Shown: positions 1 through 64,000 of the stretch, in pieces | Numbering within the stretch: position 1 is the first letter of the stretch | Layout of the letters: the number at the start of each line of letters is the position of its first letter | Source: Parcubacteria group bacterium GW2011_GWC1_45_13 | Lineage (GTDB): Bacteria; Patescibacteriota; Minisyncoccia; UBA11713; 2-01-FULL-45-33 | Assembly: GCA_001001285.1 (NCBI GenBank) | Contig: LCKG01000004.1 | Span: forward strand, 1,957-65,956 | Length of the DNA: 64,000 bases | Direction of reading: 5' to 3' | Position numbers and translations under genes: made by a program | The notes under the pieces: generated by a model | The model's database searches: none | Told to the model about the DNA's origin: nothing | What the model saw: the letters and a program-made list of their open reading frames with translations, nothing else

Positions 1-1244
1 ATCTTTCCATTTTCATCAATTGACCAGTTTCCGTTGGAGCTCCAAATGGCTGGCGCTTCAACCGCGTAAACTGCCTTTAATTTGCCGAGAGTTTGGTCGA
101 GCATCCAGCCATTACTTAATTCGCTTGACTCGCTTAATTTACTTAATTCGCTATCTAACTTCGCGTATCCCAAATTTACAAAAACGAGTATTTTTCCCTC
201 TGCTTGGGCTTCGCAAATATTATCTTGGCAAGAAATGCCGTCGAATGACTCCAAAGCAATGCCAATCGTCACTCCGGAAGTAGTCGCTTTCGTTCCCACG
301 CCAGCTTCTGAAGAAATAACGATTCTGTCCCCAACTTTGAGCGGCCCATTTTCCAAAGATATTTTCACCGGAACCCGCCCGGCCATTGCGACGGGATAGC
401 CGTTCGTGCTAGTCGCGTCAGGGCCGAATCCCAAAATGATTCCCGGATCGGTAGAAATAATTCCTATTACTTTATCCGTATTTTCTTTCATGGCCCTTTC
501 CACAAAATTTCCACCCGATGCCATTACTATTTCTCCTGCTTCCAGACTTTGTACGGAATTATATATTTCCGCCACGTCAGTCGCACCAATGGTTGATGTC
601 ACGGAACTTATCCGTCCGGTTGTTGAGGCGTTACAGCCGCCGTCGTTGTCCACACAAAGACCGCCGTTTGAAATTTCAACTCTGGAACCATTCCAGCCAA
701 CCACCAAAGAGCTTCTAGTGGGGCTGGTTGTGCCAATACCTACGCTTCCATATAATATGTTTCCGGCAGTTGTGGTTGTGCCGTAAATCGTCAGAATTGC
801 CGTGCTGTCTAGCATTGCCGAATAACTGTTTACAATACCGGCTGTTGTAGTTGAACTCGGCAAATCAATCCAGCTTAAAATTCCGGCATCCGTATCAAAG
901 GCCATGGGCCCGGTCTGAATTGAATCGGCGGAAATTATGCCGCTTGAGGAATCGTAATTAACAGCGCCAGAATCAACTACGAACCCGCCGTTGATTGAGG
1001 TCGTGGCGTAAGGCCCGTTGGTGTTGAAAGTAAAAAGAGGAGAAGCGGTGGTGGAGGTAGCGATAGACCAGGCGTAGACTTGATTTGAAGGAATTGTGGT
1101 AGTCGCGCTTGATAAATAATTAACAGTTAAAGTGGAGGCCGAAGAAGAAGCGATGTTTAGGATATTCGAGTTAAGCCAGGTGTTGCCGTTTATAGAGAGA
1201 GTAGAAAAAGGAGTTGTTGAAGCAATGCCGACGTTGCCCTTCAT
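1..1244 (-). CDS. 3'-partial Thr/Gly/Ser-rich repetitive beta-helix or tail-fibre-like protein (second segment; continues beyond window start)
   Basis: Hand translation of the minus strand from ATG at 1244 gives MKGNVGIASTTPFSTLSINGN...VYAWSIATSTTASPLFTFNT..., with no stop down to position 1. Composition and the GNVGIG motif match the upstream 683-aa ORF. It lies +1 out of frame with that ORF, so it is either a separate gene or a frameshifted continuation. Confidence 0.45.
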   Translation of the reverse strand, partial: MKGNVGIASTTPFSTLSINGNTWLNSNILNIASSSASTLTVNYLSSATTTIPSNQVYAWSIATSTTASPLFTFNTNGPYATTSINGGFVVDSGAVNYDSSSGIISADSIQTGPMAFDTDAGILSWIDLPSSTTTAGIVNSYSAMLDSTAILTIYGTTTTAGNILYGSVGIGTTSPTRSSLVVGWNGSRVEISNGGLCVDNDGGCNASTTGRISSVTSTIGATDVAEIYNSVQSLEAGEIVMASGGNFVERAMKENTDKVIGIISTDPGIILGFGPDATSTNGYPVAMAGRVPVKISLENGPLKVGDRIVISSEAGVGTKATTSGVTIGIALESFDGISCQDNICEAQAEGKILVFVNLGYAKLDSELSKLSESSELSNGWMLDQTLGKLKAVYAVEAPAIWSSNGNWSIDENGK

Positions 1245-1282
1245 ATATATTTGTCCATCGTTTCTTGCTTCAAAAGAACTCG

Positions 1283-3334
1283 CTAGGCCAGCACCAGCAA
1301 TAGCAAAGCCTTCGGTCGTACCGGAACCGGGGATAATCGTTGTTCCGCCGTCCCAATGCCGACGTTGCCGCTTCCTGCAACCACAAATGACGGCGTTGAT
1401 GTTCCTTCGTCTCCTACCCAAAACGGAAACTGTTGCGTGCCCATCTCTACTGACAAAAGTCCGGTTGGACTCGTCGTCCCGATGCCTAAAGCGCCTGTAA
1501 AGAAAGAAGCTGTTGAAGATGTGGCGTGCAGCCATCCGAAGGTGGGGGTAGTTGAGCCGTAGAAGTTGTGTACAGTGCCGGCGGCGGAAGAAACAATGCT
1601 GATTAAGTCGTTTGAAGCAAATGTTTGAGTTCCTCCTGTAAGCCCGTTAAGAGAAGAGATACCGCTTGCCGCGCCTATGCAAGTTCCGTTGGGCAAGCAA
1701 ACATTCCCTGTTCCTGTTACTTGAATTCCGCCAGCATAAGTTGAGGTGGCGGCGCCCAAAGCGGCAAAGACTCCTCCGGAGAGTATGAGTCCGGATGATT
1801 CAATGGCTCCGGCAGTTGTCGTGGCCATTCCTACTCCCAAGCCTCCGGAAGTTCCTCCGGCGGCTGAAGCTCCAATGAAAACATTCCCTCCTACCGATAA
1901 AAGTTGGGCTGGCGTGGTTGAAGAAATGCCAAGCCTGTTGTTAGCAGTGTTCCAGAAAAGATTGGAGTTGGTCAAAAAAGGTCCCGTGCCGTTTCCATAA
2001 AGTATTCCTCCGCTAATCAGAGTGGTTGTGCCTGTGCCTCCTATGTTAGTAGCAAGTGTTGAGGAAGAAGAAAGAATGCCGGTAGAGCCGAGCTCTGCTA
2101 TGCCCGCTCCCAAAGAACTGAATCTTACAGTACTTGTTGCAAAGAGCGTTCCGAAAAAAGGAGAAGAAGAGGCGTTGAAGTAGTGCACCGATCCTGCCGC
2201 TGGAGAAACGACATCTATGGGACCGCTGGCAGAGAAGGTCTGCGTTCCCCCTGTAAGCCCGTTAAGAGAGGTGATGCCTCCGCTTCCGGCTCCGGCGCAA
2301 GTGCCGTCAAGTAAAAGAAAACATCCTCCGGTAAGTTTTATCCCGTTGGCGAAAGTTGAAGTGGCCGAACCCGTCACCGCTAAATATCCGGTAGAAGTTG
2401 CATTTTGAAAAGTTAAATCTCCAACTACCGTTGAGGACGCCAGTGAAATAAATCCACCTGTTGTCAGAAGCCCAGACAAATTAAGTGTGGACGCGGAAAG
2501 AGAGTTTGTTGAAAGAGATGTAAATCCGGAAGCGGCTCCGGCAGAAGTAATTTTCCACGTATTGGAGGTGATTTCAGTGGATTTGGCCGAGTCGCCTAAA
2601 ATAATATTTCCAGTAGCAGTAAGATTTCCTCCTGTGGAAATTCCGTTGGAGAAATCTCCAAAAGAAGCTGAAACGCCCGAGCCGGTTTGCGGCGGAGAGT
2701 TGTAGGTTGGTCCGGGAATTGAGGCCGTTAAGAAAACAACCGGGTTTTGAACTTGATTGGAAGGAAGTCTTTTTTCCAAAGCCGCAAGAGAAAGCTGGAT
2801 TTGTGCAATAATGGAAGAGTTTATCTGGGCAAGGCGCTGGTCAATGTTTGAAGGAACAGAAAATTTGGACTCCAAAGAAGCCAACCTTGTTTGAAACGAG
2901 TCTAGACGGGCAAAGATTCCAGTCCAAGGCTGGTCCGTATTTGGTTGAGATGATGACTGGACTTTCGCAACAGACGGAGTTTCTGAAGTAGAAGTGCCGA
3001 AAGTCACAACTCTACTCCCCTCTGTGGGCAGCTCCAGAGTAGGAGCTTTCCCGGGCAACTCTTTGGCTATTTCAGTGGGTTCTGTGTATAGAAAATCTTC
3101 TACGACTAGCTTAAAGCCGCGCCCCAACGAAATCGTATAATCCCGCCAGGCGAAAAGATTACCCAAAAACCTGTCTTTAATATCGGAGAGAGAAAGTTTT
3201 ATATCTTCTAAAGTGAAAGGCGGTGCCGGTAAAGCGGCCAGAGATATCTCGGGAAGCGAGATATTACTCATTATATCTGGGAGTTCTGACAGCGATAGAA
3301 CGGTATAATCTTTCCAGGCAAAAAGATTGTTCAA
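1283..3334 (-). CDS. large Thr/Gly/Ser-rich repetitive surface or tail-fibre-like protein
   Basis: 683-aa ORF with low-complexity G/T/S repeats and duplicated modules (ISSLNGLTGGTQTF occurs twice; GNVGIGT / LGIGTTSP motifs typical of fibre or beta-helix proteins). N-terminal tandem repeat NLFAW(K/R)DYT. The C-terminal about 20 aa look out of frame. Confidence 0.6.
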   Translation of the reverse strand: MNNLFAWKDYTVLSLSELPDIMSNISLPEISLAALPAPPFTLEDIKLSLSDIKDRFLGNLFAWRDYTISLGRGFKLVVEDFLYTEPTEIAKELPGKAPTLELPTEGSRVVTFGTSTSETPSVAKVQSSSQPNTDQPWTGIFARLDSFQTRLASLESKFSVPSNIDQRLAQINSSIIAQIQLSLAALEKRLPSNQVQNPVVFLTASIPGPTYNSPPQTGSGVSASFGDFSNGISTGGNLTATGNIILGDSAKSTEITSNTWKITSAGAASGFTSLSTNSLSASTLNLSGLLTTGGFISLASSTVVGDLTFQNATSTGYLAVTGSATSTFANGIKLTGGCFLLLDGTCAGAGSGGITSLNGLTGGTQTFSASGPIDVVSPAAGSVHYFNASSSPFFGTLFATSTVRFSSLGAGIAELGSTGILSSSSTLATNIGGTGTTTLISGGILYGNGTGPFLTNSNLFWNTANNRLGISSTTPAQLLSVGGNVFIGASAAGGTSGGLGVGMATTTAGAIESSGLILSGGVFAALGAATSTYAGGIQVTGTGNVCLPNGTCIGAASGISSLNGLTGGTQTFASNDLISIVSSAAGTVHNFYGSTTPTFGWLHATSSTASFFTGALGIGTTSPTGLLSVEMGTQQFPFWVGDEGTSTPSFVVAGSGNVGIGTAEQRLSPVPVRPKALLLLVLA

Positions 3335-3350
3335 AAACCTGTTTTTAATA

Positions 3351-3842
3351 TTAAACAGAGATAGTTTTATATCTTCTAAAGTGAAAGGCAGTGCTTTTTT
3401 CTGACATTGCGCCGATTTTATTCATAACATCCAAAGAGCCGTCCGGATTCCAAAATATTAAGTTAAGCACGATCAGAGCGCTGGCAATCAGCGGAAATTT
3501 TTTTGATTTGAGCGCATCGGATAAGCTAAAAAATTTTTCTTCATAACCCAACAGGGCCTGGTCCCAATCGTCTAAACGAGATTTGCGAATAGAAAAAATT
3601 TGTCTTGTCAGTCCGTATAATTTATGAATCTCGCCAAAGCGAGCTGTTAAATTATTTTTTATACTTTTTAGTTGATTACCTTCGTTTCTATAATTTAAAA
3701 TTGATCTTTCCGAGACCATCCAATCTCGGCCGATGCGTCTACATTTCACTTTGCCAAGACGGCAAAGCTGGCCAACATAATCACTTGTGTAACCAGTTAT
3801 CTTTGCTACTTGTTTTGACGAGATATATTTCTCACCAGACAT
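3351..3842 (-). CDS. membrane-anchored HTH (MerR/excisionase-like HTH_17) protein
   Basis: N-terminal SKQVAKITGYTSDYVGQLCRLGKVKCRRIGRDWMV helix-turn-helix, followed by a hydrophobic segment FPLIASALIVLNLIFW. Confidence 0.45.
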   Translation of the reverse strand: MSGEKYISSKQVAKITGYTSDYVGQLCRLGKVKCRRIGRDWMVSERSILNYRNEGNQLKSIKNNLTARFGEIHKLYGLTRQIFSIRKSRLDDWDQALLGYEEKFFSLSDALKSKKFPLIASALIVLNLIFWNPDGSLDVMNKIGAMSEKSTAFHFRRYKTISV

Positions 3843-3985
3843 GATGTATAATAAAAGTATATCGTTCTACCGAGATAACATAAAATGTTTCTGTGGATAA
3901 ATAAGATAAAAAATTAAAAAGTGAAGGCAAAAACTGAAATTATCTAAAAAATAATTTTAATAAACATTATTAAACATTAATAACA

Positions 3986-4318
3986 ATGAATCCGAGAAAG
4001 CAGAAAAATGATATTAAGGCGTTTATTGATTTTTTTCATGACGCTTGTTTAAAAATAAGGAAAGAAAAACCAAAATTCGCCCGCGGGAAAGACGGTAAGT
4101 TGGCTAAATACGCTTTAGCAAAATTTTCACGCGTACAGCTTGAGATGCTGGCGGTATGGTTTTTGGCCAAAAAACCCAAGCTTGCTCCAAGCATGGGCGC
4201 TATGCTATCTTCAAATGTGCTTTTGGAGCTTGAACGAGAAATAAAGAAGCCAAGTTTCTGGAAGGACTTGGACTCAATTTTAGAATCAAGCAAATATGAT
4301 TTTACAAAAAGAAAATAA
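3986..4318 (+). CDS. hypothetical basic protein
   Basis: 110-aa ORF downstream of an AT-rich promoter region. No recognisable motif. Confidence 0.35.
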   Translation: MNPRKQKNDIKAFIDFFHDACLKIRKEKPKFARGKDGKLAKYALAKFSRVQLEMLAVWFLAKKPKLAPSMGAMLSSNVLLELEREIKKPSFWKDLDSILESSKYDFTKRK

Positions 4319-4829
4319 AATATTACGTAAAAGCGCCGAGGCAGTTGCCAGCCCGAACTCCGCGGACATTAAAACACTTATTAAAAAAATGGCCGAGGCA
4401 ATGTTCGCGGAGCCAGATGGCATTGGCATTGCCGCCCCGCAAATCGGAACGAATCTGCGGATTTTTTTAGTAGCTAAAGAAGCAGCTATAAAAAGCGCCG
4501 ATTGGCTTCACGAAAAAATCGGTGGTAAAAATAAAACAAGAAACGTGGAATATTTGGTTTTTATAAACCCCGTTGTCAAAAACTTTGCGTCTAAAACAAC
4601 AAAAGACATTGAAGGATGTCTTTCTGTGCGCGGATTTTATGGTGAGGTACCGAGGGCGGAGAAAATTACGATTGAGTATTTAGACGAATTTGGAAAAAAA
4701 CGCCAACGGGGGGCATCAGGGCTTTTTGCGAGAGTCATCCAGCACGAGCTGGATCACCTAAGCGGCGTTTTATTTATTGATAAAGCAAAAAAAATTAAAC
4801 ATTTTCCGCAAAATTTAAAAGATGCCTAA
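4296..4829 (+). CDS. def: peptide deformylase
   Basis: Three PDF motifs: GIGIAAPQIG, EGCLS and HELDHL. Confidence 0.9.
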   Translation: MILQKENKILRKSAEAVASPNSADIKTLIKKMAEAMFAEPDGIGIAAPQIGTNLRIFLVAKEAAIKSADWLHEKIGGKNKTRNVEYLVFINPVVKNFASKTTKDIEGCLSVRGFYGEVPRAEKITIEYLDEFGKKRQRGASGLFARVIQHELDHLSGVLFIDKAKKIKHFPQNLKDA

Positions 4830-5553
4830 AAAAATAATTTTCTTCGGCGGTTTTAAGGTGTTTTCTGAAATATATCTTAATGCTCTCAAAAGCGCCGGTT
4901 TTGAAATTGTCTTAGAAGCCAAAAACGCGGATCTGGGCATTATTGCTTACTACGGAAAAATTATACCGAAAGCTGTTTTGGAGCTACCTAAATATGGGTT
5001 TTTGAACGCCCACCCGTCGCTGCTCCCCCGCTGGCGGGGGCCGTCTCCAATCCAGGCGGCTATTTTGGCCGGAGACAAAACCACCGGTGTGACTATACAT
5101 ATGGCAACGGAGGAGCCTGACGCCGGGCCGATTTTAGCCCAGAAAGAAATTCCGATAGAGCCCGAGGATACCTGTTTTAGCTTAACCGGGAAGCTCGCTA
5201 ATGAAGGCGCGGCGCTTTTAATCCCGACTATTGAAAAATGGCTTTTGGGTAAAATTGCTCCAAAAGAGCAGGACCACTCCAAGGCCACTTTCACTAGATT
5301 GATTAAAAAAGAAGATGGGCTGATTGATTGGACCAAGGGCGCCGAATATATAGAAAGAATGGTGCGGGCGTATAACCAGTGGCCCGGGACATTCATAAAA
5401 ATGAAAAATGGGAAGATTTTAAAAATAAAAAAGGCAGCGGTAATAAATGGTGCTTTAAAACTTTTAATAGTCCAGCCGGAGGGGAAAAAAGAAATGGCGT
5501 ATGACGCTTTTGTGAGAGGACACAGGGAGATTATAGGAGAGCCGCTCCGATAG
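4822..5553 (+). CDS. fmt: methionyl-tRNA formyltransferase
   Basis: NAHPSLLPRWRGPSPIQAAILAGDKTTGVTIH formyltransferase core. Follows def as in the canonical def-fmt operon. Confidence 0.85.
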   Translation: MPKKIIFFGGFKVFSEIYLNALKSAGFEIVLEAKNADLGIIAYYGKIIPKAVLELPKYGFLNAHPSLLPRWRGPSPIQAAILAGDKTTGVTIHMATEEPDAGPILAQKEIPIEPEDTCFSLTGKLANEGAALLIPTIEKWLLGKIAPKEQDHSKATFTRLIKKEDGLIDWTKGAEYIERMVRAYNQWPGTFIKMKNGKILKIKKAAVINGALKLLIVQPEGKKEMAYDAFVRGHREIIGEPLR

Positions 5554-6226
5554 CAGCGGCGTTTTTGCCGAATTTCGATTTTCTTACAGGCAATTTTACC
5601 GCTTTTTGAAACTCAGCCACAAAATTTTGCCTTCCGGTTACTCCCCCGCCAACTATTATTAGTTTAGGGTTGTATTCTTTAAAGCGCCATTTCAAATGTT
5701 GGACTAAAAAAATGGCGAGGGCGTAGTTATTTTTTGAATCGCGTAATTTCTGATATTCTTTTTCCCAGCTCTCTGGGTACTCAAATTTTTTAATTTTTAA
5801 AATTTTGCCGGCTCTGCTGATCGCGCGCCCTATGCCCGTCCCCAGCGTAATAAATAAAACGGCCTGCCCGTCTAAATGCGTTAGCCCTGCCTTGCCAGTA
5901 GGCAGGTTTTGGTGGGCTCTCGCGAAACACCTAGCATCGTTATCAAGCCGCAACTTAGACGTCGGACGTCTAAGTTGCGAAATATCAAAATTTTTAAGAT
6001 ATTTAATGTTGGGGCAAAATAGAATTTTATTTCCTGAAACTGCGCCGGGCACTCCGATGCCGATTTTCTTTGCGCGGTAACTTTTTAAAATATTTTCCAA
6101 AAGCTTTTTAAAAGCGGCTAAATTTTTAGGCGTTTTAAACTCGCGAGCTTTTACGGCCCGCTTGCTGTCCCACAAAACCGCGCGTATTTTTGTGCCTCCA
6201 ATGTCTATACCTAACATAATATCCAT
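5531..6226 (-). CDS. ROK / BadF-type sugar kinase (putative glucokinase)
   Basis: N-terminal MLGIDIGGTKIR actin-fold ATPase phosphate-1 motif and GIGVPG. Carries in-frame palindromic insertions (see findings). Confidence 0.6.
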   Translation of the reverse strand: MDIMLGIDIGGTKIRAVLWDSKRAVKAREFKTPKNLAAFKKLLENILKSYRAKKIGIGVPGAVSGNKILFCPNIKYLKNFDISQLRRPTSKLRLDNDARCFARAHQNLPTGKAGLTHLDGQAVLFITLGTGIGRAISRAGKILKIKKFEYPESWEKEYQKLRDSKNNYALAIFLVQHLKWRFKEYNPKLIIVGGGVTGRQNFVAEFQKAVKLPVRKSKFGKNAAAIGAALL

Positions 6227-6231
6227 CCTTA

Positions 6232-6266
6232 GGCTTGTGTCCTACCGCTAGACGACCCCTCACAAC
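6232..6266 (-). pseudogene. truncated tRNA-like fragment (5' half: acceptor + D-arm), duplicate of adjacent tRNA-Gln
   Basis: tgtgtcctaccgCtagacgaCcccc matches the tRNA-Gln 5' half (tgtgtcctaccgTtagacgaTcccc). No anticodon or T-arm follows. Abuts the ROK start codon. Confidence 0.35.
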
Positions 6267-6271
6267 CATAA

Positions 6272-6342
6272 CTGGGGGACCTGGATTCGAACCAGGATAC
6301 CATCCTCCAAAGGGATGTGTCCTACCGTTAGACGATCCCCCA
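6272..6342 (-). tRNA. tRNA-Gln (anticodon UUG)
   Basis: Cloverleaf folds: acceptor UGGGGGA/UCCCCCA with U1-A72 and G73 (Gln identity), D-stem GUCU/GGAC, anticodon loop CUUUGGA, T-arm CCUGG-UUCGAAU-CCAGG. Confidence 0.8.
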
Positions 6343-6454
6343 GCTATGGTTGCGAATTTTCGATGCTTCTTATAATTTTTTCTTTATTGTATTATTTTAT
6401 CCACGTTTCCGTTTTTTGGCAATTGCGATTTATGATGTTCAGTTTCTTTGAAAC

Positions 6455-6483
6455 TTGACGTATTAACATGTTCGTGTTAGTAT
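6455..6483 (+). promoter_or_regulatory. sigma70-like promoter (TTGACG-17-TAGTAT)
   Basis: -35 TTGACG at 6455-6460, 17-nt spacer, -10 TAGTAT at 6478-6483, about 50 nt upstream of the 6534 gene. A small hairpin accgcc-acataa-ggcggtttt follows. Confidence 0.4.
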
Positions 6484-6533
6484 GTCAATACAACCTGATA
6501 CCGCCACATAAGGCGGTTTTATGTTGAAAATAC

Positions 6534-6899
6534 ATGAATTATCTCGTTTTAGCGGTAATTACAGCGCTTTTTTCTTTTCCGCAAAAAGCCCAAGAACAAG
6601 TTTTGCCGGAAACGCCGGCCAGCGTTACAGAAAACGCTACTCCGGAAATTTTGGAGAAAATCGCCATTTGTGAATCGCGAGGCAGACATTTTGACGAAAA
6701 CGGCAAAGTGCTTACCGGCGAAATTAATAAATATGACGTTGGCAAATATCAGATCAACGCTCTTTACTGGCGCGAGCTTGCGGAACGGCTCGGACACAAC
6801 ATTGATGACAAAGACGGCAATGAGGCAATGGCGATTGAGCTTTATCGACGGTATGGAACGGCACCGTGGAAATCATCAAAAAAATGCTGGGACAAATAA
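6534..6899 (+). CDS. secreted transglycosylase-like (Rpf / lysozyme-like) protein
   Basis: Signal peptide, then ICESRG...GKYQINALYW resembling the CESGG...YQF..W core of resuscitation-promoting-factor / transglycosylase-like domains. Confidence 0.5.
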   Translation: MNYLVLAVITALFSFPQKAQEQVLPETPASVTENATPEILEKIAICESRGRHFDENGKVLTGEINKYDVGKYQINALYWRELAERLGHNIDDKDGNEAMAIELYRRYGTAPWKSSKKCWDK

Positions 6900-6905
6900 A
6901 GCGGA

Positions 6906-8009
6906 TTATTTATACGTCGCGATTTTAATCAGCGCCAACTCCAGAGGCAGAGATGTGGAGTAATCGTCTGTGTGGGTGTCCAATGAATTCATTATTTGGT
7001 GAAGGGCATGCTCGGCACGTCCGGCTTCAGAAGGGACCATCTTTTTAAATTCCGTTATCTCATCTCCGGAAAATTCGCGCTCTAACATACGCTCCGTTTT
7101 AGGGTCAAGCGCCAAAAAATAAATCGCCCGCAAGCTCCGCAAAAGCAATTTTCCCAAAAGCGCTGGGTCTATTCCCTCTTCCAGAACTTTATCTAAAAGT
7201 TTTAAAACTTCTTCAACGTTTTTTTCAAACGCGATTTTTATTATTTTCTCTACGCTCTCCTCCTCCGGCGCCCCTAAAAGTGTGCGCACATCTGCCTCTT
7301 TGATATTTTTCTCTCCTAAACTTGCGATTTGAAACAAAATATTTTCGGCGTCCCGCAAAGAGCCGTCCGCGAAAAAAGCGATCAGTTTCAAAACATCGTC
7401 TTCCGTGGTAAGTTTTTCCTCTAAAGATATCTTTTCAAGTTCTTTGACTATATCCGGAATCGCAACCTTATTAAATTGAAAATGCTGTGTTCTAGAGATT
7501 ATCGTATCTGGAACTTTTGCAGGCTCAGTGGTGGCCAAAATAAAAATAGCATGCTCCGGCGGTTCCTCCAAGGTTTTTAAAAGTGCGTTGAAGGACTCTT
7601 TGGTCAACATATGCACTTCGTCAATAATGTAAGTTTTATATTTTGAGCGGAGCGGCACCGTGCGCACGGCTTCCCGTAAAGCTCTTGCTTCGTCTATCCC
7701 CCGGGATGAAGCCGCGTCAATTTCAATAACATCCTCTTCATAGGAACCTGTTTCTCTAGCCAAAATTCTGGCCACGGTCGTCTTTCCGGTTCCTCTCGGA
7801 CCCGAAAAAAGATAGGCGTGGGCGACACGTTTTTTTGAAACAGCGTTTTTTAAAATTTTGATAGTGTTCTCCTGTCCCACTACATCTTCAAAACGCTGCG
7901 GACGGTATTTTCTATAAAAAACCTGTGACATATTATTTTTTAAACACAAAAAACTTAAATCCGATAAAATTCCAGATAAGCACAGCAATATTGGCGATAA
8001 ATTTTGCAA
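6906..8009 (-). CDS. dnaX: DNA polymerase III subunit gamma/tau (short form)
   Basis: YRPQRFEDVVGQE...AYLFSGPRGTGKTT Walker A clamp-loader signature. Confidence 0.85.
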   Translation of the reverse strand: MQNLSPILLCLSGILSDLSFLCLKNNMSQVFYRKYRPQRFEDVVGQENTIKILKNAVSKKRVAHAYLFSGPRGTGKTTVARILARETGSYEEDVIEIDAASSRGIDEARALREAVRTVPLRSKYKTYIIDEVHMLTKESFNALLKTLEEPPEHAIFILATTEPAKVPDTIISRTQHFQFNKVAIPDIVKELEKISLEEKLTTEDDVLKLIAFFADGSLRDAENILFQIASLGEKNIKEADVRTLLGAPEEESVEKIIKIAFEKNVEEVLKLLDKVLEEGIDPALLGKLLLRSLRAIYFLALDPKTERMLEREFSGDEITEFKKMVPSEAGRAEHALHQIMNSLDTHTDDYSTSLPLELALIKIATYK

Positions 8010-8541
8010 CGTTCAGCCATTTTGACGGCCCTACAGCGGAAATTATTGAAACGGGCGCGTATGTTGTAAGTATTATAATAAGGACACTGTTAATGACAAG
8101 CCCACCAATGCCAACCGCGAAAAATTTCGGAAAATCTTGGAACAAATTATTTTCGTCGTAATCTTTAAAAACCCAGAGCTTGTTCCATAAATATCCATTT
8201 ATCACTGCAATTAAAAATCCTGGCGCATTGACCCAGCCGACAACGATGCCAGCGGTTACGCCAGTAATATAGCTTGTAAAGTTTAAAACTGTGAAGTCAA
8301 TCGCTGTTGAAAGAAATCCGGCGGCGGCATAGCGCCCAAATTGCGAAAAAAATGGCTTGACGTGTGCTCCAAGAAAATTGCCTAGCCAAACCCCCACCGC
8401 CCAAAGAATTGGAATAAAAACCAAGGCAACGAGATTTTGATATGGGAAAACAATATTTAAAAAACGCAAAATAACCAGCCCGAGCGCTCCCGTCAAAAAC
8501 CCCGCAACAGCACCGATCAAATAATCTTTTTTGGTGGTCAT
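7933..8541 (-). CDS. GtrA-family polysaccharide-synthesis membrane protein
   Basis: About 200 aa with 4 TM helices and the GtrA-like WNKLWVF motif. Confidence 0.65.
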   Translation of the reverse strand: MTTKKDYLIGAVAGFLTGALGLVILRFLNIVFPYQNLVALVFIPILWAVGVWLGNFLGAHVKPFFSQFGRYAAAGFLSTAIDFTVLNFTSYITGVTAGIVVGWVNAPGFLIAVINGYLWNKLWVFKDYDENNLFQDFPKFFAVGIGGLVINSVLIIILTTYAPVSIISAVGPSKWLNVAKFIANIAVLIWNFIGFKFFVFKK

Positions 8542-10952
8542 AATGCTTGAAGCCGTTTTCTGATTTCTTCCTCCACATCCTCGCGCGGACGGCCATATTT
8601 AGCGCGGGAAAGATTCTTTATATATGCGGCCGCGCTCGCCTCGCCAACTTCCTGTGGGATTGTTTTTATGTTAAACGCCTTGGAAGTCTGCCCGTCTATC
8701 AACAATTTAAGATAGGCGTTGAAATTATCAATGTTCAGCAAATCCTGCGCGGAAAACACTGGTTGAAACTGCTTTTCCATATATTCGGCGTCGTCCGAGC
8801 CGATGCGGAAAGATAAAATTGATCCGACATTTCCAAAAACCGCTTTTTTTATCTCTTCTTCCAATTGCCCGATAAATTGGTGCGCGATTATAAGATTGAG
8901 TTTGTATTTTCTCGCCTCTGACAGAATGGTAGCGATTGATTTTGTCGTAACGTTTTGGAATTCGTCTATATAAAGGTAAAAAGCTCCGCGCTCGGTCTGC
9001 GGCCTGTCTACGCGCGATAGCGCCGCCATTAAAATTTTCCCTACCATAATAAGGCCCAAAAGGCTGGAGTTGAGCTCGCCCAATTTACCCTTGGAAAGAT
9101 TTAAAAGCAAAATTTTCTTTCCGTCCATCACGTCGCGAATATTAAAGGCGGAGCGTTCTTGGGCGATAATTGGGCGCATGATTTCATTGGAAAGAAAAGT
9201 GTCAAATTTGGAGACAACATAAGGCACCATATTAGCGAGCGACTGCTCGCCACCGGCCTTTTCAGCGATTTGCCGCCAAAAAGTTTCCACCACAATATTC
9301 TTACTTCGTGAAAGCTTGTAGTCACGAAATGATTTGTCGGTCAAAACTCTCTCAATCTCTAAAAGCGTATTGCCGCTTTCCGGATCTTCCATTACAAGCA
9401 TCGTTGCGTTTCTAAAATACTGTTCAAACATGGGGCCTCCGGCGATGGACATATTAAAAAGTTTGTTAAAAATTTCAAGAAGTTCGTTGACAATAAGGCT
9501 TTTCTGCTCCGGATACCTAGGATCAAACTCCAGCATGTTTAATCCAATGGGGTGTTTGACGTCCCCTGGGTCGAAATAAATAACGTCTTCCGCGCGCTCC
9601 TTGGGTACCAGAGGCAATATAGACTCAATAAGATCTCCGTGCGGATCAATCACGGCAACACCTTCTCCCCATTGGATATCCTGAATAATCATGTTGTGCA
9701 TAAGACTGGATTTTCCAGTGCCGGTCTGCCCGATTATATAAAAATGGCGTTCTCTGTCCTCGCTTTTAATGCGCACAGTGCGCTCGTCGCCCCTGAAAGA
9801 ACTTATACCCAAAGACAAGCCATCCTTCGGCAAATTTACAGGTGGTGCCGCTTCTCTGGCTTTTAGCGTGCGCACCGTCGGTGCCGCCCTTTTGGAATAA
9901 GGCAGATGATAAATACTCACGATTTCTTCCACATTCAAATTTAAAACGCGGTTTTCGTCAAATAACCTAAATGAAAAATACTCAACCAATTTTCGCAGCG
10001 CCTTCCCGCCGAGCTCTTTTATTTTAAATTCACTGCCTTCCGGATTTGTAAATTGAAAAAAACTTGCTCCCAAATCTTTAAGCAAAGCGTCGGCTCGCTC
10101 CGTGGAAGCGGCGGATGTAAGAATGCGTACGTTGCATTCAAACATGGTTTTGCTTGCTTTCTCGTCCAAAAGCTTGGCAAACTCCTCATCATAAACTGAT
10201 TTTTGGTCTTTGGACTTTTTCTTGCCGAAAAAAATATCCCAAAACACGCTCCAAAACCCAGTTTCACCCAAAACTTCTTTACGGGAGACCCCCTCTTTTA
10301 ATTTTTGCGCAGCGAGATGTGCCCGTTTTTTCGTGTTCTCGCCGCCAAATCTTAAAACGATCTGTAAAGCCGCCCCCTCGCCATATTCTTTGATTTTAGA
10401 AAATGCGGAAGTTATTGTTTCCAAAGGGTCGGCCGCAAGCTTTTGGTAAGTTTTTATCGGTAAAATTTCGGATCCGGAGCGCAAAACCAAAGCGCCGGCA
10501 GTCGCACCCTCAACATTAAAAATATTGTAGTCCGGCGTCCTTTCTATTTTGGCTTCGGGAAAAGCGCCATGAAGCTGATTTTGAAGCAGAGATTCGTAAA
10601 TTTTTGGGAACGCAATGTAGAAAAAAATCTCATTCCCGCGGTTGTGCAATGCGATTTCCAAAGCGAAAGAAGGATTGCCCCATAATTTTTCTTTCAACCC
10701 CTTTCTTCGAAAAGTCGCCAGGCCGCTCAAAAATTGTTCCATCTGCATAATGAAATTTTTCAGAGCTTGGAATTCGTCGCCTTGCTGGGCCTTAGCGATT
10801 TCCGGCGAACTGATTAAATAAAGCGCAAGGCTTAGGCCAGAGCTTACGTCGCGCAGTTTTTTATTTTTTTGGTAAGAAGAAAAAAGTAAAAACCAAAAAA
10901 TCAAGGCGAGGACTATCGGTAAAACGATATAGAAAAAAGTGAAAGAATTCAT
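8538..10952 (-). CDS. membrane-anchored VirD4/TraG/TraD-like (AAA_10 / DUF87-type) coupling ATPase
   Basis: N-terminal TM helix; Walker A HFYIIGQTGTGKSS; Walker B YLYIDEFQN; C-terminal ARKYKLNLIIAHQ motif typical of the TraG/TraD C-terminal region. Confidence 0.55.
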   Translation of the reverse strand: MNSFTFFYIVLPIVLALIFWFLLFSSYQKNKKLRDVSSGLSLALYLISSPEIAKAQQGDEFQALKNFIMQMEQFLSGLATFRRKGLKEKLWGNPSFALEIALHNRGNEIFFYIAFPKIYESLLQNQLHGAFPEAKIERTPDYNIFNVEGATAGALVLRSGSEILPIKTYQKLAADPLETITSAFSKIKEYGEGAALQIVLRFGGENTKKRAHLAAQKLKEGVSRKEVLGETGFWSVFWDIFFGKKKSKDQKSVYDEEFAKLLDEKASKTMFECNVRILTSAASTERADALLKDLGASFFQFTNPEGSEFKIKELGGKALRKLVEYFSFRLFDENRVLNLNVEEIVSIYHLPYSKRAAPTVRTLKAREAAPPVNLPKDGLSLGISSFRGDERTVRIKSEDRERHFYIIGQTGTGKSSLMHNMIIQDIQWGEGVAVIDPHGDLIESILPLVPKERAEDVIYFDPGDVKHPIGLNMLEFDPRYPEQKSLIVNELLEIFNKLFNMSIAGGPMFEQYFRNATMLVMEDPESGNTLLEIERVLTDKSFRDYKLSRSKNIVVETFWRQIAEKAGGEQSLANMVPYVVSKFDTFLSNEIMRPIIAQERSAFNIRDVMDGKKILLLNLSKGKLGELNSSLLGLIMVGKILMAALSRVDRPQTERGAFYLYIDEFQNVTTKSIATILSEARKYKLNLIIAHQFIGQLEEEIKKAVFGNVGSILSFRIGSDDAEYMEKQFQPVFSAQDLLNIDNFNAYLKLLIDGQTSKAFNIKTIPQEVGEASAAAYIKNLSRAKYGRPREDVEEEIRKRLQAL

Positions 10953-11344
10953 GCTTTAAGTTTTCTAGCCGCAAGCAGTTTTTCGTAATATTTATCGGCC
11001 AGTGCATCGTGAAATTCATCCAATAGATGCGGATTTTTTAAGTGATTCGCGGCTTTAACGGCAATAGCCAGTCCTTGGGCAAACGCCAGACCTATCAACC
11101 TTTCTACAATTTGCTGGTGCTCTTTTTCTTTTAGAGCGTAAGCCGCCTTTTGGGCGGTGTCATCCGAAACAGCAAGGAGTCCGCCGATAGGCATAGACGT
11201 TTTTCCAAGAGAAACGTCTATTATGACTTCCCGCACCATTTCTTTTTCTGGCTTTTCCGCGCCACCAGTGGCCAGCTCTTTCTTTTTGGCCTCCAGCCGC
11301 TCTTCCAGCCATTTTATTTCTTCATGAACAGCTTCCTGAAGCAT
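10949..11344 (-). CDS. hypothetical coiled-coil protein (translationally coupled to the ATPase)
   Basis: 131-aa ORF; its stop overlaps the start of the 804-aa ATPase. Confidence 0.4.
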   Translation of the reverse strand: MLQEAVHEEIKWLEERLEAKKKELATGGAEKPEKEMVREVIIDVSLGKTSMPIGGLLAVSDDTAQKAAYALKEKEHQQIVERLIGLAFAQGLAIAVKAANHLKNPHLLDEFHDALADKYYEKLLAARKLKA

Positions 11345-11374
11345 GTATTTATAATAACATGCTATAATTAAATT

Positions 11375-12910
11375 ATGAAAAATTCTGCTTACTGGCTGAT
11401 TGTAATTATTTTAATTGCCGTTTTTTTGAGATTTTGGGATTTAAAAAATACTCCGCCCGGGTTTTGGTTGGATGAGGCTATGAACGGAACCAATGCTATC
11501 CAGGCTATAGAGATTAGTGGCTGGAAGGTGTTTTACCAGGAAAATTTCGGGAGAGAGGGATTATTTATAAATATCCAAGCGTTATTTGTAAAAACTTTTG
11601 GCCACGAGCCATGGGTTTTGCGCTTGCCTTCGGTGATTTTCGGCTTATTAACGGTCTTGGGACTTTATTTTTTGACAAAAGAACTGTTTTCTGGGCGTGT
11701 TTCGCTTTTCGCGTCTTTTTTTCTGGCAACTTCGTTCTGGCACATTAATTTTTCACGAATCGGGTTCCGCGCGATAATGGCTCCGTTTTTTTTGGTTTGG
11801 GCGTTTTATTTTTTATTTTTAGGAATGCGGAAGCAAAAAGAATGGATTTTCACCTCAGCCGGATTTACTTTCGGCCTCGGCTTTCACACTTATATTGCCT
11901 ATCGCGCCGCGCCCATAATCGCGTTTTTGCCTTTTTGGAGTTTTTATAAATCATGGCGAGAGGACACCGGACGTCCACTTGGACGTCCGGTGTCCAAGCA
12001 CTGCGCTCCATGCTTAATTGGCCTTTTTATTTTCATGGCGTTTTTAGCGGCATTGCCATTGCTCTGGTATTACGCCCAAAACCCTGCTGATTTCCTAGGC
12101 AGGACCTCGGCAATATCAGTATTTAAATCTTCAAATCCGCTTGGCCAATTTTCAGAAAATTTGGTAAAAACTTTGGGAATGTTTAATTTCGCCGGAGATT
12201 TCAATTGGCGGCACAATTTAGCAGGTTCGCCCCAGCTTTGGTGGCCCGTGGGAATTTTATTTTTGATAGGGATTTTTGGAGCATTGCGCTCGAGTGTTTT
12301 CCCGCGCAATGCTTATAATTTTATTTTGCTGTGGTTCATTGTCATGATTCTTCCCGTCGCGTTTTCAAATGAATCTCTGCCTCACGCGCTTCGCGCCATT
12401 GTTTTAATACCGCCAGCTATGATTTTCGCCGCTTTGGGGCTGGACTGGCTTTGGAGAAATGTCAGGCCGCGGCTTAGGATTTTTATTTATATTTTTTTAG
12501 TCACCGCCGCGATTCAGGCATACAGCCAGTATTTTCTCCGCTGGGCGCCAAACTTTAATGTTTATCAAGCCTTCCATACTGACATTACGGAAAAGGCGCG
12601 TTGGCTCAACAAACAACCAAATGATATTAAAAAATACGTCATAACTGACGCGGTTGATCGGGTAGACACAACCGGAACGCCCATGTCATTTCAGCCAATA
12701 ATTTTTATTACTGATACTGCCACGCCGGCAAAACAGACAAGGAAAAACATCTATTATGCTTCTCTGCAAAATATTTCTTCAGCAAATTGTTCCCAAAAAT
12801 GCCTTTTCGTGCCCGTTGAATACCAACCTTCCATTTTTAAAATTATCAAACAAAAAATCCCGGGTTTGCGTCTAGACGCCTCTTCGGGATTTGTGGTTTT
12901 GAAAAAATGA
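11375..12910 (+). CDS. GT39-family (ArnT/PMT-like) membrane glycosyltransferase
   Basis: 511 aa with more than 10 TM helices and dolichyl-phosphate-mannose / ArnT-like N-terminal architecture. TATAAT at 11362 just upstream. Contains an in-frame palindromic element encoding EDTGRPLGRPVSK. Confidence 0.65.
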   Translation: MKNSAYWLIVIILIAVFLRFWDLKNTPPGFWLDEAMNGTNAIQAIEISGWKVFYQENFGREGLFINIQALFVKTFGHEPWVLRLPSVIFGLLTVLGLYFLTKELFSGRVSLFASFFLATSFWHINFSRIGFRAIMAPFFLVWAFYFLFLGMRKQKEWIFTSAGFTFGLGFHTYIAYRAAPIIAFLPFWSFYKSWREDTGRPLGRPVSKHCAPCLIGLFIFMAFLAALPLLWYYAQNPADFLGRTSAISVFKSSNPLGQFSENLVKTLGMFNFAGDFNWRHNLAGSPQLWWPVGILFLIGIFGALRSSVFPRNAYNFILLWFIVMILPVAFSNESLPHALRAIVLIPPAMIFAALGLDWLWRNVRPRLRIFIYIFLVTAAIQAYSQYFLRWAPNFNVYQAFHTDITEKARWLNKQPNDIKKYVITDAVDRVDTTGTPMSFQPIIFITDTATPAKQTRKNIYYASLQNISSANCSQKCLFVPVEYQPSIFKIIKQKIPGLRLDASSGFVVLKK

Positions 12911-12918
12911 TAAAATAA

Positions 12919-14610
12919 ATGGATAAATATGCAAATATTTTAGCAATTTTGATGCTCGTAGCCATGTTCGGGCTGATGCTTGGGTCAAGCCGGAATGATT
13001 CGGCGATTTTTGATGAAGTGGCACATATTGGGGCCGGATACACGTATTTGAAATATTGGGACGGACGGCTAAATCCGGAGCACCCGCCGTTTTTGAAAAG
13101 TTTGGCCGCGTTGCCGCTCTTATTTTTGAATTTGAAAGGAGATGCCACATTGCAGCCATTCTGGACAATAGAAAACGTGAACGACCGCCAATGGCTTGCC
13201 GGTAACTACCTTCTCTATGAGGCTGGCAACGACGCAGACCAAATTCTTTTCTGGTCGCGGCTGCCCATAATTTTGCTAACGATGCTTTTTGGATGGATTT
13301 TGTTTTTGTGGGTGAAAAGGCGCTATGGCGTGGGAGTGGGGTTGCTTACCTTATTTTTCTTTACCGTCTCCCCTACTTTTTTGGCGCACGGAAGATACGT
13401 AACAACTGATGTCGGCGCCGCATTCGGATTTTTTATCGGAATCGTTTTTTTTCTAAAGTTTCTAGAAAGGTTGGATTTTAAATCAGTGATTTGGCTTGGT
13501 ATAGTTTTGGGGATTGTCTTGCTTCTTAAATTTTCGCTTATTTTATTGCTTCCGGTTTATTTGATTTCTGGAGTGTTTTGGTTGTTTTTTGGCAGAGTGA
13601 AAGTTGGGAAGGTGGTGGGGTTACTCTCCTTCTTGGGGACACTTGCTTTCTCCGGTCTCATCGCTCTCGCAGTCATCTATGCCGCTTACATACCACAAAT
13701 CTGGAATTACCCGCGCGAGCAACAAATAAAAGACGCGCGCTATATTCTTGCCGGCTATAAATATCCTTCTTTGGAAAAATTGGATTTTTGGCTTACGGAG
13801 CACGAGTCAACGCGACCATTGGGTCTCTACGCTCAAGGGTTTTTGATGGTTGCGCGGCGCACCGCCGGCGGGAATACGGCTTACTTTATGGGCGAGGTTT
13901 CATCAAAAGGCTGGCGGTTGTATTTCCCAACTCTTGCGTTATTCAAAGAACAGCTTGGTTTTTATATTTTGGCGCTTCTGGCACTTTTATGGGCGCTTAA
14001 AAATAGGGCGAGGTTAGATTTTACCGGTTTATCCGCGATAATTTTTATAGTTTTTTATTGGGTTAGCTCAATTTTAAACCCATTAAATATAGGTGTCCGG
14101 CATGTTTTGCCGACTTTCCCGTTTCTTTATTTGCTTGTTGCGCTGGTAGTTGTGAGCTTTAAACGGCGTATTTTTACGACTCTCATAATTATTTGGATGA
14201 TTGCGGAAATTATTTTTGCCTTTCCATTTTATCTGTCTTATTACAACAAGCTGGGCGGAGGATCGCAAACTGGATATAAAATCGCCACAGACTCAAATTA
14301 CGACTGGGGGCAAGATTTGAAACGGCTTCGCGATTGGGTTTCCGAAAACAGCGTCCAAAAAATTTATCTGGATTATTTCGGCGGAGGCTCTCCAAAATAT
14401 TATTTAGGAGAGAAATATGAAAGCTGGTGGTCCGCAAAAGGCGCTCCGCCGGCCGGTTCCTATTTTGCCGTATCGCTTAATTCTCTAGCTGGCAACCAAG
14501 CAAAAGCAATTGGCGACATAGTTATCAAACCGGAAGATTCCTACTCTTGGCTCAAAGGCAAAACTTCCTTTGCACGCTCCGGAAGTTCAATTTTAATTTA
14601 TCGCTTTTAA
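12919..14610 (+). CDS. GT39-family (ArnT/PMT_2-like) membrane glycosyltransferase, paralog
   Basis: 563-aa polytopic membrane protein. N-terminus (ILAILMLVAMFG...FDEVAHIGAGYTY) resembles PMT_2 glycosyltransferases. Confidence 0.6.
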   Translation: MDKYANILAILMLVAMFGLMLGSSRNDSAIFDEVAHIGAGYTYLKYWDGRLNPEHPPFLKSLAALPLLFLNLKGDATLQPFWTIENVNDRQWLAGNYLLYEAGNDADQILFWSRLPIILLTMLFGWILFLWVKRRYGVGVGLLTLFFFTVSPTFLAHGRYVTTDVGAAFGFFIGIVFFLKFLERLDFKSVIWLGIVLGIVLLLKFSLILLLPVYLISGVFWLFFGRVKVGKVVGLLSFLGTLAFSGLIALAVIYAAYIPQIWNYPREQQIKDARYILAGYKYPSLEKLDFWLTEHESTRPLGLYAQGFLMVARRTAGGNTAYFMGEVSSKGWRLYFPTLALFKEQLGFYILALLALLWALKNRARLDFTGLSAIIFIVFYWVSSILNPLNIGVRHVLPTFPFLYLLVALVVVSFKRRIFTTLIIIWMIAEIIFAFPFYLSYYNKLGGGSQTGYKIATDSNYDWGQDLKRLRDWVSENSVQKIYLDYFGGGSPKYYLGEKYESWWSAKGAPPAGSYFAVSLNSLAGNQAKAIGDIVIKPEDSYSWLKGKTSFARSGSSILIYRF

Positions 14611-15375
14611 TTTATAGAACGCTTTATCGGGGAAGCGCAAATCTATATATTCCAGCCGCGGTCGGTAGTCGGCTATTTTTTGCGAAAGAAGCAATTGCAA
14701 ATCTTTAGAAACGCTGTCGGCAGACAAATCCGATGAGGTTAAAATATACCATCCTTCTTTTGTAAATATTTTAACATCTTTGTTCCCAAAAACATCTATT
14801 TGGAACGGTGCGATATTTAAATTTTTTAAAGAAACTAGGAACTTTCCCAAAAACTGGGTTTGCGGTTCCGAAAGAATTTGGTCGCCTATTTTTGCGGAGT
14901 TTTGTCCGGAAACCGCCAACTCCGGCAACGGGCTTTCGCTGAAACGCGGGGCGCGTCCGCCCAAAACGCCGGCGGCGTTAACGTAAAAGCAAGTGCTTTT
15001 ATCTTGGCAGAAAATAAAAAGCGAAGGCGTTGAAATAAAACGGATTAAGAGCGCGTTGGGGATTTGCTTGTTTACTTCCGGCAAATCAAAACCTTTCTCT
15101 TTCAAAATTTGCTCGATATTATCGATATTCAGTAGGAAAAAATTATTTCGCGGTAAAAAAAATTTATTCAAAGAAGATAAATAATCGGCTAAAGCGATTT
15201 TTACGTTACTTGCATCAGCGTAGCCTTCTATTTTCATATTTACCACTCGCAAATACGGTATCCAAAAAAAAACCCATGCAATAATCAAAATTAACAGCAA
15301 CCCACCGCCAAGAATAACAGCTTTGCCAATCAATTGCCGCCTCCTTCTTTTTTTATAATAATCCGCGAGCTCCAT
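14593..15375 (-). CDS. cell-division protein FtsQ/DivIB-like (putative)
   Basis: Basic N-terminus, single TM helix, periplasmic POTRA-like body. Position at the end of the dcw cluster. Confidence 0.4.
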   Translation of the reverse strand: MELADYYKKRRRRQLIGKAVILGGGLLLILIIAWVFFWIPYLRVVNMKIEGYADASNVKIALADYLSSLNKFFLPRNNFFLLNIDNIEQILKEKGFDLPEVNKQIPNALLIRFISTPSLFIFCQDKSTCFYVNAAGVLGGRAPRFSESPLPELAVSGQNSAKIGDQILSEPQTQFLGKFLVSLKNLNIAPFQIDVFGNKDVKIFTKEGWYILTSSDLSADSVSKDLQLLLSQKIADYRPRLEYIDLRFPDKAFYKLKAIN

Positions 15376-15378
15376 TTT

Positions 15379-16623
15379 TCATATTAACTCTTTTCCCAAA
15401 TACTTTTGGAGCGCTACGGGGATTTTTATGGAGCCGTTGGGCTCTTGGTGATTTTCCAAAAGCGCTTCCAAAATTCTGGGAGTAGCAATGGCTGTGTTGT
15501 TTAATGAGTGCACGAAACGGAGCTTTCCATCAACATCGCGGTATTTAATATTTAACCGCCTTGTCTGAAAATCATGAAAATAAGAAGCCGAATGCGTTTC
15601 GCGGTATCTTTTTTCCGAAGGAATCCACGCCTCTAGGTCATATTTTTTTACTTGCCCCAAGCCGAGGTCACCTCCGCAATTTACTACAATACGGTAAGGA
15701 ATTCCCAAAGCTTGCATGATTTCTTCCGAATTTTTCGTAAGCTCTTCGTGCCATTTTACAGATTCTTGATGATCTGCTCTGCATAAAACAATTTGCTCAA
15801 CTTTAAAAAATTCATGCACCCTAAAAATCCCTTTTTGGTCCTTGCCGTAACTTCCAGCTTCGCGCCTGAAGCAGGAAGAAAACGCAACATATTTTTTGGG
15901 CAGCTCTTCTTCTTTTAAAATTTCGTCTCTATGATAACCCATCATAGGGATTTCGGCTGTGCCCGAAAGATAAATGTCGTCTCGCGTTTTTTCGTCGGAT
16001 GCCGATCCGCCTTTGGCGGAATAAACATCCTCTTCCGCTTGCGGAAACCATCCAGTTCCTACTAAGTTTTCTCTTCTTACAAGGGCGGGGGACAAAAAAG
16101 ACGTGAACCCTTTTTTAGCCACGAAATCCAGCGCAAATTGCCAAAGCGCTACGGATAAGAGCGCGGCGTCTCCTTTTAAAAAATATCCCCGGAAACCTGA
16201 GACTTTCGCTCCGCGCTCGAGATCCAGCATATCGCTGGACTGCATCAGATTTAAATAATTTTTCCCGTGCTCAACTTTTATCTTCCCCCACTTTCTTATT
16301 TCTTGATTCTCCACGTCTGATTCCCCTTCCGGAACTGACGGATCGGGGACGTTCGGCACTTGAAGCATCAACTCTTCAAATTCTTTTTCCACGGCGGAGA
16401 GTTCAAATTCTTTTTGCGAAAGCGCGTTTTTTGACACCCTAGCTTCTTCGGAAGCGTCGGTGAATTTTTTATGCTCTTGACGCAGCTTATCAACTTCATG
16501 GGTCAACGCGCGCCGTTTTTCATCAATTGCCAAAAGCCGGTCAATATCAACTTTCACGCATTTTTTTCTCGCGGCCTCTTTTATTAAATCCTTATTTTCC
16601 CTTATGAATTTTATGTCCAGCAT
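15379..16623 (-). CDS. serS: seryl-tRNA synthetase
   Basis: Class II aaRS motifs plus N-terminal coiled-coil arm; FRREAGSYGKD and GLGQVKKYDLEAW are typical of SerRS. Confidence 0.9.
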   Translation of the reverse strand: MLDIKFIRENKDLIKEAARKKCVKVDIDRLLAIDEKRRALTHEVDKLRQEHKKFTDASEEARVSKNALSQKEFELSAVEKEFEELMLQVPNVPDPSVPEGESDVENQEIRKWGKIKVEHGKNYLNLMQSSDMLDLERGAKVSGFRGYFLKGDAALLSVALWQFALDFVAKKGFTSFLSPALVRRENLVGTGWFPQAEEDVYSAKGGSASDEKTRDDIYLSGTAEIPMMGYHRDEILKEEELPKKYVAFSSCFRREAGSYGKDQKGIFRVHEFFKVEQIVLCRADHQESVKWHEELTKNSEEIMQALGIPYRIVVNCGGDLGLGQVKKYDLEAWIPSEKRYRETHSASYFHDFQTRRLNIKYRDVDGKLRFVHSLNNTAIATPRILEALLENHQEPNGSIKIPVALQKYLGKELI

Positions 16624-16645
16624 AAATTGATTTTAACATATTATT

Positions 16646-16720
16646 TGCCCCCGCCGGGATTTGAACCCGGGTTACATGGATGAGAACCATGCGTCCTAGA
16701 CCAGACTAGACGACAGGGGC
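16646..16720 (-). tRNA. tRNA-Glu (anticodon CUC)
   Basis: Acceptor GCCCCUG/CGGGGGC, anticodon loop UUCUCAU, T-arm CCGGG-UUCAAAU-CCCGG. Confidence 0.75.
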
Positions 16721-16738
16721 CTGTCTGCGCAGGCAGGC

Positions 16739-18016
16739 CTATTTTTTATTCTTCCAATATTCGTCCTGTCTGGCAAGTATATTTTGGGCTTCTTCAGGAT
16801 GAGCCATAAGTTCTTCTGTAATCAGCTCCATGCGCATGGACTGCGATCCTTTAACCAAAATTAGGTCGCCTTCTCGAATGATTGATTTTAAATGAGACGC
16901 AGCTTCTTGGGAAGTTGAAAAATTTATTACTTTAGACTTATTCATTTCTTGAGCGATAGCTTCTTCTGCGGCGAAGCGCGAGCGCGGACCGACTGCGACA
17001 AAATAATCCGCGATTTTAGCGATTTTTTTCCCTGCTGCTTGATGGGCCAAGATAGTAAATTTACCGATTTCAAGCATATCGCCGAAAGCGACAATTTTTC
17101 TCTCCGCATCTAATTCTTTTAACGTATCCAGAGCTGCCTCCGTGGCCAAGGGAGAGGCGTTATATGAATCGTCAAGAATCAGACTATTTTTAATTCCCGG
17201 AAGTAGTCTCAATCTGCCGGGAGGCGCGTGATACCTTGAAAGTGCCTCTGAAATTTCTATAAGGTTCATCTCAAAAATTATTCCTACCGCCGTCGCGGAC
17301 AACGCGGCGTACACAAAATGTTTTCCAAAAACATTTTTTAAGCGCACAGGCACCGAAGAGCCCTTATAGTCCATTTTAAAAGAAATGCCTTCTTTGGAAA
17401 TTTTATAATTGGAAGCCAAAATATCCGCGCCGTTTCCGAAACCGAAACCAATCACACTTGCGTTGGTTTTTAATTTTTCTCCCAAAGCAGACATGCTCCA
17501 AACTGTTTCATCGTCAAAATTCAAAATAGCCCAGTTGTCGGATGATAGATTTTTTACAAGCTTGGATTTTTCGCGTGTTACTTCCTCCGGCCCAGAAAAA
17601 AATTCAACATGCACTGGAATCTCTCCCACAGCCGTAACTATTCCGATGTCCGGACGCACAATTTTAAGTAATTTATCAAAATCGCGCGGCCGGTCAACCC
17701 CCATCTCCAAAACCAGTATTTTTGGGAAGTTCTTATTAAAAATTTCTTCAAACCCATAAATTATATTTTTAATCCATCCTATCGGACTATTCCAAGCGGT
17801 TTTTAGACCTAAAACGGCCAAAGCCATGCCCAATTCGCTGTTGTAGCTTTTAATACTTTCTCTGATATTAAACCTGCTTTCCAAGACCGCGGCCACAGCT
17901 TCTTTAGCGGACGATTTGCCAACGGACCCGGTTATGCCTATGATTCGAGGCTGGTAGCGTCTTAGCGCAATTTTAGCTTCTAAAGCGAGAATTTTTGTTA
18001 CAATTGTTTTTATCAT
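16739..18016 (-). CDS. murF: UDP-N-acetylmuramoyl-tripeptide--D-alanyl-D-alanine ligase
   Basis: Mur-ligase P-loop GITGSVGKSS. Position between ftsI and the end of the dcw cluster. Confidence 0.8.
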   Translation of the reverse strand: MIKTIVTKILALEAKIALRRYQPRIIGITGSVGKSSAKEAVAAVLESRFNIRESIKSYNSELGMALAVLGLKTAWNSPIGWIKNIIYGFEEIFNKNFPKILVLEMGVDRPRDFDKLLKIVRPDIGIVTAVGEIPVHVEFFSGPEEVTREKSKLVKNLSSDNWAILNFDDETVWSMSALGEKLKTNASVIGFGFGNGADILASNYKISKEGISFKMDYKGSSVPVRLKNVFGKHFVYAALSATAVGIIFEMNLIEISEALSRYHAPPGRLRLLPGIKNSLILDDSYNASPLATEAALDTLKELDAERKIVAFGDMLEIGKFTILAHQAAGKKIAKIADYFVAVGPRSRFAAEEAIAQEMNKSKVINFSTSQEAASHLKSIIREGDLILVKGSQSMRMELITEELMAHPEEAQNILARQDEYWKNKK

Positions 18017-19776
18017 CGGTCTGGTGGAATTGTATAATAATTTATTAAAAAATCAACCACAGATCTGAAAGTGTCGGTTATGGATTGCGAAGCGTATTTC
18101 ACGCCTTGAGGCTTTTCTAAAAATATCAGAATTAAAAATTTTGGGTCATAGGCCGGGAAATAACCAAAAAAGGAGTGTAAAAACTGGTCGTCAGAATAGC
18201 CCCTGCCGCCGATGTTAACTACTTGCGCCGTTCCGGTTTTGGCTGCGATGCTCATCTGTGGTATCTTGGCCTTCCCGCCAGCCAAAGACATATCCACGAC
18301 GTCAACCAGCATTTTTGTAATGGTTTCGGAAGTTTGCGGTTTAATCACGTCGCGGATAATTTGCGGAGCGGTGCCATCTTTTATAAAAGGCTTCATTAAA
18401 TGTCCGCCATTGGCGAGAGCCGAAAGCGCCATGGCCAACTCCAGAGGCGTCACGGCCACGCCTTGACCGAAAGCTGCGGTCGCAAACTCAACTTCCCTGC
18501 CGGATTCCAAATTGCTAAGATTCCCTTTTAATTCGCCGGGCAAATCTATGCCGGTTTTGTCGGCTAAGCCGAATTTATGAAAATATTCTTTCAATTTTTC
18601 TCCGCCTACGCGCTGCATGGCAAATACCGCGCCGGTATTTAAAGATTCTTCCAAAACTTGCGTCATAGTGCGCGTTCCGTGCGCTTTGCCGTCAAAATTT
18701 TTAATAATACGGTCCCCGATTTTAATCTGGCCCATATCCACGTAAGTAGTGTATGGAGTAACAGCCCCTTGATCCAAGGCCGCGGACATTGTGAGAGGTT
18801 TGAAAACCGAGCCCAGTTCAAAAATTTTTTCCACATAGGGATTCAAAAAAACGCCCAGATTGTTTTCGGCCTGATATTTGTTAGGGTCAAAATCCGGAGA
18901 ACCGGCCAAGGCTTTTATAGCGCCGGTTTTTGGATCAATAATTAAAATTCCTCCGGCCGCGGCGCGCCACTTTTCCCTTAATTTTTTTAATTCTTCTTCC
19001 GCAGTGCGCTGGACCGTCGGTTCTATGGTTAAAACCAAATCCTGCCCTTCGGCCGGCTCGGCGCGCAAATCTTCGCCTAAAGCGATTAATATGCCCTTGG
19101 CGTCTTTGTCGCCCGAAACGCTTCCCTTGGCGCCCCTTAAAGAATCGTCGTAATATTTTTCCGCGCCGTATCTGCCGACAGGCTCCTCCTCCGCCGACAG
19201 CGACGACACAAATCCCAAAATTTGGCTGCCGGTATCGCCCATCGGATATGCTCGCCATCGTTCTTTGGCCAGCCCAACGCCAGGAAGATTTAAAACGGAG
19301 ATTTTATCGGCTTCTTCCTGATTCAAGCGATGCTTAAGAATTTCATAAGGATCATTTGTTTTATTCGCTATTTTATCGAATAAAACGCGGTCTATCGGCG
19401 TAATAGCGTTTAATTTATTAAATATGTTTTCCGGGTCTTTTAAAAGTTTGGTATTCAAATACAAAAGAGCTCCTATTTTTGTAGTAGCCGCTTTAACAAG
19501 TTCTCCGTTTTTATTTTTGTAGTAAATATCTCCGCGTTTCGGCTCCAAAATTTCGCTGAACCTTTGCTGTTTTTTAGCCAGGTCGCGATAAACCGGATAA
19601 CGGACGATTTGAATAAAAAAAAGACGGCCGGCTACGGCCGTACTGATTAAAACGATAATGGCAAGAGTGAGCCCCAGGCGGTTATTGCTAGTAAAAATTT
19701 TGTTTTTCCGCATCTTTAACAGCGACGTTGCCTGCGGTTCTGATAATCTCCAGATTTTTAGGCTCCTCATAGCCAT
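18013..19776 (-). CDS. ftsI: penicillin-binding protein (FtsI/PBP3-type transpeptidase)
   Basis: SXXK (GSVFKP), SXN and KTG (AAKTGTAQV) transpeptidase motifs. dcw context. Confidence 0.85.
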   Translation of the reverse strand: MAMRSLKIWRLSEPQATSLLKMRKNKIFTSNNRLGLTLAIIVLISTAVAGRLFFIQIVRYPVYRDLAKKQQRFSEILEPKRGDIYYKNKNGELVKAATTKIGALLYLNTKLLKDPENIFNKLNAITPIDRVLFDKIANKTNDPYEILKHRLNQEEADKISVLNLPGVGLAKERWRAYPMGDTGSQILGFVSSLSAEEEPVGRYGAEKYYDDSLRGAKGSVSGDKDAKGILIALGEDLRAEPAEGQDLVLTIEPTVQRTAEEELKKLREKWRAAAGGILIIDPKTGAIKALAGSPDFDPNKYQAENNLGVFLNPYVEKIFELGSVFKPLTMSAALDQGAVTPYTTYVDMGQIKIGDRIIKNFDGKAHGTRTMTQVLEESLNTGAVFAMQRVGGEKLKEYFHKFGLADKTGIDLPGELKGNLSNLESGREVEFATAAFGQGVAVTPLELAMALSALANGGHLMKPFIKDGTAPQIIRDVIKPQTSETITKMLVDVVDMSLAGGKAKIPQMSIAAKTGTAQVVNIGGRGYSDDQFLHSFFGYFPAYDPKFLILIFLEKPQGVKYASQSITDTFRSVVDFLINYYTIPPDR

Positions 19777-20068
19777 GTTCCTTAAAATATTCTACGCTCT
19801 TACCGTAGCTCTCGCTAATAAACATGCTTTCAGCCCCGGCACTTTCCAGAGTGCTTTTATTTAACGCCTCCGCCAGATCGCTTCGCTTGAGATTTTGAGT
19901 TACAATAGAGCCCGTTAAATAAACGTACAAAGCGACTAAGGCGATAAAGCTAAACGAAAGAGTTTTTAAAAGATTTTTTTTCTTTCGGAAATTCAAATCT
20001 TCCAACGCCCCACTGGCTTGGGAAATATAAGGTCTGACGTATGAAAATGTTAAATTAAGCACGCTCAT
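19688..20068 (-). CDS. FtsL-like cell-division membrane protein (putative)
   Basis: Small bitopic protein between rsmH and ftsI. Overlaps the annotated ftsI start by about 90 nt, so one of the two starts is probably mis-set. Confidence 0.35.
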   Translation of the reverse strand: MSVLNLTFSYVRPYISQASGALEDLNFRKKKNLLKTLSFSFIALVALYVYLTGSIVTQNLKRSDLAEALNKSTLESAGAESMFISESYGKSVEYFKEHGYEEPKNLEIIRTAGNVAVKDAEKQNFY

Positions 20069-20069
20069 A

Positions 20070-20954
20070 TTAAATTTTTTCTAAAACTCTTAATTTGGCC
20101 GACCTGGAACTAGGATTTTTAATAATTTCTTCCTGGGATGCGGTTTTTGGTTTTTTAGTCAGAATGATTGCCTTTTTTCCGACAACGGCGGAAAAAAAGT
20201 TTTTTACGATTCTGTCTTCCAGAGAATGATAGGAAATAATCGCCAGCCTCCCGCCGGCATCCAACGCGTCAAACGATTTAGGCAGAGCTTCTGTTAAAGC
20301 TTCCAACTCGTTGTTTACCGCTATCCGCAAAGCTTGGAATATCCGCGCCAGTATCTTCTCTCGGCCATCCGGCTTTTGCGCGCCCAGAGCATTGAGCAAA
20401 TCTTTTACTGAAATGATGCGCCTGCCTTGCCGGTAGGCAGGCTGTTTTTTTCTGAACTCCATGATTTTTTTGGCAAACAGCCTTGCTTTTGGTTCTTGTC
20501 CGAAATTTTTAAATATTTCTGCGAGCCTGTCTTCGGGATATCCATTTAATATTTCGGCAGCCGTGTTCGCGGATTTTTTATTTAAATTCATAAATAACGC
20601 CTCCTCCGGCTTTTGAAAAGAAAATCCTCTTCCGCTTTGTTCAAGATGCCACCGCGACATGCCGAGATCGAATAATACGGCTTTTATTTTGTTAAACCCA
20701 AGTTTTTTGATAATTTCATCAATATCTTTGAAATTTCCCCAAATAGCTGTAATATTTTTGTCTCCCTCCATCCGTTCAATCATGCTTTTATCCTGGTCTA
20801 TCCCCAGCACTTTGCCGCCTGGTTTTATAAGCTCCAGCATCATTCGCGCGTGCCCGCCGCCGTTCAAGGTGGCGTCCACCGCGTTATCCCCCGGCTTAAG
20901 ATTTAAAAGTACTTTCAATTCTTCAGTTAAAACCGGCGTGTGGATCTCTTGCAT
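20070..20954 (-). CDS. rsmH: 16S rRNA (cytosine1402-N4)-methyltransferase
   Basis: N-terminal HTPVL...DATLGGGGH signature (here VDATLNGGGHA). Follows mraZ. Confidence 0.9.
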   Translation of the reverse strand: MQEIHTPVLTEELKVLLNLKPGDNAVDATLNGGGHARMMLELIKPGGKVLGIDQDKSMIERMEGDKNITAIWGNFKDIDEIIKKLGFNKIKAVLFDLGMSRWHLEQSGRGFSFQKPEEALFMNLNKKSANTAAEILNGYPEDRLAEIFKNFGQEPKARLFAKKIMEFRKKQPAYRQGRRIISVKDLLNALGAQKPDGREKILARIFQALRIAVNNELEALTEALPKSFDALDAGGRLAIISYHSLEDRIVKNFFSAVVGKKAIILTKKPKTASQEEIIKNPSSRSAKLRVLEKI

Positions 20955-21388
20955 CAGTAAAGTCCCAGCTCTCCTAATTTTTCGGCAATCATTTCAATAT
21001 TATCTTTCGTGACTTCGCTGTAACGCGCCCAAAGTTCCGGATTCCAAATTTCTACACGATTGTAAAGCCCGACAATCTGCGCTGTGTCCGACAATCTCGC
21101 GTAAACTTTCAGATAATCCGGCAAAAGTATCCGCCCAAGCGAATCAACTTCTATGTCGGTTGCTCCGGCAATCATCGCGCGGATGAAACTGCGATGTTCG
21201 GCTTTGCCCCAAGGCAGTTTGGCTAGCTTTTCCGCAAGCTCTTTCCAATGGGCTAAAGGATAAAGAAAAAGGCATTTATCCAATCCGCGGGTAAGCACAA
21301 CGATCTTTCCCAAGTCTTTGCGAAATTTTGAAGGTACTGAAACACGGTTTTTCTGGTCTATAGTATGTAAATATTCGCCTATTAACAT
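20954..21388 (-). CDS. mraZ: transcriptional regulator MraZ
   Basis: Two DXXXR repeats (DQKNRVSVP, DSLGRILLP). The ORF track extends to 21475; the Met at 21388 gives the canonical 144 aa. Confidence 0.8.
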   Translation of the reverse strand: MLIGEYLHTIDQKNRVSVPSKFRKDLGKIVVLTRGLDKCLFLYPLAHWKELAEKLAKLPWGKAEHRSFIRAMIAGATDIEVDSLGRILLPDYLKVYARLSDTAQIVGLYNRVEIWNPELWARYSEVTKDNIEMIAEKLGELGLY

Positions 21389-21552
21389 ATATTTAAAGTT
21401 ATCCACACTATCCACAGGTTTATCCACATTTTCCCACTTCATATACATTGTAATCCACAGGCCGCTCGCGCGCAAATAAAAACGTCCCGCCGATGGCTGG
21501 ACAAAATAAAGCTAAATCAGCTTATTTACTCACAGCTTATTCACATTTATTT

Positions 21553-23025
21553 TTATTTCGGCTTCATTGTGGGGAAAAGGATGACTTCTTTGATGTTGTC
21601 CGTATCGGTGAAAAGCATGACCAATCTGTCCAGGCCTATTCCTAATCCGGCCGCCAGAGGCATGCCGTACTCCAAAGCCTCAATAAACTCTTCGTCCAAA
21701 GGTTGTGCTTCGATATCTCCTTCCGCGCCAACCATTGCTTCTTTTTTGAGCCTCTCCTGCTGGTCTAGTGGGTCGTTTAATTCGTTAAAAGCTTTCACTA
21801 TTTCAATTCCTCCGGCGACAACCTGAAAAGACAAAACCGCTTCCGGATTTTTAGGCGAGCGCTTTGCCAAAGGAAGAATGCTTGCCGGATAATCGGTAAC
21901 AAATGTCGGTTGGATAAATTTCGGCCGGCAAACTTTGGCGAATATTTTCTCCGCTATTTTATCTTTGGATTCGTGGCTCTCCAGATTAACTCCGAAGCGC
22001 ATGGCGATGGTCACCAGATCTCCCCGCGATTTTTTACGGTATTCGGTGATTAAAGCGTGTCGTTCTAAAGCCTCAATAAAAGTTATTTTTTTAAACGGAG
22101 CCTTGAAAGAAATTTTTTGTCCGCCGAAGGTGATGCTTTTATCCTTGGCGACTAAAGCGGCTAGGTCGCCGAGAAGTTTTTCAATAAATTTCATTAAATT
22201 TTCGTGGTCGGAGTAGGTAATGTAAAGTTCCGCGGTGGTAAATTCCGGATTATGGGTCGCGTCTATGCCTTCGTTTCTAAAAACGCGGCCGATTTCATAA
22301 ACTTTATTGAACCCGCCGATCAGTAGATATTTCAGATGAATTTCCGTGGCTATTCTCAACCAAAGATCAATATCCAAAGCGTTGTGGTGTGTTTTGAATG
22401 GGCGCGCTGACGCGCCGCCCGCCATGGTTTGAAGCACCGGAGTTTCAACTTCCATAAACCCATCTTTATTTAAAAGCGCGCGCAATTTATAAATAAGCCG
22501 GCTTCGGAATAAAAACCTGTCTTTGATGTTGCTATTCATCAATAAATCCAAATAACGTTTGCGGAAGCGCTCTTCCACATCCTGAAGGCCATGCCATTTT
22601 TCAGGCAAAGGCAAAAGAGATTTTGCAAGCATTTCCCATCGCGCGACTTCCAGCGTCTGTTCATTTCGCTTGGTAAAAAACAGTCTTCCTTGAACCGCGA
22701 TAAAATCCCCTATGTCGCTTGTTTCCGAAAATAATTTGTAAGCACTCTTGCCAACCTTGTTCTCTCCAAAAAAAACTTGAAGCTTCTCGGTTCCGTCAAA
22801 AATATCCAAAAATACCGAACCGCCATGCTCCCTTTTGGCTAAAATCCTGCCAGCAACGCCGAGCGTTTTTTTAGATCCGGTATATTTTTTAAAATTCTTT
22901 TTTATATCCTCTGCCGCTAAAACTACAAAGGAAATTTTGCTGGGATAAGGAGCTATCCCTGCTTTTTGCAGTATCTCTAATTTCTTTATGCGGTGGCGCC
23001 TAATTTCTTCTCCAGATGAAGCCAT
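21553..23025 (-). CDS. lysS: lysyl-tRNA synthetase (class II)
   Basis: OB-fold N-terminus and class II motifs (GRVFRNEGIDATHNPEFTTAELY). Confidence 0.9.
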   Translation of the reverse strand: MASSGEEIRRHRIKKLEILQKAGIAPYPSKISFVVLAAEDIKKNFKKYTGSKKTLGVAGRILAKREHGGSVFLDIFDGTEKLQVFFGENKVGKSAYKLFSETSDIGDFIAVQGRLFFTKRNEQTLEVARWEMLAKSLLPLPEKWHGLQDVEERFRKRYLDLLMNSNIKDRFLFRSRLIYKLRALLNKDGFMEVETPVLQTMAGGASARPFKTHHNALDIDLWLRIATEIHLKYLLIGGFNKVYEIGRVFRNEGIDATHNPEFTTAELYITYSDHENLMKFIEKLLGDLAALVAKDKSITFGGQKISFKAPFKKITFIEALERHALITEYRKKSRGDLVTIAMRFGVNLESHESKDKIAEKIFAKVCRPKFIQPTFVTDYPASILPLAKRSPKNPEAVLSFQVVAGGIEIVKAFNELNDPLDQQERLKKEAMVGAEGDIEAQPLDEEFIEALEYGMPLAAGLGIGLDRLVMLFTDTDNIKEVILFPTMKPK

Positions 23026-23030
23026 TATTT

Positions 23031-23501
23031 TTATATTATATCAATGATTTTATATTCAAGTACGCCCTTGGGAGTGTGAACGGAAACGGCGTCAAATTTT
23101 TTGTGATTTAAGAGAGCCTTGCCCAAAGGAGACTCGTTTGAAATTTTGTTTTCCGCGGGAGACGCTTCGTTCGCGCCGACAATAGTGAAATTCAATCTCT
23201 TCCCCAGAGCATCCTCCACCGTCACCTGCGAACCGATGTCCACTTGGCCGAGGGACGCGGAATGCTCCACCACAACCGCCCGGCGGAGCATATCTTCCAA
23301 TTCTGCTATTTTAGCTTCATTTAATATTTGAGATTCTTTAGCTTCCTGATATTCAGAGTTTTCCGAAAGATCTCCTAAGCTTTTGGCGTACTCTAAACGA
23401 TTGGCAATTTCCTTGCGCTTTTTGGTTTTAAGGCTTTCAAGCTCACTTTTAAGCTTGGTTAGCCCGACTTTTGAAAAATATGTTGAATCTAATTCAGCCA
23501 T
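23031..23501 (-). CDS. greA: transcription elongation factor GreA
   Basis: Coiled-coil N-terminus plus FKBP-like C-terminus; typical 156 aa. Confidence 0.85.
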   Translation of the reverse strand: MAELDSTYFSKVGLTKLKSELESLKTKKRKEIANRLEYAKSLGDLSENSEYQEAKESQILNEAKIAELEDMLRRAVVVEHSASLGQVDIGSQVTVEDALGKRLNFTIVGANEASPAENKISNESPLGKALLNHKKFDAVSVHTPKGVLEYKIIDII

Positions 23502-23513
23502 AATTTAATTTAT

Positions 23514-25193
23514 CTATTTGGGGAGTATATCATTATCCAGCTTAGAAAGAAAACCGGTATCCGCGATCCAGCGAATAACCTGGGTGGCGACGTAAGTGGC
23601 GCCCACGGTGTTCTGCCTCGGGCCGCTTTCCATTAAAACAGCGAAAGCCACCCGCGGATTTTCATAGGGGAAAAACCCGATTGACCAAGAATGCACCGTG
23701 TTTGTTCCGCCGACTTCTGCCGTTCCGGTTTTAGCGGCTATTTCAATTGGCAGATTAAACAACCCCTGGGCTGTGCCGAATTTAACGGAATCTCGCATGC
23801 CTTCTTTAATTATTTTAAAAATGTCCGGCGATATCGGCAAAACGCGCTTGGGAGGATAAGAAAAAATCTGCAGAGGTTTTTTATCCCTATCAACTACGGC
23901 ACGAACCAAGTGAGGATACCGCAAAACGCCGTCGGAAGCGATTGCGGCCGCGTAAGAAACTATCTCAATCGGTGTGACCGTTACGTCGCCTTGGCCGATG
24001 GCCATATGATAGGTATCACCTATGGTCCAATTGCGGCCGCCTTGTTTTTCCGAAGGGTCCGGCAAATGCCCCGATTGTTCTCCCGGAAGATCAATCCCGC
24101 TTTTGTCTCCAAGTCCAAACATGGAAAAATATTTTTTAATGTTCCACGGCCCCAGACCTTTTTGATCTTGATACCCCCCGCCAACTTCATAAAAATAAAC
24201 ATCGCTGGAAACCGCCAAAGCTTGCCTTATATCCACCCAGCCATGTGCCTTCCAATCTAAAAAAACATTTGGATGCGCGAGGTCATAGGGATTGGGCAAG
24301 CTAATTGAGCCGGTGCTCAATATTTTTTTATCAGGTGTAATGATATTTTCCAAAAGAGCGCCTGCGGCCAAAGCCGGCTTCACTATAGACCCAGGCGCGT
24401 AAAGGCCAGCGATAGCTCTGTTCAAAAAAGGCTTGCCTTCGTTGTGGATTAACTTATTGATTTCTTCCGAAGTGTTTTTTTTGGAAAGTAAATTCGGATC
24501 GAATTCCGGCGCGCTGACCAAAGCCAGAATTTCTCCGCTTTTTATATCCATAAAAACACCAGCGCCTCCTGTGAATCCTCTTTCTTCTTTGGTGTCATTG
24601 ATAGCCTCGGCAAGTTTTATATTAAGGCCCATGGAAATACCTGTTAAAATATTTTTGCCTTCTTGACCTTTTTCTAAAATGCCCTGTTCAATAACGTTTC
24701 CTTTGGCATCAACTTCTTCTATATTTTTATCGGGAGCGCCACGTAATATATCGTCGTAAGTAGCTTCCAAACCGCTGGCTCCTCTAGGCGCGTCGCCTTC
24801 TTTTTCCGGTGCCGTTAAAAATCCCGAAACGTGCAAAAATCCGACAGGAGGATATTTTCTTAAATTTTCCGCTTCAACCATGTCGTTATAAGCCAGCAGA
24901 TTGCCGTCTTTATCGTAAATAATACCGCGCTGGGTTTCTAAGTTTACAACTCTTAAATAATTTTTTTCGGAGCGTTCTTTTAATTCTCCCCCTTTCGCCA
25001 GTTGGAGATAGCCCACGCGCAAACCAAAAACAGTAAGCGCTAAAATCAAAAAAACGCCCAGAAACCAAAAAATCTTGTTTTGTATAGGATTTTCCAGCAT
25101 ACCTTCCATACTTTCCTGGTGGAATCCCGGGGCGTTTTTTTGGTCCGGAAATATCTCGTCAACTTCTATCTCTTTGTTATTTTTTCTCCGCAT
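23514..25193 (-). CDS. mrdA: penicillin-binding protein 2 (elongasome transpeptidase)
   Basis: SXXK (GSIVKP), SXN-type (SSD) and KTG (AAKTGTAEV) motifs. Adjacent to mreBCD. Confidence 0.85.
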   Translation of the reverse strand: MRRKNNKEIEVDEIFPDQKNAPGFHQESMEGMLENPIQNKIFWFLGVFLILALTVFGLRVGYLQLAKGGELKERSEKNYLRVVNLETQRGIIYDKDGNLLAYNDMVEAENLRKYPPVGFLHVSGFLTAPEKEGDAPRGASGLEATYDDILRGAPDKNIEEVDAKGNVIEQGILEKGQEGKNILTGISMGLNIKLAEAINDTKEERGFTGGAGVFMDIKSGEILALVSAPEFDPNLLSKKNTSEEINKLIHNEGKPFLNRAIAGLYAPGSIVKPALAAGALLENIITPDKKILSTGSISLPNPYDLAHPNVFLDWKAHGWVDIRQALAVSSDVYFYEVGGGYQDQKGLGPWNIKKYFSMFGLGDKSGIDLPGEQSGHLPDPSEKQGGRNWTIGDTYHMAIGQGDVTVTPIEIVSYAAAIASDGVLRYPHLVRAVVDRDKKPLQIFSYPPKRVLPISPDIFKIIKEGMRDSVKFGTAQGLFNLPIEIAAKTGTAEVGGTNTVHSWSIGFFPYENPRVAFAVLMESGPRQNTVGATYVATQVIRWIADTGFLSKLDNDILPK

Positions 25194-25488
25194 AGCTGAA
25201 GATGTAAAGCAAAATTAAAAGTAAAAAAACGTACATGAAAATATGCGAAGTAAATTTTAATGAAGGCGTTTCCCAACCGTTTGTGGCGAACGCCCAGAAT
25301 ATCATTAAAAACAATCCGGAAACAAAAGCCAAAACGGCATTAACAGCTTTGAGCATAAAAAGGAATTTAAAATACAAAAATGCCGCCACCATCGCCGGCA
25401 ATAAATAAAAACCTGGAGCCTCCGCCCCGAGACTTTCGAATATCAGGCCATAAAAAAAACCGGCTATCAAAACTTTTTGCTTAATCAT
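25177..25488 (-). CDS. mreD: rod-shape protein MreD-like membrane protein
   Basis: Small polytopic membrane protein between mreC and mrdA. Confidence 0.5.
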   Translation of the reverse strand: MIKQKVLIAGFFYGLIFESLGAEAPGFYLLPAMVAAFLYFKFLFMLKAVNAVLAFVSGLFLMIFWAFATNGWETPSLKFTSHIFMYVFLLLILLYIFSYAEKK

Positions 25489-26191
25489 TTTTTGAAATTA
25501 TATCCACTTCGTCAAGCAAAACTGGCGATACCGGAGAAATTACGCTGATTTCTTTAAATGGTTCGTCGAACTCAGAAGAAATTCTATCAACTACTCCCGC
25601 GATATATTCGGGGTTCTCGGCTGAACGGAAAATATCCCCTATTTTTAAATTCGTCTCCGCAGGCATCTCCATTTGAAACTCTCCACCGCCGCGGCCCGTA
25701 GCCTCCATGGGAACGAATTGAATATTTTCTAAAGCATCTTGGCGCAACGTAATTTTATCTCCAACGTGCCCCAAAAGAGCCGCCTTGCTCCAGTCTGCGC
25801 CGACCTCCGTGATCCGCCCGATGAGAATTTTATTTTGATAAGTAACCAGATCGCCAATTTTTATTCCTGCGTTCTCGCCTTGATTTATAAAAAGAATGTC
25901 AGAAAAAAGATAACCTCCTCCGAAAACGATATTAGCCGGTATCAGTCTATTTTTGCCGTTTACTCCCAGAGCTTTTTTTAGTTTAAGATTTTCTCTTTCA
26001 AGATCCCTGATTTTAATAAGCAACGCCAAAGCTTGGTTACTGGCCTGCCGGGATTCGCGTTCGGGGACCAAAAAAAGTGAAGCTTTGATAATTAAATTTT
26101 TGATGAAGCCTCGGCTACCGCCAAAAAAAACCAGCACTAGAAGCACCGCCCAAAAAACCTTACTTTGGAGGGAGATCATAATCATCTTCAA
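25481..26191 (-). CDS. mreC: rod-shape protein MreC
   Basis: N-terminal TM helix, coiled coil, beta-rich C-terminus. Follows mreB. Confidence 0.65.
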   Translation of the reverse strand: MKMIMISLQSKVFWAVLLVLVFFGGSRGFIKNLIIKASLFLVPERESRQASNQALALLIKIRDLERENLKLKKALGVNGKNRLIPANIVFGGGYLFSDILFINQGENAGIKIGDLVTYQNKILIGRITEVGADWSKAALLGHVGDKITLRQDALENIQFVPMEATGRGGGEFQMEMPAETNLKIGDIFRSAENPEYIAGVVDRISSEFDEPFKEISVISPVSPVLLDEVDIISKND

Positions 26192-27212
26192 TAAAAACTT
26201 CGCGAAAACTGTCTATATCCTCCAGAATTATTCCGGTTCCCCGCACCACAGCCGTCAAAGGATCTTCCGCCAAATAAACCGGCATTTTTGTTTCGCGCTC
26301 CAAGAGCTTGTCCAAACCCCGAATCAAGCTCCCTCCGCCCACCAATAATATTCCGCGATGCATGATATCAGCCACCAGCTCCGGCGGAGTATCTTCTATG
26401 GTGCCCTTTACTCCGTCCGCGATTAAGCGGATAGATTTGGCTAAAGCAGCCCGCACATCGCTGTCCGTTACCAAGACTTCCCTCGGCAGTCCAGTTACCA
26501 AATCCCTTCCGCGCAAGGTTCCCTCAAAAATTTCGTTCGTTTTCCAAACCGACCCGATTGAAATTTTTATATCTTCTGCGGTGCGCTCGCCTATCAAAAG
26601 TTTAAATTCGTCTCTGGCGTAATTGGCAATGTCCTCGTTGAATTTGTCGCCAGCAACCCGTAAATTGCGGGACGCAACGATGCCGCCTAAAGAAATCACA
26701 GCAATATCCGTCGTTCCGCCGCCTGCGTCTATCACCATACTCCCTACCGCTTCCTGAATCGGGAGCCTCACGCCGATAGCCGCGGCCATCGGCTCCTCCA
26801 CCAAATAAACCTCTCTGGCTCCGGCGTTGTGAGCCGCATCCCGCACGGCTCGACGCTCAACTTCCGTGATGCTGGAGGGAATGCCAATCACCACGCGCGG
26901 GCGAGCGAAAAGCTGGGCGGAAGAGCTATGCACTTTTTTTATGAAATAATTGAGCATCTCCGCCGTAACCTCAAAATCCGAGATCACTCCCTCAACCAAG
27001 GGGCGCAAAGCAATAATATGACCTGGCGTCCGCCCCAGCATTTTTTTGGCATCATGGCCAATGGCCACCACCTGCCCGGTTTTTTGATTAATGGCCACTA
27101 CCGAAGGCTCATTGATTAAAATGCCCTCGCCGCGCACGTAAACAAGTGTATTGGCGGTGCCCAAATCAATCCCCAGATCTTTTGAAAAGATGCCAAAAAT
27201 TTTATTTATCAT
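26160..27212 (-). CDS. mreB: rod-shape actin homolog MreB
   Basis: LGIDLGTANTLVYV phosphate-1 motif and MreB-length actin fold. Confidence 0.9.
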   Translation of the reverse strand: MINKIFGIFSKDLGIDLGTANTLVYVRGEGILINEPSVVAINQKTGQVVAIGHDAKKMLGRTPGHIIALRPLVEGVISDFEVTAEMLNYFIKKVHSSSAQLFARPRVVIGIPSSITEVERRAVRDAAHNAGAREVYLVEEPMAAAIGVRLPIQEAVGSMVIDAGGGTTDIAVISLGGIVASRNLRVAGDKFNEDIANYARDEFKLLIGERTAEDIKISIGSVWKTNEIFEGTLRGRDLVTGLPREVLVTDSDVRAALAKSIRLIADGVKGTIEDTPPELVADIMHRGILLVGGGSLIRGLDKLLERETKMPVYLAEDPLTAVVRGTGIILEDIDSFREVFIEDDYDLPPK

Positions 27213-28449
27213 ATTTTTCTAAAAATGTTTTTATGGTTTCCAGCCGAATCGTTTCGGAATTTCTTTCCTTTAGTTCCACACTGTCTTTTTCCAAAGTCTT
27301 CTCGCTCACGACCATCCTTAGTGGAATCCCCAAAAGATCGGCGTCGGCAAACTTTTCTCCGGCCATCTTTTCTGCGCGATCATCGTATAACACTTCCCTG
27401 CTTCTTGCAGTAAGGTCGACATAAAGTTTTTCACCGGCTTTTTTTACTTTGGGAGATTCGCCGACCGCTATTAAATGAATAGTAAAAGGCGCAACCCCCT
27501 TCGGCCAAATAAGCCCTTTTTCATCGCTCATAACTTCGGCAATGATTCCCATAACTCGGGATGTTCCCAAACCATAACATCCTGCTGAAACCAGTTTCTC
27601 TTTTCCGGCTTCATCTTTAAAATTTAGATTAAAATCATTAGCGTATTTTTCTTTCAACGGGAAAATATTCCCCGCCTCTATAGCTTTGATTTCTTTAGTA
27701 ATCCCGCTGCAATTTGAGCATTTGTCGGATTTGGCGTCTGCCTTGCTTGCTACTTCCTTATTTACCGCCAAATCGCATTTTTCGCAAAGAAAAATAATGT
27801 CCTCGCCGGCATCGGAAACAACTTGAAATTCCATAGAAAGTTCCGAAAAAGTTCCGCCGGAAGCGATAGTGGGGATGACGTTTAAACCTAATTTTTTAAA
27901 TACAGTGATATAGGTTTCTTTCATCACTTCATAATATTTATCGCGGTCTTTATCATTCGCATGGAAACTATAAAGGTCTTTCATACGGAATTCTCGCGCG
28001 CGAAGAAGTCCGGCCTTGGGTCTTTTTTCGTCCCTAAATTTTGTTTGAATTTGATAAATATAAACCGGCAGGTCGCGGTATGAACTGATGTGTTTTTTAA
28101 GAAGCGCGTAAAGAATTTCTTCGTGGGTCGGGCCCAAGGCGTATTCCCCACCGAAGTTGCTTTTAGTTTTAAAAAGCGCGTCAAACGCTTGCCATCTGCC
28201 GGTAATCTCCCAATTTTCTTTAGGATGAAGGCTAGGCATTAAAATTTCAACACCGCCAGCGCCGTTCATCTCTTCTCGGACAATGTTTTCTATCTTATTT
28301 AAAACCCGGAGGCCCAAAGGCAAAAAAGTGTAAACTCCGGCCGAGAGCTTCTGAATAAAACCTGCCTGCTCCAAAAGTTTGGCGTTTTTTGACTCTTCGT
28401 CTTTGGGCGGGGTTCGTTGGGTTTTGGCGAATAATTCCGAAAGCCGCAT
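27202..28449 (-). CDS. proS: prolyl-tRNA synthetase (short form lacking the INS editing domain)
   Basis: N-terminus MRLSELFAKTQRTPPKD...AGFIQKLSAGVYTFLPLG is canonical ProRS. 415 aa. Carries a Cys cluster CEKCD...CSNCSG. Confidence 0.85.
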   Translation of the reverse strand: MRLSELFAKTQRTPPKDEESKNAKLLEQAGFIQKLSAGVYTFLPLGLRVLNKIENIVREEMNGAGGVEILMPSLHPKENWEITGRWQAFDALFKTKSNFGGEYALGPTHEEILYALLKKHISSYRDLPVYIYQIQTKFRDEKRPKAGLLRAREFRMKDLYSFHANDKDRDKYYEVMKETYITVFKKLGLNVIPTIASGGTFSELSMEFQVVSDAGEDIIFLCEKCDLAVNKEVASKADAKSDKCSNCSGITKEIKAIEAGNIFPLKEKYANDFNLNFKDEAGKEKLVSAGCYGLGTSRVMGIIAEVMSDEKGLIWPKGVAPFTIHLIAVGESPKVKKAGEKLYVDLTARSREVLYDDRAEKMAGEKFADADLLGIPLRMVVSEKTLEKDSVELKERNSETIRLETIKTFLEKYDK

Positions 28450-28513
28450 AGGAATATGTTAACTTAATTAACGCAAAAAGAAAACCCGTCTTTAGGCGAC
28501 GGGCTCAAAGGAA

Positions 28514-28849
28514 TTAATGAATATTTGATTGACGAAGACGGCTTGCTTTTTCCGGATCAATGCCGAGAATTTGATATTTTTCCCTTGCCTTTGATTCAGT
28601 TATGTCCCCTTTCTCTAAAACCTTTCTATCCAACGCTCCTAAAATAGCTATGCGTGCTTTTAAAAAATCGCCATCGTCAAGATAAATAGCTACATTATCT
28701 TGCCCCTCATCGGTCATTAATTCCGTCGCTAGTTTTAGAAGTTGTTGCTTATATTCTTCATCCCTCCTCAAATCCGTCCCTTCTTTCATATTTATCTCCT
28801 CCTTCATGTATTTATTATAAAAACTAGCATGTCTAAAAAACTTTGGCAA
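28514..28849 (-). CDS. hypothetical acidic protein
   Basis: 111-aa ORF with no recognisable motif. Confidence 0.35.
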   Translation of the reverse strand: MPKFFRHASFYNKYMKEEINMKEGTDLRRDEEYKQQLLKLATELMTDEGQDNVAIYLDDGDFLKARIAILGALDRKVLEKGDITESKAREKYQILGIDPEKASRLRQSNIH

Positions 28850-28866
28850 TTTGGTGATTGATTACC

Positions 28867-29578
28867 CCACTTGGACGTCCGACGTCCAAGTGGCTATTAA
28901 TTTTCTAAAGATAACAGAACCTCTAGCTCTTTTAATAATTCTTTTCTTTGTAAAATATTTTTTAATGACTCTTCTCCAAATGTCTTATATTCTTTTTTGT
29001 TTTTAAATTGCTTAAGAATAATATTTTTATTACAAAGGTTTTCTTCACTTGAACTAATAAATTCTTCCCAACTAGAATAGGCGCCCCCCTCTTTTAATCT
29101 ATGTGCGCGGTTATTTAAATTTACATAAACGCTTGCATGCAATAAATATTCATTGGAATCAATATGACTAGATTTAAATTTGCCCTGAAAAAGTACGCCG
29201 CTCCTTTTATATTTATTATTAAAATACTTTGTATAGCCACCATTTAATCTTTTCATAAACTCGCTTAATCCACCGTCTGTTTTTGGCTCCAAAATCATAT
29301 GATAATGATTTGGATTAAGGCAATAGCAAATGATATTCACCAACTTGGACGTCTGACGTCCAAGTCGGGGTTTATCGAATGAATTTTCGTAAATACTGCC
29401 TATTGGTTCTAGAGAATTAAATTCCTTCATACTTTGAAGAAACCTCTTGAAATCATAATCGTTGTTAAATACAATACGCTTATCAGTGCCGCGGTTATAG
29501 ATATGATAAAATTCACCAATCATGAAAGCGGTTTTTCTCATGATACTATATTAGCACTTGGACGTCCGACGTCCAAGT
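28867..29578 (-). mobile_element. REP-RAYT unit: IS200-like HuH tyrosine transposase flanked by REP palindromes
   Basis: Palindromes ccacttggacgtccgacgtccaagtgg (28867-28893) and acttggacgtccgacgtccaagt (29556-29578) flank the transposase ORF. A third copy (29343-29365) lies inside it. Confidence 0.65.
28897..29541 (-). CDS. IS200/IS605-family Y1 HuH transposase (REP-associated tyrosine transposase-like)
   Basis: N-terminal YHIYNRG..R..IF strand, HuH motif NPNHYHMIL, downstream LFQGKF..SHID...EYLLHASVYVNLN resembling the RAYT WQ..F.DH signature. Confidence 0.7.
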   Translation of the reverse strand: MRKTAFMIGEFYHIYNRGTDKRIVFNNDYDFKRFLQSMKEFNSLEPIGSIYENSFDKPRLGRQTSKLVNIICYCLNPNHYHMILEPKTDGGLSEFMKRLNGGYTKYFNNKYKRSGVLFQGKFKSSHIDSNEYLLHASVYVNLNNRAHRLKEGGAYSSWEEFISSSEENLCNKNIILKQFKNKKEYKTFGEESLKNILQRKELLKELEVLLSLEN

Positions 29579-29595
29579 TGGGAAGTGGGTATAGA

Positions 29596-30657
29596 CTAAA
29601 AAACTTTGGCAATGTCGTGGTAAGTTACTACCAACATAAGAATAATTAAAATCGCGAGGCCTAAACTGTGCACCAGGGCGCTGGCCTTGGGAGAAATCCT
29701 GCGGCCAAGCAAACTTTCAATCAAAAGAAAAAATAATCTCCCACCATCCAAGCCTGGGAACGGTAAAATATTGATTAAAGAAAGATTAATGGATAAAACG
29801 GCAATTAATATAAGAAGGGCGCCAAAGCCAAGATTGATAGCCGAAGAAGTGATGTTAAAAATTCCCACAGGACCAGCGACTTCAATCGGTGGGGTTTCTC
29901 TTTCAAACAAGCTTTGTACAAGATTCCAAAATCCCAAAACCGTTCCTTTTAAAATTTCCCAAGTGAACCGGGCGCCGTCTATCGGAGCCAGATACCACGA
30001 AGTTTTTTTTACGCGCGTAAGACCGAGAGCAATCCCCAACGGCCCCTCCCCTTCCGGCGGATTTTGGCGAGAAAGCGCGCTGATCTCAATAGAATTTTTA
30101 CCTCGGATCATTGTGATTGAGATTGTTTTCCCTTGGTTTTGTTTAATAAGATTTTGCACGTCTTTTATTGTTTGAAAACCCGGAATCTGGTCTCCTGGCA
30201 TAATGCCGGCGCGGGACGCAGGCGAATTCGGCACCACATCCATAATGGTTATTTTAGCGTCGGGATAAATATTGCTTTCCTCTTCGGAGACGACTTGCGG
30301 AACGCCCAAACTGCTTACCAAAGTAAGCGCAAGAAAAGCTAAAATAATATTCGCTAATACGCCGCTGGCCAGTATCACGGCCCTTTTCGGGACAGGTTTT
30401 GACCCAAAACTTTCCGGCTGAGAAACTTCGTCACCCTCTTCGCCAAAAATTTTCACAAATCCGCCAAAAGGCAGAAGATTTAAAGAATAAAGAGTATCAT
30501 GCTTATCGCGCCATAAACTCAAAATCCGAGGAGGGATGCCGAATCCAAATTCTTCAACTTTAACGCCAAAGAACCGCGCCGTAAAAAAATGTCCGGCCTC
30601 GTGGGAGAGTACTAGGATTATAAGAATAGTCAGAAAAATTAAAAAAGTTAAAAGCAC
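29596..30657 (-). CDS. rseP: site-2 protease RseP (M50 zinc metalloprotease with PDZ)
   Basis: HEAGHFFTARFFGV HExxH in the first TM helix; PDZ segment; LDGG motif (PGLDGGRLF). Confidence 0.85.
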   Translation of the reverse strand: MLLTFLIFLTILIILVLSHEAGHFFTARFFGVKVEEFGFGIPPRILSLWRDKHDTLYSLNLLPFGGFVKIFGEEGDEVSQPESFGSKPVPKRAVILASGVLANIILAFLALTLVSSLGVPQVVSEEESNIYPDAKITIMDVVPNSPASRAGIMPGDQIPGFQTIKDVQNLIKQNQGKTISITMIRGKNSIEISALSRQNPPEGEGPLGIALGLTRVKKTSWYLAPIDGARFTWEILKGTVLGFWNLVQSLFERETPPIEVAGPVGIFNITSSAINLGFGALLILIAVLSINLSLINILPFPGLDGGRLFFLLIESLLGRRISPKASALVHSLGLAILIILMLVVTYHDIAKVF

Positions 30658-30661
30658 GGGT

Positions 30662-31213
30662 TTATATTTCCATTAATTCTTTTTCTTTTTTTGCGGCGAG
30701 TTCCGCGATTTTTTTATTTGTTTCTTCGGCAATTTTTTCCATTTTTTCTTTTTGGGAAAATTTTTGATTTTCCGATATGATTTTGGTGCGCTCTTCTTCC
30801 TGAATCGTTTTCCAAATTTCATCCCGGCGCTTTCTTGCCGATATCCGCGCCTCCTCCGCTTTTTGGCCTACAATTTTGGCAAATTGTTTCCTGCGCTCCT
30901 CTGTAAGCGCCGGAAAAATCGCTCTGACCTGATCCGTTTCAGAAATTATAGAAAGCCCCAGATTGGCTCTGGCCAGCGCCTGTTCAATGGCCGGAAGCAG
31001 ATTTTTGTCCCAGGGGCGGATAAGCACGCTTTTGGGGTCGGGCGAAGACAAAGCCGCCGCGTGCGCCAAAGGGGTGAGAACGCCGTAGGATTCAACCATA
31101 ATCCCCTCCAAAACAGAGGAAGTTGCCCGTCCGGTGCGAATTTTTTTAAGATCTTCCGCGAACCATAAAATTATTTTTTGGAATTCTTTTTCTTCTTTTG
31201 AAAAATCTATCAT
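30662..31213 (-). CDS. frr: ribosome recycling factor
   Basis: 183 aa; RRF arm and coiled-coil pattern. Confidence 0.85.
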   Translation of the reverse strand: MIDFSKEEKEFQKIILWFAEDLKKIRTGRATSSVLEGIMVESYGVLTPLAHAAALSSPDPKSVLIRPWDKNLLPAIEQALARANLGLSIISETDQVRAIFPALTEERRKQFAKIVGQKAEEARISARKRRDEIWKTIQEEERTKIISENQKFSQKEKMEKIAEETNKKIAELAAKKEKELMEI

Positions 31214-31848
31214 GATATTAAATTTAAATACTCTCCCAAAAGCCTTTTGTTGACGGTCGGATCGTTTATAATTTTATGAATTTCCAGTATTTTTTCGAAT
31301 TTTAAAATATTGGCATGATTCGGATTCTTTCTTGCGGAAATTTCAGCTCCCGCAAGCGATTTAATTAATTTTGTTTTTAGCTCATCTTCTGACTTTACCG
31401 TCTCCGGCTCCGTAGTCCAGAATCTAAAAACGGAAAAACGCGATTTTATCGTGCTAAGCAAAAAAGATTTATTTTTAGTTGTCGCTATAATAATACTATT
31501 TATTGAAGGCTCCTCCAAGAGCTTAAGCATGGCGGGAGACGCTTCGCGGCTCAAGTTTTCAATATTTTTTATCAAAAAAACATTTTTTCTGCCGGAAACG
31601 GCGCTCTGCGAACTTTTTATTTTAAGCATCCTCACTTCTTCTATAGTTATCGGGTCTTCTTCAGTTTTAAAAAAATCTGGGCTGTGCGCGTAATTTTCCC
31701 CCAAAAAATAAGTCGCAAGCAAATGAACCGCCTCATCCTTCGCTTTTTCATCGTTCCCGGAAAATAAATACGCCTGCGGCAACATTCCACACTCAATTTG
31801 GCGTTTTAATAGTGATAGTGCTGAATTTTGTTGCAATTTTTCGCTCAT
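31210..31848 (-). CDS. holB: DNA polymerase III delta'-like clamp-loader subunit
   Basis: LPQAYLFSGNDEKAKDEAVHLLATYFLG (AAA+ P-loop-degenerate delta' signature). Confidence 0.55.
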   Translation of the reverse strand: MSEKLQQNSALSLLKRQIECGMLPQAYLFSGNDEKAKDEAVHLLATYFLGENYAHSPDFFKTEEDPITIEEVRMLKIKSSQSAVSGRKNVFLIKNIENLSREASPAMLKLLEEPSINSIIIATTKNKSFLLSTIKSRFSVFRFWTTEPETVKSEDELKTKLIKSLAGAEISARKNPNHANILKFEKILEIHKIINDPTVNKRLLGEYLNLIS

Positions 31849-31951
31849 TCTATTTATTCACAGATGGCTATTGACATTAATAATGGGCTTGCTACGCTTA
31901 AATTACATATGGCTTCGGCCTCGCTTCGCTCAATTGCGGAGCAAATTATTT

Positions 31952-32344
31952 TCAGCCAAACAATACTTCAATTAAAGCTAATTTAAGCCTTTCAAATTGG
32001 GCTTCGTCCAGTGTTCCTATTTTACGCACCAACCTTTTTGTATCCAATAAGCGAACTTGCGAAAGCACGGCTGTCGCATCTTGCCCTATGATTTTCCCCA
32101 AGTAAAAATAATGTTTTCCGACCTTTTTTCTACCAGTTAATCCTACTCCAAAAAATGTATTTTTATTAAAGCCGCGCACTACGATTACCGGCCTGTCAAA
32201 ATTCTTGCCTGTTCCATCTTGTTCAAAACCAATATTGACGCCTAACGAACACCACCATATCTCGCGCTCATGATAAAAGTGTAAAACATTCTGGCTGTGC
32301 AGTCTTTTCTTGTTTATGTTCCATCTATCAAAATCCTTTTCCAT
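31952..32344 (-). CDS. MazF/PemK/EndoA-family endoribonuclease toxin
   Basis: REIWWCSLGVNIGFEQDG...RPVIVV...AVLSQVRLLDTKRLVRKIGTLDEAQFERL aligns with the MazF / B. subtilis EndoA fold. The ORF track starts at 32380; the Met at 32344 gives 130 aa. Confidence 0.65.
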   Translation of the reverse strand: MEKDFDRWNINKKRLHSQNVLHFYHEREIWWCSLGVNIGFEQDGTGKNFDRPVIVVRGFNKNTFFGVGLTGRKKVGKHYFYLGKIIGQDATAVLSQVRLLDTKRLVRKIGTLDEAQFERLKLALIEVLFG

Positions 32345-32348
32345 AATC

Positions 32349-33146
32349 TTATTCTTTATTCTTATCCCTCTCCTCCACAAATTTTTTAACTTCCTCGTAG
32401 CTCATCTTCTTTGGCCAATATAAGTTGCCATATACATCGTAAATTGGTAATAACAAATTCCCTTTTTCTTTATAAACTTGTTCAGATAATATTCCGATTT
32501 CTGCAGCTAATTGGTCATATTGGTAATTATCCTGTAGTTTTAACAAAATGCCATTGAAAAAACGTGGTGGTACTCGGTGAGACAAATTAAAACCATAAGC
32601 TGTGGTAAATTTTCTTGTACTTCGCTTATAATATGTTTCATAGTACTTACGACTCATTTTATTCGTATCGTCATCATATGTGAATTTAGACAGGTCAAAT
32701 ATGAAAGCTAGTGCGTTTTTCTTTGAACTTCCTGCAGATTTACTTATCCATGTTTCTCCTGACTGCGTATTCGGCGTTTCCTCTTCATGCGCCATACCTG
32801 TTACATTAAAATAAACGTTAGATCTTCCTCCTTTTCTAAGCGAAACCTGAGCTTCTTTTGCCCACTGTTCCTTTGTCGGCGGCACTCCCTCCAAATAAAA
32901 TTTTTCTGGGGTGCCTAGTAATCCTTCTTTCAAAATCCGCACGAGTTTTGTTTTTTGTAAGTTATCCTGTTCAAATATGGACCCTGCAGAGTACGGCCCT
33001 CCGCTCACAAAAGAATAAGCTACCCCTGCTTCATTAATATCCTGCACCTTGTTCATCACTTTCTCTAAAACTTCCGGAGAAAGTTCGGATTCTGGAGATT
33101 TAGTACTTTCTTTAAAGCTTTCTATTGCTGGCGGTTTTTCGGGCAT
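32349..33146 (-). CDS. hypothetical protein, upstream partner of the MazF-like gene
   Basis: About 265-aa ORF (the track ORF extends to 33194 and overlaps mreB2). Sits 4 nt upstream of the MazF-like gene. No known antitoxin motif. Confidence 0.4.
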   Translation of the reverse strand: MPEKPPAIESFKESTKSPESELSPEVLEKVMNKVQDINEAGVAYSFVSGGPYSAGSIFEQDNLQKTKLVRILKEGLLGTPEKFYLEGVPPTKEQWAKEAQVSLRKGGRSNVYFNVTGMAHEEETPNTQSGETWISKSAGSSKKNALAFIFDLSKFTYDDDTNKMSRKYYETYYKRSTRKFTTAYGFNLSHRVPPRFFNGILLKLQDNYQYDQLAAEIGILSEQVYKEKGNLLLPIYDVYGNLYWPKKMSYEEVKKFVEERDKNKE

Positions 33147-33147
33147 A

Positions 33148-34161
33148 TTATCTTTTCGCCACGATGCTTTTTTTGTAGGAATCCAAATGCTCAAGAGCAG
33201 TGCCAGTGCCTTTAGCCACGCAATAAAGCGCGTCTTTAGCCACGGTCGCTGGCACGCCCGTAGAGCGCGTGACCAAAACGTTTAAATTTCGGAGAAGCGA
33301 TCCGCCCCCAGTCATCACAATCCCGTTTTCTATAATATCGGACGCCAGCTCCGGCGGAGTATTATGCAGAACCTGCTTGATGGCTTTTATAATATCTCGC
33401 AGTTCGCCGTCTATTGCTTTCACCACTTCGTTGGTACGGATGTCTATGGATCTGGGAAGTCCAGTCAAAAAATCGCGTCCCTTGATTGTAGTAGTCAATT
33501 CTTCTTCCAGAGGAATTGCGGATCCTATGCCTATTTTTATCTGTTCCGCAGTTGTGTCGCCGATCGCCAAATTAAACTGTTTTTTAATATAATCAGCAAT
33601 GGCTTGGTCAATTTTACCCCCGGCAACTTTTACTGAAATGGAACTCACTATCCCGCCCAAAGAAATCACGGCGGCGTCCATCGTTCCTCCACCGATGTCC
33701 ACCACCATATGCCCTCTGGGTTCGTGGATCGGAATCCCCGCGCCAATTGCCGCCAACACCGGCTCTTTTACCACATAAGCGGATTTGGCTCCGGCTTTTA
33801 TCGCCGCTTCCACCACCGATCTTCTTTCGGTGGAAGTGACCCCGGCCGGAACCGAAATCAAAACTTCCGGCTTTATCAAATTCCACCTGCCTACTGTTTT
33901 TGAAATAAAATAGCGTAGCATCGCTTCCGTCACACGATAATCCGCAATCACGCCGTCCTTCATTGGACGGTAAGCAATGATGCTTTCAGGCGTGCGCCCG
34001 ATCATGACTTTTGCTTCCACGCCCACCGCCAGTATCCGATTTTCCGGAAGAGAGACGGCTACCACCGACGGTTCGTTGAGAACTATTCCTTGCCCAGGCA
34101 CGTAAACTAAAGTGTTGGCTGTTCCCAAATCTATTCCGATTTTTTTTATAAATAAATTCAT
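33148..34161 (-). CDS. mreB: MreB-like actin homolog, second paralog
   Basis: IGIDLGTANTLVYV motif again. About 45% identical to the first copy by eye. Confidence 0.85.
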   Translation of the reverse strand: MNLFIKKIGIDLGTANTLVYVPGQGIVLNEPSVVAVSLPENRILAVGVEAKVMIGRTPESIIAYRPMKDGVIADYRVTEAMLRYFISKTVGRWNLIKPEVLISVPAGVTSTERRSVVEAAIKAGAKSAYVVKEPVLAAIGAGIPIHEPRGHMVVDIGGGTMDAAVISLGGIVSSISVKVAGGKIDQAIADYIKKQFNLAIGDTTAEQIKIGIGSAIPLEEELTTTIKGRDFLTGLPRSIDIRTNEVVKAIDGELRDIIKAIKQVLHNTPPELASDIIENGIVMTGGGSLLRNLNVLVTRSTGVPATVAKDALYCVAKGTGTALEHLDSYKKSIVAKR

Positions 34162-35418
34162 TTATATCTGTTTTATATCTGCGCCTATGGAGCGAAGCCT
34201 ATAATCTATATTTTCGTATCCTCTCTCAATTTGATAAATATTTCCAATACTTGTTTCTCCGCTAGCTATAAGTCCGGCGATTATAAACGCCAAACCTGCA
34301 CGAATATCAGGGCTTTCCAGAGCTCTCCCGGACAATTTAGTAGGCCCGTAGACTATGGCCCTATGCGGATCGCACAGCGTTATCCGTGAACCCATTTTAT
34401 TCAAATCCTGAATATAATTCAACCTCCCTTCAAAAACAGTCTCATGCACCAAACTCTGTCCTTCAGCCTGGGTAAGCAAAATAGTAAAAGGAGCTTGAAG
34501 ATCCGTTGGAAAACCGGGGAATTCTTTGGTGGTGACATTGCTCGCGCGCAAAGTTTTTTTATAAGCATCTTTTCCGCCAAAGGCGGACCAACCTTTGGCT
34601 GGAAAAATAATAGAATTATTTTCCAAAACATACTCCACGCCTACATTGAAAAGCAAAACCAGAAAAGTCGACAGTTCTCCCGCAACGAAATTCTTTATTC
34701 TTAAATTTTTTCCGAGAAGCGCTCCCAAGATAGCGAAACTCCCAGCTTCAATTCTATCTGGCGGTACGATAAATCGCGTGCTATAATTAAGAAGTTTCCC
34801 TGATCGTCCTTCTATTTTTATAGTTGTGGTGCCGGCGCCCGCGATTTGAGCGCCATTGGCATTAAGAAAATCGGCTAAATATTTAATCTCGGGTTCAAGC
34901 ACAGCATTTCGTAAAATAGTAGTTCCTTTTGCTAAAACAGCGGTCATAATCAAAGCTTCCGTTCCAGTCACCGAAGGGATTTTAAACGTGTAATCAACTC
35001 CGAAAAGTCCTTCCGGAGCAGTGATTTCATAATCTGCCGGAGCGCTCTTCGACAATTTAGTTTTTGCTCCCATGATTTTCCAGCCATCCAAAAATACATC
35101 AATTGGGCGCTCTCCAATGACACATCCACCTGGATGAGGAAAAGCGACTTTGCCAAAACGCGCGAGAGCCGCACCAACCGGTAAAATCGATGCGCGAAAT
35201 TTTTTTGCTATTTCGTAATCAATCCTCCCGTCCGCATCCAATTTATCAAGAAGCTCCTGCATTCTTTTTACGTCTTCAATATTTGGTAAATTTTCAATTT
35301 CAATCTTTTCTTTAAATAAAACAGAAGAGGCTAAAACAGGCAGCGCCGCATTTTTACTGCCGTTGATTTCTATCTCGCCTTCCAGTGCCCTGCCTCCCTT
35401 TATTAAAAATTTTGTCAT
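34162..35418 (-). CDS. murA: UDP-N-acetylglucosamine 1-carboxyvinyltransferase
   Basis: MurA/EPSP-synthase-fold N-terminus (GSKNAALP) and length. Confidence 0.9.
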   Translation of the reverse strand: MTKFLIKGGRALEGEIEINGSKNAALPVLASSVLFKEKIEIENLPNIEDVKRMQELLDKLDADGRIDYEIAKKFRASILPVGAALARFGKVAFPHPGGCVIGERPIDVFLDGWKIMGAKTKLSKSAPADYEITAPEGLFGVDYTFKIPSVTGTEALIMTAVLAKGTTILRNAVLEPEIKYLADFLNANGAQIAGAGTTTIKIEGRSGKLLNYSTRFIVPPDRIEAGSFAILGALLGKNLRIKNFVAGELSTFLVLLFNVGVEYVLENNSIIFPAKGWSAFGGKDAYKKTLRASNVTTKEFPGFPTDLQAPFTILLTQAEGQSLVHETVFEGRLNYIQDLNKMGSRITLCDPHRAIVYGPTKLSGRALESPDIRAGLAFIIAGLIASGETSIGNIYQIERGYENIDYRLRSIGADIKQI

Positions 35419-35463
35419 TGGCTTAAATTTATGCTATTTTAAACGATAAATCAAATTAATTCT

Positions 35464-36369
35464 ATGCTTACCAAAACTAAACGGCGGGTTTTGTTTTATC
35501 TTGCCACACTCATATTTGTGCTGCTGTCGGCTCCGGTTATTTTGTATAGCTTAGGATACGGCATCGGAAGCGATTTTAAACTTCATAAAACCGGAGGCAT
35601 ATTCATAAAAGCCTCAGGAGCTGGCGCCAATGTGACTGTTGATAAAAAAAACAAAAGCACCTCGCTCTTGGCGAATTCCGCTTTGATAAAAAATCTGCTT
35701 CCGGGCGAACATCAAGTTGCCGTGGAAAAAGACGGCTTTTGGAAATGGTCAAAAACATTTGCGGTTCTGCCAGAGATAGTTGCGGAGAGATTTGTGCTTT
35801 TGGTGCCCAAAAATACCGAAATAAAAATTTTAGGAACTACGACTCCAACCTTGGAAACAAAAAAACCGAAATTTCCCGGCGTAAAAAAATTCTGGGCTAT
35901 TCCGAAAACTGACAATTTTTTGATTTTGGGAGATGATGGCAGTTTTTATAGAGACAAAGATCTTTTTGACATCATCGGCCAATGGGGTACCACGACCTTT
36001 AATATTTTAAAAAGCAACAAAAACAGCTTCTTTGATGAAACTTTTTCAAGGGTTATTTATTGGGGCGAAGAAAATATAGATTCCTACTGGATTTCCGATT
36101 TAGACAAAATGCCAGAATGGGAAAAAGAAAGAGGCCTTCATATTTTATCGGCTTCGCCCATAAATGATGTGAGATTTTATCCCGGCTGGCCGGATTATTT
36201 GATGGTCACGAGCGGAGATTCAATTTACGTGGTGGAAATGGAGCAAGCTGGCGGGCAAAACATTTTCCCGATACATAAAGGCAAACAGCCAAAAATTATT
36301 CAGATTGATGCCGGCAAATTAATCTTATTGGACGAAACAAATTATATAGAAGTCACATTGCCTAAATAG
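35464..36369 (+). CDS. membrane-anchored PEGA-domain protein
   Basis: Signal-anchor then GANVTVD...PGEHQVAVEKDGF PEGA-like beta-sandwich. Confidence 0.45.
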   Translation: MLTKTKRRVLFYLATLIFVLLSAPVILYSLGYGIGSDFKLHKTGGIFIKASGAGANVTVDKKNKSTSLLANSALIKNLLPGEHQVAVEKDGFWKWSKTFAVLPEIVAERFVLLVPKNTEIKILGTTTPTLETKKPKFPGVKKFWAIPKTDNFLILGDDGSFYRDKDLFDIIGQWGTTTFNILKSNKNSFFDETFSRVIYWGEENIDSYWISDLDKMPEWEKERGLHILSASPINDVRFYPGWPDYLMVTSGDSIYVVEMEQAGGQNIFPIHKGKQPKIIQIDAGKLILLDETNYIEVTLPK

Positions 36370-36390
36370 GCTTAACTCGTCTATCCGAGA

Positions 36391-36654
36391 TTGACGACTT
36401 TTTATGTGTTTAGTAAACTTATAGTGATGGATTTAATACAAAAGAAATATCTCACCATTCATCAAGCCGCCAAATTAATAGGCGTTACCGCGCTTACGCT
36501 TAGAAATTGGGACAATCTGCGCAAATTTCAAGCAGCCAGGCACCCCATAAACAATTATCGGGTCTATACTTTAGAACAAATTGAATCATTGCTTAAAAAA
36601 TTAGGACTGCCTAAGCCTGCCAAGAAATTGGTTATAAAGATTTTAGAGGATTAG
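36391..36654 (+). CDS. MerR-family / excisionase-like HTH DNA-binding protein
   Basis: LTIHQAAKLIGVTALTLRNWDNLRKF HTH. Located immediately 5' of the IR-bounded cassette. Confidence 0.55.
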   Translation: MTTFYVFSKLIVMDLIQKKYLTIHQAAKLIGVTALTLRNWDNLRKFQAARHPINNYRVYTLEQIESLLKKLGLPKPAKKLVIKILED

Positions 36655-36701
36655 TAAGGTTTATTAATATTTTGGACATTATACGACAAAATCAGAACCT
36701 T

Positions 36702-36959
36702 TTTTGAGCAAAATCCCAACTGATTTACCCCTTCATTCACCCCTTCATCGGCTCTGCCTCGGAATGAAGGGGTAGCTCTGTTGATTTGCCTTATGTTTAC
36801 TGGACTTTCTAACCTTCGCTCTTCAAAATCCCAAACCCGACTTCACTCCGCTACGCCCCATTCCACGCTTGTGCTGTTTTCCACGAAAGTCCTCCTGTGG
36901 AGGACTGGCTCGCCGCCCAGCTGGGCGGCTCGCAGGTCGCCGGAATTCCTCCCCTCAAA
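36702..36959 (+). repeat. IR-L: about 260-nt structured repeat, inverted partner of IR-R (39880-40139)
   Basis: By-eye alignment to the reverse complement of 39880-40139 gives about 80% identity. Contains hairpins ccccttcattc/gaatgaagggg, gtcctcc-tgt-ggaggac and gccgccc-agct-gggcggc. Confidence 0.7.
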
Positions 36960-37018
36960 CCCCTCCTTTCGGCTGGTCCTTAGATGAGGTAGATAAGCAG
37001 TTATCCACAGGTGAGTAC

Positions 37019-37047
37019 TTTACAAGAATGTGATATTGGTATAGGAT
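37019..37047 (+). promoter_or_regulatory. putative promoter for the cassette (TTTACA-17-TAGGAT)
   Basis: -35-like TTTACA, 17-nt spacer, TAGGAT, about 40 nt upstream of the GHKL ATPase ATG. Weak. Confidence 0.25.
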
Positions 37048-37087
37048 CATACTATCACTTAATAAACTATCAATTAGTATACAAAAT

Positions 37088-38740
37088 ATGGAAAAAAACC
37101 AAAAAACTGAGACCATAGATATCACACCGGATAAGAGTATTTATCACAAAATTGGGGAAGCTAATTATTCGATCTCTGATGCACTTGCAGAATTAGTAGA
37201 CAACTCAATTGATGCTGCGAATGAAGATGGCGTCGAGATATTTATTGTCTTAGATAAGAAGGGAGAAAAAATCATTGTCGAAGACAACGGGCAAGGGATG
37301 AGCAAAGAGATAGCTTCGAAGAGTCTAGTACTTGCCTATTCTAAAAAACATGATGCACTAGGCGAGTTTGGCTTGGGTTTAAAATCAGCTTGCACAAGTC
37401 TCGGAACAATTTTTGTTATAACAAGTACTCCAAAAGGCTCTGAAGAAAAATATACTCTCGAATATAATAAGGAGCAATTTTTACAATCAAGTGATTGGCA
37501 TAAGTATCCTCTTACAATCATAAAGGCTCCGAAGAATGAACACGGAACAAAAATAGAAATTAGTAGTTTGAAGATCAAATTATATGATGCACTTGTTACG
37601 CGTCTCAAGGAGGACTTAGCAAAAAGATACGGCCCATATATTGAGCATAACAATGTTGTCATTAAAGTCGGCTTGAGGAGAGAGACGGCTAAACCGTGCG
37701 TACCTAGCGAAAATAAACTAGTTCCTGACTCGAAGAAAGATTTCTCATATATGCTTTCAAAAGGAAGCACTATTACGGGTTGGTATGGTCTTTTAGAGGT
37801 TGGATCACAAAAACAAAGCGGTTTCAACCTATTCCGAAGAGGACGATTAATAAGAGCGTCTGAGAAACTTGGTTATAACTATCACCCACACCTTATGAGT
37901 GTTGCGGGGGAAATAAATTTGGATTCCGTACCAGTAACACACAATAAACGAGAATTCATTATTGAATCTAGCGAATTTAAAGAATTTATTGAAAAATTTT
38001 GGGGCGATCAAACTGAAAAATATTTGGGGTACAAAGTTAAGGGTAAAATCGATGAGATAACAAAAACCGCCAGAGATCGATCAAGCCAAGAAAAAGCGGA
38101 TAGTATGCCAGTTGAAAGAAAAGAAACAATAAAAAATAACTTATTGAATGCCCTTAACCGCCTCGATGAATTCAAAGAATTAGCTTACCCAGATCTATAT
38201 CAACCTAAAAAGAGGTCTGCAACTGGGAAGGAAGATTTTAAGGAAACCAGAGAAACTGATTTGCGAGTAGCTAAAGAAGAGGAAGTGCCGCTTACAAAGG
38301 AAGAAAGGGATCAAAGAACACCCAAAAAGACACAGCCCAAAACAGCCAAGTTTATAATGGTTGGGGGGAAAAAATTCAAATTTGATTTCTTTCTAAGAAA
38401 TCTGGGGAACGATACTATCGATAAGGAAACTATTATTAATCAAGAAAATGTTATCGAAATATATATTAACACGGGATTCAAGGGTTATGGTTTAACAAAG
38501 GATACTGATTTTTATTCTACCTTCCATATAGCGGAGGCTATTGCCGAACTTTATGTTAAAGAAGCTAATCAAAAGGTAGAAAGGATTTTTGAGCTAAGAA
38601 ATAGTCTCATATACGAAGTTGCATCTTTAATATACGAGGAAGAGGAATATAAAAGGCTTGAAAAAACTGAAAAAGAGTTGGCTGCAGTTACTGACAAAAA
38701 AAGAGAGCTTGAAGAAAAGAGAGCAAGAACGAGTTTATGA
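37088..38740 (+). CDS. MORC/MutL-type GHKL ATPase (HATPase_c_3) with C-terminal coiled coil
   Basis: Bergerat-fold motifs: N-box ALAELVDNSIDA, G1 box VEDNGQGM, G2 box GEFGLGLKSA; K/E-rich C-terminal coiled coil. Codon usage is AT-richer than the flanking genes. Confidence 0.75.
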   Translation: MEKNQKTETIDITPDKSIYHKIGEANYSISDALAELVDNSIDAANEDGVEIFIVLDKKGEKIIVEDNGQGMSKEIASKSLVLAYSKKHDALGEFGLGLKSACTSLGTIFVITSTPKGSEEKYTLEYNKEQFLQSSDWHKYPLTIIKAPKNEHGTKIEISSLKIKLYDALVTRLKEDLAKRYGPYIEHNNVVIKVGLRRETAKPCVPSENKLVPDSKKDFSYMLSKGSTITGWYGLLEVGSQKQSGFNLFRRGRLIRASEKLGYNYHPHLMSVAGEINLDSVPVTHNKREFIIESSEFKEFIEKFWGDQTEKYLGYKVKGKIDEITKTARDRSSQEKADSMPVERKETIKNNLLNALNRLDEFKELAYPDLYQPKKRSATGKEDFKETRETDLRVAKEEEVPLTKEERDQRTPKKTQPKTAKFIMVGGKKFKFDFFLRNLGNDTIDKETIINQENVIEIYINTGFKGYGLTKDTDFYSTFHIAEAIAELYVKEANQKVERIFELRNSLIYEVASLIYEEEEYKRLEKTEKELAAVTDKKRELEEKRARTSL

Positions 38741-38810
38741 GACCCAAAGATATAGGAAAGACAAACATAAAGGTCGATACGATAATAATAAATTATAATT
38801 TAATACCACA

Positions 38811-39233
38811 ATGAAGAAAAAAGTTTTTGTTAGCTTCGATTATGATAATGATAAGCACTACAAATATCTTCTTGAGGCATGGGACGCGAATCCTCAATTT
38901 AATTTTGTCTTCAATGACGCGACACCAGAGGAAATCGATAGCTACAATATCGGTAGAATCAAAGCGGCCTTAACCTTAAAAGTTAAGGAGGCAGACTACA
39001 CACTAGTTCTTGTAGGTAAGGAAGCGAATAAGACCCATAGACACAGTCGACTTATTGGCTTTAAAAACTGGATCAACTTTGAGGTTGCTAAGAGTAAAGA
39101 GCTTGGAAACAAAATCGTTGCCGTCAAATTAGATAGAGAGAATGAATCTCCAGAGGAGCTGCTCGACTCAGGTGCTTCTTGGGCTATGAGTTTTTCTCAA
39201 GCCGCAATTATCAAGGCATTGAATGATGCCTAA
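38811..39233 (+). CDS. TIR-like domain protein (DUF1863 / ThsB-like)
   Basis: N-terminal KKVFVSFDYDNDKHYKYLLEAW matches the beta-A strand and start of TIR-like MTH538/DUF1863 domains. 140 aa. Confidence 0.55.
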   Translation: MKKKVFVSFDYDNDKHYKYLLEAWDANPQFNFVFNDATPEEIDSYNIGRIKAALTLKVKEADYTLVLVGKEANKTHRHSRLIGFKNWINFEVAKSKELGNKIVAVKLDRENESPEELLDSGASWAMSFSQAAIIKALNDA

Positions 39234-39243
39234 GTGAATATCT

Positions 39244-39849
39244 ATGAGCATAAGCGACGATAAAAAACTAGAGACGCTTAACGATCACTACAAAGATACA
39301 TTCGCTCAAATACGTGATTATATCTCACTGCGTGATAAGTTGTTGATCTGGATTCTCTTGGTAGCTGCAGTGATGTTATTCGAAGTTTTTTCTCCGAGTG
39401 AGGCCGGCTTAGCTATCGCACAATTTGCGTCCGAAAAGGTCGGCCTTAATGGAGCCTTAATTAACACCTCATTCATCGGAAGCGTCATTTGGTTTTTGAT
39501 GCTCGTTTTGACAATGAAATATTTTCAAACAGTGGGGTTAATTGAGAAACATTATGATTATATTGAAAAAGTAGAGGACGCTATAAGAAAAAACTACGAT
39601 GGAGCTACGGGAATCTTTTCTAGAGAGGGACGACACTATCTCGAAAACTATCCTCTCTTTTCTGATTGGTCGTGGCTCTTATATACGATAATTTTCCCGA
39701 TACTATTAGTCGCCGTTTTGTTATATAAAATATATAATGAGGTTTTTATTTCAGGTTGCAGCGTGATTTTCTATATAAATCTTTTAATATTTATTTGCAT
39801 AGTTACGTCAACGATTCTTTATTTAAGGATGTTGCATTTTAAAAAATAG
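39244..39849 (+). CDS. four-TM membrane protein (candidate effector of the cassette)
   Basis: 201 aa; hydrophobic helices at about 33-52, 85-105, 141-161 and 172-194. Tightly linked (10-nt gap) to the TIR-like gene. Confidence 0.5.
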   Translation: MSISDDKKLETLNDHYKDTFAQIRDYISLRDKLLIWILLVAAVMLFEVFSPSEAGLAIAQFASEKVGLNGALINTSFIGSVIWFLMLVLTMKYFQTVGLIEKHYDYIEKVEDAIRKNYDGATGIFSREGRHYLENYPLFSDWSWLLYTIIFPILLVAVLLYKIYNEVFISGCSVIFYINLLIFICIVTSTILYLRMLHFKK

Positions 39850-39879
39850 TTCTCGGCCATGCGACCTTGAGCTATGAAT

Positions 39880-40139
39880 TTTGAGGGGAGGAATTTCGGC
39901 GACCAAGCGAGCCGACCAGCAGGGCGGCGAGCCAATCCGCCGGAGGCGGATATTGTGGGAAACAGCACAAGCGTGGAATGGGGGCGTAGCGGAGTGAAGT
40001 CGGGTTTGGAATTTGAGGGAGGCGAAGTCAGAATAGCGAGTAATGACAGGCGGATTTGAGAACGGAGGGTAGTCATTCCGAGGTAGGGCGAATGACTACC
40101 TGAATGACTAGGTAAATCAGTCAGGATTTTGCTCAAAAT
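39880..40139 (-). repeat. IR-R: inverted copy of the IR-L structured element
   Basis: Reverse complement aligns with 36702-36959, including the conserved core caaacccgacttcactccgctacgcccc.attccacgcttgtgctgttt. Hairpins retained through compensatory changes (ggtagtcattc/gaatgactacc; atccgcc-tcc-ggcggat). Confidence 0.7.
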
Positions 40140-40178
40140 GAGTCCGAACAGTATCATAAAGACACCACCAAATTTGAT

Positions 40179-40226
40179 TTGCATCAGAATTGACCGAGCC
40201 CGCGCCAAAGGCGCGGGCGAGGTCAA
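40179..40226 (+). terminator. putative intrinsic terminator after the cassette
   Basis: GC-rich hairpin gcccgcgcc-aaa-ggcgcgggc, then T-rich tctttctt. Confidence 0.3.
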
Positions 40227-40248
40227 TCTTTCTTCAAATTCGGAATTG

Positions 40249-40319
40249 TGGACCCGAGGGGAATCGAACCCCTATTTTCCGGATGCAAACCGGATGCTCT
40301 ACCACTAAGCTACGGGCCC
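40249..40319 (-). tRNA. tRNA-Ala (anticodon UGC)
   Basis: Acceptor GGGCCCG/CGGGUCC with the G3:U70 Ala identity pair and A73; D-arm GCUU-AGUGGUA-GAGC; anticodon loop UUUGCAU; T-arm GGGGUUCGAUUCCCC. Confidence 0.85.
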
Positions 40320-40447
40320 CGGGCACGATTTATTTCTTGCCCATGATCCTTTCCTTTCATTGTCACCTCTTTGGGATTCACCATCGTTCTTTTTTCACGG
40401 CATTTTACACAGTAGGCAATTATTTTTTCGTCTTTATCATTTGCCAT
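40310..40447 (-). CDS. small zinc-ribbon-like protein, possibly truncated (CxxC...VTMK family)
   Basis: 45-aa ORF MANDKDEKIIAYCVKCREKRTMVNPKEVTMKGKDHGQEINRARGP; its last 4 codons read into the tRNA-Ala 5' end. Only one CxxC pair, although a second would be expected. Confidence 0.3.
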   Translation of the reverse strand: MANDKDEKIIAYCVKCREKRTMVNPKEVTMKGKDHGQEINRARGP

Positions 40448-40579
40448 ATATTTAATATAAAAAAACGCTTATAAAACAAGTTTCGACCCTAACCTGCCGG
40501 CAGCACAGGCTTTAAAGCTGATTCTAGCACAAATACGCACAATTACTAGTCATGGACAAATAGTTATTCACAAGATGGT

Positions 40580-42016
40580 TTATCTAAGAAAACCGAGATA
40601 AGACCACCAAGGATACTTCACGTTTTTTATGTTGCCGCCCTCATCTTTTGTTGTTGTTACTTTAACGTCAACTGGGATCAGAAAAAGAAATTTTAAACGA
40701 ACGTACTCAACAATTTGAAACTCTTTTTTTATTGTGGTTTTTGCGTCGGTTGGTGGTATATATGCATGAGGCGCATCTACTTTCGGCCTCGGCGCGGGCG
40801 CGGTCTGCGGCTGCGCCGATTGATTCTGCGAGGATTGGGGTACCACCGATTTTGGAACGTTTGGGGGCAATAGCTGCGGCACTTTCGGCGCAGCGACTGA
40901 CGCTCTGGCCGAATTTTTCGGCCGGACTTCTACGCTTAATGTCCTGTTTTTTGTGGCATCGTATCCGGTTTTTGCTTTAAAGGCAGGAGTTAGATTTATA
41001 CTGACAACGTTTAACAAACTCCCGCTATTTTGAAAAGAAAGATTGAGATCCCCACTTGGAGGGAGAAGGTCGTTATCCGCGAATGCGTAATTACCGCAAG
41101 GCAGCGCCAAGGATGGATTTTTAGAAGATGTTGCGGTTATGCCATCCGCGCAGGAAATTTTCAGATTTACGCCTTTTGTGTTTTGCGTTGACCAGGAAAT
41201 TGGCAAAACTTGGCCGGGATAAGCAGGTGCAGAAACCGAAGTAGTAAAATAATTCACGACCGGATCCGGTACTATATCCGAAGCGATCGTTAAAATAAGA
41301 GTGGAGGGGTAGATGGCGTTATAAACCCCCGGCGCCATAGCGGGAATCAGGGTTAGAGTGAAAGGCAAAGGATCTACGGAAGAGTTGGTAAAATTAAGTT
41401 TTAGTGAGCCGGATTTGGCTAGATCCGGCTGAAAAATCGGCTTACCGCATGGGAGGTAAAGCCCCGCTGTATAGCTCTGTGACAATACTTTTATTTCCGG
41501 TTTGCATTCAATTGACAGGTTTACATTATCTAAATCAGTTGAGCTCCATGAAATTGTAACCGGGTCGCCGGAAACGGTAGTTGTGGTTGAAGTTGTGAAT
41601 TTTTCTATGGGCTGCTGGTTTACGCCTACCGAAATATACAAAGTCTGCCCGCCAGCGTCATAATCTTTACCAGAAGAATCTTTTGGAATCACGCGCGCGG
41701 CAACGCTGACCTGATTGCCGCTTATATTGATTACCTTGACCCCTAAGCCGTTGTTTGTCGCGACTTGAGATGTGATGCGCGTTCCGCAAGCGAGCGCGCT
41801 GTCATTTAAATATTTTAATTTAATGCCTTGGATGCACGGGATTAAAAAAGAAGAACCGAACGCATTCTCTAAAGACCATACAAAAGCAAATGGATAACCG
41901 GATGGACCCGATGCCGGAGAAACCGTAAACGACGCAACCGCCGGATTTTGAGCCAGTGAAATTAAAGGAGAAAAAACCGTTGCGACAAAAACAATCGCCG
42001 AGAACAACTTCTTCAT
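40580..42016 (-). CDS. secreted Thr/Ser/Pro-rich surface protein
   Basis: Signal peptide MKKLFSAIVFVATVFSPLISLA, beta-rich repeats, Pro/Gln-rich linker near the C-terminus. Confidence 0.5.
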   Translation of the reverse strand: MKKLFSAIVFVATVFSPLISLAQNPAVASFTVSPASGPSGYPFAFVWSLENAFGSSFLIPCIQGIKLKYLNDSALACGTRITSQVATNNGLGVKVINISGNQVSVAARVIPKDSSGKDYDAGGQTLYISVGVNQQPIEKFTTSTTTTVSGDPVTISWSSTDLDNVNLSIECKPEIKVLSQSYTAGLYLPCGKPIFQPDLAKSGSLKLNFTNSSVDPLPFTLTLIPAMAPGVYNAIYPSTLILTIASDIVPDPVVNYFTTSVSAPAYPGQVLPISWSTQNTKGVNLKISCADGITATSSKNPSLALPCGNYAFADNDLLPPSGDLNLSFQNSGSLLNVVSINLTPAFKAKTGYDATKNRTLSVEVRPKNSARASVAAPKVPQLLPPNVPKSVVPQSSQNQSAQPQTAPAPRPKVDAPHAYIPPTDAKTTIKKEFQIVEYVRLKFLFLIPVDVKVTTTKDEGGNIKNVKYPWWSYLGFLR

Positions 42017-42053
42017 GATTGTATTATATCACGCGTTCTATTCCAACCCCCGC

Positions 42054-42126
42054 TCCGCCCACCAGGAATCGAACCTGGAACCTTCTCCTTAAAAGGGAGC
42101 TGCTCTACCAATTGAGCTATGGGCGG
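42054..42126 (-). tRNA. tRNA-Lys (anticodon UUU)
   Basis: Acceptor CCGCCCA/UGGGCGG + A73, D-arm GCUC-AAUUGGUA-GAGC, anticodon loop CUUUUAA, T-arm CCAGG-UUCGAUU-CCUGG. Flanking sequence extends the acceptor helix to about 14 bp (ccccgctccgccca / tgggcggagcgggg). Confidence 0.75.
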
Positions 42127-42237
42127 AGCGGGGTTTTGAATTTATCCGCAATAAAATTTTTATAGCTATAGACGGTTTTTGTATTTTACTCCATTTTTGG
42201 CCTTATTGCAATATAACCTTGGCTTTATATTTGCTAC

Positions 42238-42266
42238 TTGACTTCTTACAGGTTATTTGCTAGACT
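42238..42266 (+). promoter_or_regulatory. sigma70-like promoter (TTGACT-17-TAGACT)
   Basis: -35 TTGACT, 17-nt spacer, -10 TAGACT, about 80 nt upstream of the 42348 ATG, which has a strong SD (aaggaaggagag). Confidence 0.4.
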
Positions 42267-42347
42267 CCGAAACAGAGTCCGAAACCAACAAAATAAGGCT
42301 AAAAACAAAGGATTTTAACTTAAACGAAGGAAAGGAAGGAGAGAGCG

Positions 42348-43589
42348 ATGAAGAAGAGAATACTAGCCGCTGTGTTCCTGTTTTTGGGATTGGGAGTCGT
42401 AGTCCCGGAAAGTCATGCCTTTCGGGTCTGGGCAACCAAACCCGAAGTGACGGTGGCAATCGAGGACGGCGACATGCTTGAAAGAGTGTGTGCCGAATTA
42501 TTGTCCAGAGGGTTCGTCCCCATCGGCATAAAAAATGCCGGCCAGTGTGGGGTTAGAACGGCTATAAACGCCTTCGGACCCCCGAAGGAAAAGTCGCTGG
42601 CTATGGCCAGGACTATAAGGGCTGGAGAGTTGTATACAATGCCCCTCCAGTCGCCGGAGCCTGTAGGCAAAGAAACCCAAAGTACCAAAACAGAGGCCGG
42701 AAAAGAGATTGGGAAAGTGGCAAAAGAGGAGAAAGAGGTCTCCCGGGTAGCGGCGTCGGCAAAAACAACTGGGCAAAAGACGGAAACATCTCAAACTGCA
42801 ATTGTCCAGAAAGAACCGGCCCAAAAATCTGCCCCGCAACCGCAAATGGTCGCTCCGGCACCGGTAGCTCCAGCGGTGGCTCCGCAAGCGACTACTAAGA
42901 CAGAAAAACCGGCGAGAAAGGACGATGCCATGGCGACAGCAGCAACAGCAAAGGTAGGAAACAATGAATTTTGGACAATAACTTGGATAACGGGCGCGTT
43001 CGGAATCTTTATCGCATTAGTGACCGGAATAGTGGTTTATCTTTTCCCTAAGCTAACTGCGAGAAAGAGGACGCAGCCAGCGAATTGGTCTGGCAATAGA
43101 CCTGACGCAGAATTTGAGCTTGGCGATGTCGGCAATACAGAACCCTCACACCCGCAAGCCACTGAAAGGCACCGGCGGGGCTCAAAAGTTATAAACCTGG
43201 TGCAGGGTTGGGTCGTGAAGAAAAAAGCCCTTGTAAAACACTTCGATGATGAGCTTAAGCAAAAAACGCTTGAGCTTGAGCAAGCTGAGTTAAAACTATA
43301 TGGCGAAACCAGAGCGGTCAAAGAGCTCCAAGAAAAACTGAGATATTTGGAGCCATTTTCCCCGGGGGTATTCACTCTCAAGTTTGACGGGAAGGAATAC
43401 CAATGCGAGCGCGCAGGATTTGCGCGCGATGAAAAGAAAGTGCCCCGTCCGCTTGTTATGTGTCCTTGGCCGAATGGGTGCAAACGACCAATCTTCGCCA
43501 AACACATAATGCGGCACCTCGCCCGCGAGCTCAAGGGCGAAAAGAGCCTTGAAGAGAGCCCCGAGGAGCCCGAGGAGAATGTAGCATAG
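42348..43589 (+). CDS. membrane protein with Ala/Pro/Gln-rich ectodomain and C-terminal Cys/His cluster
   Basis: Signal peptide; low-complexity APAPVAPAVAPQ; TM helix FWTITWITGAFGIFIALVTGIVVYLF; C-terminal C..C..C..H motif. Noticeably GC-richer than the surrounding genes. Confidence 0.45.
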   Translation: MKKRILAAVFLFLGLGVVVPESHAFRVWATKPEVTVAIEDGDMLERVCAELLSRGFVPIGIKNAGQCGVRTAINAFGPPKEKSLAMARTIRAGELYTMPLQSPEPVGKETQSTKTEAGKEIGKVAKEEKEVSRVAASAKTTGQKTETSQTAIVQKEPAQKSAPQPQMVAPAPVAPAVAPQATTKTEKPARKDDAMATAATAKVGNNEFWTITWITGAFGIFIALVTGIVVYLFPKLTARKRTQPANWSGNRPDAEFELGDVGNTEPSHPQATERHRRGSKVINLVQGWVVKKKALVKHFDDELKQKTLELEQAELKLYGETRAVKELQEKLRYLEPFSPGVFTLKFDGKEYQCERAGFARDEKKVPRPLVMCPWPNGCKRPIFAKHIMRHLARELKGEKSLEESPEEPEENVA

Positions 43590-43792
43590 ACCTTTTTCCT
43601 GTTTTCCATTTTTGCTTAACCTGACGATGTCATTCGACATGCTGAAGGGGCGCATTTTCATTGTCGAGAATTTCATTGCCGAGAATTGAGGTAAAACTCA
43701 ATGTCGAAAGCGATGGAGAAAATGGATAAAGCGGATAAAAAAGCCTTAACGCGATGCCCTTCTGGATAAAACCGGCGGGGCATTTTTTTATT

Positions 43793-44284
43793 TTATAGAA
43801 AAATTACTCCGAAAATAGGGAGGATTGTCCACCATCTGGCGGTAGCGGCGTCAGAAAAAAACTTCAAGGTAAGCGGGGAAAGATTCAGTAAATTATTTTT
43901 TATTAGTACCGCCGGAGCCAAACTTAATAAAGAAACCATCAAAAATCCCGCCGTCAAAATCGCGAGTATCAAAACTTCCCACCAAATGCCACTTATATAC
44001 GCCGCACCATGCAAAGCGCGCAGTAAAAAAAGAGTAAGCAAAATCAAAAGCGCCAGAAAAATTCCGGCTCTCCACATAAAAATTTCCGTCTCCGCCCTGC
44101 CTGCGGTCAATTTATCAACTGGCAAGAATGGGAATAGCGCGAGTAAAACGTAAACGGCTAAAATCATAAAAGCCATTTTTTTCTTGCCCCCCGAAATCCC
44201 CCAAAAAAATCCCCCCGCGGCTAAAAACAGCATCAGCACCATGTCCCACTGCGGATTTTTCAATAAATATAAAATTGACTGCAT
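43793..44284 (-). CDS. hypothetical polytopic membrane protein
   Basis: 163 aa with about 4 TM helices, downstream of dnaJ. Confidence 0.4.
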   Translation of the reverse strand: MQSILYLLKNPQWDMVLMLFLAAGGFFWGISGGKKKMAFMILAVYVLLALFPFLPVDKLTAGRAETEIFMWRAGIFLALLILLTLFLLRALHGAAYISGIWWEVLILAILTAGFLMVSLLSLAPAVLIKNNLLNLSPLTLKFFSDAATARWWTILPIFGVIFL

Positions 44285-44315
44285 GAGACTATTTTAACAC
44301 AAGAGAGAGGGGTTA

Positions 44316-45401
44316 TCATAATCCCTCTTTCTCTAAATCCAAAAGTAATTTTTTTGCTTCATATGAAAGTTTTTTGGGAAGCTTGTGGTGGAGAATTATC
44401 AAAAGGTCGCCCCGGTTTCCGCGCGCCTTCGGCACGCCTTTTTGGCGAAGGCGTAAAATGTCGCTTGTTTTGGAAAGCTCCTGAATACGCACAGAAAGTT
44501 TCCCGTCCAGCGTTTCAACAATTTCCTCTCCGCCTAAAAGCATTTTTGTGAGAGGCAAATATAAGTCCATCAGAATATCAAAACCTTCTCTGCGCAAAGC
44601 GTGGTGCGGTAAAACGCGAATCCGGACATAAAGATCTCCCGCCTGCCCATTGGCAATCTCTTCCCCTGCTCCGGTAAATTTTATTGCTTCGCCGTCGCGG
44701 ATGCCCGCGGGGATATTTATATCAATGGTTTCCGATTTTTTAAAAATACCGGAGCCGCGGCAGTGCCTGCAGATTTTCTCCGGCACTTCCCCTCGCCCGC
44801 GGCAATGCGAGCACTCCGAAAGCGCGGTAAATGAGCCGAAAAGCGAACGGCGCGTCTCGCGCACTGTTCCTGTGCCGCCGCAGGTCTGGCATTTTTTGAG
44901 CGAGCTCTCCGGCTCCGCGCCGGAACCTTTGCAAATTTCGCATTTTTTTGATTTCTCAATAACCACGCTTCTCCGTCCGCCAAAAACTGATTCCTTAAAC
45001 GAAACATCAATGCCTAAAGAAATATCGCTGCCGCGCGATTGTTTTCTTCTGCCGCCACGCTCAAATCCTCCGAAACCGCCTAAAATATCTTCAAAAATAT
45101 CGCCCAAGTCCGCGCCGAATCCGCCTTGGCCGGAGAAACCTTCAAAACCAGAAAAATCAAAACCTTCAAACCCGCTTTGCGTGCCCTGTCCGGAAAAAGT
45201 CTTACCGAACTGATCGTACTGTTGGCGTTTTTGCTCGTCCCCCAAAATTTGATAGGCTTCGTTGATTTCTTTGAACTTTTTTTCGTCCCCGCTTTTTTTG
45301 TCAGGATGATGCTGATGCGCCAATTTTCGGTACGCCCTTTTTACTTCTTCTTGAGAAGCATTCTTTCGCACCCCCAAAATTTCATAATAGTCTTTAGACA
45401 T
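44316..45401 (-). CDS. dnaJ: chaperone DnaJ
   Basis: J-domain with HPD ([13 protein letters not shown]); four CxxCxGxG zinc-finger repeats. Confidence 0.9.
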
Positions 45402-45403
45402 TT

Positions 45404-47308
45404 TTATTTCTTATCCTCTCCCTCTTCTTTAAAATCGGCGTCTTTGATGTCAGGGCCCGATTTATCTCCGCCACTGCCATCTTCCGGTTTTTTATACATC
45501 GCTTCGCCGATTTTGGAGAGAGATTGGGCGAGCTCCGTTTCAGCGGAGCGGATTCCAGCGACATCGTCTCCGTCTTTAACTTTTTTAAGTGCCTCTATTT
45601 TTTGGCTAACTTCGTCTTTTATCCCCTGTTCAATTTTGCCTGCCTTGCCGTCAGGCAGGTCACCCGCATCGCGCAACGACTTTTCTGCGGTGTAAACCAA
45701 AGCGTCCGCGCGGTTTTTGGCTTCAACCAATTCTTTTTTCTTTTTATCGTCTTCGGCGTGGAGTTCCGCGTCCTTTTTCATTTTTTCAATTTCATCTTTA
45801 GAAAGCCCCGTGGAAGCTTCAATCCTGATGGATTGCTCTTTATTCGTCGCCTTGTCCTTGGCTTTTACGGATAAAATTCCGTTTGCGTCAATATCAAAGC
45901 TGACTTCCACCTGCGGCATGCCGCGAGGCGATGGAGGAATCCCATCCAAAATAAATCTGCCGAGGGTTTTGTTATCTCCCGCCATCTCGCGCTCGCCCTG
46001 CAAAACGTGAATTTCCACGGAAGTTTGGTTGTCTGCGGCGGTCGAGAAAACCTGTGAACGCGCTACTGGCACCGTAGTATTTTTTTCAATAATTTTGGTC
46101 ATCACTCCCCCCAAGGTCTCAATACCCAAAGAAAGCGGGGTGACGTCCAAAAGCAAAACGTCCTTCACGTCGCCCTGCAAAATTCCGCCCTGCACCGCCG
46201 CGCCTACTGCCACAACTTCGTCCGGATTTATGGAAAGATTAGCTTCTTTCCCAAAAAGTTTTTTAATGCCCGCTTGAATCGCTGGCATTCTCGTTTGGCC
46301 CCCGACCAAAACTATTTCGTCAATTTCCTGCATTTTAAAACCCGATTCATCCACCACTTTCTTAGTAATCTCAAAAGACCTATTTAAATAATCTCCTACC
46401 AGCTCTTCCAGTTTGGCACGGGTGAATTTCATCAAAAGATGCCGCGGGCCGGAGGCGTCGGATGTGATGAAAGGAATATTTATTTCCGTCTCAACCGTGG
46501 TGGAAAGCTCGTGCTTGGCTTTCTCCGCAGCTTCTTTCAGGCGCTGAAGAGCCAAAACATCCTTGGTGACATCAATGCCCGATTCTTTTTTAAATTCCAC
46601 AGCGATATATTGGATAATTTTTTGATCAAAATCGTCCCCTCCCAAATGCGTGTCGCCTCCCGTGGCACGGACTTCAATGGTATCATCCCCAATTTCCAAA
46701 ACGGAAAGGTCGAATGTGCCTCCACCGTAATCGTAAACCACTATTTTTTCATTTTTCTTTTTATTTAATCCGTAGGCTAAAGCCGCGGCTGTGGGTTCGT
46801 TTAAAATCCGGCGAACTTGCAAACCAGCAATCTCGCCGGCCGCTTTGGTTGCTTGTCTTTGGGCATCGTCAAAATAAGCAGGCACGGTAATGATGGCTTC
46901 TTCAATTTTTTCTCCCAGCTTGGCTTCGGCGTCGGTTCTTAATTTCGCTAAAATCATCGCCGAAATTTCTTCCGGCCGGTACCATTTTTCATTTATTTTT
47001 ACGTCCACTCCGCCGTTGGCCGATTCTTTGATTTCATAAGGCAACAAGGTTTTATCGCGTTTAACTTCCGTATCGCCGAATTTCCTGCCAATCAATCGTT
47101 TTACCGAAAAAATGGTGTTTTTGGGGTTGGTCACTGCCTGTCTTTTTGCCAAAAGGCCGACCAGGCGCTCGCCTGTTTTTGAAAACGCGACCATTGAGGG
47201 CGTGGTGCGCGCGCCCTCCGCGTTTTCCAATATTTTCGGGACTCCCCCTTCCACGACCGCCATCGCGGAGTTGGTCGTTCCCAAGTCTATTCCTAAAATT
47301 TTTGCCAT
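45404..47308 (-). CDS. dnaK: chaperone DnaK (Hsp70)
   Basis: [19 protein letters not shown] and related Hsp70 motifs; 634 aa. Confidence 0.95.
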
Positions 47309-47331
47309 AATATTTTATTATATTTTAACTT

Positions 47332-47874
47332 TTAATTTTGAGATTTATAAACCCCGACTTTTACTTTGGAGGGTCGCAAGACCCGATCATAAATCATATA
47401 TCCTTTCTGTAATTCTTCCACCACCGCATTATCTTCTGTTTCGTCTAAAACTTCTTTTTTCTCCAGCGCTTCATGCTCCAACGGATTAAATTGTTTCCCC
47501 AGCGCCTCAATCGGCAGAACTCCTTCTTTTTTTAATATATCAACTAATTGATTATGGATGGGATCCTCCCCGTCTTTGCCAAAGCTTCGGCGAGCAAGCA
47601 ACGAATCAGCCACCGCCAGCATTTCTCTTAAAACTTTCTCTGCGGCAAATTTGGCAAATTCAGCCCTGGCTTTTTCTTCATCCTTCCTCGCGTTTATAAA
47701 ATCTGCTTTCGCTCTCTGCCAGCCAGCCAGATAATTGTCCCGCTCGTTTTTCACCGCCTTCAGCTCTTCTTTTAGTTTCGTCAGCTTGTCTTTGGCCGTT
47801 TCCTCATCTCCCTCATTAATAATTTCCACGTCATCATCCATATTATTTCCTTCTTTTATTTTTCCCCGACGCAC
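47332..47874 (-). CDS. grpE: nucleotide exchange factor GrpE
   Basis: Coiled-coil N-terminus plus GrpE beta-domain. True start probably the Met at 47841, since the track ORF overlaps the hrcA 3' end. Confidence 0.85.
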   Translation of the reverse strand: MRRGKIKEGNNMDDDVEIINEGDEETAKDKLTKLKEELKAVKNERDNYLAGWQRAKADFINARKDEEKARAEFAKFAAEKVLREMLAVADSLLARRSFGKDGEDPIHNQLVDILKKEGVLPIEALGKQFNPLEHEALEKKEVLDETEDNAVVEELQKGYMIYDRVLRPSKVKVGVYKSQN

Positions 47875-48598
47875 TAATAATATTTTTTAATAACGAAGTC
47901 GGGGTCCCGACTTTACGTCGGGAAACATCCCCCTTTGCATATTTTAAAACCGACCCAGCTTTTTCATAATTCATCCTGCGGGGGCCCAAAGATATCATGG
48001 CAAACCTCCCCCAATTTTCATCTTCAAAAAGCATTCCGGCCATTCCGAATTCACCAATCGTGAATTCTGGCTCCTCCGATTTTTTGTTCTGTCCGCCGAA
48101 GATTTCCGACACGACTTTTTCCAAATGCTCGGTCAAATTAACAAAATCAACCGCGCGGTTTTGTTCCATAAATTCAGGCTCTTTCAAAACTTCCGACAAG
48201 CCGTGCTTAAAAAATCTGTTTTCGTCTTCCAAAAAAATCGCCGAAAAAAGCCCGAGGTGTCCGGAGATGGCGCTATTTAATTCCTCAAATATTTCGCCAG
48301 GCTGCACAAAAATTTTATCCATTGAGCGCCGGATATAGGCCTCTGGCTCCTTAAGACGCATTAGATTTTGAATAAAATAACGATAACCTTTATCCGTAGG
48401 GGTCCGGCCGGCGGAGGTGTGGGGCTGTTCCAAAAAACCGCCGTTATCCAGCTCCAGCATGGTATTTCTGATAGTTGCCGGGCTCACGCCCAAGCTCACT
48501 TTTTTATTGACACGCTCGGAAGACACGGGGCTGGCCGTCCGGACATAATCCCGCACGATAAAATCCAAAATATTTTCTTTTCTGCTGTCTAAACGCAT
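47843..48598 (-). CDS. hrcA: heat-inducible transcription repressor HrcA (short form)
   Basis: N-terminal winged helix ILDFIVRDYVRTASPVSSERV. Heads the hrcA-grpE-dnaK-dnaJ operon behind CIRCE. Confidence 0.8.
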   Translation of the reverse strand: MRLDSRKENILDFIVRDYVRTASPVSSERVNKKVSLGVSPATIRNTMLELDNGGFLEQPHTSAGRTPTDKGYRYFIQNLMRLKEPEAYIRRSMDKIFVQPGEIFEELNSAISGHLGLFSAIFLEDENRFFKHGLSEVLKEPEFMEQNRAVDFVNLTEHLEKVVSEIFGGQNKKSEEPEFTIGEFGMAGMLFEDENWGRFAMISLGPRRMNYEKAGSVLKYAKGDVSRRKVGTPTSLLKNIISASGKNKRRK

Positions 48599-48617
48599 AA
48601 TAAAAAATTATAGCAAA

Positions 48618-48644
48618 TTAGCACTCTCTATACAAGAGTGCTAA
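48618..48644 (-). promoter_or_regulatory. CIRCE operator (TTAGCACTC-N9-GAGTGCTAA)
   Basis: Perfect match to the CIRCE consensus: ttagcactc tctatacaa gagtgctaa, about 20 nt upstream of hrcA. Confidence 0.85.
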
Positions 48645-48760
48645 CGCAAAATCAGGCCGTTGGTTTCTCCGCCTGCCTGCCGGTAGGCAGGCTTGACTTT
48701 TTTAATTTTTCTGCATAAGCTGAAATCAGAGGAGCTTTAAGCTCCAAAAAGGAGGGCCAT

Positions 48761-48997
48761 ATGCATATATGCATAGAAGAGCTTAACACAAAAGAAGTTG
48801 CTGTCGTCATAGGGGAGAAGCCAAGTTGCTTTTCCCTTAGAGGATTATGGAAACGGTTACTATTTTTGAGGAAAGCTCGAGAAACAGTGGATAAAGAAAA
48901 ACTCGCATGGATGATTGACAGTGCCATTGAAAATCTCCGGCGAGCCAAGCGGAACCTAGAGGATCGAAAAGCAGGAATGAAATTAATCTATACCTAG
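48761..48997 (+). CDS. hypothetical small protein
   Basis: SD ggaggg 5 nt upstream of the ATG; 78 aa. Confidence 0.4.
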   Translation: MHICIEELNTKEVAVVIGEKPSCFSLRGLWKRLLFLRKARETVDKEKLAWMIDSAIENLRRAKRNLEDRKAGMKLIYT

Positions 48998-49004
48998 AAG
49001 GAGG

Positions 49005-49334
49005 ATGAATATGAAAGTAATGGTGTACCCGAAAGGAGAGATTGCAATCAAACTGGATGGTGATTTTACCATGCAGGAGATGGTTGCAATCAAGAAGCGG
49101 ATTAGAGAAGACAACGGCTTCCGATTGTTTCTTGTGCACACAACTGAAGAGCAACAATTTGTTGTGCCCATTGACACAATCAGGGAGCTCGGGGTAGATA
49201 TCGGCACTTTCCTGCGACGGGTTGTCGCAACTGTTCTCGATATTGGGGATGAAACCAAGGAATCAATAAGAAACATTAGCCAAATCCCTGACATCGTGCA
49301 TCAGGCAGTCGCGATAGTATTTCGTTCCGCTTGA
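49005..49334 (+). CDS. hypothetical small protein
   Basis: Strong SD gaaggagga upstream; 109 aa. Confidence 0.45.
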   Translation: MNMKVMVYPKGEIAIKLDGDFTMQEMVAIKKRIREDNGFRLFLVHTTEEQQFVVPIDTIRELGVDIGTFLRRVVATVLDIGDETKESIRNISQIPDIVHQAVAIVFRSA

Positions 49335-49396
49335 CCTAAGAGCGAATTCTTGTTTTAAGGGCTGGTAATCCTACCACCCTTTTTTATTTTGCAATC

Positions 49397-49426
49397 ATTG
49401 ACAAGCCACTCTTTATCTGCTTATAA
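49397..49426 (+). promoter_or_regulatory. sigma70 promoter (TTGACA-17-TATAAT)
   Basis: Consensus -35 TTGACA and -10 TATAAT with 17-nt spacing, followed by SD gaagggaggg and an ATG. Confidence 0.55.
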
Positions 49427-49448
49427 TAGAAGCGGAAGGGAGGGCTCT

Positions 49449-49655
49449 ATGGCTAAAAAAGCACAAATAGAACCCGCTCAAAATTGCGAAGAAACTCTGA
49501 ATATTGAAGGCGTTATTTTCGTTTGTGATAGCAAAGACAAGAGACATATTAATCCACACTGCTCGCAACGTAGGGTTAAATCGCCAGAGGGGTATGATTC
49601 CGTCTACATCATAACCTGGCGACGGGTTCCGGACTTCATATCTTCGCAAAATTGA
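49449..49655 (+). CDS. hypothetical small Cys-containing protein
   Basis: MAKKAQIEPAQNCEE...; start set at the Met downstream of the consensus promoter (the track ORF begins inside the promoter). Followed by a terminator. Confidence 0.4.
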   Translation: MAKKAQIEPAQNCEETLNIEGVIFVCDSKDKRHINPHCSQRRVKSPEGYDSVYIITWRRVPDFISSQN

Positions 49656-49659
49656 GCAG

Positions 49660-49692
49660 GCCCCGCCATCCGCGACGGGGCTTTTTATTTTT
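49660..49692 (+). terminator. rho-independent terminator (probably bidirectional, also serving rpsI)
   Basis: ggccccgcc-atccgc-gacggggc hairpin followed by tttttattttt. Confidence 0.6.
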
Positions 49693-49700
49693 ATTTACCC

Positions 49701-50117
49701 TTACCTCTTCGCCCACTGGGGGGCTTTGCGGGCTTTTTTGAGGCCGAATTTGCGGCGTTCTTTCATCCGCGGGTCGCGTTTTAGGAAGCCCGCGGATTTT
49801 AAGAGTTTGCGGTGATTTTGGTCAACCAGAAGCAAAGCGCGCGAGACGCCGTGTCTTAGAGCTTCTGCTTGAGAATGAATTCCTCCGCCTGATATCTTTG
49901 CCACAACTTTGTATTCTTTCTCCGCGCGCGCTATTTTGAAGCCGTCTTCGGCGATTCTTTTAAGCTCCGCAGTTGGAAAATAAACTGCGTATGGCTTTTG
50001 ATTTACAGAAATATTCGGCGAAGAATTTTTCTCACTAAAAAGGCGCACGCGGGCAACCGAAGTTTTTCGGCGCCCTACCGCTTCAAAATATTTATTATCT
50101 TTATTTATCTTCGCCAT
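49701..50117 (-). CDS. rpsI: 30S ribosomal protein S9
   Basis: C-terminal ...RKAPQWAKR and GGG..QA.A..HG core. Confidence 0.9.
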   Translation of the reverse strand: MAKINKDNKYFEAVGRRKTSVARVRLFSEKNSSPNISVNQKPYAVYFPTAELKRIAEDGFKIARAEKEYKVVAKISGGGIHSQAEALRHGVSRALLLVDQNHRKLLKSAGFLKRDPRMKERRKFGLKKARKAPQWAKR

Positions 50118-50478
50118 GGTAGATTATTAAATTCTTAATCATAATTTTTCTCAAGCGATTATGCGGAAGCATGCCCAAAACAGCGTGCCGGAAAACCAGG
50201 CGCTTGTCCTTTTTGGCCACCTCCCAAGCACTGGAAACTTTCCTGCCGCCCGGGTATCCCGAGTAGCGCGCGTGTTCTGTCTCTTTTAATTTTTTTTCTG
50301 AAATATCAACCAAATCCACATTTTTTACTATTATTTTCGGCAAAACCGTCCGGTTTGGCAAAAAATCCGCTTCGGTTTTTCCGCGGAGCGCTTTGGCAAC
50401 CTCCGACGCAATTCTTCCCAGCCGTTTATTTTTAGCGTTTATGATTATCTCTTTTTTCATAATTTTATATAAATTCAA
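50101..50478 (-). CDS. rplM: 50S ribosomal protein L13
   Basis: L13-type sequence upstream of rpsI, the canonical pair. Confidence 0.9.
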   Translation of the reverse strand: MNLYKIMKKEIIINAKNKRLGRIASEVAKALRGKTEADFLPNRTVLPKIIVKNVDLVDISEKKLKETEHARYSGYPGGRKVSSAWEVAKKDKRLVFRHAVLGMLPHNRLRKIMIKNLIIYHGEDK

Positions 50479-50809
50479 TAAAGGCCATTTTAGCGGCGTC
50501 CCCTTTTCTGGGAGGAAGTTTAATAATTCTGGTGTACCCGCCGTTTCTTTCTTTGTATTTCGGCGCGATATCTTTAACTAGTTTCTGGGCGGCAGCTTTC
50601 GGCAAATTTTTTCTCAACTCGCGGTATTCGGCAGAATGCGCTTGGTGCCTTTTGGCGCGCGTTACCAGCCTCTCGGCGACACTTCTTAATTCTTTGGCGC
50701 GCGCTATGGTTGTTTTTATTTTCCCTTTCATTATCAAAGCAACCGCCAGGCTTTTTAAAAACGCCCGCCTTTGGTTCCGCTCCCTATTGAATTTCCGTTT
50801 CTTTTTCAT
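50465..50809 (-). CDS. rplQ: 50S ribosomal protein L17
   Basis: GGYTRIIKL.PRKGDAAKMAFIE motif; follows rpoA. Confidence 0.9.
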   Translation of the reverse strand: MKKKRKFNRERNQRRAFLKSLAVALIMKGKIKTTIARAKELRSVAERLVTRAKRHQAHSAEYRELRKNLPKAAAQKLVKDIAPKYKERNGGYTRIIKLPPRKGDAAKMAFIEFI

Positions 50810-51733
50810 TTATTCGCGTAATGATAATCCCAACTTAGCCAGAGCTTTTTTGATTTCGGATACAGCTTTATTTCCTACGCCGTCAAAATCTTTCAATTCC
50901 GCCTCCGATTTTTCCGCGAGCTCCCGCGGAGACCCGAGACCGGAGGCTATGAGCGCGTTTTTTGTTCTGGCGGATAATTTCATTTCAGAAAAAGAATCTT
51001 CGCCGGCTTTTTCTTTAACCGACGTTTCTGCCTGACCGTTTTCATTTTCAAAAATATCCATCTCAGTAAGCTGCTTCCTCATGATGGCTATGGCTTCTTT
51101 TAAGGCATCCCTCGCGGAGATGGTGCCGTCCGTTTCAATAAAAAGTCGCAAACGGTTGTAATCAGTCCTGTCGCCTACTCGCATGTTTTCAACTTCATAT
51201 GTCACGCGCCTGATGGGGGTAAAAATGGCGTCTAAAACAATCACGCCCACAGCCACTTTATCTTTTACCAATTCTTCGGAAGGCACGAAACCGACTCCCC
51301 TTTCCACGGTAAATTCGGCGGAAAATTGTGCGTTTTTTGCGGTGAGCGTGGCAATATGTAAATCCTTGTTCATCACCTCAAGCTGGGTAGGGCATTTTAT
51401 GTCTTTGCCTCTTATCTCTCTAGCCCCTTTAATTTCCACAGTCGCGGTTTCCGGTTCATTGCCGTGAAGCTTGAAACGAAGCTGTTTGATATTCAGCAAA
51501 ATCATAACCATGTCCTCCAAAACTCCTGGCAGAGTCGCGAATTCGTGGTTAGCTCCTTCAATCTTTATTTTAGTAACAGCTGCGCCCGGCAAAGAAGAAA
51601 GCATGATGCGGCGGAGAGCATTGCCTAAAGTGTGCCCGTAACCCGGATAGAGACCGTCTATTTCGTACGTCCCTTTAGTGTCTTCTTCGGAAACAATTCT
51701 GGTGTGCGCCGATAAAACAATATTGTGGTCCAT
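50810..51733 (-). CDS. rpoA: DNA-directed RNA polymerase alpha subunit
   Basis: N-terminal dimerisation domain and C-terminal alpha-CTD; operon position. Confidence 0.9.
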   Translation of the reverse strand: MDHNIVLSAHTRIVSEEDTKGTYEIDGLYPGYGHTLGNALRRIMLSSLPGAAVTKIKIEGANHEFATLPGVLEDMVMILLNIKQLRFKLHGNEPETATVEIKGAREIRGKDIKCPTQLEVMNKDLHIATLTAKNAQFSAEFTVERGVGFVPSEELVKDKVAVGVIVLDAIFTPIRRVTYEVENMRVGDRTDYNRLRLFIETDGTISARDALKEAIAIMRKQLTEMDIFENENGQAETSVKEKAGEDSFSEMKLSARTKNALIASGLGSPRELAEKSEAELKDFDGVGNKAVSEIKKALAKLGLSLRE

Positions 51734-51766
51734 AAAAAATTATTTAAATATTATTAATAATAATGA

Positions 51767-52375
51767 TTAACGCGAATAATATTCGACGATTGAACTTAAA
51801 TTGTAAGATCTTATTAAATCATCTGCGGGAGGGTAAGCAATTACTTTGCCGGTGTAATTTGTTTTATCCAATTCCAGCCATCCCGGCGGAGCATACTTTT
51901 TGAGAGCCATAGCCAAATTCATAAAAACGCCCTTTTGCAAGCTTCCCAGCCGAATATTCACAGCGTCTCCTACTTTCAATTGATAAGAAGGAATATTCAC
52001 GCGCTTGCCATTTACCATAATATGCCCGTGGTTTACCATCTGTCTGGCGCCAGCTCTAGTCGGCGCGAGCCCCAAACGGTAAATAACGTTGTCCAAACGC
52101 ATTTCCAAATTTCTGATAATCGCTTCCCCTGACGGAGTAGCGCGCTGGGCCACGGCTTTGTCAATATAATTTCTAAACTGCGTCTCACGAAGGCCGTAAA
52201 GAAATTTCACTTTCTGCTTCTCCTTAAGCTGCTGGCCAAATTCCGAAAGGCCTCTTCGAAAACTTTTGCCATGCACTCCGGGCGGATAAGGTTTTCTTTT
52301 TAAGGCGCACTTTTCGCGTCCGCACACTGACATTCCCAAGCGCCGGCACATTTTACAAGTAATCGTGGTTCTCAT
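51767..52375 (-). CDS. rpsD: 30S ribosomal protein S4
   Basis: N-terminal Cys cluster and S4 domain (RLDNVIYRLGLA.TRAGARQMVNHGHI). Confidence 0.9.
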   Translation of the reverse strand: MRTTITCKMCRRLGMSVCGREKCALKRKPYPPGVHGKSFRRGLSEFGQQLKEKQKVKFLYGLRETQFRNYIDKAVAQRATPSGEAIIRNLEMRLDNVIYRLGLAPTRAGARQMVNHGHIMVNGKRVNIPSYQLKVGDAVNIRLGSLQKGVFMNLAMALKKYAPPGWLELDKTNYTGKVIAYPPADDLIRSYNLSSIVEYYSR

Positions 52376-52386
52376 TGTTTTTATTT

Positions 52387-52821
52387 TTAAACTCTCCTCG
52401 GCTTTGGCGCCCGCGGGCCGTTATGCGGTATGGGGGTAATATCGCGGATAGCGTAAATTTCAAAGCCCTGGGCGGCGAAAGAGCGCAAAGCCGCGTCACG
52501 GCCCGAACCCACGCCTTTTACCAATATTCCTAGATTTCTAATGCCGGCCGCTTTGGATTTTTCTCCCAAAAACTCGGCGACTTTTGTGGAAGCGTAAGGC
52601 GTCCCCTTTTTGGCGCCAGAAAATCCCAAAGCTCCGGAGCTGGAAGATAAAATTATATCGCCTTTCGGGTCAGTTATGGAAATAATCGTATTATTGTAGG
52701 TTGAAAGAATGTGAACCACGCCATCGGAGAATTTCTTTTTCAATTGCGTGGATTTAATCGCTGAAGCTCTACCATCATCGGTAGTCAAATCAATTTTTTG
52801 AATGATTCTTTTTTTGCCCAT
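52387..52821 (-). CDS. rpsK: 30S ribosomal protein S11
   Basis: S11 signature and operon position. Confidence 0.9.
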   Translation of the reverse strand: MGKKRIIQKIDLTTDDGRASAIKSTQLKKKFSDGVVHILSTYNNTIISITDPKGDIILSSSSGALGFSGAKKGTPYASTKVAEFLGEKSKAAGIRNLGILVKGVGSGRDAALRSFAAQGFEIYAIRDITPIPHNGPRAPKPRRV

Positions 52822-52822
52822 T

Positions 52823-53209
52823 TTATTTCTTTTCCATTTTACGCTTACCGGACATCATGGTTTTTCTGATATTACCTCGGCGCGTTCTGGAATTGGTTTT
52901 GGTCCTTTGGCCTCGCGACGGCAAGCCCCGCATGTGGCGTGTCCCACGGTAGGATTTGATGTCTTTTAATCTTTTAATATTCAAAATGAGCTCGCGTCTC
53001 AATTCTCCCTCAACTTTATAACTTTTTTCAATAATGTCGCGGAGTTTCCCGACTTCTTGCGGAGTCAAGTCTTTGGCCCGCTTACTTTTGTCAACTTTGG
53101 CAGAGGTTAAAATTTTCCCGGCCAAAGGATGCCCAATACCATAAATGTAGGTCAAGGATATTGGAATTTTTTTGCTGTCCGGAATATTTACTCCCGCGAT
53201 TCTTACCAT
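52823..53209 (-). CDS. rpsM: 30S ribosomal protein S13
   Basis: [10 protein letters not shown]... N-terminus. Confidence 0.9.
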
Positions 53210-53218
53210 AAAATAAAT

Positions 53219-53332
53219 TTAACCTTGCCTTTGCTTATGCTTCGGATTTTTGCAAGTAATAAAGATGCGGCCACCCCGACGGATGACTTTACAATTAGCG
53301 CATCTTGGTTTTACGGAAGCTCTTACTCTCAC
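53219..53332 (-). CDS. rpmJ: 50S ribosomal protein L36 (GTG start)
   Basis: Hand translation (V/M)[36 protein letters not shown] matches the L36 consensus. 37 aa, so missing from the ORF track. Confidence 0.7.
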
Positions 53333-53451
53333 CCCGTTAGAAATAGGACGCAGACGCAAAAAGCGCGTCGCGTACTGGATTATTGCCTATAAATTTTGAC
53401 CTTTTGTTATATATCATGCTTTTATTTTTGCGTCCGCGATTTCTAACGGGG
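53332..53451 (-). promoter_or_regulatory. large hairpin in the infA-rpmJ intergenic region
   Basis: Inverted arms ccccgttagaaataggacgcagacgcaaaaa and tttttgcgtccgcgatttctaacgggg give an about 27-bp stem around an about 60-nt loop, directly upstream of the rpmJ start. Confidence 0.35.
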
Positions 53452-53458
53452 CGCGTAC

Positions 53459-53680
53459 TTATAATCTTTTAATAATTCGCCCGCGGGAGTCATCGTACCG
53501 GCTGAATTCAACCAGCACTTTGTCGCCTACCAGCACTTTTATATAATTGACACGCATCTTGCCGGAAAGATAGCCCGAAACCTCGCGGCCATCCGTGAGC
53601 AAAATACGGAAAGTTGCCGAAGGCAACGCCTCGATTACCTGCCCTTCTTTGACCTCTGTGTCTTTTGACGAAGCTGGCAT
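53459..53680 (-). CDS. infA: translation initiation factor IF-1
   Basis: S1-like OB fold: VIEALPSATFRILLTDGREVSGYLSGKMR...GDKVLVE.S.YD..RGRI. Confidence 0.9.
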   Translation of the reverse strand: MPASSKDTEVKEGQVIEALPSATFRILLTDGREVSGYLSGKMRVNYIKVLVGDKVLVEFSRYDDSRGRIIKRL

Positions 53681-53756
53681 TAAAAATCACCCTTTAGGCG
53701 CCCGCCTGCCGGCGGACAAGAATGTTCTCCCATACTAGCTCTCCTTTAAAACAATG

Positions 53757-54011
53757 TCAATATGTGTTGCTAGTACGGCGTTTGATTTCAAAAACATATA
53801 TAAGCAATCTCTTTTCATGTATTTCGTAAAAAATTCGATAATTACCAACACGTCTCCGCCAAGCATCTCGACCCTCCATTTTTTCGATATCCCCAGCATA
53901 AGGATTGTAGATTAGCTCTTGAAGCGCGGCACGAACCCGTTCCACATCGTGCCGAGGCATTCGCTTAAGAAATTTTTTCGCATAACTATCAACTATTACG
54001 ATCCAGTTCAT
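53757..54011 (-). CDS. RelE/ParE-family toxin (type II TA)
   Basis: 84 aa: ...ALQELIYNPYAGDIEKMEGRD.WRRRVGNYRIFYEI...LIYVFEIKRR, typical RelE/ParE. Confidence 0.65.
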   Translation of the reverse strand: MNWIVIVDSYAKKFLKRMPRHDVERVRAALQELIYNPYAGDIEKMEGRDAWRRRVGNYRIFYEIHEKRLLIYVFEIKRRTSNTY

Positions 54012-54219
54012 TATCCAATTGATTCAGAGTAACGTAATTTCCATTAGCAAAATTTTTTCTGCCGCGCGCTAATGCTTTCAATTCTGCTTTAGTTGGCTTG
54101 AAAGTCCTTGCTGATTTTATTTTTTTAAGCCATGTCAAAAACTCGCCGTAGGTATTGCGCGGTACAGCTATTAAATCTTTATTTTGCGCCAGTTCTTTTG
54201 GAATAGTAATTGTTGCCAT
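53989..54219 (-). CDS. putative antitoxin paired with the RelE/ParE toxin
   Basis: 76-aa ORF overlapping the toxin start by 23 nt. Confidence 0.45.
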   Translation of the reverse strand: MATITIPKELAQNKDLIAVPRNTYGEFLTWLKKIKSARTFKPTKAELKALARGRKNFANGNYVTLNQLDNELDRNS

Positions 54220-54404
54220 ATATCCAAAATAGCATGATGCCTAAAAAGCTGTCAATATAAAAAAATTGACTATCCTGGATAGTCAATTAAACTTGTTCGG
54301 ACTATATAATCATAAGAAAAAATGGTGGGCTACTAAAGTTTAAACTTGTTCGCCCATTATTTAATTTATGTTCAACGTATAGTCTCTGAGGATTCTTCAA
54401 AATT

Positions 54405-54578
54405 TTACCAATGATCGTATTCTGGACAGCGTACATAACCACCCTTTGGGTCCTTTAGCGGCCTTAGGGCTTTGAGTATGGAATCCCAAGATTGAAAAGT
54501 GATTTGATGTCTATTTTCAAAACTGACATTTTGTTTTTTGCTCTTTTTTATTCCAGATTGCTTCCTTTTCTTTTTCAT
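54405..54578 (-). CDS. hypothetical small basic protein (57 aa)
   Basis: Hand-translated; strong SD taggagga 5 nt upstream of the ATG. Below the ORF-track size cutoff. Confidence 0.3.
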   Translation of the reverse strand: MKKKRKQSGIKKSKKQNVSFENRHQITFQSWDSILKALRPLKDPKGGYVRCPEYDHW

Positions 54579-54639
54579 CAATCCTCCTATCGAATTTTAA
54601 TTTTGAAGTTTCCTGCTGATTGTCCGCACCAAAACATTT

Positions 54640-54810
54640 TTACTTCGTTGGTTCTACCTCTCGAAACAGTCTTCTTTCTTGGATATGCGGATGTTGCTCT
54701 TTGACAATTTTCCACGCATCGTCTTCATCTTCCGCTGGAAAATTAATTTCTGTAGTAGTTTTCCAGCCCAAAGCCAGGCATGGATTCCATCCCTTAAGTA
54801 GAAAGTTCAT
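54640..54810 (-). CDS. hypothetical small protein (56 aa)
   Basis: Hand-translated MNFLLKGWNPCLALGWKTTTEINFPAEDEDDAWKIVKEQHPHIQERRLFREVEPTK; precedes the 57-aa ORF. Confidence 0.25.
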   Translation of the reverse strand: MNFLLKGWNPCLALGWKTTTEINFPAEDEDDAWKIVKEQHPHIQERRLFREVEPTK

Positions 54811-54867
54811 ATATCCTCCTTGAAGTAGTTTTGGATACTAACGAGTATATCTATCGCAACCTTAGCA

Positions 54868-56211
54868 TTACCTTAAAATAATGTCAATGCGGCTGGGGTC
54901 TTTAGGAGGTTTTTTGTAAAATAGGCCTATCCAGAAGGGTTTAAAATTTATTTCCGCCCGCGAAATATAGGGGTATTCGCCCAGAAGCGTGCTGGCCGAT
55001 GAAATGTCTTTTTCTATTATTTTATTTTTAACGGCTACTTGGTCCAGCACAACCTCCACCTCGGCCATGCCAAAAACCTGAATGGTAAAGCTGGGAACAT
55101 CAAATTTATAATTGATTAATTTAATATTTAAATTTTCTAAATTTTTAATTCGTACCGTCGCGCCGTTAAAACCAGCCAATCGCGGATTATCTTTCAGTAA
55201 ATCCGTTTCAAGTTCGCTTCTGGACATAGTCGCAGCCCTAATTTCGCCTTCCATATCGAAAGTGAAATTGTCGGCCACAGCGCCGGCGACCGGATTACTT
55301 TCTTCTTTTAACGCGATGTATTCAACGGATGCCGGAAGCAAAAATTCTTCTTGGGGAATCTTTTTCAAAATTATAGAAACTGCTTCTTTTTGGGCTTCAT
55401 TTACTAAACCGGCTAGCGCCGCGTCCCGGTCGTTTTTTCCGACAACGACTTGTTCTCCCTCGGAACCACCCTGGATTTCTGTTTTTGATCTGCCAAAAAT
55501 CAGTTCGTATTTAAGAGTTCCTTTTAGCCCTGGCAAAGTAAAATCCGCAAGGCCTAAATTGTAAAGAGCGCCAGGCTTGTCCGCCAAAACAGCGATTTCT
55601 TTGGAACCAGGTGTCAGCTTCCCGCTTTCTGATTTGGCCGCCGGCACCACTATGGTTTTGGGAATCCGGTAAATATTTCCGTTGGGAGCCTCCATGCGCG
55701 TGGAAGCGATCAAGACTTGCGCGTCTCTTGATTTATTAAAAATAACCACAACTCCTCCGGCTTTAGCGTCCTCGGTTCTTTTTTCCGTCGCTTTAAACAA
55801 ACCGCTTCTGATATCCGGCAAAGTAAGAGTCCTAAAAACCGGGGGGGCCTGATCCTGGTATCTCTTTAAAATTAAAGTTTTTTCTATTTGCCAAGAAGCG
55901 GTTTTAGGCGTCAGCGTCACCTCCATTTCGGCAAAAAACATACTGCCTAAAATAAAAACCGTTAAAACTACCAAGATAATAAAAGTCACCCAGCCTCTTT
56001 TTCCCCGGCGCCCGCGCTGTTTTAAAACCTTGATGGTTGGTGATGGCTCTTTAAAAAACTGAGAAGTTATTTCTTTTTTTGGCGCCGACACGATATCTGA
56101 AATAACGCGTTTGCCGCTCGCGGGAACTATGTCTATAAAATTTTCTTTAGATTTTTTTTGCATCCGCGAAAAGAATAAGGGCTGATAAAATAATATCTCC
56201 TCCTCCCACAA
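54868..56211 (-). CDS. hypothetical membrane-anchored protein downstream of the PilM/FtsA-like gene
   Basis: 447 aa with a single N-proximal TM helix (WVTFIILVVLTVFILGSMFF); overlaps the upstream gene end. Confidence 0.4.
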   Translation of the reverse strand: MWEEEILFYQPLFFSRMQKKSKENFIDIVPASGKRVISDIVSAPKKEITSQFFKEPSPTIKVLKQRGRRGKRGWVTFIILVVLTVFILGSMFFAEMEVTLTPKTASWQIEKTLILKRYQDQAPPVFRTLTLPDIRSGLFKATEKRTEDAKAGGVVVIFNKSRDAQVLIASTRMEAPNGNIYRIPKTIVVPAAKSESGKLTPGSKEIAVLADKPGALYNLGLADFTLPGLKGTLKYELIFGRSKTEIQGGSEGEQVVVGKNDRDAALAGLVNEAQKEAVSIILKKIPQEEFLLPASVEYIALKEESNPVAGAVADNFTFDMEGEIRAATMSRSELETDLLKDNPRLAGFNGATVRIKNLENLNIKLINYKFDVPSFTIQVFGMAEVEVVLDQVAVKNKIIEKDISSASTLLGEYPYISRAEINFKPFWIGLFYKKPPKDPSRIDIILR

Positions 56212-57352
56212 GCTGGTCTGATGGGTAAAGCATGTCTTGAAAAGCTTCGGCTCGCAAAATTTGGGGCTCGATATCAGCGCCGAAATCTTTCTTAAAACTA
56301 TCTTTCAAAAAACTGGAAAATAAAGTGAAATCCGCCCCGCCCCCGGAAATTATAATTCTTTTAGGAACAATCCCAGCCGAAATCGACGTAAAAGTATTTT
56401 TAAGAACGTTTTTCAAGCTTGCCCACCAATCGGCAAGCGCCGGAGAAAGCGCCCGCTCCAATTTCGTTCTTAAAGTTTCGTCCAAAGTTCCTGAAGTGTA
56501 TTTTCTAAAAATTGCCTCCACATCTTTCTGATCTATTTTCAAAGAAGTGGAAATTCTTCTGGATAAAGTGCGAATGCCGAAAGCCGAGGCCCCCGCGTGC
56601 TCAATATTATTTTTGTCAGCCCAGAAAATTTCCGTAACCTCCCCGCCGATATCTGCAACTAAAACCGGGTCCGTAAAATTCTCCGTCGCCTTAAGCAACC
56701 GCCAGAGAGCCCTTGAGTCCGAATAATAGCGCGTTGCTGCTTTCGGAAAAAATTTTTCTCTGGCATTTTCAATATAATCTTTTAAAGTTCTACTGATTAA
56801 AGTAAAAATCATTTCAGTCTCCAACACGCGTCCTTTATAACTTGCGGCGTTTTCAATACTATAGCCGTTAATTTTGACGCTCAAAACTTCACGCCCCACA
56901 ACAAAAAGATTTTTGGTCGCAACGTCCGTTCCAATTGATTTTACCATAGCGTCAATTTCGCTTTCGGAAATAATTTTATCAGGATTGGCTCTTTCAATCT
57001 TTTGTTGCGCTTTTTTATACGCAAAGAACGGATCAGAGAGAGCGATTAAGACAGCGTCAACATGATGCGAAGCGCCGTAAGCATCCTTGAATATTTTTAA
57101 AAAACCGTCTTTTAAAATATAGGGAAGTTTTTGTTCGTCGCCATTTATTTTGTAACCGAATAAATCAATAGGATACCTTAAAACTTTCAAAATTTCGCAG
57201 GGGTCAACAATGGATTTAGGATAATTTTTTTCATACCGAACAGCGACAACAGCCGAAATGGAGGCTGTCCCCAAGTCAATCGCCAAGATATGCGTTTTTC
57301 CTCTTTCTCTCCCAAAAAGCCATGAGAGCATGAAGGTATTATAACACGCCAT
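56147..57352 (-). CDS. actin-fold ATPase of the PilM/FtsA family
   Basis: ILAIDLGTASISAVVA phosphate-1 motif and IIISGGGA adenosine motif. Confidence 0.5.
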   Translation of the reverse strand: MACYNTFMLSWLFGRERGKTHILAIDLGTASISAVVAVRYEKNYPKSIVDPCEILKVLRYPIDLFGYKINGDEQKLPYILKDGFLKIFKDAYGASHHVDAVLIALSDPFFAYKKAQQKIERANPDKIISESEIDAMVKSIGTDVATKNLFVVGREVLSVKINGYSIENAASYKGRVLETEMIFTLISRTLKDYIENAREKFFPKAATRYYSDSRALWRLLKATENFTDPVLVADIGGEVTEIFWADKNNIEHAGASAFGIRTLSRRISTSLKIDQKDVEAIFRKYTSGTLDETLRTKLERALSPALADWWASLKNVLKNTFTSISAGIVPKRIIISGGGADFTLFSSFLKDSFKKDFGADIEPQILRAEAFQDMLYPSDQLVGGGDIILSALILFADAKKI

Positions 57353-57406
57353 TTACAAATTTTAAGCAATTGCTATGATGCTGGGCAGGGAAGGAGGACA
57401 AAAACC

Positions 57407-57649
57407 ATGCCGGTAGACAATGTGCTTAGCGATTTTTGGAGTCGCCCTTGGAAATGCGGAGTATACTATAATCGCCATCACAGGCGCCGAGGGTTTATAA
57501 CTTGGCTAAAAATGGGCGGGTGGACGCGTGAAGGGATAAAACAAGAGGCTGAAAACAGAAAGGTCCCGCTCGAGCGTGTCTATAAAGAGCATCTTCGGCG
57601 ACACAGATACAATCCGGAGTGTTTCTTAAGCCGCGCTGAATCCGTCTAA
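57407..57649 (+). CDS. hypothetical small basic protein
   Basis: SD gaaggagga upstream; 80 aa; followed by a terminator. Confidence 0.4.
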   Translation: MPVDNVLSDFWSRPWKCGVYYNRHHRRRGFITWLKMGGWTREGIKQEAENRKVPLERVYKEHLRRHRYNPECFLSRAESV

Positions 57650-57663
57650 GATTCCGGTCAATC

Positions 57664-57692
57664 GGCCCCGACTTCACGGGGCTTTTTATTTT
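57664..57692 (+). terminator. rho-independent terminator
   Basis: ggccccg-acttca-cggggc followed by tttttatttt. Confidence 0.6.
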
Positions 57693-57781
57693 ACTCAATT
57701 TCATTTAATTTCACTCAATTACTAATTTTACTTTCTTTTGCGATAGCAAAAGAAATGCAAATCTTGAAATTAGAAAATTTC

Positions 57782-59551
57782 TTATTCCACAGTTGCACGG
57801 ATGCGGCGAATGCCGGAGCCGACGGCTTCCTGCTTCAATATTTTAAACCGGCCGATTTCGGAAGTGTTTTTGACGTGCGGGCCACTGCAGAGCTCTCTTG
57901 AGAAAATTTCCGGCGGGTCGACCTTAAAATCCCCCACTAAATAAACTTTAACTCTTGCTGGATATTTTTCCTTAAAAAAATGCTGCGCGCCCAATTTTAA
58001 GGCGTCTTCATAAGCCATCTCTTTCATCTCAACATGATATTTTTTACCAACCGCAAAATTTACTAGATCTTCAACTTTTTTAACTTCTTCATCCGTAAGT
58101 TTTCTGTCAAACGAAAAATCAAATCTTGTCCGCTCGGCCGTGATGTCAGAACCGGCCTGTTTTACTCCTTCTCCCAAAACTTTTCTCAAAGCTGCCTGCA
58201 AAAGATGCGTCACCGTGTGCAATCTTGTTACTTTTTTCAACTCTGCTTCGTCCGCGGCTTTCAATTCTCCCGTATCCAGCAGCAACCCATGCCCTCCGAA
58301 TTTTTTCTCAATGCCAGCGCGGGATATTTCCTGATGTTTTTGAAATTCTTTATTAAAACTCTCCTCATCTACAGAATGCCCGCCTTGCCGAACTAAATCT
58401 TTTATAATATCAATTGTTAACCCGTAAGTTTGATGAAAATAAAAAGCATCTTTACCAGAAATAACTTTTAAGTCATGAGATTTGTAAGTCCCTCTTTCTT
58501 TCGGGGCATTAATTTGAGCTTCAATTTCCGGATATTTTTTTAAAAACTCATTCAGTCCATTTTCTAAAGTTTTATTAAATTTGTTAATTTCCGCATTGAT
58601 TTCTTTAATGATTTTTTCTTTGTTTATCATTAACTCTTTGTAGAAATCGTAATAATTTATTACTCCTTCAATTTCTGGAATAAACAACTCAAATGATTTA
58701 TGACCAATTGTCCTCCATCTTACCGCAATACGTCGAATCAATCTTCTTAAAATATAACCAGCCTCCTTATTGGATGGGCTGACTCCATCAGCTATTAAAA
58801 AGACACTACCTTTTAAATGGTCTGCGAGAACTCTGCCATCAATACCATAAGCAGGAAGGAGTTTAAATGGTTTTTGAAATAAATCAGTTTCAAAAATAGT
58901 TTTTTTGCCCTGCGAGACCATCGCGAGGCGCTCCAGCCCCATGCCGGTGTCCACGCCTAGCGTTTTCAGTTTTTCAAAAGTACTATCAGGTTTTTTGTAA
59001 TATTCATTAAAAACAATGTTCCACATCTCCACGCCGTTTATGTAAATTTCTGTCGTTGGACCGCAAGGCCCCTCCGTGCCGGTCGGCCCCCAAAAGTTAT
59101 CCTCGCGGCCGGCTTTTCGGATGTCTTTCACGCCGAGCGATTGCCAGATTTTATAAGATTCCTCGTCAAACGGCGTCTTTTCATCACCCGCGAAAACCGT
59201 GACGTATTCAATTTTAAGCCCGAGTGATTCCAAAAATTTTTTAGCGTACTTTATCGCCTCTTCCTTAAAATATCCTCCGAAACTGAAATTCCCCAACATC
59301 TCAAAAAAAGTAAGGTGCGATTCGTCCCCTACTTCATCAATGTCGGAAGTGCGGAAGCATTTTTGAATTGAAACAACATTAGGCGCGGGCGCAAGCGACG
59401 GCTCGGTATAATATTTCTTAAACTGCTGCATTCCTGCGGTGGTCAAAAGCACCGATAGGTCGTCTGGAATTAAAGAAGAAGATGGTACAATTTTGTGCCC
59501 GCGTTCTTTAAAAAATTCCAGAAACTTTTCTCGAAGCTCTGCGGAAGACAT
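57782..59551 (-). CDS. alaS: alanyl-tRNA synthetase, short form (catalytic + editing, no C-Ala domain)
   Basis: N-terminus MSSAELREKFLEFFKERGHKIVPSSSLIP; editing-domain HxxxH (HTVTHLL) and CSGPHV zinc motif; 589 aa. Confidence 0.85.
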   Translation of the reverse strand: MSSAELREKFLEFFKERGHKIVPSSSLIPDDLSVLLTTAGMQQFKKYYTEPSLAPAPNVVSIQKCFRTSDIDEVGDESHLTFFEMLGNFSFGGYFKEEAIKYAKKFLESLGLKIEYVTVFAGDEKTPFDEESYKIWQSLGVKDIRKAGREDNFWGPTGTEGPCGPTTEIYINGVEMWNIVFNEYYKKPDSTFEKLKTLGVDTGMGLERLAMVSQGKKTIFETDLFQKPFKLLPAYGIDGRVLADHLKGSVFLIADGVSPSNKEAGYILRRLIRRIAVRWRTIGHKSFELFIPEIEGVINYYDFYKELMINKEKIIKEINAEINKFNKTLENGLNEFLKKYPEIEAQINAPKERGTYKSHDLKVISGKDAFYFHQTYGLTIDIIKDLVRQGGHSVDEESFNKEFQKHQEISRAGIEKKFGGHGLLLDTGELKAADEAELKKVTRLHTVTHLLQAALRKVLGEGVKQAGSDITAERTRFDFSFDRKLTDEEVKKVEDLVNFAVGKKYHVEMKEMAYEDALKLGAQHFFKEKYPARVKVYLVGDFKVDPPEIFSRELCSGPHVKNTSEIGRFKILKQEAVGSGIRRIRATVE

Positions 59552-59626
59552 AGGGCTATTTTAGCATTAAAATCATTGCTTTAGCAATGATCCCGACGTA
59601 CGTCGGGATGAAAGCTAAAGCTTTCA

Positions 59627-59676
59627 AAATAAAAAAGCGGCAGACGCTTATGCCACTCTAATTTTGCGTCTGCCGC
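59627..59676 (-). terminator. rho-independent terminator of the 59682-60059 gene
   Basis: On the minus strand: gcggcagacgc-N18-gcgtctgccgc hairpin followed by ttttttatttt. Confidence 0.55.
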
Positions 59677-59681
59677 CAAAG

Positions 59682-60059
59682 TTACCTGCGCGAATGCTTC
59701 AATCTAGCGGTGTTTTTCCCCGCCAGCCGCTCCTCTTTCCAACGCACCAGCCCCTTGCGAATATATTGGGGGTCAAACCCCAAAGCACCGCAGATGTTAT
59801 TGAAGGAAAAAAGCCAATCCTTTTCCTCTTCCAAAACCCACTCCTCCGCGTCGCGAAACATCCTCTTTCTTTTGCCGATGCGGGCGGCGACATATTTCTG
59901 GAAGCAAGTCACCGCATCCTTCAGCACTGCCAGCATGAGGTCCTTTTCCGGCTCTAATTGGGCCTTACTGCGCAAGGTCTCAAAATATTGAGCCGGAATA
60001 AGGGTATCCGACTGAAATAAAGACCCTACTTTTTCATCTACCGAGAGACCATTTTCCAT
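59682..60059 (-). CDS. hypothetical protein
   Basis: 125-aa ORF with its own terminator. Confidence 0.4.
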   Translation of the reverse strand: MENGLSVDEKVGSLFQSDTLIPAQYFETLRSKAQLEPEKDLMLAVLKDAVTCFQKYVAARIGKRKRMFRDAEEWVLEEEKDWLFSFNNICGALGFDPQYIRKGLVRWKEERLAGKNTARLKHSRR

Positions 60060-60127
60060 GTTTACGTCCTCCTTCTTTCTTTTTTAACCATAGCACAAGC
60101 TAAGAAAAAAATCAAGAGGCAGGATAA

Positions 60128-61228
60128 TTATACGACTATGACGCCTCCCCCGAGCATTTCTTCATCCTTGCCCGGCTTGCCGTCGGGCAGGTAAAAAACA
60201 GCCGACTGTCCAGGGGCTACAGCGCGCTGGGGAAAATCAAAAACGACTCGCCCATCGCCGAAGAGAGAGCATGCCTGAAGCGGCTGACGGTGGCGAATAC
60301 GAACTTGGCATGGAAAAGGCATTTCTGGTCCGCCAGCCGGCGGATTACCAATCCAATTAAAATTTTCCGCGAACAATTCTCTTTTATAAAGTGCTGAATC
60401 TTGTTTTTGAGATACCATTATAGTATTCGTTGCCAAATCTTTTTTTGCTACATAAACTGGCTCCGCTTGCCCGCCCAGCGCTAAACCGTGCCTTTGGCCA
60501 ATGGTATAAAAATGTGCGCCATCATGCTCGCCAATTTTCTTGCCATCGGACGTCATAATCACGCCTGATTTTTGAGGCAATGTTTCCCTTATGAAATCCG
60601 CAAAATTAACTTTGCCGACAAAACAAAGTCCTTGCGAATCTTTTTTATTGGCCACCGGCAAACCAAAACCGCGCGCGAGATCTCGTGCTTCGCTTTTTAA
60701 ATAATTCCCGATCGGGAACAAGCAATGTTTAAGCTGGTCTTGCGTCAAAGTCCACAAGAAATAGGATTGGTCCTTATTTTTGTCTTTGGCCGCAAACAAT
60801 TTGCTTCCAAACTTTCTTACATAATGTCCTGTCGCCATAAAGTCAGCTCCCGCCTCCAGTGCGCGCTTCAAAAAAATACCGAACTTTATTTCTTTATTGC
60901 ACATAACGTCCGGATTGGGTGTGCGGCCAGCCATATATTCGCAAATCATATAATCGTAAACGGCTTTTTTATATTCTTTTTTAAAATCCCAAACCAAAAA
61001 CGGAATGCCTAAAACCGCCGCAACGCGCATCGCGTCTTGTTTATCTTCGTTATTTTCACATCCTTCCCAACAAATCATATGCGCCCCGGTCACGTCATAA
61101 CCTTGTTTTTGCAACAACAAAGCCGCCACGGACGAATCCACTCCGCCTGACATTGCCACGAAGACCTTTTTATTCAAAACTTTGCGCATAAACAACACTA
61201 TATTATACCTTTGCAAGCATTTTGTCAT
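60128..61228 (-). CDS. mnmA: tRNA-specific 2-thiouridylase
   Basis: PP-loop VFVAMSGGVDSSVAA and MnmA length and architecture. Confidence 0.9.
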   Translation of the reverse strand: MTKCLQRYNIVLFMRKVLNKKVFVAMSGGVDSSVAALLLQKQGYDVTGAHMICWEGCENNEDKQDAMRVAAVLGIPFLVWDFKKEYKKAVYDYMICEYMAGRTPNPDVMCNKEIKFGIFLKRALEAGADFMATGHYVRKFGSKLFAAKDKNKDQSYFLWTLTQDQLKHCLFPIGNYLKSEARDLARGFGLPVANKKDSQGLCFVGKVNFADFIRETLPQKSGVIMTSDGKKIGEHDGAHFYTIGQRHGLALGGQAEPVYVAKKDLATNTIMVSQKQDSALYKRELFAENFNWIGNPPAGGPEMPFPCQVRIRHRQPLQACSLFGDGRVVFDFPQRAVAPGQSAVFYLPDGKPGKDEEMLGGGVIVV

Positions 61229-61620
61229 ATGCTACACTCAAATTAATCATGAAATCGGCTTTCGCTACCTTTTTAATATTCAGTCTGCTAGGCGTGGCTG
61301 TTTTGGGATTTTTAGCGATGAACCATGGCGAGGGGCACAGCGGATGTATCGCCGCCGCGGCTAACGGCGTTGATTGCGCGCGTGAAACCGGCCGCGCCGG
61401 ACTGTTCAGTTTTCATTCCGACGCTTTCAGAAATTTTTCTTTGGCCGTGTTATTCGGTTTCGCGCTATTCGTTTTGGCCCTGCTCTTTAGTTTTGATTTT
61501 AAAATGCCGTTTCCGGCGCTATACCTAAAATGGTATAATCCCCCAGTTTTATCTCTGCCTCAAAAAAGCCTGCTCATCAGCTGGCTCGCACTTCACGAAA
61601 ATAGTCCGAGTTTTTCATAA
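61222..61620 (+). CDS. hypothetical membrane protein
   Basis: 132 aa with two predicted TM helices. Confidence 0.35.
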   Translation: MSYATLKLIMKSAFATFLIFSLLGVAVLGFLAMNHGEGHSGCIAAAANGVDCARETGRAGLFSFHSDAFRNFSLAVLFGFALFVLALLFSFDFKMPFPALYLKWYNPPVLSLPQKSLLISWLALHENSPSFS

Positions 61621-61668
61621 GACGTAAATATAAACTCTGCAGTTTTTATTCTTATTATTTTAATTCTT

Positions 61669-62172
61669 ATGAAAAAAAACCAAAATCAATTCATCTGGGC
61701 CGGAGTAATTCTGGCGGTGCTTATCGGCTTCATCTGGCTGGCCCGCCCGGCTTCGCAATCAACTCCCGCCTCGCCCGTTTTGGGAAAAAACGGCGCGTTA
61801 ACCGCCCAAGAAAATAATTATGATTTCGGCTCCATTTCCATGGCCGCCGGAAAAGTGTCAAAAACATTCGCGATAAAAAATACGGGCTCCGACCCTCTTG
61901 CCGTAAATCAGCTTTACACTTCCTGCATGTGCACCGAAGCAACGCTTAAAATCGGCAGCCGCGCCGCGGGGCCCTTCGGCATGCCGGGGCACGGCTTCGC
62001 CCAACGCATTAGTGAAACGATAAGGCCAAACGAAGAAGCGGCAGTTGAGGTGGTATTTGACCCGGCCGCGCACGGGCCCGCTGGAGTCGGCCGGATAGAA
62101 CGGGCTGTGTATCTGGAAAATAGCGCCAGCGAAGCGCTTCAACTTAAATTTTCGGCGACGGTAACTCCTTAA
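61669..62172 (+). CDS. secreted DUF1573-like protein
   Basis: Signal anchor, then YDFGSISMAAGKVSKTFAIKNTGSDPLAVNQLYTSCMCT, matching the DUF1573 pattern (fdfG...h.f...NtG..PL.i.....SCgCT). Confidence 0.55.
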   Translation: MKKNQNQFIWAGVILAVLIGFIWLARPASQSTPASPVLGKNGALTAQENNYDFGSISMAAGKVSKTFAIKNTGSDPLAVNQLYTSCMCTEATLKIGSRAAGPFGMPGHGFAQRISETIRPNEEAAVEVVFDPAAHGPAGVGRIERAVYLENSASEALQLKFSATVTP

Positions 62173-62176
62173 CACC

Positions 62177-62959
62177 ATGAGCAAAAATTTAATTATTTTC
62201 GCGGGCATCGCCGTCCTGCTCTTGGCTTTGGTATTTTTCCTAAAAACAGACAGCGCTGGAACAACTTTCGTCTGGAATTTGAGCAATGGCGGAAAATGGC
62301 TTTTACCGCTCGTAATAGTTTCTGCGCTAATTGACAGCATTAACCCCTGCGCTTTTTCTATCCTGCTTCTGACCATCGCTTTTCTCTTCAGCATCGGGAA
62401 ACTCCGCTCCGGCATTCTTAAAATCGGAGGCGCGTACATTTTCGGCATTTTTCTTGTTTACCTCCTCATAGGATTGGGGCTTCTGCAAACCCTGCATCTC
62501 TTTTCAACACCTCATTTTATGGCCAAGCTCGGCGCAGGGCTTTTGGTCGCGCTTGGATTCATCAACGTGATAAATGAATTTTTCCCGGCCTTTCCAATCA
62601 AGCTCCGCATTCCGCACGCGGCTCACCACAAAATGGCTGAACTTATGGAAAAAGCATCGTTGCCGACGGCGTTTCTTTTGGGCGGGCTTGTCGGCCTCTG
62701 CGAATTTCCATGCACCGGTGGGCCGTATCTCATGGTTTTGGGATTGCTACACGACCAAGCGACTTATCTTAAAGGCGTGGGTTATCTGATTTTCTACAAT
62801 GTCGTCTTCGTTTTGCCGCTGGCAATCATCTTGCTTATGGCCAGCGACGGAGCATTGCTTGAAAAAGTCCGCGCCTGGCAGCAAAAAGAAAATCGCCTGA
62901 TGCGCTTTGGCGGAGGGGTTGCGATGATTATTTTGGGCGCGATTATTTTCCTTATCTAA
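62177..62959 (+). CDS. ccdA: cytochrome c-type biogenesis / thiol-disulfide transporter CcdA (DsbD-family membrane domain)
   Basis: Conserved Cys in TM1 (NPCAF) and TM4 (EFPCTGGP) of the DsbD_2 family. Confidence 0.7.
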   Translation: MSKNLIIFAGIAVLLLALVFFLKTDSAGTTFVWNLSNGGKWLLPLVIVSALIDSINPCAFSILLLTIAFLFSIGKLRSGILKIGGAYIFGIFLVYLLIGLGLLQTLHLFSTPHFMAKLGAGLLVALGFINVINEFFPAFPIKLRIPHAAHHKMAELMEKASLPTAFLLGGLVGLCEFPCTGGPYLMVLGLLHDQATYLKGVGYLIFYNVVFVLPLAIILLMASDGALLEKVRAWQQKENRLMRFGGGVAMIILGAIIFLI

Positions 62960-62963
62960 AAAT

Positions 62964-63335
62964 ATGCGCCTGGAAATTTGCCCAATTTGCGCGGCGGTCG
63001 CGGGAACATGGCTTCTCCTGACTGCGCTGGTTTTATCCGGGTATTTAAATCCCGAAATTTTTCTGCCACTTATTACGCTCCTCATGGGAGGGACAGTTGT
63101 GGGCGTCGCTTACCAAATCGGCAAAAGAAAACCGGTCGTAATCAGCGTTGGCATGCTGCTCGCTTTCTGGGCAGTGCGCATTTTAAGCTTTAAAGTGTTT
63201 ATTTTGGAGATTGCTGTTCTTGCAATGCTTGCTTATTTATTATTCGTTAAACGAAACGGTGGGGATAAGCCGGCTCTGCCTCAAGACTCGAAAACCCGCG
63301 AATTATTGGAAGAAAAAATGAAAAATTGCTGTTAA
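62964..63335 (+). CDS. small membrane protein with N-terminal CxxC (possible thiol-redox partner of CcdA)
   Basis: MRLEICPICAAVAG... CPIC motif at the start of TM1; 3 TM helices. Confidence 0.35.
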   Translation: MRLEICPICAAVAGTWLLLTALVLSGYLNPEIFLPLITLLMGGTVVGVAYQIGKRKPVVISVGMLLAFWAVRILSFKVFILEIAVLAMLAYLLFVKRNGGDKPALPQDSKTRELLEEKMKNCC

Positions 63336-63352
63336 TTAAAATTAATAAATTT

Positions 63353-64000
63353 ATGGAAAACGAAATAAAACAAAAAGATTCTTTGCTGCCGGCAAGCATT
63401 CTTGCTTCAACGATCATCCTCGCGATGGTATGGCTTTATACAAGCGGCGCTCAAGATCGCCAAAATCAGCCGCAGACTCAACCGCAGCAAAAAACATCGG
63501 AGGGGATCGTTTTGCCGGTCCGCTGGGGGGATTTGGGCAAGAAGATGATAAACGCTGGCGTGATTGACGCGAAAAGATTTGAAGAGATTTACGCAAACCG
63601 AGGCGGATTGACTAAAGAAACTAAGGAATTACTTTACGGAGAAAACAACGGCAACCTTAAAGTTACTTCGGAAAATTCTGGAATAATTTTAAATCTACTC
63701 TGGGCGTTGGGACTCGGCGCGAAAAATGATATTTTAGAAGCGGGACCAATGACGCAATACGGTGACATTGGAAATTTTGCTTCTACCGGCGGCTGGACCA
63801 TTACCAAAGGCGGCGCGATGGATCATTACAGCAAGCACGTTTTTTTTGAGCTGACTCCGGAGCAACAAGCGCTGGTGGAAAACGTAAGTAAAAATATTTA
63901 CCGGCCGTGCTGTAATAATCCAACCCATTTTCCGGACTGCAACCACGGCATGGCAATGCTAGGGCTTCTGGAGCTTCTTGCCTCCCGAGGCGCTAACGAA
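63353..64000 (+). CDS. hypothetical secreted protein (3'-partial, runs off the window)
   Basis: Hand translation MENEIKQKDSLLPASILASTIILAMVWLYTSG... with no stop to the window end; ends with a CCNNPTHFPDCNHG Cys/His cluster. Confidence 0.4.
   Translation, partial: MENEIKQKDSLLPASILASTIILAMVWLYTSGAQDRQNQPQTQPQQKTSEGIVLPVRWGDLGKKMINAGVIDAKRFEEIYANRGGLTKETKELLYGENNGNLKVTSENSGIILNLLWALGLGAKNDILEAGPMTQYGDIGNFASTGGWTITKGGAMDHYSKHVFFELTPEQQALVENVSKNIYRPCCNNPTHFPDCNHGMAMLGLLELLASRGANE

Follow-up and report, generated by a model that had tools for sequence, protein, structure and literature searches.

The window, that is, the whole 64-kb stretch of DNA that we have analysed, belongs to a Giovannonibacteria-type Parcubacterium and carries an open reading frame at 5531..6226 on the minus strand. 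According to Pfam, the sequence alignment and the AF2 model, this frame encodes a ROK-family sugar kinase of 231 aa. The Pfam ROK profile (PF00480) matches it with E = 3.8e-18 (66.5 bits vs a cut-off of 22.9), and the ROK motifs GIDIGGTK (the N-terminal DxGxT) and LDNDA are both present; the NCBIfam ROK equivalogs all score the product under their cut-offs. In an alignment of 32 ROK sequences, every family-invariant residue is found in the protein, on both sides of a palindrome that lies within the coding sequence. Therefore, the gene is intact and the palindrome is read through, which agrees with the in-frame reading proposed by the first-pass annotation.

The palindrome, CGCAACTTAGACGTC G GACGTCTAAGTTGCG, occupies 5949..5979 (no strand assigned) and consists of two arms of 15 nt (5949-5963 and 5965-5979), 100% complementary, around a centre of 1 nt. 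It had been quoted before at 5950-5978, where the letters are indeed gcaacttagacgtcggacgtctaagttgc; the true extent is one base longer per side. Translated from the minus strand in frame, it gives (S83)Q84-L-R-R-P-T-S-K-L92(R93), of which L85-K91 are encoded by the 21-nt core at 5954-5974. Folded as single-stranded DNA, the palindrome reaches -16.2 kcal/mol (z = -8.4 vs shuffles). We have found no direct target-site duplication around it, the flanks being inverted complements instead.

The same ROK gene holds a second, unrelated 21-nt hairpin, CCTGCCT TGCCAGT AGGCAGG, at 5886..5906 (no strand assigned), read LPTGKAG. It abuts the only low-confidence stretch of the ROK model (residues 111-116), and it is situated in an indel-rich loop. 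This second hairpin family also occurs in DnaK, as a clean 21-nt insertion that corresponds to a 7-aa gap vs E. coli DnaK.

The ROK palindrome is not alone in the window. The motif GACGTCSGACGTC, with at most 1 mismatch, occurs 4 times vs 0.01 expected, and the 21-nt core CTTRGACGTCNGACGTCYAAG, with at most 3 mismatches, occurs 5 times vs 0 expected (starting at 5954, 11978, 28870, 29344 and 29557). These numbers bear out the earlier assignment of the palindrome to the family of REPs that flank a RAYT-like gene, and the five copies in 64 kb show that the repeat is dispersed beyond the RAYT locus. The ROK copy is an A/T variant (CTTAGAC...GTCTAAG), with the outer motif ACTTAG...CTAAGT instead of the ACTTGG...CCAAGT of the family, whereas the RAYT-associated copies of the same genome are of the G/C variant. 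Since the resident RAYT and its repeats are G/C, the ROK copy has not been homogenised with the RAYT-flanking copies. It thus appears to be inherited and to have dropped out of homogenisation with the resident REPtron.

The RAYT-like gene, at 28897..29541 on the minus strand, encodes a Y1 (HUH) transposase of 214 aa, as indicated by Pfam, alignment and an AF2 fold match. The protein scores 35.8 bits with Pfam PF01797 (Y1_Tnp; cut-off 23), and its residues H79, H81 and Y139 do not vary among the 35 sequences of an alignment. The best PDB match of its AF2 model is 4er8_A, the E. coli TnpA-REP bound to a REP hairpin (E = 9e-6, probability 1.00); a sequence search of the PDB with the RAYT profile gave no match, 4er8 coming from the fold search. 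With the NCBIfam equivalog for REP-associated tyrosine transposases (NF047646), it reaches 29.2 bits, under the cut-off of 80. The protein is thus a distant relative of the classical proteobacterial RAYTs. In the window and in a related genome (L076) alike, the gene has Peptidase_M50 on one side and an aminoacyl-tRNA synthetase and MreB on the other, which suggests a chromosomal gene that is vertically inherited.

Three REPs, none with an assigned strand, accompany this gene. The upstream one, ACTTGGACGTC C GACGTCCAAGT at 29556..29578, is of the G/C variant and starts 37 nt before the ATG, and the downstream one, CCACTTGGACGTC C GACGTCCAAGTGG at 28867..28893, starts 3 nt past the stop codon. 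Such flanking on both sides has the same geometry at dozens of loci. The third, ACTTGGACGTC T GACGTCCAAGT at 29343..29365, is in frame inside the gene itself, where it encodes L60-G-R-Q-T-S-K66 and is read RLGRQTSKLV. In the AF2 model, this segment closes a long loop of low confidence and is followed by strand 68-75, which precedes the HUH strand.

The internal copy is not peculiar to the window. Among 35 RAYT homologs, QL(R/G)R(P/R)TSKLV ahead of the strand NIVCYCLNPNHYH is the family consensus, and at four RAYT loci the internal hairpin has the same unusual core as its own flanking repeats. For example, one gene (L075) has ACCAACTTAGGT TCCCGAC ACCTAAGTTGGT inside and ACTTAGGT TCCCGAC ACCTAAGT just past the stop. 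A scan of metagenomes has then yielded 80 further RAYT loci, and we have used 68 non-redundant CPR RAYT genes for the tests. An in-frame hairpin with arms of at least 8 nt is present in the loop in 34 of these 68 genes. When each of the 34 internal hairpins is compared against the flanks of all 68 loci, its own flanks are the unique best match for 23 and among the top three for 31; the mean self score is 21.8 and the median non-self score 8, and none of 10,000 permutations reaches this result. The loop has a median length of 33 aa with the hairpin vs 32 aa without it (p = 0.16). Judged by these sequence comparisons, an internal copy is characteristic of the RAYT family as a whole, and it changes together with the flanking REPs. 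This does not agree with the earlier view of three independent insertions, one each into the ROK, GT39 and RAYT genes, as the RAYT-internal hairpin is found family-wide and its core tracks its own flanks.

The history of the ROK copy can be read from its orthologs. In the closest ones (62-77% identity), the ROK-fmt-def synteny is kept and related DNA is found at the same codons. In one ortholog (L001, 73% aa identity), the palindrome is intact as TTTCAACTTAGACGTC C AACGTCTAAGTTGAAA, and its outer stem has changed from CGC/GCG to TTT/AAA, a paired change that amounts to S83F plus R93K. Another (L002) has a decayed left arm with 3 mismatches, read QFRYRTSKL. At the same place, L004 has a GC-rich hairpin plus AACTTGGACGTCCAAGTT, and L079 has TTGGATGTTGGACGA, a decayed frame-2 remnant read LDVGR. 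At the same codons of L078, no palindrome is found. We have also considered whether the palindrome-free orthologs could carry a decayed REP, and this idea finds no support: by eye, L078 matches at ~9 of 27 aligned bases, which is about random for AT-rich DNA. Since a palindrome or its derivative is at the same codons of syntenic orthologs, the ROK palindrome was already in the ancestor of a Giovannonibacteria subclade, and it has since persisted, decayed or been rearranged at these codons. We regard the site as a hotspot of palindrome turnover.

The alignment shows no clean indel at the palindrome, although one had been anticipated. Between NFD(I) and LDNDA, there are 11 aa in the window and 10-12 aa in the palindrome-free orthologs (e.g., SKLFKNSKIK). 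The surface loop that had been proposed as the landing site is there in part. According to the AF2 model (mean pLDDT 90.2), Q84-R93 comprise the end of helix 82-85, a loop of five residues (86-90) and the beginning of strand 91-96, leading to the DNDA motif, so that the encoded stretch takes in structured residues at both ends. The palindrome occupies a variable segment at unchanged length, running into the strand of the DNDA motif.

A similar picture is seen in the GT39/PMT_2 glycosyltransferase gene (11375..12910, plus strand, 511 aa). Its hypervariable loop hosts a compound REP-derived palindrome at 11962..11995, GGACACCGGACGTCCA CT TGGACGTCCGGTGTCC (no strand assigned), with arms of 16 nt; it is read DTGRPLGRPVSK, and the in-frame peptide of the site is EDTGRPLGRPVSK. 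With the L002 ortholog, the overall identity is 78%, but the element itself gives WTSDVHLDVRRPY there vs WREDTGRPLGRPVSKH in the window. The L002 palindrome, GGACGTCGGACGTCCA CT TGGACGTCCGACGTCC, has perfect arms of 16 nt as in the window; between the two, the left arm changes from GT to AC and the right arm from AC to GT. Common to both, the core is read in a different frame in each, as the window carries an extra 7 nt on the left and 2 nt on the right, 9 nt in total. This compensated frameshift shows that the reading frame is under selection and that the region is translated, any peptide being tolerated, with symmetry maintained. It also speaks against the one fixed frame that had been claimed for the palindrome, since the ortholog reads the common core in another frame and all three frames appear in the wider set. 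In our survey of the loop (FYKxW...CAPC) in 58 homologs, the baseline is 7-8 aa (KKGGVKNI; L080, DNA without a palindrome), a REP monomer gives 9 aa (QLRRPTSKC; L081, CAACTTAGACGTCCGACGTCTAAGTG), and dimers or other palindrome families give 12-22 aa.

The genome-wide scan for the core with tabulation of frames, which had been recommended earlier, has been carried out, and it finds family members in housekeeping coding sequences across CPR genomes. With the exact pattern and one genome per species, there are 76 exact cores in 68 stretches, and all but one of the matches are in CPR-labelled MAGs. The copy number of exact cores is low, 3-10 per related genome. The 76 from the scan and 4 from the window make 80 exact cores; ORFs of at least 140 aa contain 44 of them, and most of these ORFs are genes with Pfam support. 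The hosts identified by Pfam are ArgRS, a GT4 glycosyltransferase, an AMP-binding enzyme, the methylpurine glycosylase MPG, UvrB, KsgA, TsaD (at two sites), TrmD, SpoU, Dus, RluA-type synthases, HolB, a MurD-like ligase, TsaE and C39-like peptidases. In this family, (C)ACTTGG...CCAAGT(G) forms a constant frame, and the core enclosed by it varies by lineage. The CGTC motif is limited to the core of the variant in the window lineage and is absent from other variants, e.g., CTTGGCAACCGGGTTGCCAAG.

At the Pfam-supported sites, about 17 copies are read in frame f1, 7 in f2 and 2 in f3. The commonest peptide is L(R/G)R(P/R)TSK, followed by LDV(G/R)R(L/P)S; TWTSDVQ occurs in the G/C variant only, as this frame contains stops in the A/T variant. 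With its 21 nt, the core unit spans 7 codons; two of its frames are free of stops in general and all three in the G/C variant, and as the unit is palindromic, it gives identical peptides in either orientation. Therefore, a copy of the unit keeps the gene open wherever it lands. In one ortholog pair of TsaD (L032 vs L046), a clean insertion of 21 nt (7 codons) is seen, W L [LRRPTSK] SVK vs W L RRI; compared with PDB homologs, TrmD has 8 aa more and TsaD 4 aa more. The general proposal that the palindrome can enter coding loops without disrupting genes thus holds for the copies in long ORFs and for the clean TsaD insertion, but the ROK gene offers no indel in its favour. In the 79 copies examined for this, the outer stem is extended in a way specific to the locus: 17 of them have at least 3 extra pairs vs 0.7 expected. 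Mismatches in the arms are G.T in 5 cases vs A.C in 2, numbers too small to tell selection for symmetry from a mutational symmetrising process.

Based on the above analyses, we consider it probable that the ROK palindrome represents, as an intragenic copy that is translated, the REP-type hairpin of the RAYT-like HUH/Y1 transposase of this Giovannonibacteria-type Parcubacterium, with a mechanism as follows. New copies may arise by the RAYT acting on single-stranded hairpins, a putative activity, or by short-patch copying from other REPs. In gene-dense genomes, the surviving copies would be those in permissive coding loops, and survival would depend on coding that is stop-free, hydrophilic and compatible with a loop in either orientation. 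Selection, a symmetrising process (template switching or conversion within the hairpin) or both may later uphold the symmetry of the hairpin, which would explain the paired changes in the arms and the overwriting of loops at constant length. The same process might retain the in-frame cognate REP inside many RAYT genes. A plain insertion of 21 nt is not what the lengths suggest, as the palindrome goes with just 1 aa more in ROK and 1 aa more in the GT39 monomer (L081). Overall, the unchanged length in ROK, the GT39 monomer and the RAYT loop, together with the locus-specific extension of the flanks, is unexplained by simple insertion and fits a symmetrising process.

On the other hand, the hairpin could be kept for a role in cis for the host, either as an mRNA stem that affects ribosome slowing or half-life or as a DNA structure in replication or repair, its resemblance to the RAYT repeats being secondary. 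The paired changes that preserve the stem in the ROK and GT39 orthologs and the strong predicted stability of the hairpin are what one would expect from such a role, and so is the high codon identity inside the element. Between orthologs, 168 of 180 codons in the REP are identical vs 58% outside, a figure raised artificially by the retrieval of most loci through exact pattern matches; the unbiased ROK ortholog pairs alone (8/9 and 6/6 identical codons) are suggestive of conservation inside the REP. Yet the host genes are functionally unrelated, the positions of the element are arbitrary with all three frames used, and the element decays freely in some orthologs (L002 and L079). In addition, an Rfam scan of the window returned four tRNAs only and no match at the palindromes. 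The core tracks the RAYT-flanking repeat of each lineage, which points to a cause at the level of the element and not of the gene. A role in cis is therefore unlikely as the main explanation.

Another reading, along the lines of the first-pass annotation, is a recent, independent insertion of a mobile palindrome, in frame, into a surface loop of ROK, which would add ~10 residues as the Rickettsia palindromic elements (RPEs) do. Clean 21-nt insertions do exist in the family (the TsaD pair above), the second hairpin family has its 7-aa gap in DnaK, and distant ROK orthologs have no palindrome. For the ROK site itself, however, the ortholog alignment contradicts this reading, as no residues were added relative to the element-free orthologs; strand 91-96 begins within the encoded stretch, and the element, intact or as a derivative, is common to the syntenic orthologs at identical codons. 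We thus regard a recent insertion at this site as quite unlikely.

Uptake sequences sit in coding DNA in tolerated frames in Pasteurellaceae and Neisseria, and by analogy the repeat could be the recognition sequence of another system, i.e., a DNA-uptake sequence of a naturally competent CPR cell or a restriction-modification target, given its two AatII-type GACGTC sites. GACGTC is enriched in the window, with 14 sites vs 5.5 expected, but the palindromes are the only cause: 10 of the 14 sites are within the five palindromes, and the remaining 4 vs 5.5 expected represent the background. As this background is neither depleted nor enriched, we have rejected the idea of an AatII restriction site. 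With so few exact cores per genome, and with a core that differs widely among related lineages and always matches the local RAYT flanks, a recognition sequence of any such kind is very improbable. Finally, that QLRRPTSKL is simply the native ROK loop, with codons palindromic by accident, is scarcely credible: the loop does have the length seen in palindrome-free orthologs, but the reading is refuted by the shuffling controls (about 0 matches expected) and by the cross-genome scan, which finds the same 21-nt core in unrelated genes of many genomes, and the distant ROK orthologs have unrelated sequence (L078, ~9 of 27 aligned bases by eye).

Coming back to the translated REP copy as the preferred reading, we may extend it, tentatively and with some doubt, to a bolder proposal. 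It is possible that CPR bacteria of the Parcubacteria type have a distinct REP/RAYT system, with coding-compatible hairpin modules of 21 nt mostly in essential genes, with a RAYT-internal cognate copy that is actively kept identical by RAYT-mediated replacement or conversion, and with symmetrising overwriting of codons. If this is true, the RAYT-internal copy would perhaps serve for autoregulation or as a protected master copy, and the hairpins would continually supply loop variation to the proteomes encoded by reduced genomes.

In our literature search for RAYT or REP elements in CPR, no paper describing them was found, in line with the earlier remark on novelty. Neither the CPR REP family nor the presence of a cognate REP within the RAYT gene appears to have been described. 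Since in-frame intragenic REPs are known outside Rickettsia (PMC3733652), the behaviour itself is not new; the family differs in its ACTTGG...CCAAGT frame, its small unit that is a multiple of three, its intragenic majority, its CPR hosts and its RAYT-embedded cognate copy. CPR genomes are small and gene-dense, and REP/RAYT systems were not known in them before. Here, a translated hairpin family is housed for the most part in essential genes (those of an aminoacyl-tRNA synthetase and of tRNA-modification, repair and cell-wall enzymes), so that beside Rickettsia there is a second, independent case of genome reduction accompanied by protein-coding palindromes. The RAYT-embedded hairpin, co-varying with its flanks over many cores, offers a tractable handle on RAYT-REP recognition and co-evolution. 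For the annotation of CPR genes, the elements matter because they make loops hypervariable, cause compensated frameshifts and add spurious N-terminal extensions to gene calls.

Among the known systems, a MITE has 70-300 bp, terminal inverted repeats and a target-site duplication, and the CPR element, with its 21-31 nt, is not of this kind. In quasi-palindrome template-switch mutagenesis (the Ripley model), complementary changes occur simultaneously in the two arms and the palindrome extends outward, without any change of length. Our data resemble this model in that palindromes are perfect despite divergence, changes are paired, and flanks are extended in ROK, GT39 and the 79 copies. However, the model describes a mutational mechanism and not an element family, and alone it cannot create a specific core at a new site.

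RPEs are about 150 bp long, each encoding a conserved peptide, and are found in frame in Rickettsia genes (PMC10969869, PMC3733652). The likeness to them that had been noticed is sound in one respect, as in both cases the genome is reduced, palindromic repeats are in frame in genes that are intact and functional, and these genes tolerate the extra peptide. In size, it fails: the CPR unit has 21-31 nt and 7-10 aa, while an RPE is expected to have about 100-150 bp and tens of residues. Moreover, unlike an RPE, the ROK copy adds no residues, although another family member does (TsaD in L032 vs L046, by 21 nt), and the CPR family comes with a RAYT-like gene and matching flanking repeats.

A further parallel is the REPs tagged by GTAG or CGTC, which also include short palindromic repeats inside ORFs. 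Intragenic members have been reported from several bacteria, in ORFs whose products are known, among them uvrB and genes of tRNA modification and repair (Di Nocera et al. 2013, PMC3733652). Like the CPR hairpins, these REPs are single, dimeric or clustered, and some are at the N- or C-termini; the GTAG type is RAYT-associated. Most of them are placed between genes, and overlaps of the flanking repeats with the transposase gene are noted at its 5' or 3' end only (PMC3733652). The terminal GTAG or CGTC tag of these two described superfamilies is not found in the CPR family, which instead has the constant tag ACTTGG...CCAAGT with a core that is variable among lineages. The CPR family is further distinguished by having more than half of its exact copies in ORFs of at least 140 aa, by the internal in-frame RAYT copy, and by its CPR hosts.

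The REPIN-RAYT system, or REPtron, consists of a Y1/HUH transposase gene flanked by repeats that are thought to be mobilised by it (Bertels and Rainey 2011, PMC3116915, PMC3337134). The CPR locus is like a REPtron in its flanking repeats on both sides, in a fold nearest to E. coli TnpA-REP and in its syntenic position in a related genome; in this comparison, our hairpins have been scored singly and not as REP doublets. On the other hand, the CPR repeats are low-copy and largely intragenic and translated, where those of a REPtron are extragenic, and the protein is below the NCBIfam RAYT cut-off. It is also in contrast to the REPtron that half of the CPR RAYT genes carry an internal, in-frame copy of their cognate repeat.

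We have compared the flanks of 79 REP copies, taken from the window and from the stretches of other genomes that carry exact REP cores (L007–L074), and have observed that the palindrome extends beyond the 21-nt core into flanks whose sequence differs from locus to locus (for example, at L042:4756, L010:3161, and L073:1225). Among the 46 copies whose first two flanking positions are already paired, 17 show at least three further flank pairs, versus 0.7 expected. In addition, the centre base switches between C and G from one ortholog to another in both TrmD and MPG. The locus-specific flank pairing and the centre-base flips suggest a symmetrising or inverting process acting on the REPs.

As for the reading frame, the RAYT gene of a Moraniibacteria genome (L039:369-1007) carries its internal repeat at the usual loop in frame 2, where it is translated as VLDVGRLRKLV instead of the usual QLRRPTSKLV. 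The shift appears to be a further example of a compensated change of frame. In the methylpurine DNA glycosylase orthologs (L013, L016, L033, L061, and L074), the REP lies immediately upstream of the conserved ITE(T/V)EAY motif and is followed by an in-frame Met (…TSKC(Y/F)MI…). Depending on which start codon is the real one, this copy is either coding or part of the 5'-UTR; in the extended ORF, the Pfam match spans the REP (residues 11-221 in L016).

The loops holding the REP also host other palindrome families: CCCCGCCGTCGGCGGGG adjoins AACTTGGACGTCCAAGTT in the ROK ortholog at L004:10001-10669, and CCCCTCCCCTT ACG AAGGGGAGGGG is found in the TsaD ortholog at L032:1643-2707, at the site of the REP in its counterpart L046. 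Five loci (L014, L032, L038, L054, and L080) come from the MAG GCA_964362705.1 (contigs CAYIFM01...), which is titled 'uncultured Candidatus Saccharibacteria'. Its GT39 protein is 76% identical to that of the window and it has the same REP family; the Saccharibacteria label looks doubtful.

Further inverted repeats are present in the window. One, GCTTTAGCAATGATCCCGACGT / ACGTCGGGATGAAAGCTAAAGC (59578-59621; 22-nt arms, 86% complementary), sits between the ORFs 57782..59551(-) and 59682..60059(-) and could represent either a terminator or a further family of repeats. An imperfect 30-nt palindrome (12848-12899, 77% complementary) lies at the boundary of two tandem GT39/PMT_2 genes, close to the stop at 12910.

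A second 21-nt hairpin family, CCTGCCT-TGCCNGTN-AGGCAGG, unrelated to the REP, occurs within three coding sequences, versus 0.09 chance matches expected: the ROK gene (5886-5906, translated LPTGKAG), the ORF 20070..20954(-) (20421-20441, PAYRQGR), and DnaK, 45404..47308(-) (45639-45659, LPDGKAG). A shorter variant is located at 48673. The ROK segment adjoins the sole low-confidence stretch of the structure model, and the DnaK segment exactly matches a 7-aa gap relative to E. coli DnaK.

Follow-up and report, generated by a model that had tools for sequence, protein, structure and literature searches.

A 20–21-nt palindrome in genes and intergenic DNA of a Giovannonibacteria genome: a possible ultra-short, REP-like mobile element

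The gene for a ROK-family kinase at 5531–6226 on the minus strand of the 64,000-nt stretch of DNA analysed here (hereafter, the window) carries a 21-nt palindrome, CCTGCCTTGCCAGTAGGCAGG, at 5886–5906 (plus strand), which lies in frame, encodes the peptide LPTGKAG and occupies the variable loop between the DNDA and LGTGIG motifs. The host lineage of the window is Candidatus Giovannonibacteria (Patescibacteria/CPR), from groundwater metagenomes, and closely similar hairpins recur in other genes, and in intergenic DNA, of the same window. How did so short a palindrome come to occupy these places, and is it a unit that moves?

Two further copies lie in frame in minus-strand genes: that in rsmH (20070–20954) is the canonical 21-mer, CCTGCCTTGCCGGTAGGCAGG, at 20421–20441 (plus strand), and encodes PAYRQGR; that in dnaK (45404–47308) is a 21-mer with two mismatches, CCTGCCTTGCCGTCAGGCAGG, at 45639–45659 (plus strand), where its peptide, LPDGKAG, falls within a C-terminal lid loop. 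A fourth copy, CCTGCCTGCCGGTAGGCAGG, at 48672–48691 (plus strand), is intergenic, 20 nt long and a single base removed from a perfect palindrome; it lies upstream of both hrcA (47843–48598, minus strand) and the CIRCE operator (48618–48644), and is terminator-like on the plus strand. All four have the same orientation, and each strand folds into a 7-bp stem with a 7-nt loop, at about −6 kcal/mol as DNA. Pfam searches confirm the identities of the genes concerned as ROK kinase, RsmH (MraW), DnaK and HrcA. The initial annotation of the window had placed the three genic hairpins correctly and had decoded them, with flanking residues, as NLPTGKAGL, QPAYRQGRR and DLPDGKAGK, respectively, all of which we reproduce; its fourth hairpin, given as 48671–48690, exists, but starts and ends one base further on, and is 20 nt long. 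The second, different palindrome that it described in the ROK gene is present at 5949–5979, and the related hairpin that it reported between murF and tRNA-Glu is real, with its core, CCTGTCTGCGCAGGCAGG, at 16720–16737 (18 nt).

This last hairpin fits exactly between the murF stop codon and the 5' end of tRNA-Glu, and flanking GG and CC lengthen its stem to 9 bp. A relaxed scan of the window for the arms CCTGCCT and AGGCAGG (at most one mismatch in total, loop of 2–9 nt) returned the four copies and this hairpin alone, against 0.03 matches expected by chance; as the sole additional match, it is probably a diverged member of the same family. At its site, the tRNA arrangement differs in a relative (L124). 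The lengths in the window are thus 21 nt for the three genic copies, and 20 and 18 nt for the two intergenic ones. Shuffling of the sequence gives an expectation of 0.01 per window for the 21-mer with up to three mismatches, and of 0.06 for CCTGCC-N3-15-GGCAGG, so that the frequency of the motif, which the initial annotation had proposed to check, lies far above expectation in the window, as it does across public genomes (see below).

Comparison with relatives indicates that these copies are additions. Those in rsmH, in dnaK and upstream of hrcA are absent from close relatives, the length differences being exactly 21, 21 and 20 nt, respectively, and no target-site duplication accompanies any of the three indels. 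The peptide is accordingly not a universal feature of the orthologues. Eighteen RsmH orthologues, some of them at 82–84% identity, lack exactly seven residues (FRKK-QPAYRQG-RRII in the window against FRKT-RRII), and at the DNA level exactly 21 nt are missing in three relatives; when aligned to PDB 1wg8, the insert falls between helices of a small insert domain. The filled allele of rsmH is present on 31 contigs from several sources. Upstream of hrcA, a 20-nt insertion has no counterpart in L128 and L129, which read GTCAAT/AGGGAAAAC (here and below, a slash marks the empty junction) where the window reads GTCAAG[hairpin]CGGAGAAAC. A ROK kinase relative (P0122/L202; 77% identical) has no hairpin and its loop is exactly 21 nt shorter, the alignment within the loop being ambiguous.

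In DnaK, the presence of the seven residues is patchy. Most Giovannonibacteria proteins read AGD-KVE at this position and several carry a seven-residue insert there, and in a tree of the N-terminal 560 residues the filled state is scattered. The clearest allele pair, at 97.7% DNA identity, reads GGAGA[CCTGCCTGACGGCAAGGCAGG]TAAAATT when filled and GGAGA/AAAAATT when empty, a difference of 21 nt; its divergence is approximately 0.4% over the first 1388 nt and approximately 8% over the last 500 nt. The pair is a recombination mosaic, and at least part of the patchiness therefore reflects the shuffling of alleles by homologous recombination; repeated insertion and excision as the cause of all of it is correspondingly weakened.

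The copies also differ in age. That in dnaK is common to lineages only 82% identical in DnaK, and the canonical TACC is changed to TGCC in L129 and to TGAC in the window, with further changes in L131; it is an old copy in decay. Those in rsmH and the ROK gene, by contrast, are young: they match the canonical sequence or deviate by one base, and they are confined to the species-level lineage of the window. The insertions have therefore happened at different times. Moreover, dnaK of L130 has a separate copy, CCTGCCTACCGGACAGGCAGG (encoding LPTGQAG), seven codons upstream and also at a GA/C junction, which is an independent insertion in another lineage. The proposal of the initial annotation, that small mobile or recombinogenic palindromes colonize coding sequence without breaking frames, is supported by these comparisons, mobility being inferred from the independent presence/absence differences.

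The hairpin is by no means restricted to this lineage. In an exact-match scan of one genome per bacterial and archaeal species (596 Gb), the 21-mer was found in at least 119 stretches, a lower bound, against approximately 0.5 expected by chance. Among the matches listed, at least eight bacterial phyla are represented and the flanks are unrelated to each other; most of these matches are in Bacteroidota, the other hosts being Ignavibacteria/Chlorobiota, many classes of Patescibacteria, Planctomycetia, Omnitrophota, Cloacimonadota and Proteobacteria. Cultured carriers include strains of Algoriphagus and Marixanthomonas.

The junctions of these sites show no fixed tetranucleotide target, only a weak purine/pyrimidine preference: with the sites read in the CCTGCCTTGCC orientation, the base before the unit is G or A in 83%, and the base after it is T or C in 78%. 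Nesting inside an outer stem, seen for 10 of 107 copies where 2.4 would be expected, is enriched, though not the rule; a T-rich tail accompanies 15 of the 107. No close inverted pairs were seen among approximately 120 sites, where copies are either singletons or direct tandems (L008, L135). There are also tandem or partial arrays, comprising GTAGGCAGG three times in L090 and three units in L008, and in L007 the insertion adjoins similar native sequence (LPTGKAG-LPTG); both the arrays and the L007 insertion fit with copying during replication or repair, and to that extent speak against transposition.

Bacteriophages carry the family too. A less biased scan of phage contigs, with CCTGCCT-N0-1-GCCGGYAGGCAGG, found 85 sites, the commonest form being the perfect palindrome CCTGCCTGCCGGCAGGCAGG (42 sites); 14 are the one-off variant identical to the copy upstream of hrcA in the window, and 29 are 21-mers with an extra central base, seven of them canonical. 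The variants thus form a cloud whose centre is a perfect 20-nt palindrome, and the 21-mer of the window is one of its branches. One family member sits in the variable arm of a phage tRNA-Met (L176), and another forms a direct tandem, terminator-like, after an HNH gene (L135). In a further phage contig (L172), different hairpin cores are found at the tips of the same outer palindrome scaffold, and a 1.35-kb segment lies between two inverted repeats of 80 nt, both of which have the palindrome at their centre.

Approximately one-third of the copies among the matches listed lie in long open reading frames, the host genes there including recA, dnaE (DNA polymerase III alpha), uvrD, mnmA and truB, as well as genes for aminoacyl-tRNA synthetases and for ribosomal proteins S3 and L22. 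Genic copies use three reading frames, and in the examples that we checked a short insert rich in Pro and Gly (LPTGKAG, PAYRQGR or CLPARQ) is added to a loop or a terminal segment. Their orientation is biased. The CCTGCCTACCGGCAAGGCAGG strand is free of stop codons in all frames and the opposite strand has TAG in one frame, from which a ratio of 3:2 is expected, whereas among the matches listed the CCTGCCTACCGGCAAGGCAGG strand is the coding strand in 31 of 38 cases (31:7; p = 0.007). Intergenic copies among the same matches are unbiased with respect to neighbouring genes (40:42); the genic bias therefore reflects filtering at the level of coding, and a replication-strand bias is rejected as its cause. 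Length is filtered as well: among low-GC loci, and with family members that had not been used to select the loci, 10 of 17 units of 3n length are genic against 3 of 17 of other lengths (p = 0.03, or 0.06 without duplicate events). A selective filter in genes, passing mostly units of 21 nt (seven codons) in the stop-free orientation, is thereby established statistically, and the persistence in genes of seven-codon, stop-free versions only fits with it. Of the 20-nt palindromes deep within open reading frames of GC-rich phage contigs, none of the 10 tested lies within a Pfam domain, and the host reading frames are therefore probably over-extended.

The initial annotation had suggested looking for an associated transposase. 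The window does encode a Y1 (IS200-like) transposase at 28897–29541 (214 residues; Pfam Y1_Tnp, E = 1e-8), which scores under the cut-off of the NCBIfam model for REP-associated tyrosine transposases. This gene has a different palindrome family, ACTTGGACGTC-N-GACGTCCAAGT, on both sides, with a third copy in frame within the transposase gene itself, and therefore looks like the partner of that family; as an obvious partner of the hairpin it was rejected, and no transposase could be tied to the latter. Searches of 1.5 Mb around copies by tblastn and with a profile HMM (built from 150 homologues of the window enzyme) gave only one gapped transposase fragment, in L079, which has its own, different palindrome; a weak match in L115 did not look like a transposase when read. 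There was no recurrent Pfam family among 125 open reading frames within 500 nt of copies. Likewise, the hairpin or the perfect palindrome combined with the N-terminal motif YH[IV]xNRG at REPtron spacing had no match in 241 million metagenome records, although the same design recovered the ACTTGGACGTC-N-GACGTCCAAGT arrangement of the window as a control; the ACTTGGACGTC-N-GACGTCCAAGT and transposase-motif design gave no match on viral contigs. All direct searches for a linked enzyme were, then, negative, which counts against an enzyme-based model. An Rfam search of 12 hairpin loci returned no matching family, only a tRNA.

Among known elements, the REPs, with the RAYT (Y1) transposases that belong to them, are a close parallel (Di Nocera et al. 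2013, PMC3733652; Quentin et al. 2018, PMC6006769). Some REP families are common to distant organisms, and in-frame intragenic REPs are known in genes whose products are tRNA synthetases, TruB, or proteins of DNA replication and repair (PMC3733652). The hairpin resembles the REPs in being a short, GC-rich, dispersed palindrome, with five copies in 64 kb and at least 119 sites in public genomes, in occupying the same classes of gene as the intragenic REPs, and in that the window holds a RAYT-like gene flanked by palindromes, albeit of the other family. It differs from them in having no terminal GTAG or CGTC: its ends are CCTGCC and GGCAGG, and GTAG occurs only internally, across the loop and 3' arm (CCGGTAGGCAGG). 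Neither does it form the inverted doublets of REPINs or BIMEs, and no cognate RAYT flanked by the hairpin was found in the metagenome records or in the neighbourhoods of copies, although one may lie at a greater distance from them. Furthermore, it is only 20–21 nt long, and the exact sequence is identical in at least eight phyla and in phages; REPs normally co-evolve with a lineage-specific RAYT, and such identity across phyla is unexpected of them.

Other classes of element match less well. MITEs, which have terminal inverted repeats and a target-site duplication, lie far above it in size (about 50–500 bp), and the indels seen here are exactly 21 or 20 nt with no duplication. Elements derived from IS200/IS605 (PATE-like) share the lack of target duplication, but have distinct left and right subterminal hairpins and insert 3' of a fixed 4–5-nt target, where this unit is a single hairpin with no fixed tetranucleotide beside it. 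Intrinsic terminators are GC-rich hairpins that precede a U-tract where a transcription unit ends, whereas three copies in the window lie inside genes, and a T-rich tail is found for only 15 of 107 copies elsewhere; nonetheless, a few, such as those in L135 and upstream of hrcA, may have been co-opted as terminators. The mobile GC clusters and double-hairpin elements of fungal mitochondria are likewise very short GC-rich palindromes in AT-richer genomes, and occur as singles and tandems, occasionally in frame, with no encoded enzyme; they are organellar and have other sequences, and some families make short target duplications. The SDR repeats of heterocyst-forming cyanobacteria are reportedly 21–27 nt long and hairpin-forming, and their mobility is said to have been inferred from presence or absence at orthologous sites, with nesting in repeats and interchangeable cores. 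If so, the hairpin matches them in size, nesting, swapped cores and presence/absence at orthologous sites, and differs, presumably, in its sequence, and also in its range (many phyla and phages as opposed to one cyanobacterial group) and in the prominence of in-frame colonization of housekeeping genes. The palindromic elements of Rickettsia (RPEs), at about 100–150 bp, are not known from outside that genus. They lie in frame in genes for functional proteins, where they are tolerated as extra surface peptides (PMC3733652), and this in-frame tolerance is the only likeness, the hairpin being 21 nt long and cross-phylum. Literature searches with the hairpin sequence, its reverse complement or the encoded peptides found nothing, and general searches on such repeats found only work on REPs, RPEs and SDRs.

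Taking these comparisons together, we think it rather likely that the hairpin is a widespread, ultra-short, REP-like non-autonomous mobile palindrome that is mobilized in trans and filtered in genes. The family would centre on the perfect 20-nt palindrome CCTGCCTGCC/GGCAGGCAGG (the slash marking its midpoint), of which the 21-mer of the window, CCTGCCTTGCCGGTAGGCAGG, would be a derivative. The whole 20–21-nt unit arrives at new sites precisely and without target-site duplication, and it has inserted independently and at different times within the lineage of the window; it is found in intergenic DNA and in protein-coding genes, at the tips of palindromes of other kinds, and in a phage tRNA, where it occupies the variable arm. 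Presumably, it moves as a single-stranded DNA hairpin. The agent acting in trans would most likely be an enzyme of the HUH/Y1 type (a RAYT or an IS200-like protein), because such chemistry gives precise insertion and excision without duplications, and because the genome of the window has such an enzyme and a second in-frame palindrome family. Homologous recombination between strains would then shuffle the filled and empty alleles.

A possible, though distinctly less probable, explanation is that no enzyme is involved and that single-stranded fragments that bear the hairpin, whether of the cell's own, foreign or phage DNA, pair with microhomologies at replication forks and are copied or ligated in as templated patches during replication or repair. 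Template switching at quasi-palindromes would convert variants towards or away from the perfect palindrome, and the filled allele would be favoured in conversion wherever hairpin loops evade mismatch repair. Such a process would account for the want of an associated gene family in any of our tests, for a cloud of variants that differ from the perfect palindrome by one or two edits, for the tandem and partial arrays in L008, L090 and L135, for the similar native sequence beside the L007 insertion, and for the swapping of hairpin cores within one outer scaffold in L172; moreover, filled and empty alleles do not have the same bases adjacent to the junctions, and substitutions are concentrated around the dnaK indel. 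It is harder to reconcile with the arrival of a complete unit with constant ends at sites without homology, such as GGAGA/AAAA in dnaK. Furthermore, the copying of resident sequences should drift between phyla, whereas the 21-mer is identical in at least eight, which would need very frequent transfer from one phylum to another. A related but bolder idea, which we regard as doubtful, is that the palindrome is a self-sufficient 'nano-element' that moves within genomes and between those of unrelated phyla, with phages as carriers and without an element-specific transposase. Equally doubtful is its proposed route, in which a universal host activity on single-stranded hairpins, or short-patch illegitimate recombination of foreign DNA, would do the work and the seven-residue loops in essential proteins would be a by-product.

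The remaining explanations fare worse. That the hairpin is a functional module under selection, be it a terminator or RNA-stability hairpin, a protein-binding site or a useful seven-residue peptide, seems improbable: T-runs do follow some copies, for example that of the L135 phage and that upstream of hrcA, and a perfect 20-bp palindrome would suit a dimeric protein, but the T-tail is missing from most copies (it is present in 15 of 107), the use of three reading frames excludes a single peptide, and the Rfam search of 12 loci gave no family for the hairpin. Additionally, the genes and positions are unrelated, close relatives have intact genes without copies, and old copies decay, as in dnaK of L131. 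Equally little favours a view of the hairpin as the excision scar, or the back-to-back termini, of a larger transposon with inverted ends beginning CCTGCCT, which we consider very improbable; the arms do resemble minimal terminal inverted repeats, and the 80-nt inverted repeats of L172 do flank a 1.35-kb segment, yet the palindrome is complete within each of those repeats, no full-length element with half-hairpin ends was seen in 1.5 Mb of flanks, and neither cross-phylum identity nor asymmetric loops would be expected of scars. Chance or compositional coincidence, or an artefact of assembly or adapters, can practically be dismissed, given the 0.01–0.06 matches per window expected from shuffles, the filled rsmH allele on 31 contigs from several sources, the copies carried by cultured isolates, the in-frame placement, and a decayed dnaK copy common to related lineages. 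We know of no convincing match of the hairpin to 16S rRNA, RNase P RNA, SRP RNA or a sequencing adapter.

Non-autonomous mobile palindromes of the REP and SDR kind are already known; what is unusual about the hairpin is its minimal size, its reach across phyla and phages, and the absence of a partner gene. If our preferred reading, that of a REP-like palindrome mobilized in trans, holds, then the hairpin ranks by its behaviour among the smallest mobile DNA elements known, and 20–21 bases would be enough to make DNA mobile in many phyla, including the Patescibacteria with their tiny, gene-dense genomes, which would lower the known size limit of mobile elements; were the self-sufficient 'nano-element' real, then the palindrome would be the smallest mobile DNA unit described. 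Persistence in the gene-dense Patescibacteria would be explained by the contribution of exactly seven stop-free codons, and the hairpin would offer a simple way for essential proteins, among them DnaK, RecA and DnaE, to acquire loop insertions specific to a lineage. It would also raise the question of which enzyme or repair pathway recognizes one hairpin in such different bacteria. On a more practical level, filled and empty sites would provide sharp presence/absence markers for the tracking of strains and the detection of recombination in metagenomes. For annotation, the peptides LPTGKAG, PAYRQGR and LPAGRQA, where they appear in protein alignments, should be read as insertions that originate at the DNA level and not as conserved protein motifs.

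The window contains a REPtron-like unit (28865-29582), in which a Y1 (IS200-like) transposase gene on the minus strand (28897-29541; 214 aa) is flanked by the palindromes CCCCACTTGGACGTCCGACGTCCAAGTGG (28865-28892) and CACTTGGACGTCCGACGTCCAAGTTGGG (29555-29582), and a third copy (29340-29369) lies in frame within the gene itself, where it encodes PRLGRQTSKLV. Judged from its sequence motifs (NHYH, FQ and YVNLNN), the transposase appears similar to subclass 2.1 of Quentin et al. (2018), a subclass listed there without REPs (PMC6006769). Palindromes of the first family also occur within other genes. One of these, CGCAACTTAGACGTCGGACGTCTAAGTTGCG (5949-5979), is in frame in the ROK kinase gene and encodes QLRRPTSKLRL; it is retained in relatives down to ~70% identity and is, therefore, older than the 21-nt hairpin. 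In addition, a perfect 34-nt palindrome (11962-11995), with the core GGACGTCC found in this family, is located within the ORF at 11375-12910.

In other genomes, the hairpin is often found within or beside a widely shared repeat, CGTCATTSCGAR...YTCGSAATGAC, which is present in the flanks of many genome copies (e.g. loci L020, L035, L052, L071, L092, L106 and L113), and which resembles the class of REPs with a CGTC tag described by Di Nocera et al. (2013; PMC3733652). In a Saccharibacteria MAG (L079, 2106-3560), the hairpin peptide YLPTGKAGK forms the end of MnmA. After it comes a fragment of a Y1-transposase-like gene, which is broken by an assembly gap and has a palindrome of its own (ATTGAGGTTCAACCTCAAT) in front of it; the ThiI-like gene that follows contains a further variant, ALPAGRQE.

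Among the phage contigs, the perfect 20-nt palindrome is borne by tRNA genes in L176 (2239-2330) and L192 (~515-534). In the former, it constitutes the variable arm of a 92-nt tRNA-Met called by ARAGORN; in the latter, it splits a D-loop-like sequence between GTAGCTCAGTTGGTA and GAGC, and no tRNA was called at this site. A phage-like contig (L172, 8890-10560; IMGVR_UViG_3300037242_000417) carries a family of 55-80-nt palindromic repeats built on a single outer scaffold (GGGTGCCCCATCCTYG...CRAGGGTGGGTC); the core at the centre is CCTGCCTGCCGGCAGGCAGG in some and, in others, TCCGCCGCGGCGGA, a palindrome unrelated to it. A pair of these, as 80-nt inverted repeats, bounds a 1.35-kb segment.

Upstream of hrcA, the 20-nt hairpin insertion adjoins a conserved TTGACT box and lies 27 nt upstream of a canonical CIRCE operator (TTAGCACTC-N9-GAGTGCTAA; 48618-48644), which precedes hrcA-grpE-dnaK-dnaJ and is also conserved in two relatives, L128 and L129. 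Between two Giovannonibacteria strains (L132 and L133), the dnaK alleles have five differences in the first 1388 nt versus ~39 in the last 500 nt; this mosaic divergence indicates homologous recombination within dnaK between strains. Further along the lid, the DnaK of one relative (P0286) has a lineage-specific 10-residue insertion, SAIGGSASGG, that is unrelated to the hairpin.

Elsewhere in the window, the opposite-strand segment at 36391-39849 is likely to be a defence or foreign island, encoding a MerR-like HTH protein, a MORC/GHKL-type ATPase (550 aa; HATPase_c_3), an unknown 201-aa protein and, at 38811-39233, a TIR protein resembling ThsB. This segment lies where the GC content of the window is lowest (0.38) and the GC skew is reversed.

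Follow-up and report, generated by a model that had tools for sequence, protein, structure and literature searches.

A RAYT-like Y1/HUH transposase gene of a Patescibacteria genome and its probable cognate palindromes, at both ends of the gene and in its own reading frame

In the 64-kb stretch of Patescibacteria DNA analysed here (the window), an rseP-like gene is followed by the gene for a Y1/HUH transposase, which has a perfect 23-base palindrome at each end and a third copy within its own coding sequence. Pfam Peptidase_M50 was found for the rseP-like gene, the 3' end of which recurs on the far side of the transposase gene as a direct repeat (D2). Two variants of the palindrome lie elsewhere in the window. 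The coordinates of all of these features are given in Table 1.

Table 1. Genes, palindromes and direct repeats of the window
Feature	Position	Strand	Remarks
Y1/HUH (RAYT-like) transposase gene	28897..29541	-	214 aa; ORF, Pfam, fold
Upstream palindrome (UP), ACTTGGACGTC-C-GACGTCCAAGT	29556..29578		14 nt before ATG
Internal palindrome (IN60), in frame	29343..29365		encodes L60-G-R-Q-T-S-K66
Downstream palindrome (DN), CC-ACTTGGACGTC-C-GACGTCCAAGT-GG	28867..28893		3 nt after stop codon
rseP-like (Peptidase_M50) gene, last 33 nt = D2 copy 1	29596..29628	-	encodes ..VTYHDIAKVF-stop
D2 copy 2, diverged duplicate of rseP 3' end	28833..28865	-	reads VINHQIAKVF-stop
Solo variant, CGCA-ACTTAGACGTC-G-GACGTCTAAGT-TGCG	5949..5979		in frame, ROK-family kinase ORF 5531..6226 (-)
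Inverted doublet, GGACACCGGACGTCC-ACTT-GGACGTCCGGTGTCC-AAGC, 16-bp stem	11962..11999		in frame, PMT_2 glycosyltransferase ORF 11375..12910 (+)

The transposase ORF contains the segments YHIYNRG (aa 12-18), H79-Y-H81 and LFQGKFKSSH, from which an earlier note on this DNA had proposed a RAYT-like protein. This proposal was borne out by a match to Pfam Y1_Tnp (PF01797) over residues 65-140, which scored 35.8 bits against a gathering cutoff of 23; the same annotation is present, precomputed, on most homologues of the protein. H79-Y-H81 is the HUH motif and Y139, within S-V-Y139-V-N-L-N-N, is the conserved tyrosine. Alignment of 22 homologues revealed that H79, H81 and Y139 are invariant, together with the block Q119-G120-x-F122-K123. 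A "Y..NP" segment, which the same note had read in the ORF, is absent, and the only NP lies in CLNPNHYH, before the HUH motif. In the AF2 model of the protein (pLDDT 80), secondary structure elements follow the order beta-alpha-beta-beta(HUH)-alpha-beta-alpha(Y), with H79-Y-H81 on strand 80-86 and Y139 on helix 130-141, and there is a helical C-terminal extension of ~65 aa.

Sequence searches of the PDB, performed with the single protein and with a 22-sequence profile, matched no Y1 protein; the fold search alone did so. Here, the top PDB match of the AF2 model in Foldseek was 4ER8, the E. coli RAYT with a REP hairpin (E 6.6e-6), followed by the TnpA proteins of IS608 and ISDra2 (E 4e-4 to 5e-3, with IS608 TnpA at 4e-4). 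As judged from sequence and model, the window protein is a Y1/HUH transposase and is predicted to be a single-strand DNA endonuclease-transposase. The narrower identification as a RAYT holds in part: the nearest fold is that of the E. coli RAYT with REP and the behavior of the gene is RAYT-like, but the protein reaches only 29.2 bits with the NCBIfam RAYT equivalog NF047646, below the cutoff of 80. The earlier note called a RAYT-type system unusual for such a genome, but the gene is not rare in CPR bacteria, with more than 3000 homologues in a 90%-identity cluster database, some of them already named RayT by JGI. At E<=1e-30, the homologues form 237 clusters at 50% identity.

The flanking palindrome, ACTTGGACGTCCGACGTCCAAGT, is perfect and has the form ACTTGGACGTC-N-GACGTCCAAGT. 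Exact copies lie at 28869-28891 and at the UP position, and none were expected from 100 shuffles. The earlier note had placed the palindrome on both sides of the ORF, which proved correct; the first of these copies extends to CC...GG. As single-stranded DNA, UP and DN form hairpins of -10.5 kcal/mol (z -5.4) and -14.2 kcal/mol (z -8.2), respectively. The occupied sites in the window gene are those before the ATG, at ~aa 60 and after the stop codon. IN60 (hairpin energy, -12.5 kcal/mol) differs from the flanking copies by one change, at the center base, which is T on the plus strand. The AF2 prediction places the IN60 peptide in a surface loop (residues 42-67), and LGRxTSKLV, the family consensus, corresponds to the translated palindrome. 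This in-frame copy inside the transposase ORF had gone unmentioned and is the most unusual feature of the locus.

Dispersed palindromes had also been reported for the rest of the window. Two variants do occur there, but only two, both within coding sequence, and no further degenerate copies were found in the 64 kb at up to 6 mismatches. The solo variant lies in an ORF assigned to ROK by Pfam, where it is read as Q-L-R-R-P-T-S-K-L, and has a hairpin energy of -16.2 kcal/mol; its peptide is common only to the closest ROK homologues, and loop length is nearly unchanged between proteins with and without the palindrome. The second variant, in an ORF assigned to PMT_2 by Pfam, is read as D-T-G-R-P-L-G-R-P-V-S-K and forms a hairpin of -20.2 kcal/mol. 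Tight inverted doublets, a possibility raised earlier, do exist, and the core-ACTT-core-AAGT architecture of the PMT_2 doublet recurs in metagenomic TsaD, KsgA, GluRS and class-I aaRS.

Homologous genes of Patescibacteria carry hairpins at up to four set places. Among 85 such genes, a hairpin was found upstream, at a place equivalent to UP, in 67; downstream, also in 67; at ~aa 60 in 49; and at ~aa 150 in 45. Of these genes, 22 have all four sites filled and 5 have no hairpin at any of them. The palindromes take the form ACTT(G/A)G - 5 bp - 1 to 3 nt - 5 bp - C(C/T)AAGT, in which the outer stem ACTTGG/CCAAGT is conserved, whereas the inner stem differs from gene to gene but is matched among the copies of any one gene. 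The 4-nt inner core, of which 34 distinct versions were counted, is the same in 74% of pairs taken within a gene versus 5.2% of pairs taken between genes. All four Watson-Crick types occur at stem pairs 7-10, and G-U/U-G wobble in only 0-4% of cells, in a count that drew on hairpins picked as hairpins and so speaks to pair variety and G-U scarcity, not to the percentage paired. The loop occurs in both orientations. In the AF2 model, the sites at ~aa 60 and ~aa 150 are both loops, predicted to be at the surface, and 95 of 100 palindrome-compatible heptapeptides in the 120 closest proteins lie at these two sites. The encoded peptides vary freely (GRPTS, GGSAS, GSLAS, GHPMS, GNRVS and others), while the arms remain complementary; at ~aa 150, loop length is nearly equal with and without a palindrome. 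A flank profile of 111 distinct copies revealed just a symmetric C...G extension and no GTAG-type 5' tag.

Searches of metagenomes gave 143 exact copies at 116 loci, with 36 copies at Y1 genes, 73 within ORFs that are 100 aa or longer and 34 elsewhere, so that 73 of the 107 solo copies lie within ORFs. By Pfam identity, the hosts include TsaD, KsgA, LepA, LigA, ArgRS, GluRS, UvrC, MPG and ROK, and the in-gene copies use three different reading frames across these other genes. Near Y1 genes, 13 solo copies were found in 1.26 Mb (~1 per 100 kb), a sample of loci from which per-genome copy number and co-occurrence with a Y1 gene are extrapolated; of the 9 solo copies with a Y1 gene nearby, 6 carry the inner core of that gene. 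The orthologous TsaD and KsgA sites hold doublets of different inner-stem types in the same register. Clean gains of length were found in two cases only, namely TsaD site B, which is 21 nt longer in L108 than in L103, and an unannotated 260-aa ORF, which is 39 nt longer in L096 than in L085. In KsgA, loop length is nearly the same with and without the palindrome. Plain insertion of ~27 nt had been considered as the general rule for in-gene copies and was dropped, given that the ROK alignment and the with/without comparisons show a loop length that is often unchanged. The window doublet at 11962-11999 and the doublet in TsaD of L085 are hybrids that keep a long palindrome of 15-16 bp and not two small hairpins. 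Had these hybrids arisen through insertion of a circularised hairpin into the apex of a second one, a linker of 8 nt would be expected, and the observed linker is 4 nt; this route is not proposed, because self-correction of a long palindrome gives the same pattern more simply.

The arrangement is probably a Patescibacteria version of the REP/RAYT unit ("REPtron"), i.e. a resident, vertically inherited Y1/HUH gene with a cognate short perfect palindrome. The closest known systems are the REP/RAYT systems, which include E. coli TnpA-REP (4ER8) and the Pseudomonas RAYTs and REPINs (Nunvar 2010, PMC2817692; Bertels and Rainey 2011, PMC3116915; Di Nocera 2013, PMC3733652). The likeness lies in a Y1/HUH gene flanked by a cognate hairpin repeat, a fold closest to 4ER8, a stable chromosomal position, tight inverted doublets and, among Patescibacteria paralogues, divergent proteins each with its own repeat type. 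By contrast, the window protein falls under the NCBIfam RAYT cutoff and has the helical extension at its C terminus, and the Patescibacteria repeat, a perfect palindrome, is symmetric and lacks a GTAG tag. Copies number tens per Mb at most by extrapolation, compared with hundreds, and whereas REPs are extragenic, most of the solo copies sit inside ORFs and are translated. A further difference is that copies occur in frame within the ORF of the enzyme itself, at two fixed loops. In the portion of the literature covered by our searches, no report was found of a RAYT ORF that contains REP copies, or of REP/RAYT in Patescibacteria.

We infer the link between enzyme and palindrome solely from position and co-variation. 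In a unit of the REP/RAYT type, the enzyme would, like the E. coli RAYT and IS608 TnpA, recognise the hairpin into which either single DNA strand can fold, using the conserved outer stem ACTTGG/CCAAGT. Cutting and rejoining at or near the hairpin would both spread copies and keep those already present in a genome alike. Given that the palindrome is symmetric and lacks an asymmetric guide or tag, the strand- and site-specific cleavage of IS608 and of the E. coli RAYT is not simply transferable to it. Copies in the transposase ORF may be retained because no target is closer than this gene and because both loops accept any peptide. Units in coding DNA would survive because they introduce no stop codon into the frames in which they are read and, in the two clean length gains, because 21 or 39 nt are added. 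Neither the spread of REP-type repeats nor the role of RAYTs in their hosts is settled yet, and a 23-nt palindrome in which the outer stem is conserved and the inner one varies would be an unusually simple, trackable substrate. With low copy numbers, tiny genomes and fixed positions, the enzyme's own gene included, turnover, homogenisation and target choice should be directly measurable.

It is rather unlikely that the palindromes are instead structural or regulatory DNA or RNA elements (transcription barriers, mRNA-stability hairpins or protein-binding sites), spread and kept perfect by template switching or short-patch gene conversion, with the Y1 protein a mere neighbor or a non-moving binder. 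Sites right before an ATG and right after a stop codon would suit expression control, and the DN copy is terminator-like by score on the plus strand, but on the sense strand the copies at the window locus are not followed by a T tract. A promoter/terminator scan gave no more signals than were found in shuffles, and Rfam, at a permissive threshold, matched no family within 27000-31500. The scarcity of wobble pairs and the use of both loop orientations also argue against a role confined to RNA. Perfect complementarity could persist by self-correction of the palindrome through template switching, with no enzyme needed, and a 15-16-bp palindrome in the hybrid doublets is what self-correction would be expected to leave; the near-constant loop length at the ROK, KsgA and Y1 ~aa 150 sites is likewise as templated replacement gives. 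However, the palindrome is tightly associated, family-wide, with an enzyme family whose relatives act on such hairpins. Moreover, inner stems are common to the copies of a gene and to nearby solo copies, and a sequence-specific homogenising agent is therefore needed.

An autonomous and currently mobile insertion sequence of the IS200/IS605 type is improbable. Here, the two D2 copies, which are 82% identical over 33 nt, would bound a 763-nt unit, the outer hairpins would be its ends and the protein its TnpA. TTAC is the target of IS608. Both D2 copies end in TTAC on the plus strand, and that of copy 2, which adjoins the DN palindrome, precedes the DN hairpin. The protein has the Y1_Tnp domain, the HUH motif and single tyrosine, and a fold matching the TnpA proteins of IS608 and ISDra2, with hairpins near both gene ends. 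Several family members can occur per MAG, two of them within 7 kb in L007, and in L054 rseP and proS are adjacent, with the Y1 gene missing. Nevertheless, copy 2 of D2 is absent at the orthologous loci L080 and L001, so that the 33-nt duplication is restricted to the window lineage (copy 1, at the end of rseP, occurs in the independent assembly L081 as well), and it is established for IS200/IS605 elements that they produce no target duplication. The ends of the window unit are identical perfect palindromes, in contrast to the distinct, imperfect LE and RE hairpins with guide sequences of these elements; there is no TnpB, and viral contigs contained no match to the palindrome. Paralogues in the same MAG (seven pairs) are only 52-74% identical in protein sequence and have different hairpins, with no near-identical copies that would indicate recent movement. 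The window, L080 and L001, three lineages in which the Y1 proteins are 74-80% identical, all have the gene order frr-rseP-Y1. Given this retained position after rseP and the divergence of the paralogues, the window gene behaves like a RAYT and not like an active insertion sequence.

It is scarcely credible that selection for the peptide LGRxTSKL produced the internal palindrome as a side effect and that the other in-gene copies are coincidence, for although LGRxTSKLV is conserved among the closest homologues, the family peptides differ freely while the arms stay complementary, the same 23-mer stands untranslated at both ends of the gene and is read in three frames in other genes, and none would be expected by chance.

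A point against the REP/RAYT-like reading is that the near-equal loop lengths at the ROK, KsgA and Y1 ~aa 150 sites accord better with replacement, or with decay in place, than with simple insertion. A more speculative proposal, against which we would lean at present, is that the hairpins are cassettes rewritten in place, with the Y1 protein cutting at the ACTTGG/CCAAGT feet and swapping the inner part between copies, its substrate lying in its own reading frame. In that case, every copy in a genome would follow the type of one paralogue, including those in the loops of its own gene and those at the fixed TsaD and KsgA sites. If true, cassette rewriting would constitute a coding-compatible mobile palindrome, stop-free and in units of 21 or 39 nt, that overwrites or extends surface loops across Patescibacteria. 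A mobile or self-propagating palindrome translated in core proteins of Patescibacteria would bear on annotation, alignments, phylogenies and the tolerance of selfish DNA in streamlined genomes.

The palindromic elements of Rickettsia, of which RPE-1 is about 100-150 bp long, are far larger than the units found here (23-nt palindrome, 38-39-nt doublet). These elements and the intragenic REPs, as described in Di Nocera 2013 (PMC3733652), resemble the present copies in being in-frame palindromes of conserved genes, among them genes for DNA repair and translation, that are read as extra or altered loop peptides. The Patescibacteria repeat differs in being tied to a cognate Y1 gene, whereas Di Nocera et al. 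saw no transposase linked to CGTC-type repeats, and in leaving loop length unchanged in several cases. The in-gene copies are nonetheless translated intragenic palindromic repeats, in frame in conserved genes and missing from some of the orthologues.

The RAYT-like ORF analyzed here encodes, on translation, the motifs reported for it in the earlier note, namely YHIYNRG (residues 12-18), the HUH motif (H79-Y-H81) and LFQGKF..SH (as LFQGKFKSSH). The "Y..NP" segment also proposed is absent, and the conserved tyrosine sits in S-V-Y139-V-N-L-N-N. A search with the Pfam model Y1_Tnp bore out the family assignment (35.8 bits; gathering score 23). By contrast, the match to the NCBIfam equivalog for REP-associated tyrosine transposases reached 29.2 bits against a cutoff of 80, and the protein lies outside this curated RAYT group. 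A k-mer-seeded search returned 3145 homologues of ∼210-230 aa; those with names were nearly all Patescibacteria (Giovannonibacteria, Wolfebacteria), and some bear the JGI label "REP element-mobilizing transposase RayT." When 50%-identity representatives were searched exhaustively, 237 clusters passed E ≤ 1e-30 and 4756 passed E ≤ 1e-10. Residues H79, H81, Q119, G120, F122, K123 and Y139 were invariant across an alignment of 22 sequences.

The AlphaFold model of the protein (pLDDT 80, pTM 0.79) comprises strand 11-17, helix 28-41, a long loop (42-67), strand 68-75, strand 80-86 (HUH), helix 91-111, strand 121-127, helix 130-141 with Y139, a loop at ∼147-157 and a long C-terminal helix (182-213). 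The PDB contained no match to the Y1 protein by sequence search; Foldseek ranked 4ER8, the E. coli RAYT with REP hairpin, first (E 6.6e-6), followed by IS608 and ISDra2 TnpA.

Exact palindrome copies were found on both sides of the ORF, as the earlier note had described, together with a third, unmentioned copy inside it that differs from ACTTGGACGTCCGACGTCCAAGT only at the centre base. The distance from the stop codon to the end of the downstream palindrome is 3 nt, and that from the upstream palindrome to the ATG is 14 nt. Five sites were detected in the window at ≤3 mismatches, compared with 0 in 100 shuffles, and none was added at ≤6 mismatches across the 64 kb.

Positions of the transposase gene, palindromes and other repeats in the window
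Feature	Position	Strand	Remarks
Y1 transposase ORF	28897..29541	-	214 aa
Downstream palindrome	28869-28891		23-mer ACTTGGACGTCCGACGTCCAAGT, exact copy; lengthens to a 13-bp stem at 28867-28893
Upstream palindrome	29556-29578		23-mer ACTTGGACGTCCGACGTCCAAGT, exact copy
Internal palindrome in Y1 ORF	29343-29365		in frame, L60-G-R-Q-T-S-K66
Palindrome in ROK-family kinase gene			CGCA-ACTTAGACGTCGGACGTCTAAGT-TGCG, translated QLRRPTSKL
Doublet in PMT_2 glycosyltransferase gene			GGACACCGGACGTCC-ACTT-GGACGTCCGGTGTCC-AAGC, translated DTGRPLGRPVSK
33-nt repeat copy	29596-29628		genuine rseP 3' end, ..VTYHDIAKVF(stop)
33-nt repeat copy	28833-28865		decayed duplicate, VINHQIAKVF(stop), abuts downstream hairpin
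tRNA-Gln	6271-6343	-	
∼27-nt stretch tgtgtcctaccgctagacgaccc	6236-6262, 6313-6340		
Perfect palindromes outside the ACTTGG family	54264-54288, 59590-59609, 17315-17337		AATTGACTATCC-T-GGATAGTCAATT, ATCCCGACGTACGTCGGGAT, one AT-rich

Across the family, the palindromes recur at specific positions in and around Y1 genes. Homologue loci were taken from species-representative genomes (79 loci, named Patescibacteria or Parcubacteria nearly throughout, with a few MAG records labelled otherwise) and supplemented with two closer relatives from assemblies. Using a criterion of a stem ≥9 bp with ≤1 mismatch, a hairpin was found before the ATG in 67 of 85 homologous genes, directly past the stop codon in 67, and in codons aligned to residues 55-72 and 143-160 of the window protein in 49 and 45, respectively. 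All four positions were occupied in 22 genes and none in 5. The outer stem was ACTTGG in 132 hairpins and ACTTAG in 38, partnered by CCAAGT or CTAAGT. The inner 4-5 bp vary from gene to gene (34 distinct cores), with identical cores in 74% of within-gene hairpin pairs and 5.2% of between-gene pairs.

Among 100 distinct 23-mers, which were preselected as hairpins and are informative for pair-type variety and wobble scarcity only, stem pairs 7-10 included all four Watson-Crick types, with G-U/U-G wobble in 0-4% of cells. This variety and scarcity favour a palindrome at the DNA level over an RNA helix. Within one gene, different sites can carry the loop triplet in opposite orientations. Both in-ORF sites are loops in the AlphaFold model, and palindrome-compatible heptapeptides were present there in the closest proteins (95/100 at the two sites; 120 proteins). 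The peptides read from these sites differ without constraint (GRPTS, GGSAS, GSLAS, GHPMS, GNRVS and others); the conserved entity is the nucleotide palindrome and not a peptide motif.

In distant family members, the loop at residue ∼60 is expanded and carries peptides typical of other hairpin families. In P0361, P0341, P0296 and P0280 it is longer by 20-50 residues and holds repeated short motifs (e.g. KSDF/PKSDFG, RPDLG/PRSGLG), apparently translated from such families and possibly from nested or tandem hairpin copies. A second, more distant Y1 subfamily (∼36% identity) is represented at homologue locus L038 (6393-7055). The palindrome family associated with it is a different one, TGTCAAACAC-N3-GTGTTTGACA, which occurs at L038:4737-4759 and 6334-6360 and at L020:7573-7609; one copy, in L020, falls within a 1098-aa ORF.

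One feature of the window would point towards an active insertion sequence rather than a resident gene: a 33-nt direct repeat (82% identity) lies on both sides of the 763-nt unit, the rseP 3' end being duplicated on the far side. Both copies carry TTAC at the end (+ strand), and L081, assembled independently from the same species, has the repeat too. However, it is absent at the orthologous loci L080 and L001, where the order frr - rseP (Peptidase_M50) - Y1 is kept (Y1 80 and 74% identical, respectively) along with a conserved leader, GCTAAxAT.., between hairpin and ATG. Comparison of L001:7593-12049 with window 27202-31213 revealed that the Y1 protein is better conserved than its housekeeping neighbours (RseP 47%, ProS 54%, Frr 62%). 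At L054, rseP adjoins proS and the Y1 gene lies elsewhere. Seven pairs of paralogues within one MAG or locus were only 52-74% identical and differed in hairpin type; the same type was shared by 53% of gene pairs at 70-80% protein identity, 10% at 60-70% and 3% at 50-60%. Divergent, vertically inherited Y1 copies, each with its own repeat, match the population biology described for RAYTs and not that of an insertion sequence with fresh identical copies.

At L024, the remnant of a different Y1-family gene (1207-1401; ..NEFYHVYNRGNNKSKIF..), coding for 54 aa of the N-terminus, breaks off precisely at a 35-nt palindrome. A complete Y1 gene at 1412-2089 has this palindrome as its upstream hairpin, an anecdote that suggests recombination or insertion at a hairpin.

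Dispersal of the palindrome within the window, as claimed in the earlier note, amounts to two further copies, both inside genes and in frame. Metagenome contigs scanned for ACTTRGACGTCNGACGTCYAAGT contained at least 143 copies at at least 116 loci; among the 143 matches listed, 36 lay at Y1 genes, 73 within stop-free ORFs ≥100 aa and 34 elsewhere. Non-Y1 in-ORF copies among these matches used the frames L-(G/R)-R-x-T-S-K (51), L-D-V-(G/R)-R-P-S (17) and T-W-T-S-D-V-Q (13). Their host genes, by Pfam, included TsaD, KsgA (two sites), LepA, NAD-dependent DNA ligase, ArgRS, GluRS, class-I aaRS, UvrC, methylpurine glycosylase, ROK, GT4 and giant surface proteins. Viral contigs yielded no copy of the palindrome. 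Within 1.26 Mb around Y1 genes, 149 palindromes of this class were counted, 136 at Y1 genes and 13 solo; the repeat is therefore low-copy, with roughly one solo copy every 30-100 kb. Solo copies had the type of the local Y1 gene in 6/9 cases. Flanking bases are symmetric, C preceding and G following the palindrome, with no GTAG-type tag.

Inverted doublets, which the earlier note had proposed to look for, were recurrent in the form core(15)-ACTT-core(15)-AAGT. Clean gains of 39 nt (L096 versus L085) and, for a singlet at TsaD site B, a net 21 nt (L108 versus L103) are both divisible by three. A simple "insert and keep" model is insufficient, since loops are nearly equal in length with and without the palindrome in ROK (∼+1 aa), KsgA (versus L079 and L046) and the Y1 gene's own sites; replacement or in-place decay must therefore, on these alignments, also occur. 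Orthologues that share 69-82% identity have doublets in one register at TsaD site A, with differing inner stems (ACGTC in L103, AAGC in L108, a hybrid in L085), and the KsgA site likewise has ACGTC in L179 and CGGTT in L139. Such switches to another widespread type at a fixed site would fit conversion from, or re-insertion of, the genome's active type. Hybrid doublets retain a 15-16-bp palindrome, which would fit palindrome self-correction. At L132, the TsaD position of these doublets (- strand ORF; ..SNLSPSPLPLRRGGGKGVGF..) is occupied by an unrelated G/C-rich palindrome, CCCCCTCCCCTT-ACG-AAGGGGAGGGGG, and this loop may attract palindromes in general.

The Patescibacteria system works like a REP/RAYT unit, but its palindrome is untagged, less abundant than REPs and, unlike them, not typically extragenic. 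Genes are avoided by classical REPs but not by this palindrome. There is also a resemblance to palindromes translated in Rickettsia and to the intragenic REPs that Di Nocera et al. catalogued (PMC3733652). The literature searched yielded no account of REP/RAYT in Patescibacteria and none of a RAYT whose reading frame incorporates copies of its repeat.

The Y1/HUH gene has intact catalytic residues, its cognate perfect palindromes occupy four fixed positions (two of them in-frame loop sites), the variable inner stem of these palindromes is uniform within a gene, and dispersal is low-copy and mostly into coding DNA. Enzyme and palindrome probably constitute a functional system. From the chemistry established for IS608 TnpA and for the E. 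coli RAYT, the enzyme is proposed to bind a hairpin extruded from single-stranded DNA via the conserved ACTTGG/CCAAGT part. Cleavage and rejoining at the hairpin would then seed new copies and homogenise old ones, those within the Y1 ORF being the nearest tolerated targets. A stronger version, in which the system would rewrite cassettes in place, is rather doubtful.

Elsewhere in the window, part of the tRNA-Gln gene is repeated as tgtgtcctaccgctagacgaccc; the extra copy, between tRNA-Gln and the ROK gene start, looks like a partial tRNA duplication. Three perfect palindromes fall outside the ACTTGG family.
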